Of a stretch of DNA of 50,175 nt, positions 1 through 50,175 are shown in pieces (the stretch's first letter is position 1; the number at the start of each line of letters is the position of its first letter). The notes under the pieces were generated by a model. It was not told the origin of the DNA and did not search any database. It saw nothing but the letters and a program-made list of their open reading frames with translations. The position numbers and the translations under genes are program-made. The DNA comes from Candidatus Helarchaeota archaeon (lineage in GTDB: Archaea; Asgardarchaeota; Lokiarchaeia; Helarchaeales; RDOG01), in assembly GCA_029838215.1 (NCBI GenBank), contig JALGVI010000051.1, positions 1 through 50,175 of the forward strand, written 5' to 3'.

Positions 1-103
1 ATTTTAGACATTTCCATTTTTTATGTAAAATTTTTGGATCAACATTTATAAAGCTAAACACCTTAATATAATTCAGAAGATTCATCAAAAATAAGGTCCT
101 GAC

Positions 104-529
104 ATGAGACAGATTAAATTACCTGGAACGCTTTCCCTTGAGGAAGAAGATTTTCAAACCCTGTCAAGAAAAGGATTTATCATTGAAAGCATCATCGTGG
201 ATGCATTATTCAATGAGAACGTGGAAAATGCACTGGATCTTGATGGACTCCTTCAAGAATACTTTAAGTTGGATCTTACGGTTCGGAAACTCATGAAATA
301 TACCAAAACCGAACTCTTGGAATATAAGATCCTCAAAATATTGGAGTCAAATGGGGGTGTAATTCGTCTCAAGGACCTCACGAATGCATTGGATTATGTC
401 CGTGCGAGCATCCATCAAGCACTGAAAACTCTTCGAGAAAAGAAATTTCTTTTAAAGGTAGATAAGGGTTCGTATGTTTTAACAGATGAAGGACGGACAT
501 ATTTAGAACAGAAAATTAATGAATCGTGA
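104..529 (+). CDS. Winged helix-turn-helix protein, putative transcriptional regulator
   Basis: C-terminal half (ILKILESNGGVIRLKDLTNALDYVRASIHQALKTLREKKFLLKVDKGSYVLTDEG) has wHTH spacing with a wing hairpin; directly upstream of fae-hps. Confidence 0.7.
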   Translation: MRQIKLPGTLSLEEEDFQTLSRKGFIIESIIVDALFNENVENALDLDGLLQEYFKLDLTVRKLMKYTKTELLEYKILKILESNGGVIRLKDLTNALDYVRASIHQALKTLREKKFLLKVDKGSYVLTDEGRTYLEQKINES

Positions 530-571
530 AATATTTTTGATGAAAAACTAAGTAAACCGAAGGAAAGAAAA

Positions 572-1819
572 ATGGTAGGACCAGTATTTGAAATTGGTGA
601 AGCATTACTCGGATCGGGTGATGAAGTTGCCCACATCGATCTAATGATCGGTAGCCGAGACGGACCTGTAGGAATTGCCTTTGCGAATGCCCTATCCCAA
701 TTATCTGCAGGACACACTCCTCTATTAGCCGTCATCAGACCCAACCTCCCGCCCAAACCTTATACGCTCATCATTCCGAAGGTAACCGCCGTGAAAACCG
801 GGGAAGGCGTGTCAAAGATATTCGGCGTTGGACAAGCCGCCGTGGCAAAAGCTATTGCAGATGCGGTTGAAGAAGGCGTGATTCCTCAAGATAAGTGCGA
901 TGAATGGGTCATTATTTGCAGCGTATTCATTTCACCTGCTGCAAAAAATGATCGAAAGCTCTATCATTATAATTATGGTGCAACCAAACTAGCGTTAAAA
1001 CGTGCCATGGATAAATATCCCCCAATCGAGAAAATTCTATACGACAAAGACAGGGCCAAGCATCCCATCATGGGTTTCAAGGTACCACGTCTTTGGCGCC
1101 CCCCGTACTTGCAGATTGCACTCGATAATCCCAACATTAACGCTGCAAAACGCGTGATAAAGAATATGGCACAATCCGACCGTATCATTCTTGAAGCGGG
1201 CACGCCATTAGTCAAGCGATACGGTGTTAGCGTAATCGGTCAGCTTCGGGAAATTGCCAGAGATCAATTCATCATTGCTGATCTTAAAACTTTAGATGTT
1301 GGCAAGGTTGAAGTCGACATGGCATATGAAGAAACCGCAGATGCCGTCGTTGCATCGGGTCTGGCAGCCAAAAAATCTCTGGACAACTTCATCTATGAAA
1401 GCCATCGAGTCGGAATTTATAGCATGGTTGACATGATGGAAGTTTCTGATCCCCTGAAAAAATTGGAAGAACTCAAGGAATTGCCCGATGTTGTCATCCT
1501 ACACAAGGGTATAGACACCGAAGCATCAGATTCGCAATTTGCAGAAGGCTCGGGTGAACTGAGCCTTAATACACGAGCCGGGCTTACAAAAGCATTGAAG
1601 GAAAAATATCCAAAATTGCTCGTGTCTGTTGCAGGTGGTATCCGACCTGAAACTGCCGTGGAAGCACTTAAAAACGGGGCTGATATTCTCATCGTGGGAC
1701 GATACATAACGCAATCAAAAGACGTGGAACGATCTACCCGTGAATTCGTTCAACTACTTGCACGAACCGTTCCTGAAGCTCCTGGCGATATTGATCTATT
1801 TCGCGTCCACGAAGAATGA
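572..1819 (+). CDS. fae-hps: Bifunctional formaldehyde-activating enzyme / 3-hexulose-6-phosphate synthase
   Basis: N-term Fae (IGEALLGSGDEVAHIDLMIG, GHTPLLAVIRPNL); C-term HPS/OMPDC barrel (LQIALD, ILEAGTPLVK, ADLKTLDVG, VAGGI, IVGRYIT). Confidence 0.95.
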   Translation: MVGPVFEIGEALLGSGDEVAHIDLMIGSRDGPVGIAFANALSQLSAGHTPLLAVIRPNLPPKPYTLIIPKVTAVKTGEGVSKIFGVGQAAVAKAIADAVEEGVIPQDKCDEWVIICSVFISPAAKNDRKLYHYNYGATKLALKRAMDKYPPIEKILYDKDRAKHPIMGFKVPRLWRPPYLQIALDNPNINAAKRVIKNMAQSDRIILEAGTPLVKRYGVSVIGQLREIARDQFIIADLKTLDVGKVEVDMAYEETADAVVASGLAAKKSLDNFIYESHRVGIYSMVDMMEVSDPLKKLEELKELPDVVILHKGIDTEASDSQFAEGSGELSLNTRAGLTKALKEKYPKLLVSVAGGIRPETAVEALKNGADILIVGRYITQSKDVERSTREFVQLLARTVPEAPGDIDLFRVHEE

Positions 1820-1828
1820 TTCTTCCCC

Positions 1829-1841
1829 TTTTCTTTTTTTT
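1829..1841 (+). terminator. Oligo-T tract, candidate archaeal terminator after fae-hps
   Basis: ttttcttttttt run about 10 nt after the stop codon. Confidence 0.4.
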
Positions 1842-1874
1842 CGATATTTAACTAAAATAAATGTGTGAAAAAGA

Positions 1875-2423
1875 ATGATTCTTCCAGATCACGAAATATT
1901 GGACCTCATCCAGAAAAAAGAAATCATCATCGACCCTTTTGATAAAAATTCAGTTGGACCATGTTCTGTTGATCTACATCTGGATAGCGTTTTTAGCATG
2001 TTCCGAATGGGTATCGTTGTTGACTCAAAAAAGAAAGAATCCTCCTTAGAAAAGAACATTGAAACGCTTAATACTGAAGGAGCTCCATTCATCATTGCAC
2101 CGAATCAATTTGTTTTAGCCAAAACCATTGAAGCGATAGCAATTCCAAAACACTTGGTCGCTACACTAGAAGGATTGTCATCTGTCGCTCGAGTGGGAAT
2201 CATGGTGCATGCTGCAGGACTTGTAAATCCTGGAACTGGTATTAAAAAGCCCAGCACGCTTACATTGGAAATATCCTGTCACAATTCTTCTCCAGTCATT
2301 CTCCATCCAAAGCAGAAGATAGTTCAAATAATCTTTCATCAACTAAATAGCCCTGCACGAATCGGATATGACGAGCGCCCCGGATCAAAATACGTGGGAC
2401 AACAAGACCGAATTCTGATATGA
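1875..2423 (+). CDS. dcd: dCTP deaminase
   Basis: GPCSVDLHL, AKTIEAIAIP, EGLSSVARVGI, TLEI, KIVQIIF, Y..RPGSKYVGQ motifs of the trimeric dUTPase/dCTP deaminase fold. Confidence 0.85.
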   Translation: MILPDHEILDLIQKKEIIIDPFDKNSVGPCSVDLHLDSVFSMFRMGIVVDSKKKESSLEKNIETLNTEGAPFIIAPNQFVLAKTIEAIAIPKHLVATLEGLSSVARVGIMVHAAGLVNPGTGIKKPSTLTLEISCHNSSPVILHPKQKIVQIIFHQLNSPARIGYDERPGSKYVGQQDRILI

Positions 2424-2437
2424 AGAATGGAACCGAC

Positions 2438-2857
2438 CTAATCTCCGGTAAGGGTCACTATAAGCTCTCGACTTCGCCCTCGCGTGTCTAACTCGAGAAA
2501 GGCGATTTGCTGCCAAGTCCCGTGCACCAATCTTCCGTTCCTAATTGGAAGCGTGATGTCAGGACCAATTAAGGAAGCTCGAACGTGCGAACGTCCGTTA
2601 TCATCGTGCCAAGTTTCATGATGAGCATAATATAGGTCTTTGGGTGATATTCGTTCTAATAAATCTGGAAAATCCTTTTTTAAACCCGGTTCATACTCTA
2701 TTGCTATTAAAGCACCCGTTGCCCCTGCAACGAACACGTGACATATTCCTGCGTTCAATTTCGATCTGCTCACGATTGATTCAAGCTCGTCGGTTATGTT
2801 TATCATGTCCAATTCTTTTTTGGAGTGAATTGAAATCGTATCGGTTATCGTGACCAT
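2438..2857 (-). CDS. yjbQ: YjbQ/UPF0047 family protein
   Basis: GATGALIAIEYEPGL, HH..WHDDNGRSHVRASLIG, GTWQQIAFLELD. Confidence 0.9.
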   Translation of the reverse strand: MVTITDTISIHSKKELDMINITDELESIVSRSKLNAGICHVFVAGATGALIAIEYEPGLKKDFPDLLERISPKDLYYAHHETWHDDNGRSHVRASLIGPDITLPIRNGRLVHGTWQQIAFLELDTRGRSRELIVTLTGD

Positions 2858-2872
2858 TTTAATTCCCTCATG

Positions 2873-3874
2873 TTAATCAAATAACTTCTTCGCTAATTCC
2901 CGAAGGCTATCAACGCCACGGATCTCATCATTAAAAAGAGGTACTTCAATCAAGTTAAAATCATCATATATGTCTCTGATTTCTTCAAGATGTCGTTGTT
3001 GCATTGCTCGGCGAGATTTACAGAAATTACAATCCAATACCTCGGGAAAGAGCTGATTCACGATTATTGTATTAACGGGAATTTCATATTCGTAAAGAGC
3101 TTGCAGGAGTCTTTCTGTCTCATAGATCGCCATCGCTTCCGAAATCATGACAATTACGAAAGCCGTTTTTTCGGGTGAACTTAACTCTTTTCCCGCTTCT
3201 TCAATTGTTCTTTGTAACTCTTGCATCTGATCAATGGTGGCGATTTCATCGGCTTCACCACGTTTAAAGAGAGTCTTGAATTTTCCCCAAATCTTACTCA
3301 TTTGCAACCGAACCTTAATGATCTTGCCAAAAAAACTGTTCAGGAGATCTGGCAAGCCGAGTAATCGAAGTGTGTGACCAGTTGGAGCCGTATCAAAAAT
3401 GACCAAGTCATGTTCGGCTTTTTGAACGAACTCCAAGACCTTTGCAAAGGCCAAAGTCTCATCTGAACCAGGGGGTGTCATGTCTGTAATGTCTTCAAAA
3501 CCCTCCATCATTGGAGCCAGCTCGCTCGGAATTTGTTGCGAGCTTTCCTGCATCGCTTTTTGATATTCCGCATATTCTTTTGCAGGATTTATTTCAAGCC
3601 CAAACAAGTTCTCGAAACCCTTTATATGGACCACTTCACCACCGCTCAAGTCTTGATCAAAACTATCACTAAGCGAATGTGCAGGGTCCGTAGAGAGAAT
3701 GAGAATCTTCTTTTCAGGATGAGTTTCTGCAACCCATATCGCTGTAGCCGCACTGCAAGAAGTCTTTCCGACTCCTCCTTTACCACCGAACAGGAGAAAC
3801 CGCAAATTTTCCTGCTCTTCAAATAATCTCTTGAGAGACATGAACATCAACAACAACTTGACATCTGGAATCAT
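2873..3874 (-). CDS. ArsA/GET3(TRC40) family ATPase (true start may be 3847 or 3841)
   Basis: GGKGGVGKT P-loop, STDPAHSLSD, DTAPTGHTLRLL, C-terminal CNFC. Confidence 0.92.
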   Translation of the reverse strand: MIPDVKLLLMFMSLKRLFEEQENLRFLLFGGKGGVGKTSCSAATAIWVAETHPEKKILILSTDPAHSLSDSFDQDLSGGEVVHIKGFENLFGLEINPAKEYAEYQKAMQESSQQIPSELAPMMEGFEDITDMTPPGSDETLAFAKVLEFVQKAEHDLVIFDTAPTGHTLRLLGLPDLLNSFFGKIIKVRLQMSKIWGKFKTLFKRGEADEIATIDQMQELQRTIEEAGKELSSPEKTAFVIVMISEAMAIYETERLLQALYEYEIPVNTIIVNQLFPEVLDCNFCKSRRAMQQRHLEEIRDIYDDFNLIEVPLFNDEIRGVDSLRELAKKLFD

Positions 3875-4476
3875 TCAATTTCTTACTTCCTGAAATACGG
3901 CAATTTTTCTTTTAAAATTTCGCCATTCTATCCAGCAAGAATTTCAAATGACGGATTTTTCGCAAATTTCCTCTTGACTCGAGGCTTTAGCAAGAAATTA
4001 ACAACTTGTTACAAATATAAATCAAAAAAATAAAAAATCGGACTAATTTTTTCAGCTTTTTTTACTTAAAAATTATAAATTTTTTATCTTTTTCAGCCAT
4101 AGATCCTAGTAAAGAAACAGAATGGGGTTGTAGACTTGATAAATAAGAATGAGAAAGTGCGAATATTAATGAACGTATTGGACTGGCAAGTACAATATGA
4201 ATTCCTGAAGAAAAATGGAATTCCACTCCGAAATTTCAACTTTGAAAATAAGTACCATGCAGAACAAAACGAAATTTTCAAAAAAACTCTTCAAAACGCC
4301 TGATAAACACGAATCGCATTTCTTGCCACTTGAATACAAATCTTCATTATTTCTTTATTTGGTTGATTTTCTTAACGGATAATTTATTTTAAGTTAGTTC
4401 TCATTAACGTGATTATTCAAGATGCTTATTTACAATAATCTTGTTTCGTGCATGAAACGATTATGGTGTTGGCACG

Positions 4477-5700
4477 TTGGAAGAAGGGATTCAAAGCAAA
4501 TTTCGCAGGATACGTTCAATAGATCTCTTTAGGGGATTTGCCATGACCATGCTGCTATGGTCGCATACTATTTGGTCATTGTCGTATGAAATGGTTCATG
4601 CCGAGGTATATTTCATCATAATCCTGACGGATTGGTTTGCGGTACTGGCGGCTCCGATCTTTTTCGTGACCGTGGGTATCGTCGTGCCGATTTCCGTTGA
4701 AAAACGTCGAAAGAAGAAATATTCTGAAATTTCTCTTTTTTGGCATGAAGTGAAACGATTTCTATTTTTGGCAGGCATTGGCATTCTATATAACTTCACG
4801 CTAGCACCGTGGATTTTTAACCCTCTACTCAACCAACCCCTAGAAATATTTCTAAATATTTGGCAGTGCATCTTAGATTGGAGTCTTCTTCATTCCATTG
4901 GTCTTTTCGTGATCATTTGCTATCTACTGACGAAAATCTCTCCAAAATACAAGGTCATCACGTTAATTGGACTGTGTATCGGTTCCTTGTTTTTTAGTCA
5001 CGTTCTTCCTTTGATGAATTCGTTCATTTTTCACGTCCCTTTTAATAGCTATAACATGTTTGAAAATCTTTGGTTTCTTCGTGATTTCATCAATTATCGC
5101 ATTCTAATCTTGCAAGGAAATCCACTTCTCATCGTCGGTGCATCTATTGCATCCATTGTTTATCTGGGTCACGTTCCCATCTTTCCGTGGTTGATATTCT
5201 GCGTTATCGGAACATTTGTTGGAGACCTCATCCTTGAGTTACAAAAGACCAAAAATCAGGATGATTTTAAGAAAAAAATCTATCGAATGTCCATCATTTT
5301 AATATGCGCGGGATTCCAAATTGAACCGGTAACATGGTTTTGGAGCCCGTTTTTCATTGAACCTTTGTTTTATACGTTCACGATGACTGGTTGCGTGCTA
5401 CTGATTTTTTATGTTCTGGTGTGGTATGAAGACATTAAAAACCTGCATTCCTCAATTTTTGGCTGGATCCGAAACGTCGGACGGCTTCCATTGACTTTCA
5501 TCCTCATGCATACGAACATCATTCTCATGCTTTTCAAATTCTTAGACCTTTTTCTGGGAATTCCGATTTGGAACCAACTTACATTCCCGTATTTCCTCCT
5601 TCCAACCGCTGGAATTCTAATGATGTTTTTCTTACTCGCTTGGTATTGGCAAAAATACGATTTTAAATACAGCATCGAATGGTTTCAGACTCTTCTCTAA
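4477..5700 (+). CDS. Multi-pass membrane acyltransferase-like protein, DUF1624/HGSNAT-like, paralog 1
   Basis: RIRSIDLFRGFAM N-terminal motif, many hydrophobic segments, W-SLLHSIG and IFPW motifs; TTG start. Confidence 0.75.
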   Translation: MEEGIQSKFRRIRSIDLFRGFAMTMLLWSHTIWSLSYEMVHAEVYFIIILTDWFAVLAAPIFFVTVGIVVPISVEKRRKKKYSEISLFWHEVKRFLFLAGIGILYNFTLAPWIFNPLLNQPLEIFLNIWQCILDWSLLHSIGLFVIICYLLTKISPKYKVITLIGLCIGSLFFSHVLPLMNSFIFHVPFNSYNMFENLWFLRDFINYRILILQGNPLLIVGASIASIVYLGHVPIFPWLIFCVIGTFVGDLILELQKTKNQDDFKKKIYRMSIILICAGFQIEPVTWFWSPFFIEPLFYTFTMTGCVLLIFYVLVWYEDIKNLHSSIFGWIRNVGRLPLTFILMHTNIILMLFKFLDLFLGIPIWNQLTFPYFLLPTAGILMMFFLLAWYWQKYDFKYSIEWFQTLL

Positions 5701-5760
5701 TGCTCCAAAAATGAGATGAAAGGAAAATTCTTTATGTATCCGATAACATAAAAAAAGTAG

Positions 5761-6222
5761 TATCGGATATTTTGCGAAGTACACGCCCTATTCGAATACA
5801 TCCACCCTTTCGTGGAAGGAAATGGACGGACAGGCAGGATCTTATTGAATTTAATGCTGATGCAACGGGGATTCCTTCCCGTGACAATTCAGAATGATGA
5901 GCGAAACGCTTACATGAGAGCATTAAATAGTGCCGATCACGGAAATTTAGATCCATTAGAAACGCTTCTCTTGAAATGTGAAGAAAGAACCCTAGATTTC
6001 TATCTGGAAGCTCTTACACCAAATTATAAGCCACCTAAATATCAAAAATTGTCCGAACTTGCAAAGTACTTCTCATTTTTCCCTGATTATATCAGGTTAT
6101 TAATCAGACAAGGAAAGATACACGGGAAAAAAGTCGGAAAGACGTGGTTCACAACAAAAAAAGCCATCCAATCATATATAGATTCGGTCAAGAAAAAAGG
6201 AACCTCAAAGCAACAAGATTGA
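5761..6222 (+). pseudogene. 5'-truncated Fic-domain protein with C-terminal HTH (excisionase-like) domain
   Basis: In frame upstream of the listed ORF lies FEYIHPFVEGNGRTGR (complete Fic motif), but in-frame TAG (5758-5760) and a TAA just upstream remove the N-terminus; C-term LSELAKYF..PDYIRLLIRQGKIHGKKVGKTWFTT is HTH_17-like. Confidence 0.8.
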
Positions 6223-6278
6223 TCAAAATTTTATTAAAAAAAGATGTTTTTTAATTAACGTACCATTAATAACTTGGT

Positions 6279-7520
6279 TTGGTATCGAACGTGGAAGCTG
6301 AAGAAGGAAAAATTCGAAGGATCCAATCCGCAGACCTTTTCAGAGGCATTGCGGTCGTTGTCATGATCTGGGCTCATACACTATGGTATTTTTCATATGA
6401 ATTCAGGATTTATTTTATTCCCACGTCAATTATTATTCTTATATTTACTGATACAATTGCAATTATTGGTTCGCCTTTTTTCTTTCTCGGTATTGGTATT
6501 GCGATTACTTTTTCCGTGGAAAAACGTCGTAGAAAAGGTCAAGACGAAAAGGGCATATTTTTTCATCAGTTCTCACGCGGATTATTTTTAATTGGCGTGG
6601 GTTACCTTTTCACTTATACCTTAAAACCATGGCTTTACCTTCTCTATTGGAATGATCCTATTTATCTATGGGCACGTTTATTCAATGGATTATTTTACTG
6701 GAGTATTTTTCATTCCATCGGGTTATTCATCATCTTCTGCTATGCCATTTCATACTTATCCCGCAGGAATAAGATTATCGTGCTTATTGGTCTTTTAGCT
6801 GGGACTTATTTCATCAGTCATGGATTACCATTTTTAGCAACACTCCTGTTTCACGTTCCGTATCAAAGCCTCAACATGTTTTTCAATTTTTGGTTGATCC
6901 AAAATCACGTGGACCTCTCGGCGTTATTTCTGCAGGGTAATTGGTTTCTTATCGTGGGTGGGTTTCTGGCTACGATCGCTTATTTGGGTCACATTCCCAT
7001 TTTTCCATGGCTTTCTTTCTGCGTTATTGGATTAATTCTGGGAGAAGTCATATTAAATGCACATAAGAGCGGTGATCTTAAAAAATTGAAGAAAAGTATC
7101 AACGGAATGGGCTTGATATTCATCGGTTTGGGTACCTGTGTCTTATTAATCACTTGGATTTGGAGTCCTTTTTTCTTAGATCCCGTGTTTTATACGTTGA
7201 TTTCCGTGGGATTCAATCTATTCATATTTTATTTTTGCGTGTGGGTTGAAGACATTCAAAAAACAAGTGCAAGATTCTTTAGATGGATAAAAAATACCGC
7301 ACCTCTTTCGTTAACTTTAGTATTGCTACACAATAACGTGGCACTAAATATTTTCATGTTCATTAATGATGTATTGAGGGTTCCGCTCCATCAACAGTTT
7401 CCCTTTCCATTATTTCTCATACCGACTGCCACGGTCACTTGTTTATTTATCCTTCTTGCTCAATTTTGGAAAAAATACGAGAATCGATATTCCTTAGAAT
7501 GGATTCAATCAAAGCTTTAA
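6279..7520 (+). CDS. Multi-pass membrane acyltransferase-like protein, DUF1624/HGSNAT-like, paralog 2
   Basis: RRIQSADLFRGIA; shares SVEKRR, HSIGLF, YLGH.PIFPW, WSPFF..P.FYT and YS.EW.Q blocks with 4477..5700. Confidence 0.75.
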   Translation: MVSNVEAEEGKIRRIQSADLFRGIAVVVMIWAHTLWYFSYEFRIYFIPTSIIILIFTDTIAIIGSPFFFLGIGIAITFSVEKRRRKGQDEKGIFFHQFSRGLFLIGVGYLFTYTLKPWLYLLYWNDPIYLWARLFNGLFYWSIFHSIGLFIIFCYAISYLSRRNKIIVLIGLLAGTYFISHGLPFLATLLFHVPYQSLNMFFNFWLIQNHVDLSALFLQGNWFLIVGGFLATIAYLGHIPIFPWLSFCVIGLILGEVILNAHKSGDLKKLKKSINGMGLIFIGLGTCVLLITWIWSPFFLDPVFYTLISVGFNLFIFYFCVWVEDIQKTSARFFRWIKNTAPLSLTLVLLHNNVALNIFMFINDVLRVPLHQQFPFPLFLIPTATVTCLFILLAQFWKKYENRYSLEWIQSKL

Positions 7521-7524
7521 ACCA

Positions 7525-8562
7525 TTAGTAACGGCCGTATTTCATACCAAATTCGACCATTGCCTTAATTTTTTCTAATGGAACATCATGGGGGAACGAA
7601 TGTTGGTTCATCAGCACGTATCGGGATTTGGTCAATCCTTCCGTTCCAGATAAAATGGACTCTTTTACCGCTTCCTCAATTCTTGCAAGTGTCCAATCAA
7701 CAAATTCGATATTATTCAGGTTACCAAATAATGTTATTTTCTCTTTAGATAATCTCTTGCATTCCGAAAGGTCGTCATCACTGCTTAGCGTGATTCCAAT
7801 GATGCCTGTTTGAGTGATATCTTCCACCACAGGTTGGAATGTTCCTCCTGCACCGCCCAATATAATGGGTGCTTTAATACTCGTTGCTAACTTCTTGTAA
7901 ACTGGGACAACCATGTCTTGAAAGACATCTGGCGGAAGAATTGTTGTTGAGACCATCCCATCAATCAACACGAGTAGGTCCACGCCCAATTCTATTTGAA
8001 TATTTGCCCATTCAATTGTAAATGGGATGATCTTATCGAGCACTTGCTTGAAGAGCTTGGGTTCTACTAATAATGTCTCCAACCAATGCATTGCATCGAA
8101 AAAGAATGTCGGGAGTGAGAACGGACCTGAAAGAGCTCCCACTATCGGAACTGTTCCCTTTAATGAACTTTTTGCAAAAAGTTGAATCGCTTTGCGGGGC
8201 TCATCGAATGCAGGGGAATCATTAATTGATGGTGTCTCATGAGATAATACATCCTTTGGCTCTTTAAAAGCGAATTTTTCAAGATTTGGAGAACCATCGG
8301 AAAAAAATAAAGCCGTTGCTCCCCACGGTTCTGCATCTTTAACTAAATAAAAAAAAGCCAGCACGAAATCGTGTCCCAATATGGCTCGAAGTTTCTGTTG
8401 TCCTTGAAAAATGTATTCGCCATTCTTGTAGAGCTCGGGCAATGAGATATTAAGAACATCTGCGGATTTGCTTGTCGTGAGTGGAAAGATGGGCACGCGA
8501 TCAGGCAGACCTCCCTTTACTGTTGTCAAAACGCGTTCGAGAGGACTCATCGAATCTGTCAT
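7525..8562 (-). CDS. Uroporphyrinogen decarboxylase / MtaA-CmuA methyltransferase family protein
   Basis: MSPLERVLTT..G..PDRVP, GPFSLP, LFGNLN, VPLEKIKAMVE..KYGRY signature; follows a corrinoid protein. Confidence 0.85.
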   Translation of the reverse strand: MTDSMSPLERVLTTVKGGLPDRVPIFPLTTSKSADVLNISLPELYKNGEYIFQGQQKLRAILGHDFVLAFFYLVKDAEPWGATALFFSDGSPNLEKFAFKEPKDVLSHETPSINDSPAFDEPRKAIQLFAKSSLKGTVPIVGALSGPFSLPTFFFDAMHWLETLLVEPKLFKQVLDKIIPFTIEWANIQIELGVDLLVLIDGMVSTTILPPDVFQDMVVPVYKKLATSIKAPIILGGAGGTFQPVVEDITQTGIIGITLSSDDDLSECKRLSKEKITLFGNLNNIEFVDWTLARIEEAVKESILSGTEGLTKSRYVLMNQHSFPHDVPLEKIKAMVEFGMKYGRY

Positions 8563-8576
8563 GTTTGATAGATTTT

Positions 8577-9248
8577 TTATTGTGAAACATCCCCCTTAAT
8601 AAGTATATTTAGTGCACCCACGGCAGAATCTGATGTAAAATCGGCATTAATCTTTTTATATAAATCAGGATAGAATCTGAATGGAGCCCCACCAACCACG
8701 ACCTTAATATCAGTTAAATTCTTGGCTTCAAGTTCGTCAACGATCTTTTTAATACCTAAAGCCGTGTTATACATCATCGCACTTACATAAATCCACTTTG
8801 CTCCTTCTTTTCGTGCAATTTTGACGAATTCTGAAGCTGTCACACCTACTCCAAGATCAATTACTTCAAATCCGTGAGCCTGTAAGAAAACCTTGACTAT
8901 CTCCTTGCCCAAGGCATGATGATCTTGAAAAATATTACCAATAATTACTTTATTCTTGCTTATTCTATCCGTGCCATTCTGAAGTGCCGATTTCTCGAGC
9001 TCGGGTTTCAGGAGCTTAAGGGCATCTTCAGCAATTTTTGTAGCCGCAAGTATTTGAAAAGCGGAAATTTGTTTGTACCCTTCTTCCTCAAATGATTGTA
9101 AATTGTCTAAAGTTTTTCCAATCACGTTTATCAGGATTTCTCGGGGAGGAACTTTATTTAGTCCTTTTCTTATGGCATCAAGAGCCTCTTTATACTTTCT
9201 AGACCTTGTAAGATTGAAAAACTCTTCATATAATCTATTAACTTCCAT
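8577..9248 (-). CDS. Corrinoid (B12-binding) protein, MtaC-like
   Basis: DHHALG fits DxHxxG; GFEVIDLGV, SAMM, VVGGAP; N-terminal helical cap; ATG at 9248 with GGGAG RBS preferred over TTG 9299. Confidence 0.9.
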   Translation of the reverse strand: MEVNRLYEEFFNLTRSRKYKEALDAIRKGLNKVPPREILINVIGKTLDNLQSFEEEGYKQISAFQILAATKIAEDALKLLKPELEKSALQNGTDRISKNKVIIGNIFQDHHALGKEIVKVFLQAHGFEVIDLGVGVTASEFVKIARKEGAKWIYVSAMMYNTALGIKKIVDELEAKNLTDIKVVVGGAPFRFYPDLYKKINADFTSDSAVGALNILIKGDVSQ

Positions 9249-9277
9249 TTTTTTTCTCCCAATAATGCTTCTATAAT

Positions 9278-9631
9278 CTAATCTGTAATGAAATTCCAAA
9301 TTGCCTTGACTTTTTCTTCTATGAGTGAATCGCTTGGAAGAAGATCCGGTGAAAACTTGATCAAGATGCTTTGTTTACCATTAAGATAAAGTCTTAGTGT
9401 TCCTGTTTCTCCTTTAATATCCAATTCGTCTAATCCCAAGTCAAAGCCTATATCTGATCTGGCTTTATTAATAGCTTTAAAGATTCTTTTCAATCGTCCG
9501 CTTTCGCTAAAATCGTGATACTTGACTTCAATTCCGTCATAAATGGCTAAACCTTCTACTTCAAGTAAATCCCTGATTGATTCTACTGCTTCCTCAAAAT
9601 TGTTGACAATACTCATGAAAATCGATCTCAC
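9278..9631 (-). CDS. Small roadblock/profilin-like alpha-beta protein
   Basis: About 115 aa; helix-strand(GLAIYDG)-helix-three strands(LDELDIKGETGTLRLYLNGKQSILIKF)-helix pattern. Confidence 0.5.
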   Translation of the reverse strand: MRSIFMSIVNNFEEAVESIRDLLEVEGLAIYDGIEVKYHDFSESGRLKRIFKAINKARSDIGFDLGLDELDIKGETGTLRLYLNGKQSILIKFSPDLLPSDSLIEEKVKAIWNFITD

Positions 9632-9643
9632 TGATTAATTTTT

Positions 9644-19514: not shown

Positions 19515-21047
19515 ATGACAAGTGAGAAGGACAAGCCAGATTTATATTGGTTGTTTAGTCCGAGAACAATTGCGGTGGTAGGTGCCACGAAGAATATAAG
19601 TAAGGTTGGAGGACAGGTAATAAATAATTTGAGAATAGGAGGATATAAAGGAAAAGTCTTTCCGATCCATCCCAAGCATGATAAAATTTTTGGCTGGACA
19701 GTACATAAATCCGTTAAAAATGTGTCTGAGCCATTGGATCTGGTCGTTTCTGTCATTCCAAACCATAAAACTGCACCAATTGTTGAAGAATGCGTCGAAA
19801 TTGGAGCAAAATTCGTTCAAATCATTACTGCAGGATTTCAAGAGATCGCGAGCTTTGAACCGGAAGCAATGAAATATCAAGATGAAATTACAAAATCTCT
19901 GAAGCGCGCGAAAGGAACGACACGAATCATTGGTCCAAATTGCATGGGAATAACGTCCACGGGTTCGAATTTAAACGCCATGATGGGTTTTCTTCCACTC
20001 GCAAAAAGCCTTGATGGCTTTAACATTAGCATCACGAGCCAAAGCGGAACTTGGACGTGGAATGTCGTCAATTTCGCAAACAGTCACGGCATAGGAATTG
20101 CAAATGCAATTTCAAATGGAAATGAATTGGACCTTACGTTTGAAGACTTCATCGAATACTTCGGCTTTCACTGTGAAAGAACCAATGCCATAGTTGGATT
20201 CTTAGAAGGATTTCGCAATTCTCAAAAAATTAAAAAAATTGCCGCCGAAATTTCTGAAAAAAAGCCGATCATTATTTTAAAAGGAGGCAAGACGAAAAGC
20301 GGAGCAAGAAGTGCGAGCTCTCATACGGGTTCGATCGCAGGAAGTTATGCAATTTTTAAATCTTTTTGCAAGCAAGCGGGAATAATTGAAGCGGAAGATT
20401 CATCTGATCTAATAGATTTAGCAAGAGCGGCGAAGATTTTCCATCCAAATAAATTTCCGCGTGGAAATCGAGTCACCATCTTTACCGGTGGTGGTGGCGC
20501 AGGCGTGATCTTGTCGGACATTCTTGAGAATCACGGACTACAATTAGCTAAATTAGAGAAAGAGACGATCGAAAAATTAAGCGAAATCTTGCCTCCTCAT
20601 TGGCCCCATGGGAATCCCGTTGATTCTGTCGGCTCGATGGAAGTCTGGATGCAACTTAAAAAAATCATGAAGATAATCTCGCAAGATAACAATACGGACA
20701 TCATAATGACTTCCATTCCCACGATGGGTGCAGCACAAGACGACATCCCCGAACCAATGAAGAAATGGGCAAAACGCGTGATGGGAATTGAAGAAATAAA
20801 TCGTGATGTTTTAGTGTCTTTTGACCGAAATATTGCCAAGGACATCATTAGAATCTTACGAAAAACGGATAAACTACTCGTGTTCCCAACAAGTCATTAC
20901 AATTCTGAAGGTCATTACGAATACGAGATTTTCACGAAACTATTCGAAAATGGTGTTCTCGTGGTATCAAATGCCGTGGATGGCTCCCGAATCATTAAAA
21001 AAATGCTTGCCTATAAGGAATTTCTCAAAAAACGAAGAAATAAATGA
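19515..21047 (+). CDS. acdA: Acyl-CoA synthetase (NDP-forming) alpha subunit
   Basis: CoA-binding N-term (IAVVGAT..KVG), IIGPNCMG, SQSG, SASSHTGS phospho-His, GGGAGV, GNPVD; no beta subunit adjacent. Confidence 0.85.
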   Translation: MTSEKDKPDLYWLFSPRTIAVVGATKNISKVGGQVINNLRIGGYKGKVFPIHPKHDKIFGWTVHKSVKNVSEPLDLVVSVIPNHKTAPIVEECVEIGAKFVQIITAGFQEIASFEPEAMKYQDEITKSLKRAKGTTRIIGPNCMGITSTGSNLNAMMGFLPLAKSLDGFNISITSQSGTWTWNVVNFANSHGIGIANAISNGNELDLTFEDFIEYFGFHCERTNAIVGFLEGFRNSQKIKKIAAEISEKKPIIILKGGKTKSGARSASSHTGSIAGSYAIFKSFCKQAGIIEAEDSSDLIDLARAAKIFHPNKFPRGNRVTIFTGGGGAGVILSDILENHGLQLAKLEKETIEKLSEILPPHWPHGNPVDSVGSMEVWMQLKKIMKIISQDNNTDIIMTSIPTMGAAQDDIPEPMKKWAKRVMGIEEINRDVLVSFDRNIAKDIIRILRKTDKLLVFPTSHYNSEGHYEYEIFTKLFENGVLVVSNAVDGSRIIKKMLAYKEFLKKRRNK

Positions 21048-21154
21048 AGGAATTCCATTAGTAAATTCAGATTCATGTATTTCATTACCAGTCTTGAATG
21101 TTTAAAATTCAATTTTTTTTAAGTTTCCGTGTAATTTTTAGCCGGACGATTAAA

Positions 21155-22432
21155 ATGGTTCGACCACCGACAAGACCCGGATTATGCGTGGCGTGCAAGG
21201 GAGCTCGGTTACTTTGCGGTAAAGAAAGTTGCCCAATTCTCATGAAGCAACAAAGTATCATGCCGCTTAAAAAAATAAAACTTTTGGATGCAACCGAACT
21301 CGTTGGAGAAAGTCCTCCTTCTTTTTTCGTTGGGCATTATTCCTATCCGAACGTCTTAGTCGGTCCAATGCTTCCACCAAATGAGTTGGAACTGGGTACT
21401 AAGCTGAAAATCGTGGATGAACCCGATACGTGGTTCGGTAACCGCATCCAAGATCTGGTCGATTTACGAACATCCCTGTTCCGCACTGCATTCCGAACGA
21501 ACGTGAACGAGTTTCATTCTCGTTTATTAGACGTGTCAAGAGAATTGGTGATGGCAGGAAAACCCGTTGGAACGGAAGTTAAGTTTGAAAAAGCTCCCAA
21601 GATAAGAATATTATATGATAGCCATTCTCCTCCCATGGGACCTGTCGGAACCGTTAAAAAATTAGAACTTCAGTCCAATCCATCTGTTCCATTAGTCGTG
21701 GAAAAGGTCGTAGCCGATACAGATCTTAAAGCAACAGCAGCAATGGATCTATTATATCAGGAATCATTTTCAGTAACTAAGATGACAAGAATTCTGTCTG
21801 CTGGTTTAGTGGGCAGGGAAAAGAACAGAAAATTGGTTCCGACACGGTGGGCCATCACGGCAGTGGATGATACGATATCCAAGCAATTAATTTCTCGTGT
21901 CAAGGAATATTCCCTAATGGATTCATGTCAAGTATTTCATTCTAAATATCTTGATAATAATTTTGTCGTCATTCTCATTCCGCGAGAGTGGGCTTTCGAA
22001 AATCTTGAAGCATGGTATCAAAAATCAACTTTCAACCCGACCAATCAAACAGTTTTCATGCAGGATCATGAGTTTTACGGAGGACGTACGAAATATGCTT
22101 CAAGCGTTACCGGCGCCTATTATGCTGCGAGGCTTGCCGTTACCGAATATCTTACAAAGATCAAAAAACAGGCAGCAGTACTAGTTTTGAGAGAAGTTTC
22201 ATCTGGTTATATCGTGCCTCTAGGCGTGTGGGTGATTCGAGAAACCGTTCGCGATGCAATGAAAAAACCGTCAAAACAATTTAGTACTTTGCAAGAGGCT
22301 TTAAAAAATGCAAGTCGTTTGCTCAAAATTCCAATTAAGCAATGGACGAAAAAAAGCCGATTAATCGATCATTTCACCAAACAAAAAACGCTATTAGATT
22401 ATTTTAAATTGAAAGATTCACGAGCAAGATGA
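21155..22432 (+). CDS. nreA: Nre family DNA repair protein
   Basis: CVACKGARLLCGKESCP Zn finger, SPPSFFVG..SYP, RKLVPTRWAITAVDD, GYIVPLGVWVIRE, C-terminal PIP box QKTLLDYF; ATG 21155 preferred. Confidence 0.93.
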   Translation: MVRPPTRPGLCVACKGARLLCGKESCPILMKQQSIMPLKKIKLLDATELVGESPPSFFVGHYSYPNVLVGPMLPPNELELGTKLKIVDEPDTWFGNRIQDLVDLRTSLFRTAFRTNVNEFHSRLLDVSRELVMAGKPVGTEVKFEKAPKIRILYDSHSPPMGPVGTVKKLELQSNPSVPLVVEKVVADTDLKATAAMDLLYQESFSVTKMTRILSAGLVGREKNRKLVPTRWAITAVDDTISKQLISRVKEYSLMDSCQVFHSKYLDNNFVVILIPREWAFENLEAWYQKSTFNPTNQTVFMQDHEFYGGRTKYASSVTGAYYAARLAVTEYLTKIKKQAAVLVLREVSSGYIVPLGVWVIRETVRDAMKKPSKQFSTLQEALKNASRLLKIPIKQWTKKSRLIDHFTKQKTLLDYFKLKDSRAR

Positions 22433-22616
22433 AAATTCATTCGGTTTTCCTCTAATCTTTGCAGCTCTTCTTCATATTCACTATTCAAGATTCCTTAAGA
22501 TTGCTAAATAGCTTTGAAATTCTCAGAATCGTGTCGGAGAAAGATTCATTTCCTAATTTTAGATTCTTTAATGCACGATATGCTTCTTCTCGAATTGTGA
22601 TTGTTTTTGTTGTCAT
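22399..22616 (-). pseudogene. Frameshifted VapB-family (DUF217-like) antitoxin
   Basis: MTTKTITIREEAYRALKNLKLGNESFSDTILRISKLFSNLKES* (22616-22485); continues in another frame as GILNSEYEEELQRLEENRMNF...LK* to 22399; not in ORF track. Confidence 0.75.
22413..22444 (+). repeat. 32-bp direct repeat, copy 1
   Basis: aagattcacgagcaagatgaaaattcattcgg; 31/32 identical to 23640-23671; contains the nreA stop codon. Confidence 0.9.
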
Positions 22617-22759
22617 CAATTATGTTTATGTTTAAACGTGCATAAATTTTTTTTTTCATTAAAAAAAATCTACTTTCGAACGGAAAACTCGGACTTTCCT
22701 TGTCAGAAACTCGAAAAAAGGCTGATAGGCTATCTCAAACTGTAGTGCCAACCGAATAT

Positions 22760-23179
22760 TTATCTTTTAATTGGATTTATTACCTGAAGTTTAGGTACTT
22801 TCATAAAATCGGTTTCATTATCTGTATAAATTTTTGTAATATTATTTTCAAGCATCGACGCAACGATAACTGCATCATTTGTCCGAATATTAAAATCCTT
22901 AGTAATAGAGATTGCTTTCTGAATGGTGTTCTTCGAGATATCAAAATAAATTAATCGCCTCGATTTCAGTAACACTTCTACTCTAAAATTTGCCTCTTCA
23001 GTACCTATCAATTTATTCAATTTGTAGTGCGTTTCTAAAGCGATAATTGTATTATAACATAAACGCAGAGTGCCCTTTAGACCCATTTCCATGATATTCA
23101 AGGCCTGATGATATTCAGGGAAATTCCTGATATTTGCAAAAATAATGATGTTGGAATCAATGAAACTCAATTCGACCAT
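22760..23179 (-). CDS. vapC: VapC PIN-domain toxin
   Basis: FIDSNII, ALE, DAVIVASML, IYTDN..DF; ATG 23179 preferred. Confidence 0.88.
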   Translation of the reverse strand: MVELSFIDSNIIIFANIRNFPEYHQALNIMEMGLKGTLRLCYNTIIALETHYKLNKLIGTEEANFRVEVLLKSRRLIYFDISKNTIQKAISITKDFNIRTNDAVIVASMLENNITKIYTDNETDFMKVPKLQVINPIKR

Positions 23180-23366
23180 TGTTCTTCTGATTCCATAGCG
23201 GGTCCGAAGTATAATCTTCTTCATTTTCTGAAATTAATCTAATTTTAAGAGTATTTTGTCCTTCTGCTTCAATAATGAGATGGGTTGACTCCTTTATGTT
23301 GAACATTTCTCTAAACTCCTTTGGGATAACCAATCTGCCTTTTTTATCTATTTTAACAACTACCAA
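23157..23366 (-). CDS. AbrB/MazE/SpoVT-family antitoxin
   Basis: VKIDKKGRLVIPKEFREMFNI; TTG start at 23366 after AGGTGG RBS; overlaps the toxin. Confidence 0.85.
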   Translation of the reverse strand: MVVVKIDKKGRLVIPKEFREMFNIKESTHLIIEAEGQNTLKIRLISENEEDYTSDPLWNQKNNGRIEFH

Positions 23367-23485
23367 TAAGACCCACCTTATTATTCCATCAACCACTAAT
23401 TTATCCCACTAAATGCTATTAAGTTTTTCCATCAATTTTTTCTTAATACTCGTGTCAAGGGTCCATCTTTCTAATCCTTCACCTT

Positions 23486-23640
23486 TTAACGATTAGAGAG
23501 ATATTCGATTACGCCCTTTCCTAGCTTTTCTGCATCCTGTGAAGTGATTTCACTTTCTGTCTACAGATTTCTCAAAAATTTCAAATCGACAATATTCCAT
23601 CCTATCGAAGATCTTTCGATTTCGGGATATTTAAATCGTA
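23486..23640 (-). pseudogene. Decayed antitoxin-like remnant
   Basis: RFKYPEI...VDLKFLRNL*TESEITSQDAEKLGKGVIEYLSNR*, with in-frame TAG at 23561-23563; N-terminus cut off at repeat copy 2; resemblance to short archaeal antitoxins is from memory. Confidence 0.45.
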
Positions 23641-23671
23641 AGATTCACGAGCGAGATGAAAATTCATTCGG
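23640..23671 (+). repeat. 32-bp direct repeat, copy 2
   Basis: aagattcacgagcgagatgaaaattcattcgg. Confidence 0.9.
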
Positions 23672-23675
23672 CTTT

Positions 23676-24524
23676 TTACGCTTCAAATTTAATCTTGCTT
23701 TCAAACTTTTTTCCATCGAGAAATAGAACACGATGAAGCGTTCCTGCACGTTTTGTTTTTTCCCTGAGTTCTCTTGCACTCAGTTCATCTCGATTTGGGG
23801 GAAAAACAAGACTTGTAATATAGTATTGGTTGACAAGTTTCAATTCCGTAAATGAACTGGGTAGCTGAGAAAAATCCTCGAGGAACATGTCGTAAAGTGT
23901 TTGAATGGCATCTTTGTCCATGTCCCCCGTTTTTGCTCGACAAAACCCCAATCTCGTTTTAAGGCATATTTCCGTTTCCGTGCAGAAATCAATGTCCTTG
24001 CATTTTACTTGCGTTTCTGGTTTACATTCATCCAATGGGTTTCCATCTTTCATTTTCTTTAAGGACGGTATGTTTTCCTTGGTTTTAATTGTCCAAATCT
24101 TTCCTGAAGAAGGAGATATGGATAGTAATAGATAGCAAGTATCCGAGAATTGCTCGTAAATCTGATTTATCTCTGCAGGGGTCATGGTTTGTTGAACCTT
24201 TTTCAAGAAAAGAGACTTGAGATCTCGCTTACCGGGTTGCCAAGGAGTGCCAATTTCAAGTGGAACTATATCTGGAGAAACGCGTGGTTGCGTGTAAATA
24301 GTCCCGGATACGGTGTAATTGTCCTCTGGGAAATTTTTAGACATGAATAATCCAATTAAATCTTCGTATTCATAGGACCCATTAATGGTTAATCTGTTTT
24401 TTTTACTTGATTTAATTTGAATTACAGGTCCAGCATTTTTATACGTTCCTTTCGAGAATTTCACAAAACGATTATGTACGTAATCGTCCACTTTGTTTTC
24501 AATTATTTTATTGATAAAATGCAT
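23676..24524 (-). CDS. Conserved archaeal hypothetical protein with a Cys-rich segment
   Basis: 282-aa ORF; MHFINKI...VH.RF.KFSKG and LREKTKRAG.L.R...DGKK....FEA recall an uncharacterised archaeal family. Confidence 0.6.
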   Translation of the reverse strand: MHFINKIIENKVDDYVHNRFVKFSKGTYKNAGPVIQIKSSKKNRLTINGSYEYEDLIGLFMSKNFPEDNYTVSGTIYTQPRVSPDIVPLEIGTPWQPGKRDLKSLFLKKVQQTMTPAEINQIYEQFSDTCYLLLSISPSSGKIWTIKTKENIPSLKKMKDGNPLDECKPETQVKCKDIDFCTETEICLKTRLGFCRAKTGDMDKDAIQTLYDMFLEDFSQLPSSFTELKLVNQYYITSLVFPPNRDELSARELREKTKRAGTLHRVLFLDGKKFESKIKFEA

Positions 24525-24554
24525 GTCGTCGCACCAAAACCATCAAGATTCACG

Positions 24555-24569
24555 AGCATGACTCATGCT
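24555..24569. promoter_or_regulatory. Perfect palindrome, candidate operator
   Basis: agcatga-c-tcatgct, 30 nt upstream of the 24524 start. Confidence 0.4.
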
Positions 24570-24988
24570 TCGTCAAAAAAATTCTTTCTTTGAATCTGTT
24601 GTTTAGAATATTACTGAATTTTATTTATTTTATTATTTCTAATTCAAGGATAAATCAAATTTTCACTCCCTTTTTTGCAAAATACTCCATTTCAACCATT
24701 TTTCAAGCATCTATCAACAATAAATGTCTTGATATGGGAATTTATTCAAAAAAGAGACTTATTTGAGTCTAATCTCAAGAAATTTTGACCGAGAGACTTT
24801 AATTACTCGAAATTGCCAGAACTCTTATAAAAAAATCCTGATCCATATATCGTGGATACGAATAACAAGATATATACCGAGATGTATCGCGAGAATTACA
24901 AAAATATATTTGGGCAGTCTTCCTAATGCAGGAATGGATGCCCGTGAATATTTTTCTTTCTAATGCCGATTAGGAGCGTGATCATGGA

Positions 24989-25882
24989 ATGACTGAAGAT
25001 ACCGATAAAATTGAACTTGATGACTTCATTCTAAAGGATTTTCTAAGACCTTTGACGGTACAGTCCGTAGAAGACCTCTTGAAACACTGGGGATATCAAG
25101 TAAATAACAGTAAAAAATCGAAGCTAAACTTATTCAAGGATGCTATTGGTGCTTCCTTAACGAAGGAACAATTTCATGATCTTTGGCTATTACGGGAAAA
25201 GATTACCGTGATAAAAAACAGAAACTGGAAGGTTCTTAAGTTTGATCCCAAGAAATTCAAAGAACTTTCGAATGAAGATTTAAAATCTCAACTCCAAAAG
25301 GAAATTGCCAATCGAATTATCGAGAAAGATCGATTTAGCTTATTGATTCAGGTCCTAGATGAAGGGGAACTCTATGTCATCGTCGATCTTGAAGGGAATC
25401 CGCGCATTGTTGAAGAGTTTGATCACGATTTCAAGATCATCTATCCCATTCAACGCATTCGCCTCATACTTGAAAAGAACGGAATCGCCCGTTTAAATGG
25501 GGGATCGCCTCAATTACATTCTCAGTATATCGAAGTGTTAGAAAACGTATTGGAAACAACGTTTACTCCTCAACAAATCTTTTCCTATGTTTTGAGGGAT
25601 TTTGTATACAAGACTTCTCCCATTAAGAAAATTTCCCTGGTTTGTCCGCGCGAAATGGGTGGGTTCTCTGGAGTTGAACGAATTACGGTTGAAGGACCTG
25701 ATGTCGTGAGAGGAATGGATGACTTACGGAGTCGTCAAGAAATATTATTCAATTTTGATGGCCTTTCTAAATTGGGAGCATGGGTTAAAGTTCATAGTCA
25801 GTCCGCAAAACTTGACGTGAATGGAAATATTCAAGTATCTGACGTGAAAACCAAAAAGCACGTTCTTAAATTCTTTGAATGA
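24989..25882 (+). CDS. Hypothetical protein
   Basis: 297-aa ORF with typical codon content and AGGAG upstream; no family recognised. Confidence 0.65.
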   Translation: MTEDTDKIELDDFILKDFLRPLTVQSVEDLLKHWGYQVNNSKKSKLNLFKDAIGASLTKEQFHDLWLLREKITVIKNRNWKVLKFDPKKFKELSNEDLKSQLQKEIANRIIEKDRFSLLIQVLDEGELYVIVDLEGNPRIVEEFDHDFKIIYPIQRIRLILEKNGIARLNGGSPQLHSQYIEVLENVLETTFTPQQIFSYVLRDFVYKTSPIKKISLVCPREMGGFSGVERITVEGPDVVRGMDDLRSRQEILFNFDGLSKLGAWVKVHSQSAKLDVNGNIQVSDVKTKKHVLKFFE

Positions 25883-25897
25883 CGTGTATAAAAACAA

Positions 25898-26050
25898 TTA
25901 ATCATTTCCCGGTGATATCCCAGAGATAAAACTTGTAAACACCAAGACCGCACATTCCATGCAGTATATCTTGCCATCTATTATCTTATATTCTCCTTCT
26001 GCCACTTCTTTATTGCAGTTTACCACACAACATCTTTTTTTCTCGGTCAT
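25898..26050 (-). CDS. 50-aa LIM-like zinc-finger miniprotein (not in ORF track)
   Basis: MTEKKRCCVVNCNKEVAEGEYKIIDGKIYCMECAVLVFTSFISGISPGND*; AGGAG RBS; follows trpB2 on the same strand. Confidence 0.7.
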   Translation of the reverse strand: MTEKKRCCVVNCNKEVAEGEYKIIDGKIYCMECAVLVFTSFISGISPGND

Positions 26051-26087
26051 TAGATACTTCTCCTAAAAAAAATGAAAAAAATCGGCT

Positions 26088-27395
26088 TTAGTCAAAGCCA
26101 AGTACTTGTTTATACCCTTCCAGATCAAAGAACCCGTGTCCGCTATGGTTGTATATGATGGTTTTTGCTTCTCCTGTTTCTTTACACTTCTTCGCTTCCA
26201 TGATAGCGGCATGTAAGGCGTGTGCTGTTTCAGGTGCTGCAACTAAACCTTCAACCTTGGCGAGAAGTTGAGCGGAAGCAAATATTTCTTCCTGCGGATA
26301 TGCTTGGGATTCGATTACCTTCTCATGAGCCAATAAAGAAACCAAGGGTGCTGCACCATGATAACGAAGACCACCTGCATGAATGGGTGGTGGAACGAAA
26401 TCATGTCCTAGCGTGTACATCTTTGCAAGTGGTGCATATCCTGCAGTATCTCCTAAATCGTATCTGTATTCGCCCTTGTTTATTGAAGGACAAGCCGTTG
26501 GTTCTACTGCTATTATGCGAAGGTCTTCAAATCCATCTTCTTTCCGTAGCTTCTTTCCAATGGATGGGAACGAAAATCCTGCAAAATTTGAGCCTCCACC
26601 CACGCAACCAATCATTATATCGGGCTTGATTTCATATTTCTTCATCTGTAAGAGCACTTCCTGCCCAACGACCGTCTGATGCAAAACCACGTGGTTCAAA
26701 ACGCTTCCAAGCGTGTATTTAGTCCCATCATTTTTTATTGCATGTTCAACTGCTTCGGAAATGGCTATGCCCAAAGAACCAGGATGGTTGGGATCTTTTT
26801 CAAGGAGCTTCTTTCCAAAATCCGTTTTATTCGAAGGACTGGCATCCACGTTTGCGCCATACACCTGCATGAGATATTTACGATACGGTTTTTGTTGGTA
26901 AGAGATCCTCACCATGTATACTTGAAGCGTTATTCCCATTAATGCACACGAATAACTAAGAGCTGATCCCCATTGTCCTGCTCCAGTTTCCGTCACGAGT
27001 TCCGTGCATCCTTCTTGTCTTGCATAATATGCCTGAGCAATTGCGGTGTTTGGCTTGTGACTTCCTGGCGGGGAAAGATCCTCGCGTTTCAAATAAATTT
27101 TTGCAGGAGTTTTTAATACTTCTTCAAGTCGTTTAGCCCGATACATGGGCGAAGGACGTCCCAGCCGATAGTACGCCGTTCTAATTTCCTCGGGTATGTC
27201 GATGTACCTCTGATTACTGAGTTCCTGCTTCACGCACTCAATGGGGAACAAAGCCATCAATTTTTGCGGCGACATCGGCTCATTGTTTGACGGATCCAGA
27301 TATATCGGAAATTCCACTGGGGAATCTACCAAAAGATTATACCATTGCTTTGGCAATTCTTCCGGTTCCAATGTCAGTTTGATTGTTTCTTTCAT
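26088..27395 (-). CDS. trpB2: TrpB-like PLP enzyme (tryptophan synthase beta, type 2)
   Basis: GSHKPNTA PLP lysine, TETGAGQWG, GCVGGGSNFAG, IHAGGLRYHG, SGHG. Confidence 0.95.
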   Translation of the reverse strand: MKETIKLTLEPEELPKQWYNLLVDSPVEFPIYLDPSNNEPMSPQKLMALFPIECVKQELSNQRYIDIPEEIRTAYYRLGRPSPMYRAKRLEEVLKTPAKIYLKREDLSPPGSHKPNTAIAQAYYARQEGCTELVTETGAGQWGSALSYSCALMGITLQVYMVRISYQQKPYRKYLMQVYGANVDASPSNKTDFGKKLLEKDPNHPGSLGIAISEAVEHAIKNDGTKYTLGSVLNHVVLHQTVVGQEVLLQMKKYEIKPDIMIGCVGGGSNFAGFSFPSIGKKLRKEDGFEDLRIIAVEPTACPSINKGEYRYDLGDTAGYAPLAKMYTLGHDFVPPPIHAGGLRYHGAAPLVSLLAHEKVIESQAYPQEEIFASAQLLAKVEGLVAAPETAHALHAAIMEAKKCKETGEAKTIIYNHSGHGFFDLEGYKQVLGFD

Positions 27396-27423
27396 GTTTC
27401 TTCATACCTCCAATAGTCTTTTT

Positions 27424-27445
27424 AAAAACTTAAAGGAATTTTAAG
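27424..27445 (-). terminator. Weak hairpin plus U5 between leader ORF and trpB2, candidate attenuator terminator
   Basis: Minus strand cttaaa-attcc-tttaag-ttttt. Confidence 0.35.
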
Positions 27446-27484
27446 ATTTTCCATTAGAGTTGTCCCGTGCAAGTCGTTAGCAAA

Positions 27485-27589
27485 TCACTGCCAACGCCAG
27501 CACCACTGCCAGCGCCAAAAAAGAGAGTCCTCTAAAGTGGTAGCTAACGAGGAAAAAAAGCCGACTCGGATCTTCTTTACATTAGACAT
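27485..27589 (-). CDS. Putative Trp-rich leader peptide (trpL-like), 34 aa
   Basis: MSNVKKIRVGFFSSLATTLEDSLFWRWQWCWRWQ*; five TGG codons in the last 10; stop 89 nt upstream of the trpB2 ATG. Confidence 0.8.
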   Translation of the reverse strand: MSNVKKIRVGFFSSLATTLEDSLFWRWQWCWRWQ

Positions 27590-27846
27590 GTTTTGCCGTG
27601 AGACACCGCCTACATTGCCTCGGTGTCCTATTCCAAAGAAAGTTAATCCCAGTCCAAGAGGGACAGCCTCATGTTCAAGTTCATTTTGGTTTACGATAAA
27701 AAGGATGAAACCTTTTTAGTATAAAAATCTTTTTTTATTTCAATATTTAAAATCAAACAAGTTTTAAGAATAGGTATAAATATCACGTTATGAGAAACTT
27801 GTTTTGTAATTAGTTTCTTGAAAAATCCCGATGAAGGAAATGCAAT

Positions 27847-28227
27847 ATGTCTGAAGATCATGGATCCGGATTAAGCCGACTTTTGGACGATTTTGAAAGA
27901 GATTCCGGCATTAGAGCATCTGCAATAGTAAGTAGGGATGGATTGGTCATGGCTTCAAAACTTCCCGCTGGAATTGATGAAGATACCGTTGCTGCAAATG
28001 CCGCAAGAATACTATTTCTCGGTGAAGCCACGGGAAAAGAACTTTCAAGGGGAAACCTGACCCAAGTTTTACTTGCATACGATGATGGGAGCATTGCACT
28101 TTCCGGGGCTGGTCCATATGCCGCCGTGATGGCTCTGGTTGACAAGGAATCGAAACTGGAATCTGGTGCAGTCCTATTCGCCATTAAAACATTGGCAAAT
28201 AAAGTACAATCCTTGCTAGAAGGGTAA
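27847..28227 (+). CDS. Roadblock/LC7 (MglB-like) domain protein
   Basis: GIRASAIVSRDGLVMAS.LP...DEDTVAA.AA.I..LGE...KEL.RG.L.QV. Confidence 0.92.
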   Translation: MSEDHGSGLSRLLDDFERDSGIRASAIVSRDGLVMASKLPAGIDEDTVAANAARILFLGEATGKELSRGNLTQVLLAYDDGSIALSGAGPYAAVMALVDKESKLESGAVLFAIKTLANKVQSLLEG

Positions 28228-28274
28228 ATTTTCTCAATCTCTCTCATTTTTCTTTCTAATTATTAAAAAAAAAT

Positions 28275-28787
28275 TCACTCATCCTTGTACCATTTTTCTA
28301 GAAACGTCATTGCTCGGGATGTTGAAGTCTTTGGATTCAAAGCCAATACGTTATTAATGAAATCAGGATATTTGTCCCGATCCAAGTGATGCCCCTTCTT
28401 CATTTGGTTCAAGCACTTCCCCCACTCCTTGAAAATGGAGAATTTCATGGTATGCCACTTCTCTCTCTTCAGGAATTCGTAAAGGCGCAAGCAATTTCCT
28501 AATCCTTTTACCTCCAAGCGAATTCTCCCCAAGCCTTTAGCCTCAAACTCGACACTCCGAATTTGATGGTAAATCGGGTATACTTTTATTCCTGCGTCAA
28601 GAAACATACGGCGAATTTCTTCAAATATATCTAAATCAGCAAAAAATGAATTCAAGACGAAACTCGGACGCGGATAATAATTGTTCTTGCCACCATGTTT
28701 CTGTAATGAAATCGCAAAAGAACCCCGACCTTCAATGAAGCCAATCAACCATTTTTTATCCATTTTGATTACCGAATTTATAGCCAC
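28275..28787 (-). CDS. Free-standing single-motif LAGLIDADG family protein, probably nuclease-dead
   Basis: WLIGFIEGRGSFAISL...RPSFVL...GL..C..L..FL...K...F..W..C..M..G.HL; catalytic acidic position is Arg. Confidence 0.8.
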   Translation of the reverse strand: MAINSVIKMDKKWLIGFIEGRGSFAISLQKHGGKNNYYPRPSFVLNSFFADLDIFEEIRRMFLDAGIKVYPIYHQIRSVEFEAKGLGRIRLEVKGLGNCLRLYEFLKREKWHTMKFSIFKEWGKCLNQMKKGHHLDRDKYPDFINNVLALNPKTSTSRAMTFLEKWYKDE

Positions 28788-29104
28788 TAATTACATATTC
28801 TAGTATGATATTAAATTTCTTTTGGTCATTCCTTACGTAAATTCGCCAAACACGCTCAAAATCACGAGCCACGTTTTTAACCTCGAATTTCTCGATTTCG
28901 ATTTGTCAATGACTTATGACACAATAGAAATATATTGATCTGCAAATAATAACTAGTTAGAATTAAATTCAAGGCATTTTTTTCGGGGAGATGTGTCAAC
29001 CAAAAAAGACACAATAAAAAGTCCTCGAAAAAATTTTGCACGATGAATTTCTGAAGAAATATTTGACTCTAAACTCTAATAATTTAATGATTTGTAAGTA
29101 ATAG

Positions 29105-31258
29105 GTGAAAAAATTGTCGACGCAAAGAAAAGCGCAATGGCTGAGACTTCCTTGCATTCGTTGTGGAACGGAAATACCCGAATTGATAGAGGGTGTTACT
29201 CTCAAGTGCTTACAATGTGGAGCGGATAATACATATACTGAGAGCAAGAAATATCTTGAGAAGTTAGCTAAAGACTACTTTGGTTCAATTCCTTCTATTG
29301 ATTTTATTGAGGATGCGAAGAAGAGATCTCAAACAATCACGGATCGTCTTAACAAGCTTCGCCAGAGGTTTAATGATCTTGAAGAAAGTTATCAGGAGAT
29401 GCAGAAGCACGCGATTGTCGCGACTCCATTGGAAAAATATGGAGTATCGGGGCGTAAAATTTTTGGTACGGTGAATCAGTATAATTCAATTGCTACATTG
29501 ATAAAGAATTACATTTTTCCGTTGGCATTAACGCAAGAAGAGTCGGCTCCCGCCCGTGAGCTTTATTATACGTCTGCATTTCGAGCTTCACTAAATTTGG
29601 GTACCTATAATACAATTGAGGCCCGTCGTGCCGATAATAATACGGAGGCGACAAAGCGATACGATAATGCATCACGCAATTTCAATAAAGCAATGGATGC
29701 GGCACAACAAGCCATTGATATTGGTTTTCAGGATTTTCGCACGAAGCGTGCTATAGCAGAGGCATCTTCTAGTTATGCCACGGGACTCGCTTCCATCACG
29801 CGAGGAAACCCTGATTATGGAACTCGCAAGTTCAAGCAGGTTCGGAGCATTTTAGAAGACGTTCTTTCGCGTGAACCGCGCGCCAAGATCGACCACGTTC
29901 GTGTCGGAATGATTGTATCCTTACAACCTTCCGTGAAGATGATTCTCAAGCAATTGAAAGAAGGGAAAAAGGTTAGAGAAGCCAGTAAGGTTCGTCTTTA
30001 TCCTTTGGATAAGAGCAAGGAAATCATTGACACGGTTCGTGAAACGAAAGAGTGGATTGAGAAACAAAAAGACCGGTTTGACGGCATTCTTAAGTTCTAT
30101 TATGATTTAAATTACGGTGAGAAGCTAGATTATACTTCGAGATACATCGAGCGATTTCAAGAATTCTTTGAAAATGCAAAGACGGTTTTTGATGAGACCA
30201 CGCGAGATATTATCAACAATCTTTCGGATGAATATAACTTCAAGGTAGGACAGCTCTTTCGACGACTGGAAGCGGCAGCCCGAGCGGCTGTTTTACCCGG
30301 CGAGTCCACACGAGAACAATTTGAAGAAGGTCGCAAGGAACTGGAAGCCATTGACGAGTTATATAAATCAGTCATGGCAACGCTCATTGATGCAACTTAT
30401 ACAATCAAGAAGACCGATTTCGCAGGAACTGCAGATCTTGCCATCAAACAGGCTCACGTGAAGTTCGATGATCTTACACGAATGGCGATTACTCAGTTGA
30501 TTCTCGATTATGATGAATCATCTCAACGCGTATTCGAACGCCTGATTCCAATTGCAGATAGCTCCAAGCTTCCTGGTGATGAAACTGTTGAGTATTTCCG
30601 GGATGCTCGAGCAGAAATTGACGGATTGGGATTCACGATATCCTCGCTTGTTGATGTTTCTTATGCTGTAAAACGAAAGGAATTTGAAGAAAGAATTCGT
30701 TCCGTTCAAATTAAACAACGGTCAAATTTCGACCGGATCGTGCGACGTGCGATACAAAGCATGGTTGGCGACTATTACATAACGAGACGGAAGATTACTG
30801 TATCGGCAGTACCAATTGCAAATTCCGCAGGGGCACTGGGTGAAAAAGCCATTGAAGAGATGGCAGAGGCGAAGAAAGACATCGACACCGCAGATGAGCA
30901 ATTAGAAAACGGCATCAATGCCTTGATTGCATCGAGTTATGCTGTCAAGCGTAATGAATTTCATGATGTCATCGTGAATAGTCAATACAATAGCGATCGT
31001 GATTTCACGGACAGCGTGCGAACTGCCATTAAATCACTGTTGAGCTTTACGGCAATGCCTCGATGGAAGATGATCCGACAGCGAAAATCCCTCATCGAGC
31101 AAGGAGAACGTTCCATGGCTCGTGGACGATATGCATTGGCGGCTCGTGCATTTGCTGATGCTGCCAAGTTATCCTCCGAGTTAGGTGAACTAGACAAGGC
31201 AAAAGAACTCGAAGAACGTGCTCGTGGAATGGATCGACTATCCAGCATGATCGGATAA
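29105..31258 (+). CDS. Large helical protein with N-terminal Zn ribbon, TPR-like region and three ~90-aa internal repeats
   Basis: CIRCG..CLQCG; recurring L(I/V)D(A/V)(T/S)Y(T/A)(I/V)K(K/R).(D/E)F-like motif. Confidence 0.7.
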   Translation: MKKLSTQRKAQWLRLPCIRCGTEIPELIEGVTLKCLQCGADNTYTESKKYLEKLAKDYFGSIPSIDFIEDAKKRSQTITDRLNKLRQRFNDLEESYQEMQKHAIVATPLEKYGVSGRKIFGTVNQYNSIATLIKNYIFPLALTQEESAPARELYYTSAFRASLNLGTYNTIEARRADNNTEATKRYDNASRNFNKAMDAAQQAIDIGFQDFRTKRAIAEASSSYATGLASITRGNPDYGTRKFKQVRSILEDVLSREPRAKIDHVRVGMIVSLQPSVKMILKQLKEGKKVREASKVRLYPLDKSKEIIDTVRETKEWIEKQKDRFDGILKFYYDLNYGEKLDYTSRYIERFQEFFENAKTVFDETTRDIINNLSDEYNFKVGQLFRRLEAAARAAVLPGESTREQFEEGRKELEAIDELYKSVMATLIDATYTIKKTDFAGTADLAIKQAHVKFDDLTRMAITQLILDYDESSQRVFERLIPIADSSKLPGDETVEYFRDARAEIDGLGFTISSLVDVSYAVKRKEFEERIRSVQIKQRSNFDRIVRRAIQSMVGDYYITRRKITVSAVPIANSAGALGEKAIEEMAEAKKDIDTADEQLENGINALIASSYAVKRNEFHDVIVNSQYNSDRDFTDSVRTAIKSLLSFTAMPRWKMIRQRKSLIEQGERSMARGRYALAARAFADAAKLSSELGELDKAKELEERARGMDRLSSMIG

Positions 31259-31325
31259 AATTATATTCCCAATTTCTTTTTTTTAATTCAATTCATTTTC
31301 AAGATATTTAGGATGTTATATCGCA

Positions 31326-32729
31326 TTGCTATCCATTTTCAATGATTTAACTCGTAAAAAAGAAGTGTTTCAGTCAATTGAACCCAAAAAGGTAAAGATG
31401 TACGTGTGTGGACCAACGGTATATGATGAATGTCATATTGGGCACGCACGATCTTTTGTCATGTTCGATATAGTGCGCAGGTATTTGGAATACTTGGGAT
31501 ATGAGACTACTTACGTGATGAATTTCACGGATGTTGATGATAAGATGATCAAGCGCGCACGGGAAGAGGGCTTGACCATTTTCGATCTAGCAGAACGCTA
31601 TATTAAGCACTTCCATGAAGACATGAGTGCTCTGAACGTAAAACCTGCAACGTTCCATCCGCGTGCAACAGAATGCATTCCTGAAATGATTAAATTCATC
31701 GAAATTCTCTTGGAAAAAGGACACGCATACCGATCAAACGGAAACATATATTTTGATGTGCGAAGCATCCAAAATTACGGAGCTCTGTCGGGGAATCCCC
31801 TTCCTGAAACCAAAACTATTTGCACGAAACACCCGGGCGAAAAGAGATCTGTTGAAGATTTTGCTCTTTGGAAACAAAAAAAAGAAAGTGAACCTGCTTG
31901 GCAATCACCGTGGGGTGAAGGTCGTCCCGGATGGCACCTTGAATGCAGCACGATGTGCTTGAAGTATCTTGCAGAAACCATAGACATTCATGGTGGTGGA
32001 CGAGACTTGATTTTTCCACATCATGAAAATGAAATTGCGCAAAGCGAAGCTGCTAACGGGAAGAAATTCGTAAATTTCTGGCTTCACAACGGATTTGTCA
32101 ACATAAATAAGGAAAAAATGTCCAAATCACTCGGCAATTTCCTAACAATTAAACAAGTTCTTGAGAAATACCATCCCATGGTCATCAGACTATTTCTCCT
32201 GTCTGCGCATTACCGACGTCCTTTGAATTATGAACCAGAAAATATCATTCCCTTTAAAATGACACATAGCCGGTTCACCAATGCACTCCAACTTAGTGCA
32301 CAAATAAAAGAAGGTGAACAAGTCGTCAGAACGGAAGATCCGGAATTTGAAAACGTAATAAAAGAATGTGAAAACGAATTCCTTGAAGCCATGAATGACG
32401 ATTTTAACACACCTCTTGCACTCGTTGCAGTTCAACGATTGGCAAAAGAAATAAATCAATATAGTACGGCTAAAGAAATTCCCCCAATTCCGCTATTTCG
32501 TAAAGCGCACGAGCTACTCACGACCTTTGGGGAAATTTTAGGCATAAATGAAAAAATAGCAGAAGATGATGTTTTAATGGAACCGATTTTAGAGATCCTA
32601 TTAGATGTTAGAAACGAATTACGCAAAACAAAAAATTATAAACTTGCCGATGAAATTCGTGATCGCTTAAAAGCTATCGGAATAAAGATTGATGACTTTG
32701 CAGGGCAAACAAAATGGACTAAGGACTAA
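31326..32729 (+). CDS. cysS: Cysteine--tRNA ligase
   Basis: MYVCGPTVYD..HIGH, GRPGWHLEC, HGGGRDLIFPHHENE, KMSKS; TTG start. Confidence 0.97.
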   Translation: MLSIFNDLTRKKEVFQSIEPKKVKMYVCGPTVYDECHIGHARSFVMFDIVRRYLEYLGYETTYVMNFTDVDDKMIKRAREEGLTIFDLAERYIKHFHEDMSALNVKPATFHPRATECIPEMIKFIEILLEKGHAYRSNGNIYFDVRSIQNYGALSGNPLPETKTICTKHPGEKRSVEDFALWKQKKESEPAWQSPWGEGRPGWHLECSTMCLKYLAETIDIHGGGRDLIFPHHENEIAQSEAANGKKFVNFWLHNGFVNINKEKMSKSLGNFLTIKQVLEKYHPMVIRLFLLSAHYRRPLNYEPENIIPFKMTHSRFTNALQLSAQIKEGEQVVRTEDPEFENVIKECENEFLEAMNDDFNTPLALVAVQRLAKEINQYSTAKEIPPIPLFRKAHELLTTFGEILGINEKIAEDDVLMEPILEILLDVRNELRKTKNYKLADEIRDRLKAIGIKIDDFAGQTKWTKD

Positions 32730-32878
32730 TTCTATCCATTTATTTTGAGCGAAATCGTGTTCATTTGCCTTCAAATGATGCTCGAAATTAACTGAACCAA
32801 AGATTTTTTAACTTAAATTCGTTTAAGATCATCACGAATCTCACAAGCATGAATACTTAGTAAAAGAATGCGATTCCC

Positions 32879-33205
32879 ATGGGTGAAAAATTCGACGTAT
32901 TAAAGATATTGGACGTAATGGGTGTACTTTTTGGTTTTTATTTCTTGGGAACCTTTGCATTTATAATGATTTCCGACATAGTGTTTGATACACTAATGGT
33001 AAAACCGGGAATAAGCACGATTTTGATTTTTTCGGGAATCCTCTGCGTGGTTTCCTTCGGATTCCGAACGCTTATTGCGCAAAATAAGGAAGAACCCGAA
33101 TATGAAAGAATCGCAAGGAAATATTTCTTCACGTGGCTAATTTTATTGATCGTTTTAATGTATATTGGCGTGGTTTCTATCATTTTCCCCATCCCAAACT
33201 CTTAA
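32879..33205 (+). CDS. Small membrane protein, three predicted TM segments
   Basis: 108 aa with three hydrophobic stretches. Confidence 0.6.
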   Translation: MGEKFDVLKILDVMGVLFGFYFLGTFAFIMISDIVFDTLMVKPGISTILIFSGILCVVSFGFRTLIAQNKEEPEYERIARKYFFTWLILLIVLMYIGVVSIIFPIPNS

Positions 33206-33218
33206 GGAGTTATTCCCC

Positions 33219-33665
33219 ATGACTAAATGGCAAAAAATTAAAAAAATGCAACAACAACAGAAAGCAGGCAAGCAAGGCATGGGAGGAATGTCAAACCGTC
33301 AGATGAAGCGAATGATGCGGGGAAAAGGTGGAATGCCAAAAGGAATGGATATCGAAGAATTCCCCGACGTGGAAAAAGTCGTTCTTCATCTCCCTGATCG
33401 GGAAATAACCATCATTCCGGAAAACGTGACGAAAATGGTTCTTCCGCAAGGTGATCTATTTCAAATCTTGGGAAAAACCGAAGAAAACTTAGAAGAAGAA
33501 ACAGGATTGTCCGAGACTTCTGATGAAACTGCAATCTCTCAAAGAGATATTGAGTTGGTGGCACAACAGGCTGGCGTTAGTCCCGAAGAGGCTTTAGAAG
33601 CATTGACAAAGGCGGACGGAAACATAGCTAGAGCTATCCTGCAATTAAAACAATCTATTGCTTAA
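33219..33665 (+). CDS. nac: Nascent polypeptide-associated complex protein
   Basis: NRQMKRMM, IEEFPDVEKVVL, DIELVAQQAGVS.EEA.EAL..ADG.IARAI UBA; ATG 33219 after AAGGAG. Confidence 0.92.
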   Translation: MTKWQKIKKMQQQQKAGKQGMGGMSNRQMKRMMRGKGGMPKGMDIEEFPDVEKVVLHLPDREITIIPENVTKMVLPQGDLFQILGKTEENLEEETGLSETSDETAISQRDIELVAQQAGVSPEEALEALTKADGNIARAILQLKQSIA

Positions 33666-34171
33666 CTTCTCTTCATTCCATGCCGCGTGTGCACGGCGAG
33701 ACCTCTATTGAAATCCTCTATTTCTTTTTGATTCAGGAGCATCCTACCCACTCCTAGTAATGAGTCCTGCTCATCTACTATCATGACTTCTCCATGCGGT
33801 CTTAGATCTCCATCTACTCGCTTGACGTGCTTGGCAAAAACATTTCTTCCCTCTCTAATGAAAGGCGCAACATCACTTTGAACCACGACCCGCAAGCGTG
33901 GTGATTTCACGATTTTTTGCATCAATAATGCACCATCTAAAGAAAGTGTAAACATTCCATCTGTTGGTTTCAACGTGCAAATTAATCTTCCATCAACATG
34001 TACGAAGCGAATTTTATTTGTCTTTTTTGAACGTGAAAGAACACAATGATCCGGAAAAAAAATTCGCGCTTCCTTGCCCGCTAAATCAAATTGATATTGA
34101 AGAATGAGTCGAATTTGTCGTAAAAAGAATTTAAACATTGAATCTCGTGAATCTATCCTTTCCACGCTCAA
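33662..34171 (-). CDS. PUA-domain protein (archaeosine TGT C-terminal-like)
   Basis: YQF, SKKTNKIRFV..DG, RVVV..D..PFIREGRNVFAKHV, LLGVG..L. Confidence 0.85.
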   Translation of the reverse strand: MSVERIDSRDSMFKFFLRQIRLILQYQFDLAGKEARIFFPDHCVLSRSKKTNKIRFVHVDGRLICTLKPTDGMFTLSLDGALLMQKIVKSPRLRVVVQSDVAPFIREGRNVFAKHVKRVDGDLRPHGEVMIVDEQDSLLGVGRMLLNQKEIEDFNRGLAVHTRHGMKRS

Positions 34172-34258
34172 TTACTCCAAAAAGTCCCTGCAGAAATGCT
34201 AATCAAGCAAGTTTCTTTAAGATTGCTTTCTCCAAAATAAAAAGAAATAGTTATTAGT

Positions 34259-35572
34259 TTACGTGTATAATGCACACGAGGATCGCTCTTGCTTTCTTTC
34301 GAGAACCTTTAAGATTGAATTCACAAAATCTTCCATTTTTATGACAGTCTTTCGAATTTGGGCTTTGTATTCTTTTGCTGTTATCTTTCTGTCCTTCATG
34401 TCATTTTCAAGGTTTAAATAACGTCGGATTGCGAACATGCCTGCTTCCATGCAAATCGCTTTAATATCCGCACCACTGATTTTTTCAATCGTGCCTTTAA
34501 TGTCAACTCTTCTGAGTCCCGATGATTTCTTGTACTCATTCACGATTTCTGAAAATGATAGATCGGGATTCTCAAGATTCATGCTTCGTGAATGAATTTT
34601 GAAGATCTCGTTCTGAGCGTGTTCATCTGGAAAGTCAAAATGAATGATTCGGTCGAATCTTCCAGGACGAAGAAGTGCTTCGTCAAGGATATCAGGTCTA
34701 TTTGTCGCCGCTAAGATTCTCACTTCTCCTCTTGATTCAAAACCGTCTAAAGTACTTAATAATTGCATGAGTGTTCGTTGGACTTCTCTATCTCCACTTG
34801 TGGCGACCTCCAAACGCTTGCAACCAATTGCATCCAACTCATCAATAAAGACAATGCTGGGCGCTTTTTCCTTTGCCAATTGAAAAACTTCTCTGACCAA
34901 TCGGGCGCCTTCACCAATGAACTTTTGAACCAATTCAGAACCGATAATACGGATAAACGTGGCTCTTGTTTCATGGGCAACTGCCTTTGCTAAAAGAGTT
35001 TTACCAGTTCCTGGAGGCCCGCACAATAACACGCCTTTAGGAGGATCGATTCCGATTCGCTCATATAATTCCGGGTGCGTGAAAGGATACTCTGTGGTTT
35101 CCCTGATTTCATTGATCTGCTTTTTCAATCCACCAATATCAGAATAATCGTAAACGGGCGCCTCATCAACTTCCATCGCCTGCACGAGAGGATCTTTCGA
35201 GGAAGGAAGCACCTCAAGGATTGCGAAATTCCGCTGGTTCAAAGCAACGCGCACGCCGGGTGCGATTTTTTTCTTCGGAATTATTCCCGATGCGTGAACG
35301 ACAAATTGAGGACCTGTCGAACTCTTGACAATGACCCGGTTGTCTTCTAATACGTCCACTACATCAGCGGTGACCAAAGGCGTCTTCTTCATTCGGTCGA
35401 GCTCGGTCCGAATTGTCCGAAGTTCTCGTTCCAACCGGATTTTCTCAGCTTCTATTAACTGTTTTTCCGTTTCTAAAGTCCGAATACGACGCTCCAAATG
35501 CCGCGTGTAAGATATCAAATATTGATTATTTTCTTCATAACTTCTCGCTTTTTTAGTCGTTTTTTCAGCCAC
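34259..35572 (-). CDS. pan: Proteasome-activating nucleotidase
   Basis: Coiled coil plus OB domain, GPPGTGKT, FIDELD, EVQRTLMQLL, ATNRPDILDEALLRPGRFDR, C-terminal HbYX (LYT). Confidence 0.96.
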   Translation of the reverse strand: MAEKTTKKARSYEENNQYLISYTRHLERRIRTLETEKQLIEAEKIRLERELRTIRTELDRMKKTPLVTADVVDVLEDNRVIVKSSTGPQFVVHASGIIPKKKIAPGVRVALNQRNFAILEVLPSSKDPLVQAMEVDEAPVYDYSDIGGLKKQINEIRETTEYPFTHPELYERIGIDPPKGVLLCGPPGTGKTLLAKAVAHETRATFIRIIGSELVQKFIGEGARLVREVFQLAKEKAPSIVFIDELDAIGCKRLEVATSGDREVQRTLMQLLSTLDGFESRGEVRILAATNRPDILDEALLRPGRFDRIIHFDFPDEHAQNEIFKIHSRSMNLENPDLSFSEIVNEYKKSSGLRRVDIKGTIEKISGADIKAICMEAGMFAIRRYLNLENDMKDRKITAKEYKAQIRKTVIKMEDFVNSILKVLERKQERSSCALYT

Positions 35573-35722
35573 GGAGATTCCTCCAATCCTCTGGGAGGAA
35601 AGAAGTCCTTTCCTTTCTAGAGTTTTGATTGGTTTAATTTCATGATAGGAAGGTATTCATGATACAAATATTTTATTGAACGATTTTCCTACTTTTTTCA
35701 TCTTATATAGAAAAACTCTTTC

Positions 35723-36169
35723 TTAATAAAGACTGACTTTGATGCCTGAAAGCAACAGAAAAAAAGCTAAAAACAGGTCAAAGTTCGATTTTTGGCTGTA
35801 ACGGTCATTCGTGATGATCGCAATAGAATTAGAAACGAAATGAGTTGCTACGATCATTCGATCGTGTAATTCAGGAATTTGAATTTTTAAAAATTTTTTC
35901 CAACACTCTAAATCCATGTCCTTTAAAAAGATAGATTCTGAATCTCTAACAACTTCAAAAATATTAGAAAGCTTCTCAATAGGAATTAATTTACCAAAAA
36001 TTTCCTTCCTTTTTAGAATTGCATATATTACTTCTCCAAGAACAATACTTGGCAATATTAAAGAAATCTCATCATTTTCTGCTCTTTGAAAAACCTCATC
36101 GCTTTTTGGAGGAAGTGCATCGACAATAAACGCCAGAAAGGCTACAGCATCGATCGTATACGTTTCCAA
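35723..36169 (-). CDS. vapC: VapC PIN-domain toxin, atypical C-terminus
   Basis: YTIDAVAF, VLGEV, ELHDRMIVAT, IITND. Confidence 0.8.
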   Translation of the reverse strand: METYTIDAVAFLAFIVDALPPKSDEVFQRAENDEISLILPSIVLGEVIYAILKRKEIFGKLIPIEKLSNIFEVVRDSESIFLKDMDLECWKKFLKIQIPELHDRMIVATHFVSNSIAIITNDRYSQKSNFDLFLAFFLLLSGIKVSLY

Positions 36170-36172
36170 TTA

Positions 36173-36412
36173 TTATAACTTCCATTTTTTGCGTTCTTCT
36201 TTGATTATTTCTTCTACTTCTTTAAAGTTGATCTCCTTAAAAATTCCCCGTAAACTCCGTAAACTATGACTTTTAGACTTCAATAATATACCTTCAGGCG
36301 TTGGGATTAGCTCTAATTCCACATTTTCTCCGAAATGATATTTTTCCCGTAAATCTTTTGGTATTGTGATCTGCCCTTTCTTTGAAATTTTGACTTTATT
36401 CATCTGCACCAA
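36173..36412 (-). CDS. AbrB/MazE/SpoVT-family antitoxin
   Basis: KISKKGQITIPKDLREKY..GE.VE; 3 nt upstream of the toxin. Confidence 0.9.
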   Translation of the reverse strand: MVQMNKVKISKKGQITIPKDLREKYHFGENVELELIPTPEGILLKSKSHSLRSLRGIFKEINFKEVEEIIKEERKKWKL

Positions 36413-36416
36413 TTAA

Positions 36417-36455
36417 TATTCGGAATGATGGAATTTAGGTCTTACCATCCGAATA
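36417..36455. promoter_or_regulatory. Imperfect inverted repeat, candidate TA autoregulatory operator
   Basis: tattcgg-aatg-atgg ... ccat-ccgaata immediately upstream of the antitoxin. Confidence 0.5.
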
Positions 36456-36536
36456 AGAATCCATTTTTTTAAAGATGCTCTTAATGACTGTCATGGATTT
36501 TTATCGAATAATGATTTGAATTATTAAATTATTCAT

Positions 36537-37070
36537 TTATCCTATTCGTCTTTTCTGTTTCACGAGTGACTGAGCTAGCTGGTGGAACGCTTTTTCCACG
36601 TTCATGTCTGTTTTTGCCGAAGTTTCGATAAAGTCCATGCCCAGCTCTTCCGCCAACTTTCTCCCTTCTTCGGAAGAAACTACTGGTTCTAGATCCATTT
36701 TATTTGCCACGAGTATTTCTTCGTGATCCTCTTGAATGGTGTTCACGATTTCAGTCTTCCAGTTCCTGATCGACGTAAAAGATTCTTCTCTAGTGACATC
36801 ATAAACGTAAAATACACCTTGTGCATTTATGTAAAACTGTTTTCTCGCCTGGTGAAATAATTCTTGTCCTGCAATGTCCCACAAGATTAGTTTAATTTTC
36901 GTTCCATCCTCCTCTTCGTATTCCTTTCTCAATAAATTTGCACCCAACGTTGGCATGTAGTTGCTTTGAAAAGTATTCTTTACAAAACGATTAATGAGAC
37001 TCGTTTTTCCTACTGAATAGTCTCCCACGACGCAAATTTTGAATTTGAATAGCGATGACATGAAATCCAC
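36537..37070 (-). CDS. Rab-like small GTPase (Ras superfamily)
   Basis: GDYSVGKTS, PTLG, WDIAGQE, YDVT, NKMD, ETSAK. Confidence 0.95.
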   Translation of the reverse strand: MDFMSSLFKFKICVVGDYSVGKTSLINRFVKNTFQSNYMPTLGANLLRKEYEEEDGTKIKLILWDIAGQELFHQARKQFYINAQGVFYVYDVTREESFTSIRNWKTEIVNTIQEDHEEILVANKMDLEPVVSSEEGRKLAEELGMDFIETSAKTDMNVEKAFHQLAQSLVKQKRRIG

Positions 37071-37205
37071 CTGTTTTAATTATGAATTGACTTGCTTCCT
37101 CCTTCTAAAATTTGAAATTCAAGATCAAGAATTGATCAAGTTGATTTTATTTAAAAAAGATATAAATAATTCAGAATAAAAGAAATTCCTAAGAATCATG
37201 TTAAT

Positions 37206-38600
37206 TTGTGGATAGGAAACAAATTTCAAGTCAGGCAATCGCACATGAGAGTCAAAGCTAAAGTAAGCGAAGAAGAATGGAAGGAAGAACGAAAAAGTCA
37301 GGAAAGATTACGTGAGCTATACAAGAAAGAAGAAGAAAAGATCATTAGTCGAGTGAAGAACATAACTGATCTTCACGATCTTCGTGAGATCATTTCAGAA
37401 CTTGGTGATGATTTTGAATGGCAAGAATCCACGTCTCGCTGGCTTAAGGAATCTGGTCCTTTTGAGTTTGCTTGCTTGAACATGCGCGTGCCCGGACTTG
37501 AGCCCCACAAGGAGCGATACATTTTTTGGGGGATCATGGCGTTTTCTGCTGCACCTGTTGCAAAATTTGATCATCTCGGTGATCTCGAGCGAATTCTATT
37601 TGAATTGGACAAAAAGAAGGGTGAAGTTCGTGCATTCTCGACCGTGGTACACGGCTTTCTGAACCAATATTGGGAGAAAATCGGAAAATTCACGGACATT
37701 AACACGGCATTAATATCGGATGATATCAAGATTGAATTCGAACCTGGAGATCATTCTATTAGCGTTTTTAAGAAAAAACCAAGGATACGCGTTCTGGGCG
37801 TGTTCATTCCCGATCTTTTTAGCATGTTGCGTCGGATTTTTTCTGATAACGTTGCAAAAATGAAGTATCGAATCATCGAGATTCCTACCGTCCCGCATCA
37901 AGATTTTGAAAGAATATTGGAAATTCCCTTCTATGAATACGTCCAAAAAGTAATTGAAATTGATGGATTCATTCAAAAAGAATGGAAACGCGAGCCAATA
38001 CGTTCAAAAATACCGAAACTCCTGAAAAGATTTATCGGGATAAAGCATCCTCTTGATTCTCACGATTATCTCTTGTTTTTATATCATTTATTGTGGCGCA
38101 TTCCTGTCAACGAACATGAGAAATACTTAAAAAAATTACAAAAAATCTTGGAAAAACGACGAGACTTGGAAGTTGACTTTGGCCATCACTTGAAAGAATT
38201 GATCGAAAAACATCAGGCATTGATGGAACGCACGGAGTACTTGAGTTGGCAGAGTTTTAAGAAATCCGAAAAGTTCAAAGAGAAATTGGATAAAGAATAT
38301 CTCAAGGACCTTAATGCTGTTGCTGCAGAATCCATTCCTGTTTCCATTGATAAAATATTTCGAAAAACACTTGAAGATACGGGATATCCTGAAAAATCAA
38401 CTTGGCTAAAGAAAATTATGAGATTGGGCGGTTGGGCAATTGGACATAGCTATCGAATCGCATGGCTCGTGCTTTCCAGGTTTGAATGGCTACGAGATCG
38501 CGTGTTGAAACGCTTGGAAAATGTGAAATTGCCCCTTCCTGGTGGAAGTGAAGACTCAGAATCAGAAGGCGGTAAAAAATTGGCATTAAAAACCGTTTGA
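37206..38600 (+). CDS. Hypothetical protein, Vps62/NPP1-like motif plus helical C-terminus (start may be ATG 37245)
   Basis: YIFWGIMAF...DHLGDLERILFELD...VVHG...EFEPGDH. Confidence 0.55.
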   Translation: MWIGNKFQVRQSHMRVKAKVSEEEWKEERKSQERLRELYKKEEEKIISRVKNITDLHDLREIISELGDDFEWQESTSRWLKESGPFEFACLNMRVPGLEPHKERYIFWGIMAFSAAPVAKFDHLGDLERILFELDKKKGEVRAFSTVVHGFLNQYWEKIGKFTDINTALISDDIKIEFEPGDHSISVFKKKPRIRVLGVFIPDLFSMLRRIFSDNVAKMKYRIIEIPTVPHQDFERILEIPFYEYVQKVIEIDGFIQKEWKREPIRSKIPKLLKRFIGIKHPLDSHDYLLFLYHLLWRIPVNEHEKYLKKLQKILEKRRDLEVDFGHHLKELIEKHQALMERTEYLSWQSFKKSEKFKEKLDKEYLKDLNAVAAESIPVSIDKIFRKTLEDTGYPEKSTWLKKIMRLGGWAIGHSYRIAWLVLSRFEWLRDRVLKRLENVKLPLPGGSEDSESEGGKKLALKTV

Positions 38601-38604
38601 CACT

Positions 38605-39744
38605 TTATATGGGGCTATTCGTCATGACTTCTGGTGCTTGATCCTTCTTTACGATTAAATCATCCTCGAAATCTATGGCACCCCATTCTGGAATGATAAT
38701 TTTCGGTTCAAAGGCAATCACGTTTCCTGCACGTAAAGGTTCTTGTCCATCACGGACTAAGAACGGCAGGTCGTCCAAGGCTAATCCAATCCCATGCCCT
38801 AATCCGACTCGGTCGTCCCCAAAACCCTGAAAATAATCAACAAGTCCTTTTGGAAGTTCCTTTTCCATGATTTTATAAAGTTGTTGTGGAGTCGTGCCTT
38901 CTCGAATGGCAGAAATCCCTGCATTCCGGGCTTTTAGCAAGGCTTCATGTCGTTCCAAATATTTCCTTGTAGTTTTTCCAACAAAATAAGTTCTTGCATG
39001 ATCCGAGGTGTATCCGTTGACGACCGTGGCGACGTCGACAACAACAATATCACCGTCTTTAATCACGCGATGAGAAGGCCCATGCGGTTCTGCTTTTGAT
39101 GCTCCAACTCCACACAATACAGGTGGAAAGTCGCTTCTTGCCCAGAGATTTTCACCTGAAGCAATTATAAATGGTGTCCTGGCCCAATAATGATTAAAAT
39201 ATGCAAAAATGCTGCCGTGCCGCGTTATTTCACGTTGAATTTCACCCGCAAGATCAAGTTCCGTTATTCCCGGACGAAGCATTTCTCGGCATACTGTTTG
39301 AACTCGTTCTCCGACTTTTGCACTTTTTCTCAGGAGCTCAAGTTCCTCAGCATCTTTTATGGAACGTTGCAATTTTATCGGTTGAGAAAGGTTCGTGAAA
39401 TTAGAATCCGGGAAGACTTTTTTGAATCGCAAGAACTGGGAAGTGCTAAGAGAATCTAGCTCCAATCCGATTTGATTCTGGCAATTTAATTCTGATAATT
39501 TATCAAAAATCTGTCTTGTTGATTTCAGAATTATCTTTTCTCGAATCGGACTTTCCTCAACTGCGCGTTCGAAATTCCTGCGAATGAAGAGGATCGGATC
39601 TCCATCTACTGGAATCACGCAAATGGAGTGTTGTGCGGTTCCGCTGAAGTAAAATATGTTACGAGAGTTGAAAAGTACCGCAGACTTAACCTGCATTTCA
39701 CTCATTGTGTCTTTGAGCTTTTCGATGCGATTTTTCACGGACAT
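38605..39744 (-). CDS. Xaa-Pro peptidase, M24 family
   Basis: Creatinase N-domain, VDVA, YTSDHART, HGIGL, EPK, FED. Confidence 0.9.
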   Translation of the reverse strand: MSVKNRIEKLKDTMSEMQVKSAVLFNSRNIFYFSGTAQHSICVIPVDGDPILFIRRNFERAVEESPIREKIILKSTRQIFDKLSELNCQNQIGLELDSLSTSQFLRFKKVFPDSNFTNLSQPIKLQRSIKDAEELELLRKSAKVGERVQTVCREMLRPGITELDLAGEIQREITRHGSIFAYFNHYWARTPFIIASGENLWARSDFPPVLCGVGASKAEPHGPSHRVIKDGDIVVVDVATVVNGYTSDHARTYFVGKTTRKYLERHEALLKARNAGISAIREGTTPQQLYKIMEKELPKGLVDYFQGFGDDRVGLGHGIGLALDDLPFLVRDGQEPLRAGNVIAFEPKIIIPEWGAIDFEDDLIVKKDQAPEVMTNSPI

Positions 39745-39866
39745 TTATCTCGACCTGAGTTAACAAGATGAATGATAAGTAATCGTTTTAGGCACTCACG
39801 TACCAAATTAAGTAAGATAACGATTCTTCAAATAATTTTAAACATTGAGCACGGAAGAATAAAATC

Positions 39867-40661
39867 ATGGACACGAAAGCAAGATCGGGTCATAATTCCG
39901 AATGGGAAGATAAGAAAAAAGAAATCGAGTATTTCGAAAAAATAGAACGGAAGAAAAGACCTGAGTGGGGATCTCAATGGGATTCTGAAATGATGAGCTA
40001 CATTCGTCAAATGGGGAGCGAAAAGACCATGAGACTTTTTTATCAGAGATATATCCCTAATTCTACTTGTTTAATTGTTGGTCTTGGAGGAGGTGGAGAT
40101 GCCGTGCTCGTGAAAGACCTAGCAAGGATGATCATTGGGATCGACATCACGAAACTTCCGTTGGTCGAAGCGAGAAACCGTGGAATTAAAGGAGAATTCA
40201 TTGCATGCGATGCGGAATTTCTCCCTTTTCGTGAAAAAATCTTCTCTTCAATAATAATACGTTCAACATTACACCACCTGCCTCACGTAGAAGCCGACCT
40301 TTCTCAATTTGCGAAAGTTTTACAGAAAGATGGTGCATTAATCCTCCAAGAACCCGGATTGTTGAATCCCATCGCATTAATCGGACGAACATTTTTCCCC
40401 ACGAACAGGCATACTCCCGGGGAGAGACCATTCGTGCCTTTAGCTTTACAAAATCGGATAAAGTCGGATTTGATTATCGTAAAATCGGAATATCATTATT
40501 TATTTTCTCATTTCTTGCCGATCCTTTGGAAAGTCCTTCCAAAAAAACTTAAAAAGGTAAAAATTTTGGATCTCGCTTGCGATTTCGACAAATTTTTGTT
40601 AAAAACGCCTCTAAAACAACTCTGTTGGATTTTCACGATCGTGGCAATTAAAAAGACATGA
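39867..40661 (+). CDS. Class I SAM-dependent methyltransferase
   Basis: LIVGLGGG, IGID, CDAEFLPF, LHHL, L.KDG.LILQEP. Confidence 0.85.
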   Translation: MDTKARSGHNSEWEDKKKEIEYFEKIERKKRPEWGSQWDSEMMSYIRQMGSEKTMRLFYQRYIPNSTCLIVGLGGGGDAVLVKDLARMIIGIDITKLPLVEARNRGIKGEFIACDAEFLPFREKIFSSIIIRSTLHHLPHVEADLSQFAKVLQKDGALILQEPGLLNPIALIGRTFFPTNRHTPGERPFVPLALQNRIKSDLIIVKSEYHYLFSHFLPILWKVLPKKLKKVKILDLACDFDKFLLKTPLKQLCWIFTIVAIKKT

Positions 40662-40778
40662 GAAAAATTTTTTATTTGAATTTCAAGATTCCCAACTAAG
40701 ATTCAACTTATCTCCGTGATTTTTTACACGAGCTATGTAGTACATCATACATAAATGACATAAATCCGATCTGGAGGT

Positions 40779-42044
40779 ATGTTTTTGGGAAAAACTATTG
40801 CAGAAAAAATTTTGGAAAGCCATTCGGGCCAAGATGCAAAACCGGGTGACTTCATTACAGCAAAATTAGATTTAATCATGAGTCACATTGGAACGGCTAA
40901 GGTCGCGTTAGATTTCAGCAAGATCCGTCCTGCTCGAATGCGAAAGGTGTTTGACCCTAATAAGATTGCAGTTATTTTCGATCATTACGTCCCTGCACCA
41001 AGTGAAAAATGGGCATTCGCTCACACGCTAATTCGAAAGTTCGTAAAGAAACAGGGAATAAAGAACTTCTTTGATATAAAGGCAGGAATTTGTCATCAAG
41101 TCTTACCTGAAAAAGGCTTAGTTAGACCTGGCATGCTGGTCATTGGTGGTGATTCCCACACGACGACTTACGGTGCCTTGAATTGTGCAAGCTGTGGCGT
41201 TGGTAATACGGACCTATTTTATGCTTATGTAAAAGGCGAACTATGGTTCCGCGTTCCGGAATCCATTAAATTTAATATTAATGGAAAACTCCCCCATAAC
41301 GTCATGAGTAAGGACATCATCATTAAAATTGCGGGAGACCATACAGCAGAGGTCGCGACTTACAGGTCGATAGAATTTACGGGTAAAACCATGGAAGATA
41401 TAAGCATTTCTTCACGCATAACAATGTCCAACTTTTCGTTAGAGTTGGGAGCAAAATTTGCGTTTGGTGTCCCTGACCAAAAAGTCGTGGATTGGGTTAA
41501 ACAACGAACAAATGAGCCATTTGAACTGGTGAAGCCAGATCCAGATGCAAGCTACGAAAAGGTCTATGAATATGACGTATCAGATTTGGAACCACACGTG
41601 TCTTGTCCTCACACGGTCGATAACGTCAAGCCCATTTCAGAAGTCGCAGGAACAAAAATTCAACAGGCATTCCTTGGTTCTTGCACGAATGGTCGACTTG
41701 AAGATTTAGAAGTCGCTGCAAAAATCCTCGAAGGAAAACAAATTCACGAAGACGTGCGAATGATCGTCACGCCGGCTTCTCAGGAAGTATGGTTGGCGGC
41801 AGCGAAATCGGGTATTTCCGAGACATTAATCAATGCAGGTGCCATCATTTGTAATCCTAATTGCGGTGCTTGTTTTGGAGCTCACCAAGGCATGCTCGCA
41901 TCAGGAGAAGCATGTATTTCTTCTTCAAACCGTAACTTCATAGGTAGAATGGGTTCAGAAGGCGCATTTATTTATTTAGGCTCTCCAGCTACAGTTGCCG
42001 CATCTGCCCTAAAAGGAGAATTAACGGATCCCCGAAATTTTTAA
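40779..42044 (+). CDS. 3-isopropylmalate dehydratase / homoaconitase family large subunit
   Basis: DHYVP, GICHQV, DSHTTTYGA, GSCTNGR, CGACFG, NRNFIGRMG. Confidence 0.93.
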   Translation: MFLGKTIAEKILESHSGQDAKPGDFITAKLDLIMSHIGTAKVALDFSKIRPARMRKVFDPNKIAVIFDHYVPAPSEKWAFAHTLIRKFVKKQGIKNFFDIKAGICHQVLPEKGLVRPGMLVIGGDSHTTTYGALNCASCGVGNTDLFYAYVKGELWFRVPESIKFNINGKLPHNVMSKDIIIKIAGDHTAEVATYRSIEFTGKTMEDISISSRITMSNFSLELGAKFAFGVPDQKVVDWVKQRTNEPFELVKPDPDASYEKVYEYDVSDLEPHVSCPHTVDNVKPISEVAGTKIQQAFLGSCTNGRLEDLEVAAKILEGKQIHEDVRMIVTPASQEVWLAAAKSGISETLINAGAIICNPNCGACFGAHQGMLASGEACISSSNRNFIGRMGSEGAFIYLGSPATVAASALKGELTDPRNF

Positions 42045-42056
42045 TGAGGTGATATC

Positions 42057-42596
42057 ATGGCTTTAATGGGTTCAAAAGTTCGTCCATATCAGGACGTCCT
42101 AAAAGGAAAAGTCTGGGTGTTTCCAGATAACGTCGATACTGATGTTATCTCCCCGGGTAAGTATCTGGATGACTTAAACGCCACTTTAGAACATACCTGC
42201 GAAACCATCATCAAGGAATTCCCAAAAGAAGTGAAATCCGGTGATGTAATCGTGGCAGGAAGAAATTTTGGCTGTGGCTCAAGTCGTGAAACTGCACCAA
42301 AAATTCTCCAAGAAAAAGAAATCGGTGCAGTCGTGGCAGAATCCTTTGCAAGAATCTTTTACCGTTCTTCTTTTGCTTGCGGTCTTCCAATCATGGAAGT
42401 ACCGGGCATAACAAAAGAATTCGAAAAAGGAGATGAAATAGAAATCAATCTCCCAAATGCCGAGGTCAAAAATCTGAGAACGGGAAAAATTCTAAAAGGA
42501 AATCCGATTCCTGAGATTCTTTTAAACTTGTTGAAAAATGGCGGTCTGGAAAAACAACTACTCGCCGAATTAAAAGAAAAAGGGAAGAAAAAATAA
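42057..42596 (+). CDS. 3-isopropylmalate dehydratase / homoaconitase family small subunit
   Basis: DNVDTDVI.PG, AGRNFGCGSSRE, AESFARIF. Confidence 0.93.
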   Translation: MALMGSKVRPYQDVLKGKVWVFPDNVDTDVISPGKYLDDLNATLEHTCETIIKEFPKEVKSGDVIVAGRNFGCGSSRETAPKILQEKEIGAVVAESFARIFYRSSFACGLPIMEVPGITKEFEKGDEIEINLPNAEVKNLRTGKILKGNPIPEILLNLLKNGGLEKQLLAELKEKGKKK

Positions 42597-42650
42597 TAAA
42601 ATCTTTTTTTTTATTTTAATTATCTCATCTTTTTGAAGCAATAACTATTG

Positions 42651-42914
42651 TTATTTATCGGATGTAAAAGAGACAATGGCTTCCAAGAAGGCCTCTGGAT
42701 TTTCCATGAATGGCAAGTGTCCCGTGTCGGGAACGACTAATTCATATCCTTTTTGAACCAACAATGGAGCAAAATCTTTAAAAATTTCTTTAAAGCCTGT
42801 CCAGCCGTGTATCAGCATCATTCGCTTGTCACCGTCCTTGTTATAGTGATCATAGACCATTTTTACTCCATCTACGGGTACTTTGTTCGTTTCTACGTTC
42901 ATTTTCAACACCAT
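42651..42914 (-). pseudogene. Alpha/beta hydrolase with large in-frame internal deletion
   Basis: N-term LIHGWTG...GYELVVPD joined directly to C-term TGHLPFMENPEAF; nucleophile elbow absent. Confidence 0.75.
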
Positions 42915-42997
42915 TTGAGATGTGTCTCCAATTTATGATAAAGCTTTTTATTGACTTGATAGAATTTGTTCTTTTAGGATCTGCTCGAGGTCGAAAA

Positions 42998-44644
42998 ATG
43001 ACTGATATTGAAAAGAAAGTTGATGAATGGTTAAAACGAAATGAAACGACTTTTCAGAAAAAAGTGGAAAATTCGTCACGAATTGAAATCAAGCCCTTGT
43101 ACACGCCCGAAGATTTAACGGATTTTAAGTACTTAGAAGATTCAGGTATTCCCGGCTCATATCCTTACTTGCGTGGTGTTTATCCCACGATGTATCGTGG
43201 ACGAATCTGGACAATGCGGCAATATTCAGGGTACCAAACTGCAGCTAAGACTAATGAACGTTACAAATACCTTTTAGAACGTGGTCAAACGGGACTCTCC
43301 GTGGCATTTGATTTGCCAACTCAGATGGGGTATGATTCAACGCACCCATTGGCAAAGGGAGAAGTTGGAAGAACTGGTGTGCCGATTAGTTCACTCAAGG
43401 ACATGGAAGATTTATTTAAAGGAATCCCACTTGATAAAGTAAGCACTTCAATGACGATAAATTCGCCTACTGCCATTATTCTTGCAATGTATATTGCTTT
43501 GGGCGATAAACAAGGCGTTCCTCGAGAAAAATTGCGTGGAACTGTTCAAAACGATATTCTTAAGGAATATTTAGCACGAAACACGTACATTTTTCCGCCA
43601 GAGCCATCAATGAGGCTGGTTGCTGATGTCATTGAATATTGTTCTAAAAACCTCCCCAATTTTAACACGATCAGCATCTCGGGATATCACATACGTGAAG
43701 CGGGCGCAACTGCCGTTCAAGAACTTGCTTTTACATTAGCAAATGCCATCGCATACGTGAAGACTGTACTGAAACGGAATTTGGATTTTGATTCATTTGC
43801 AAGACGCTTGTCGTTCTTTTTTTGTACTCATAATGACTTTTTTGAAGAAATTGCAAAATTTCGAGCCGCTCGCCGAATGTGGGCAAAAATCGCAAGAGAG
43901 CAATTCGGAGCGAAGAATCCTAAATCAATGATGTTGCGATTTCACACGCAGACGATTGGTTCGACTCTAACCGCTCAACAACCCGATAATAATACCGTGC
44001 GCGTGGCAATTCAGACGCTAGCTGCTGTACTTGGAGGTGCTCAATCTCTTCACTCAAGCAGCAGGGACGAAGCACTTTGTCTCCCCACGGAAGAATCTGT
44101 AACATTATCACTTCGAACCCAACAGATAATTGCTCACGAAACGGGTGTGGTCAATACAATAGATCCACTGGGCGGAAGTTATTATCTCGAAACACTAACA
44201 AGCAAGCTGGAAGAAGAAGCATTCAAAATTATTGAAGAAATAGAAGAAATGGGCGGAGCCATCAAAGCCATTGAAAATGGTTTCATTCAGAAAAAAATTC
44301 AATATAATTCTTACTTGCTGCAGAAATCTATTGAAGAAGGAAAAACCGTGGTCGTTGGCGTGAATAAATACGTAGAAGAGGACGAAGAATTGTGCTATCA
44401 GGTCTTGCAGGGTGATCCTACTGTCGAAAAAGAACAGATTGTAATGCACGAAAATGTCCTGAAAAATAGAAACATTGATGAAGTGCAAGCTCATTTAGAG
44501 AAAATCCGGAAGGTTGCTGAAAATCCGAATGAAAATATCATGCCCGTTCTCATCGAAGCGGTCAAGCATTATGTCACTACTGGAGAAATTTGTAAGGTAT
44601 TACGTGAAGTTTTTGGAGAATATAAGCCGAAAGTTTCAATTTAA
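42998..44644 (+). CDS. Methylmalonyl-CoA mutase family, large (substrate-binding) subunit
   Basis: PYLRGVYPTMY, WTMRQY, GLSVAFDLPT, GTVQNDILKEY, SISGYHIREAG, DPLGGSY; no B12 domain; ATG 42998 preferred. Confidence 0.93.
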   Translation: MTDIEKKVDEWLKRNETTFQKKVENSSRIEIKPLYTPEDLTDFKYLEDSGIPGSYPYLRGVYPTMYRGRIWTMRQYSGYQTAAKTNERYKYLLERGQTGLSVAFDLPTQMGYDSTHPLAKGEVGRTGVPISSLKDMEDLFKGIPLDKVSTSMTINSPTAIILAMYIALGDKQGVPREKLRGTVQNDILKEYLARNTYIFPPEPSMRLVADVIEYCSKNLPNFNTISISGYHIREAGATAVQELAFTLANAIAYVKTVLKRNLDFDSFARRLSFFFCTHNDFFEEIAKFRAARRMWAKIAREQFGAKNPKSMMLRFHTQTIGSTLTAQQPDNNTVRVAIQTLAAVLGGAQSLHSSSRDEALCLPTEESVTLSLRTQQIIAHETGVVNTIDPLGGSYYLETLTSKLEEEAFKIIEEIEEMGGAIKAIENGFIQKKIQYNSYLLQKSIEEGKTVVVGVNKYVEEDEELCYQVLQGDPTVEKEQIVMHENVLKNRNIDEVQAHLEKIRKVAENPNENIMPVLIEAVKHYVTTGEICKVLREVFGEYKPKVSI

Positions 44645-47600
44645 TTTTTTTTATGTTTTTTGTCTTTCTTTTTCGGCTCTTTCTCCTTTTTGTCGTCCTG
44701 AACAACTTTCGTAGGAGTTTCATATAAAATAGCTGCTTCCTCGAACGTGATGGCTTTAAAGATACCCTTGGCGTGCAAGCCATGGATTATGTGCAGGATT
44801 TGAACCCGAGGTTCTTTTCTGACCGGACTAATAGTTTCAATTAAGCTTGGGATGAAGAAATATCGATTTTGGTTGACAATTGCCTTTGCAGCATTATAAA
44901 TTGCAGCCTCTAATCCCTTTAGTCCTTTAACAGCGTTATCATCCATTGGTTTCAGAACGTGAGGATACATTAACATCAGGTCGAAGTGTTTCAGCACGAG
45001 CTCTCCTGCTGGTTCGAAGACGTTGATTTGACCTTGGAAATCCGTGATATGTTTCCCGAATTTTATCCTGAATTGACCAAGAAATTGCCTGCACCTGTTT
45101 TTTAATCCATCAGATGGCACTTCATCGCAGATGAAGATTCCCATGAGCTCTTTATAGAATTGCACGTAGATTATGAATTTCTTAAATTTCAACTCAAAAT
45201 GGTCTTCCGAAATGACATCTTCATCTTTTTTCTCCACCATTTCTCCCTGAAATAGATTTACCGCCGTCAAGAATCCTCCCATCAATTCATAATTCAGAGT
45301 TTCGCCTTTAAATGAGTAGTTGTAAATATTCAAGCCGGAATCTTTGAAAACAATCAAGAGATACTCGATATTTGCGATGTCCTTGAACTTTTGTTCGGTG
45401 TTTTTCCATATTCGCATCATTTTTTTCTTTTTAGGTCTCCGATATCCAAATTGCACTAAAAGCGGAATTCCGATGAGGGCTGCAAGGAGTGGTACCCAAA
45501 TTGGTGCATAGCTAATCGCTTGAGTTGTAACGTAAGCCACTAATGGTACTATCGTTACCGTGAAATCCTGATCATCTCCCGTGATGTATGTTTCACCGTT
45601 ATATGTTGCGGTGATGATTATTCTTTGAGATCCAGTCAACAGAGAGATTGAGATAATTGCTTTTCCCTGTTCATTGGTTGAAGCCGTCTCGTGCCTTATT
45701 CCAAGATTTCCCATGTTGATTTCAACACTAATAGTTCCGCCAACAATCGGCGAATTATTTCCATAAAGGAGGATGAATGTTACCAACAAGGTTTCGGTTT
45801 CAAGAATGCTCGGAACTGCCGAGATGGATATCTTACTTGTCAAGATGGTAACGGAAACATTGATTTCTGTGGAATTTACTGGATTGTAAGTGTTGTTGCC
45901 GAAATACATCACTATTATTGAAATATCTTCGTGTCCAGAATAGGAATCAATAATCGTCGATGTGGTGCCATTTTCATCTGTTAATTCTACCGTTTCTACT
46001 ACAGAAGCGGACGGATAATAAGTTATCAAGAATTTCACGGGCACGTTAATAATGGGTGTACCGTTCGTCAAAGCCAAACGTGCCGAGATTGAAAAAGACT
46101 TACCTTGAAGAACATCAGTCGGCGGATCTATGAGTGTTATCGTGGCATTAATCTTGACCTTAATGAAAATGGAAATATTCACGGTAGCAGATTCAAAATC
46201 AAAAGCGTGGGCTTTCACCGTGATATTATATTCCGTGTCTTCTTTTAGCGTAGTTATCCGCGAAAGGTCAATAGTTGCCTTGTAGAAACCCGCCGTGCTA
46301 ATTATTCGTGTCATTGTTAAATCTAATGTCTCTAGAGAGCAAGTAACGTTCCCCCCTTCTTCAGGAACTGCCTGTGGGATTGATGATTCGTGGAACGTGT
46401 CGTAATAGTGAATGATCAAGTCGAATTGTTCGTGCCGATATTTCTGTAAGTTATCATATTCATTAGGTATATCTATACGTGTTGGGATTTTGTGGACAGG
46501 AATGGTAATGTTAAGAAAGATAGGATCGAAACCAATCGATTGCACTGTAACTACAAGTGTATAATTATTATCAGCATGCAATCCGTAAGTGCTCACGAAA
46601 ACTTCGTAGTTACCAAGACCCAGATCGGTTGAACTGATTGTTTCACCAACCCATTCATCTGCCTCGATCCTAGCTCCTTCCAAACCTCCAATAGTTTCAT
46701 TATAATAATAAATCTTAAAGGAAGTTGTAGTATTTACAAATGGATTCGGGTCCAGAACATGTTTTCCGTCTTCAATCAATAGACCACTGGTGATGGTAAC
46801 ATTTGCAATTCCACCCGATACAACAAATGTAATGTAAATAGACGCAGGCTGGTGGATTCTCCCTAGTGCGATAATCGCGACATTGTGAGAGATCCCGCCT
46901 TTTAGTCCTGTAGTGGAGAGGCGACAGCGATACGTTCCATTCTCAAACTGTGTTAATAAATAATCCCTTTGCCAATCTGATCCGTCCGTTCCATTCTTGA
47001 GAGTCACGGTCGCTCCACTAATGTCGTTTCCTGTTTCGTTATCGATATAACTGAAAAACACGTAAACATAATCACCAGCATCCAACTGGTCATTATGACT
47101 GATATATGAAATATTTGAAGGTAGCGAAATGACTGTGAATTGAGTTCTGTTAAAACCTACTTCTGAACCATTAGACCAGAAGATATGAATATAGAACGTT
47201 CCGGTGTTGTTTGTTATCGTTTCATTGATGTCCCAAGAGCCAAATTCTGCTGATAAATTACCCACGATCGATTTACTCCTGCTGAAATTCCCTTCACCTA
47301 TTGGAAATACCGTGAGATTAGCATTACCATCATTTAAATATGAGGTGAAATTAGCATAAATATCAACAGTCTTGTTCGCAAACGCACTTTGAACAGGAAC
47401 TCCTCCTAATTCTATCGTCGCATTATGAATAAAATTAGAACTATTGCAGAGTATGTTCCACGTTCCATTTTGTGAATCTAGAATCCTCACAACTTGACTA
47501 GACGATGGGAGTACTTCCCAATTCAAATGGAGACTTTCATTTATCATGACGTTCTCGACATTCCAGTTTGGAATCGTCACGTTAATTCCATTATTCAGAA

Positions 47601-48765
47601 AACCGGTGCCAAAAGTAACGCTTCCCGTTACGTTCCATTCACTATAGTCCCAATCAGCTCCGACGTAAAAATTTGAATTAAAAACCGTACTGTAAGTAAT
47701 ATTCGTGATACTAATGATGTCACAACTGAATATTTCATTAGCCGTGATGTTGAAAAGCATTGTTTCGTTCGTTGGTGGGTCCATTTTTTTGGTCCATTCA
47801 CCCATTCGATCTCCTGTTTTCGTTACTGCCGTTCCATTTATTTGCAAACTAATATCCGTGACATTCCGCTCTATCATCAAGGTAGTGTTTAGAGAAAAAT
47901 CCCAATCAAAAACACTCATAATGAAATACCATCGCCAAACTTTGAACTCATTATCATTATCTCCATCCGAATTGTCTCTTGCTCCCCACCATCCAAAATC
48001 AGCATTTGTATTGGCTTCAACGAGACAGATATAGAATGTGTTACTCACGGTTTCAGTCGCGTTTAACACGACAGGATTTACGAAATTCACGGTAACCCAC
48101 CTACTGACTCCGATTTCATATGTTTCCAAATTAAAGCTTTCGACATGGATCTCGCTGTCAGGTTCTTCAAAACCGGGATTTTTAGCATTAAAGATTCTTA
48201 CTTCAAGATCATCACCTGACGCGTCTAACTTATCAATCAACAAATACACTGAGATTTGAGTCAAGTTGCAAGTTTCAGGGATTTGAAACGGTTGATAATA
48301 ATATTTGTAATTATTCTGGCGATAATTTGAGTATAAAATATTCTCTGAGCTTAACAAGTCCATCTCGCCTATCGTATTTTCAATTCCATATACATTCGAG
48401 ATGGTCACGTTCACGTAAGTTGCATTCCAGCCATGGTTTTCTACTTGAAATGTTGAGTTATCGAATATGTCCTTTTTTGGTGAACATGCTTGAGCGAATT
48501 TGACGGCTCCTATTAAATTTCCCGACCCTGAAACGTTATCGTGCTGAACTTCTATATCTCTTATTTGAAGATCTAAATCGGGATTAGACTCAAACTCAGA
48601 ATTTGGATGGTCTGGATTGATAAGGCTATTTTGAAAGGTTAAGAATGAATTAAATGGAATTAATGGAAATATAAAACCAAATGATAATAAAAAAATGCAA
48701 CAAAAAGGGAAAATTTTTAAGGCAAGCCGCATTCTTAGCCACACCACTTTTAAACTAAAATACAT
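44641..48765 (-). CDS. Large single-pass membrane protein: signal peptide, Ig-like extracellular repeats, TM helix, cytoplasmic longin-like domain and wHTH-like tail
   Basis: Hydrophobic N-term; N/T/S-rich beta repeats (G.Y...ST.GL); TM APIWVPLLAALIGIPLLV then YRRPKKKK; IEYLLIVFKDSGLNIY...LMGGFLTAV longin pattern. Confidence 0.75.
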   Translation of the reverse strand: MYFSLKVVWLRMRLALKIFPFCCIFLLSFGFIFPLIPFNSFLTFQNSLINPDHPNSEFESNPDLDLQIRDIEVQHDNVSGSGNLIGAVKFAQACSPKKDIFDNSTFQVENHGWNATYVNVTISNVYGIENTIGEMDLLSSENILYSNYRQNNYKYYYQPFQIPETCNLTQISVYLLIDKLDASGDDLEVRIFNAKNPGFEEPDSEIHVESFNLETYEIGVSRWVTVNFVNPVVLNATETVSNTFYICLVEANTNADFGWWGARDNSDGDNDNEFKVWRWYFIMSVFDWDFSLNTTLMIERNVTDISLQINGTAVTKTGDRMGEWTKKMDPPTNETMLFNITANEIFSCDIISITNITYSTVFNSNFYVGADWDYSEWNVTGSVTFGTGFLNNGINVTIPNWNVENVMINESLHLNWEVLPSSSQVVRILDSQNGTWNILCNSSNFIHNATIELGGVPVQSAFANKTVDIYANFTSYLNDGNANLTVFPIGEGNFSRSKSIVGNLSAEFGSWDINETITNNTGTFYIHIFWSNGSEVGFNRTQFTVISLPSNISYISHNDQLDAGDYVYVFFSYIDNETGNDISGATVTLKNGTDGSDWQRDYLLTQFENGTYRCRLSTTGLKGGISHNVAIIALGRIHQPASIYITFVVSGGIANVTITSGLLIEDGKHVLDPNPFVNTTTSFKIYYYNETIGGLEGARIEADEWVGETISSTDLGLGNYEVFVSTYGLHADNNYTLVVTVQSIGFDPIFLNITIPVHKIPTRIDIPNEYDNLQKYRHEQFDLIIHYYDTFHESSIPQAVPEEGGNVTCSLETLDLTMTRIISTAGFYKATIDLSRITTLKEDTEYNITVKAHAFDFESATVNISIFIKVKINATITLIDPPTDVLQGKSFSISARLALTNGTPIINVPVKFLITYYPSASVVETVELTDENGTTSTIIDSYSGHEDISIIVMYFGNNTYNPVNSTEINVSVTILTSKISISAVPSILETETLLVTFILLYGNNSPIVGGTISVEINMGNLGIRHETASTNEQGKAIISISLLTGSQRIIITATYNGETYITGDDQDFTVTIVPLVAYVTTQAISYAPIWVPLLAALIGIPLLVQFGYRRPKKKKMMRIWKNTEQKFKDIANIEYLLIVFKDSGLNIYNYSFKGETLNYELMGGFLTAVNLFQGEMVEKKDEDVISEDHFELKFKKFIIYVQFYKELMGIFICDEVPSDGLKNRCRQFLGQFRIKFGKHITDFQGQINVFEPAGELVLKHFDLMLMYPHVLKPMDDNAVKGLKGLEAAIYNAAKAIVNQNRYFFIPSLIETISPVRKEPRVQILHIIHGLHAKGIFKAITFEEAAILYETPTKVVQDDKKEKEPKKKDKKHKKN

Positions 48766-48996
48766 AATTCATGAAATAAACAAGTAACTGATCATTTCTT
48801 AAACAGAATATTATGTAACCAGATCAAAATAAAGCTTATGTAATGGAAAACAAAATAAATTTTGACCTATTTAATGGTAAAGCTTCTTTCTACTAGTGAC
48901 AAAGCTTCATTCTACGATATGCACTTATCAGATCTTTTCACGAAATTTAGTGTTTTTTTTAGCCTCGAACTCCCATGTCTTTAGATCAAATTCATC

Positions 48997-50166
48997 TTAT
49001 TTGAAAAATCGGTAATAGATCACGAGAACAGCAATGCCGATGATGGCAAGCGCAATTAATATGAAAACGATGATTGAAACAGGGAGTGCAACATTTTCCC
49101 AAGGTACTTGTTGTTCCAATAATGGAGTCTGACCCAAGGTTACCAAAATGCGTAAGGCATCGTAAGTGGCAGATACAGAAGATTCCGTTCCGGACGGTGA
49201 AGACGCAAATCCTCCACATATCTGTTTTTGGCAACTAAGAACCCAATTTATAACGCTTGCAGTGTTAATGCTACTCAAAGAATCAAGATAAGAAAGAGCC
49301 AAAATCGCAGCTTTCGTAGAACTCATCAAAGAAATCGTGTCGGCAGGTGTTTCTCCAAATCCTCCATCCACATTTTGACAACTTATAATCCAATTTACAG
49401 CCGCCGCCTTATCTAATAGCGTAATTGGTGACATTCCTGCCAAATAAAGACCACCAATTGCCTCAAGACTGGCATATAGACAAAATATTTCCAATGTTGC
49501 ATTTGTCGTAAAAGATCCATGACCATCTGAATTAGAATCCGTTACTTCAGTTGAAGTTATCCAATCCGTCACGTTCGCTATACCACTGAGATCGTTTAAT
49601 GCACTCAATGCTTGAAGTGCAAAATATGTCATTGATAACGTTGGTTCGGAATAATCATATAATTGATATCCACCGCTGACGTTTTGGAGAGAATCAATAA
49701 ACGAAACGGATTGAGTTCGGGCTGAGCCACTGAGAGGATCTATGATGCTTAATGCTAAAATTGAATAAGCGGTAGATAGCATTTCAGGCTGATTCCGGGA
49801 AGATCCCGTATCATTTGCATAACCGCCTTGAGTGGAACCTGCCGTGTTGTTTCTGTGATCATCGATCCAATCGGCGGTCGTGACGGTATTAATTTCAGTT
49901 AATGCACCCAATTGGTTCAAGCAAAAAAGTCCCTTATAAGTTGTTGCTAAGGTGAGTGTCGTGCTTCCCCATGTTTCTTTGATTGCTCCATTTCCATCAT
50001 AGTAAGCACGCTTGACAAAATAAGCCGCTGCTTCCTTCCTCGTTGTCATGAAAGGATTCACGTCTTGGGACTGCGCAAGCACGCCAATCATGAAGAAACT
50101 ACATGTAAAAAGCCCTAGAATCGCTAGCGAAATAACTTGTTTCCGTTTCAATCTCGAGACCTGCAT
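48997..50166 (-). CDS. Prenyltransferase/squalene-oxidase repeat protein with signal peptide and C-terminal TM anchor
   Basis: Repeats of W/F(I)..(C/L)Q..xGG(F/Y)....S....T..AL..L..LG; hydrophobic N- and C-termini. Confidence 0.8.
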   Translation of the reverse strand: MQVSRLKRKQVISLAILGLFTCSFFMIGVLAQSQDVNPFMTTRKEAAAYFVKRAYYDGNGAIKETWGSTTLTLATTYKGLFCLNQLGALTEINTVTTADWIDDHRNNTAGSTQGGYANDTGSSRNQPEMLSTAYSILALSIIDPLSGSARTQSVSFIDSLQNVSGGYQLYDYSEPTLSMTYFALQALSALNDLSGIANVTDWITSTEVTDSNSDGHGSFTTNATLEIFCLYASLEAIGGLYLAGMSPITLLDKAAAVNWIISCQNVDGGFGETPADTISLMSSTKAAILALSYLDSLSSINTASVINWVLSCQKQICGGFASSPSGTESSVSATYDALRILVTLGQTPLLEQQVPWENVALPVSIIVFILIALAIIGIAVLVIYYRFFK

Positions 50167-50175
50167 GAATCTTTG

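Follow-up and report, generated by a model that had tools for sequence, protein, structure and literature searches.

Leader-peptide control of amino-acid operons is a textbook bacterial mechanism. In the E. coli tnaC/Rho system and in mgtL-type leaders, the position of the ribosome on a short ORF decides whether a termination factor gains access downstream. TnaC senses excess free tryptophan at its stop codon, not a shortage of charged tRNA. In Bacillus, a stalled ribosome stabilises the ermC mRNA. The trpL type is found in E. coli, in the Rfam family RF00513 and in actinobacterial trp leaders (PMC1262725): a short ORF in the 5' leader carries clustered Trp codons just before its stop codon, the codon run lies within RNA secondary structure, the Shine-Dalgarno (SD) sequence of the first gene comes after a U-rich tract, and the regulatory codons alone are conserved. 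Bacillus TRAP attenuation instead relies on regularly spaced (G/U)AG repeats, with 2-3 nt spacers, in the trp leader RNA, and does not need translation. Post-initiation regulation is barely documented in archaea. A preliminary description of the locus studied here had remarked that leader-peptide attenuation was not an established mechanism in Archaea, and our literature search likewise found no archaeal precedent for leader-peptide control of amino-acid operons.

We analysed a stretch of 50,175 nucleotides from a Candidatus Helarchaeota archaeon (contig JALGVI010000051.1; hereafter the window), in which a short upstream ORF (uORF) rich in Trp codons precedes the gene trpB2. The features of this leader, from its 5' end to the gene, are as follows.

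27695..27702, minus strand: TATA-like box TTTTTATC, candidate leader promoter (read from the sequence and inferred only)
27643..27657, minus strand: micro-uORF TTG-GAC-TGG-GAT-TAA (M-D-W-D-stop) with one Trp codon; translation not shown
27602..27627, minus strand: GC-rich hairpin in the interval between the micro-uORF and the main uORF, -11.5 kcal/mol, z -2.6
27485..27589, minus strand: main leader ORF, ATG at 27589 and TGA at 27487-27485, 34 codons plus stop
27491..27517, minus strand: Trp-codon run, TGG first bases at 27517, 27511, 27505, 27499 and 27493, in strict W-x-W period
27467..27503, minus strand: stop-loop hairpin; 5' arm 27503-27488, spanning the last three Trp codons; loop with the TGA; 3' arm 27484-27467
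27424..27445, minus strand: weak A/U hairpin CUUAAA-auucc-UUUAAG, then T5 (27428-27424), then A5; -3.0 kcal/mol, z -2.9
27406..27411, minus strand: trpB2 SD sequence GGAGGT, 10 nt ahead of the ATG
26088..27395, minus strand: trpB2, a stand-alone TrpB-like PLP enzyme, the presumed regulated gene

The main leader ORF ends in W-R-W-Q-W-C-W-R-W-Q-stop. TGG makes up five of its last ten codons, and exactly 89 nt separate its stop codon from the trpB2 ATG (27395); both figures had been given in the preliminary description and were recovered when the sequence was re-read. The frame stays open in the 5' direction up to 27715, without an ATG, GTG or TTG ahead of 27589; a CTG at 27652 occupies the position of the ATG in the leaders of Asgard families f6 and f19. 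No SD sequence is present ahead of the main uORF. The leaders of relatives, like this one, have strong SD sequences before the downstream gene (GGAGGT, GAGGTGA). The trpB2 product matches NCBIfam NF009057 with 669 bits (cut-off 366). No tRNA genes were found in the window.

Trp-codon density alone does not single out this ORF: in all six frames, the genome holds 11 stretches with at least five TGG among ten in-frame codons. At least three Trp in the last 12 residues were found in 3 of 6277 short ORFs of the genome, these being ORFs that overlap no long ORF and have one at most 260 nt downstream. The trpB2 leader has five Trp, and the other two have three each and lie ahead of unrelated genes. 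No convincing leader ORF with a C-terminus rich in His, Leu or other cognate codons was seen in the same genome, and a DNA repeat search of the genome found no second copy of the trpB2 leader.

The pattern recurs across Asgard archaea. At least three in-frame TGG codons within a stop-free span of nine codons were present in 31 of 70 regions upstream of Asgard TrpB2 genes, compared with 1 of 70 antisense regions and 14 of 1400 shuffles (1%). A short upstream ORF ending in at least three Trp codons preceded 19 of 30 TrpB2 loci of relatives; in five more of the 30, the upstream ORF had two Trp codons, which were not always terminal. Among additional TrpB2 loci, 28 of 37 had a Trp-rich upstream ORF, and such ORFs also occur in families f6, f7, f19, f21, f25 and f30. 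The relatives are non-independent samples. None of about 22 non-Asgard archaeal TrpB2 loci had a W-rich uORF, and a few bacterial TrpB2 loci in a wider TrpB2 sample do have one.

A chance origin of the run was considered and rejected on the antisense and shuffle controls together with the genome-wide count of short ORFs.

In all 59 distinct leaders compared, the stop codon lies 0-3 codons past the last Trp (TAA in 29, TAG in 20, TGA in 10). The residues between the Trp vary (R, Q, P, H, C, A), with synonymous codons; among relatives there is no fixed N-terminal sequence, and peptide length ranges from 13 to about 60 residues. Within the ORFs of family f4, which conserve an ATG 8-10 codons upstream, indels are of 3 or 6 nt; in aligned relatives they are multiples of three, save in two degenerate leaders. 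Two marks of a trpL-type leader are present: an ORF rich in codons for the end product, and conservation of the regulatory codons while the remaining peptide varies. The preliminary description had proposed a trpL-like logic and suggested looking for conserved Trp-rich uORFs with a variable remainder before trpB2 and trp genes across Asgard archaea. That search was run and found such uORFs, and the proposed logic is supported by the conservation, the start codon, the position of the stop codon and the frame-preserving indels.

The alternating W-x-W pattern, also pointed out before, was confirmed and is widespread: in the 59 leaders, 145 of 170 distances between successive Trp codons equal two codons. 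Here the Asgard leader, with up to five alternating Trp codons, differs from the tandem Trp codons of the trpL type. The base after TGG is C in 76% of cases (background 15%); this UGG-C bias shows a constraint, at the level of the RNA or of decoding context, beyond mere Trp coding. The bias accompanies the W-x-W pattern and was absent from the preliminary description.

The leader is not confined to trpB2. In the same genome, the trpDCFBAEG operon has a paralogous leader ending in W-P-W-C-W-R-N-stop, and W-rich leaders occur at trpD-led operons in f4, f7, f13 and f19. In most f4 genera with a trpB2 leader, TrpD was not found with the query used; most genomes with a trpD operon have the leader there instead. 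Genomes contain one or two matches to the f4 Trp-run motif, almost all of them at TrpB2 leaders. Of the extra matches, four proved to lie before TrpD-type genes and a few were left unexamined; a reversed control pattern gave one match in 81 genomes. The putative element is linked to tryptophan-synthesis function rather than to one gene. At the trpE-led Asgard operons of f22 and f11 the W-rich tail is absent and only a single-Trp uORF is seen, along with a clear palindrome and TATA. If the proposed control is real, it would mark TrpB2 as the tryptophan-responsive salvage enzyme of lineages whose searched genomes yielded no TrpD. Owing to its divergence from the trpB2 leader, the trpD leader escaped blastn and was recognised by reading the sequence.

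The Trp run also forms part of an RNA helix. The predicted stop-loop hairpin has a folding energy of -21.7 kcal/mol (z -2.1 against dinucleotide shuffles) or -20.1 (z -4.2 against mononucleotide shuffles). Most relatives have an equivalent hairpin with compensatory changes (alignment pairs 121/138 and 122/137; 150/163 and 151/162), and a closing helix in these alignments is G-C in 10, A-U in 8 and G-U in 3. Pairing of the Trp run with the sequence past the stop codon meets a further mark of the trpL type, a regulatory-codon region within a conserved RNA helix; unlike in that type, the hairpin made by the Asgard Trp run itself carries the stop codon in its loop. Together with the W-x-W/UGGC periodicity, this arrangement may reveal a sensing geometry unlike the bacterial one. 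RNAalifold, run separately on two f4 subgroups that differ in hairpin register, found compensatory changes in the stop-loop hairpin and, in one subgroup, also in a helix between the start codon and the Trp run and in further helices that extend downstream as far as the trpB2 SD. That covarying helices reach the SD argues for a single continuous leader RNA. When 45 f4 leaders were pooled, RNAalifold gave no usable fold because the hairpin register varies among subgroups.

Other folding results were weaker. In a swap test, the native hairpin partner of the trpB2 leader beat every swapped partner; the test as such discriminates only modestly (-11.2 vs -9.4 kcal/mol), because all Trp runs resemble each other. 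The hairpin of the paralogous trpD leader was no better than shuffles (z -0.16). Long-range folds of whole leaders of this type vary among relatives and were not relied on. With a ribosome modelled on the Trp run, the unpaired probability of the SD changed by a mean of -0.01 over 33 leaders and by +0.03 for the trpB2 leader in the window. ermC-type sequestration of the SD was rejected, the folding models giving no consistent change in SD accessibility.

Towards its output end, the leader departs from the trpL type. A consensus terminator scan found no canonical terminator between the leader ORF and trpB2, only the A/U hairpin with its T5, and the GC-rich stem with U-run expected of an intrinsic terminator ahead of the first gene is lacking. 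Constrained folds and inspection by eye gave no antiterminator, and no mutually exclusive 2:3 and 3:4 pairing, conserved across families. In archaea an oligo-U tract alone may suffice for termination. The A/U hairpin with T5A5 is a candidate attenuation site, and could alternatively be the TATA box of a proximal promoter; T5-6/A5-6 motifs are also found in the genome's own trpD leader and in f6 and f19 leaders. An Rfam search of the window returned no family at gathering score, RF00513 included, and only chance-level matches at E up to 10, while control genomes matched. Besides its archaeal host and this lack of sequence or structure match, the leader differs from the trpL type in its termination setting, archaea terminating transcription at oligo-U tracts and by FttA, not by hairpin terminators or Rho. 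With tnaC and mgtL leaders it shares a U-rich untranslated spacer past the leader ORF and, by analogy, would share the gating of a termination factor by ribosome position. Rho is absent from archaea, whose FttA belongs to the CPSF73 nucleases (PMC11616081).

An additional feature with no trpL counterpart is the one-Trp micro-uORF, which in the window can alternatively be read from an ATG at 27675 as a 9-codon ORF. Its motif TTGGACTGGRATTAA recurs in the genome's own trpD leader, in the trpB2 leader of a family relative (G001) and in f7 leaders, and a variant, TTGGAATGG, is found in f6. In G001, a hairpin of differing sequence (GAACGCCGC/GCGGCGTTC) takes the place of the GC-rich hairpin. By inference only, the TATA-like box at 27695..27702 would set the 5' end of the RNA near 27672-27677. 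A further TATA-like box lies at 27719-27728, and f4 relatives have a conserved box, AAnTTTATAAGTT, about 50 nt upstream of the uORF ATG.

On balance we think it probable that the 34-codon ORF is translated as a leader peptide, that ribosomes on it gauge how much charged tRNA-Trp is available, and that trpB2 is thereby controlled in cis. The sensor part of this proposal is well supported, albeit by comparative evidence alone: neither translation of the uORF nor a transcript shared with trpB2 has been shown, and there are no expression data. When Trp is scarce, the ribosome would wait on the UGG codons, the hairpin would be held open and the leader would re-fold, and RNA polymerase would get past the U-rich tract (the T5 behind the weak hairpin) and transcribe trpB2. 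When Trp is plentiful, the ribosome would clear the ORF, the hairpin would re-form, and transcripts would end at the U-tract, intrinsically or through FttA/aCPSF1. The micro-uORF at the 5' end of the leader would probably be a further point at which Trp is sensed or ribosomes are loaded. The genome encodes an FttA orthologue; FttA prefers U-rich nascent RNA, and it has been proposed that a coupled ribosome excludes it (PMC11616081). Termination at the U-tract is only our best guess at the output; the alternatives are mRNA stabilisation and a separate promoter, both still possible. Counting against the proposal are the lack of an SD before the main uORF, the missing terminator and conserved antiterminator, the promoter-like placing of T5A5, the unchanged SD accessibility in the ribosome models, the UGG-C bias, the modest swap test and the trpD-leader hairpin. 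If the proposal holds, translation-transcription coupling would be used for regulation in archaeal relatives of eukaryotes, and the leader would offer a natural cis-element for probing FttA-dependent termination and ribosome-polymerase coupling.

The same ribosome sensor could have another output, the stalled ribosome blocking 5'-to-3' exonucleases of the RNase J/aCPSF2 type, and so stabilising the mRNA downstream, or altering translation of trpB2. Every piece of sensor evidence fits this equally; it is in keeping with the failure to find a canonical terminator or antiterminator, and it makes an alternative RNA fold unnecessary. Simple unmasking of the SD is countered by the unchanged accessibility in the ribosome models, and pure stabilisation would leave the conserved covarying leader structure and the U-tracts unexplained, so that we do not favour this output but keep it in mind. 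A different output again would follow if the uORF unit were a separate small transcript, acting in trans or otherwise, with trpB2 expressed from a proximal promoter under a DNA-binding regulator. T5A5 (27419-27428), with its centre some 26 nt ahead of the trpB2 ATG, has the archaeal TATA geometry for a leaderless transcript; the genome's own trpD leader and f6 leaders have comparable motifs about 30 nt ahead of the start, f4 leaders have a TATA-like run past an inverted repeat about 60 nt before trpB2, and the palindrome and TATA of the f22 and f11 trpE-led operons point the same way. A precedent is Sinorhizobium, where the trp attenuator RNA and its peptide are reported to act in trans (PMC7298713, PMC7968998). 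Yet the strong GGAGGT lies between T5A5 and the ATG and would be left off a TATA-driven leaderless transcript. The f4 palindrome and the next hairpin keep their pairing through G-U and compensatory changes, as an RNA helix would, and without exception the element sits immediately before trp genes, in cis and in a constant orientation. A genome-wide profile of TATA positions, which bears on whether T5A5 is a promoter, was flat and uninformative. We regard a separate transcript as unlikely.

Two further explanations dispense with the sensor. If the UGGC-NN repeats were an untranslated RNA motif bound by a TRAP-like protein or by tRNA-Trp (anticodon CCA, or a T-box-like UGGN:NCCA contact), the reading frame would be incidental. 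The strict 6-nt periodicity, the preference for C after UGG, the resemblance in form to TRAP triplet repeats and the lack of an SD before the main uORF all suit such a motif. What makes it improbable is the coding evidence: an in-frame stop just past the last UGG in 59 of 59 leaders, with all three stop codons in use, and in f4 a conserved ATG and frame-preserving indels. The Asgard repeats, unlike those of TRAP, are UGG codons inside a conserved ORF, no match to TRAP (MtrB, PF02081) was found in the genome (94% complete), although a B. subtilis control matched, and neither a T-box nor any other Rfam family was matched. The ORF might also encode a functional Trp/Arg-rich peptide, for example a membrane-active one, its proximity to trp genes being secondary. 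Synthetic (RW)n peptides are antimicrobial and membrane-active, and the W-R-W-Q-W-C-W-R-W-Q tail is amphipathic and cationic; but with Trp codons alone conserved, while N-terminus, length and intervening residues vary, and with all examined motif matches preceding trp genes, we give this idea very little credence.

A broader form of the leader-peptide proposal is tentative, and we would not be surprised to see it fail: Asgard archaea may have lineage-wide, modular, ribosome-read amino-acid sensors, independent in origin of bacterial attenuators, that act through archaeal/eukaryote-type machinery (FttA/CPSF73-like termination or uORF reinitiation). Their components would be micro-uORFs with a swappable sensed codon, together with longer leader ORFs of W-x-W type set within a hairpin that holds the stop codon. 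Were this true, the archaea closest to eukaryotes would connect prokaryotic attenuation with uORF control of the eukaryotic kind. A micro-uORF reading M-G-Y-R-V-Trp precedes the trp operons of two families, and a near-identical M-G-Y-R-V-Leu lies before leuA in the same genome.

The preliminary description had reported a Trp-rich ORF with five TGG among its last ten codons, 89 nt before the tryptophan-synthesis gene trpB2, and had read it as a trp leader peptide. The sequence confirms the ORF: its final ten codons encode W-R-W-Q-W-C-W-R-W-Q, and trpB2 starts at 27395 (minus strand), exactly 89 nt 3′ of it. The leader-peptide reading is supported: the Trp-codon ORF is conserved, specific to trp loci, apparently translated, and set within a conserved RNA fold. 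TrpB2 is a 435-residue TrpB-like PLP enzyme (NCBIfam NF009057; score 669 bits, cut-off 366). The upstream ORF (uORF) lies inside a 450-nt intergenic region between trpB2 and a divergent gene for a Roadblock/LC7 protein (27847-28227, plus strand), and neither Rfam nor ARAGORN gave a match in this leader region. Next to the Roadblock/LC7 gene is a free-standing 170-residue ORF (28275-28787, minus strand) that matches LAGLIDADG_1 weakly (24.7 bits). The features of the leader are as follows.

27702-27695, minus strand: TATA-like box, which would put the RNA start near 27675
27657-27643, minus strand: micro-uORF TTG-GAC-TGG-GAT-TAA, also nine codons if read from an ATG at 27675
27627-27602, minus strand: GC hairpin; a same-family relative has one of different sequence in this position
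27589 (ATG) to 27487-27485 (TGA), minus strand: Trp-rich uORF, 34 codons
27503-27488 paired with 27484-27467, minus strand: stop-loop hairpin, its first arm covering the last three Trp codons, with the TGA in the loop
27445-27424, minus strand: weak A/U hairpin and T5, 3′ of the Trp hairpin and followed by A5 and then the Shine-Dalgarno sequence (SD)
27411-27406, minus strand: SD GGAGGT upstream of the trpB2 ATG

TGG density by itself does not make the uORF unique, since a count over the six frames of the 3.6-Mb genome gives 11 stretches of ten in-frame codons that contain five or more TGG. Position is more restrictive. Among 6277 short ORFs that overlap no long ORF and have one at most 260 nt downstream, only three have at least three Trp within the final 12 residues; the uORF has five, and the remaining two have three each and precede unrelated genes. 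The decisive evidence that the uORF exceeds chance comes from sequence comparison across relatives. We obtained TrpB2 loci from 40 relatives and assessed 30 of them: 19 carry an upstream short ORF with at least three Trp codons at its end, and another five carry one with two. In f4, the best-sampled family (Promethearchaeota/Lokiarchaeia type), 28 of 37 additional loci have a Trp-rich short upstream ORF. TrpB2 was present in 210 of 301 genomes of a phylum-wide Asgard sample, where such ORFs also occur in families f6, f7, f19, f21, f25, and f30. A stop-free nine-codon window with at least three in-frame TGG was found on the sense strand of 31 of 70 upstream regions, on the antisense strand of one of 70, and in 14 of 1400 shuffles. 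The relatives are non-independent samples; the families with a Trp-rich upstream ORF are many, and their TrpB2 proteins share only 52-66% identity with the one encoded in the window.

We examined 59 distinct leader tails (loci L009-L144) for coding signatures. In all 59, a stop follows 0 to 3 codons past the last Trp codon, with TAA (29), TAG (20), and TGA (10) all in use. Between Trp codons the encoded residue changes (R, Q, P, H, C, A), with synonymous codons in use, and W-x-W spacing holds for 145 of 170 successive Trp codon pairs. In the f4 leaders an ATG lies 8-10 codons upstream, indels within the ORF are of 3 or 6 nt, and where the single 2-nt deletion occurs, the Trp codons and the stop have been lost too. 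Stop placement, stop diversity, synonymous variation, and frame-preserving indels are signatures of translation, as far as sequence alone can tell. TGG is followed by C in 76% of cases in these tails versus 15% in long ORFs of the window's genome, giving UGGC-NN repeats and implying an additional constraint at the level of RNA or decoding context. This bias may come partly from UGGC:GCCA pairing in the stop-loop hairpin and is otherwise unexplained; besides that pairing, codon-context effects on decoding and a binding site are possible causes.

The window's stop-loop hairpin has a predicted energy of −21.7 kcal/mol (z −2.1 against dinucleotide and −4.2 against mononucleotide shuffles), and a hairpin of this layout is predicted for the majority of 55 leaders. 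When partners were swapped between subgroups, pairing was weaker than with the native arm (−9.4 versus −11.2 kcal/mol, p = 6e-4), and no swapped partner matched the native energy of the window's leader. RNAalifold on 14 f4 leaders predicted the hairpin with compensatory changes (one pair is G-C in 6, A-U in 4, and G-U in 2), a helix joining the start-codon region to the first Trp codons, in which a synonymous CAG-to-CAA change is compensated on the opposite strand, and three further helices extending almost to the trpB2 SD, their pairing kept through G-U and double changes. The stop-loop hairpin was recovered again in 23 other f4 leaders, together with a closing helix around the entire uORF (G-C 10, A-U 8, G-U 3).

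We infer that a ribosome awaiting Trp-tRNA on the Trp run would hold the hairpin open and alter the leader fold. The output of such a switch is not established. We favor premature termination at the U-tract, which stalling would relieve, because U-tracts come after the structured domain in all leaders of the window's own type, because the genome encodes an orthologue of the termination factor FttA (aCPSF1), and because FttA targets U-rich nascent RNA, from which a coupled ribosome is proposed to exclude it (PMC11616081). Against termination, neither a canonical terminator in this leader nor a conserved antiterminator was found, and a T5A5 motif ~26 nt upstream of the trpB2 ATG occupies the position where a leaderless transcript would have its TATA box; the predicted structure, continuous from uORF to SD, speaks for a single RNA carrying both. 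Folding models gave no support for unmasking of the SD, and a simple alternative is that the stalled ribosome stabilizes the mRNA.

Bacterial trpL-type attenuators are closest in logic to the window's leader, in which no 2:3/3:4 hairpins or GC-rich terminator were found and which differs from them in its alternating Trp codons and stop-codon hairpin. It does not belong to Rfam Trp_leader and gave no T-box match, and no TRAP gene was found in the genome. Across 80 diverse TrpB2 loci, W-rich uORFs occurred only in two Asgard records (Candidatus Borrarchaeum weybense and a Promethearchaeota archaeon) and a few bacteria, and in none of the about 22 other archaeal loci. We found no report of archaeal leader-peptide attenuation in the full-text literature, whose coverage leaves out most subscription journals.

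A canonical trpD-C-F-B-A-E-G operon, preceded by a paralogous leader, lies on a different contig of the window's genome (G000).

G000:C86:26315-26461 (locus L116/L117), minus strand: paralogous Trp leader before the trpDCFBAEG operon

Its ORF ends L-E-W-P-W-C-W-R-N-stop ~90 nt before trpD, with a long T-rich tract and then the SD GAGGTGAT after the leader. The two leaders have in common a micro-uORF motif at the 5′ end, a W-C-W core with its UGGUGC paired to a post-stop GCAC motif, and a T-rich tract with an A-tract after it. Leaders rich in W are also found before trpD-led operons of f4, f7, f13, and f19. The query used detected TrpD in just 27 of 151 Asgard genomes. It was mostly not detected in f4 genera with a trpB2 leader; genomes with a trpD operon mostly have the leader before trpD instead, and a few have both. 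The f4 Trp run has a 15-nt core present in one or two copies per genome, nearly all matches lying at TrpB2 leaders; four extra matches precede TrpD-type genes, and a few others were left outside the check. The reversed pattern, used as a control, matched once in 81 genomes. Judged by this distribution, the leader tracks the tryptophan pathway rather than a single gene. TrpB2 alone seems to be retained in many Asgard lineages, perhaps for indole salvage, and there the leader precedes trpB2. At three f4 loci of one genus, g8 (L130, L138, L246), an unannotated ORF of ~80-110 residues without a Pfam match lies between the Trp leader and trpD, as the first gene of the operon.

The one-Trp micro-uORF at the leader's 5′ end is conserved in f7, in the same-family relative G001, and in the genome's own trpD leader, and f6 has a variant of it. 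The ATG of the long Trp-rich uORF is overlapped by the micro-uORF's TGG in f6 and f19 and by its stop in f7 (TAATG). Another micro-uORF (G000:C111:44407-44433, plus strand; M-G-Y-R-V-L-N-N-stop) lies 171 nt before a leuA match (44604), the genome's best LeuA homologue. Its first 15 nt are nearly identical to those of the pre-trpD micro-uORFs of two other genomes, G092 (L118) and G048 (L120), with one synonymous base differing in one of them; the sixth codon is TGG in these two versus CTC before leuA. This likeness suggests a putative modular sensor whose sensed codon can be swapped. The trpE-led operons of f22 and f11 (L225-L233) have a different type of leader, with a GTACA-N5-TGTAC inverted repeat, probably an operator, beside a TATA box, followed by GGAGG and then a short ORF carrying just one conserved Trp codon (start-R-Y-S-L-W...).
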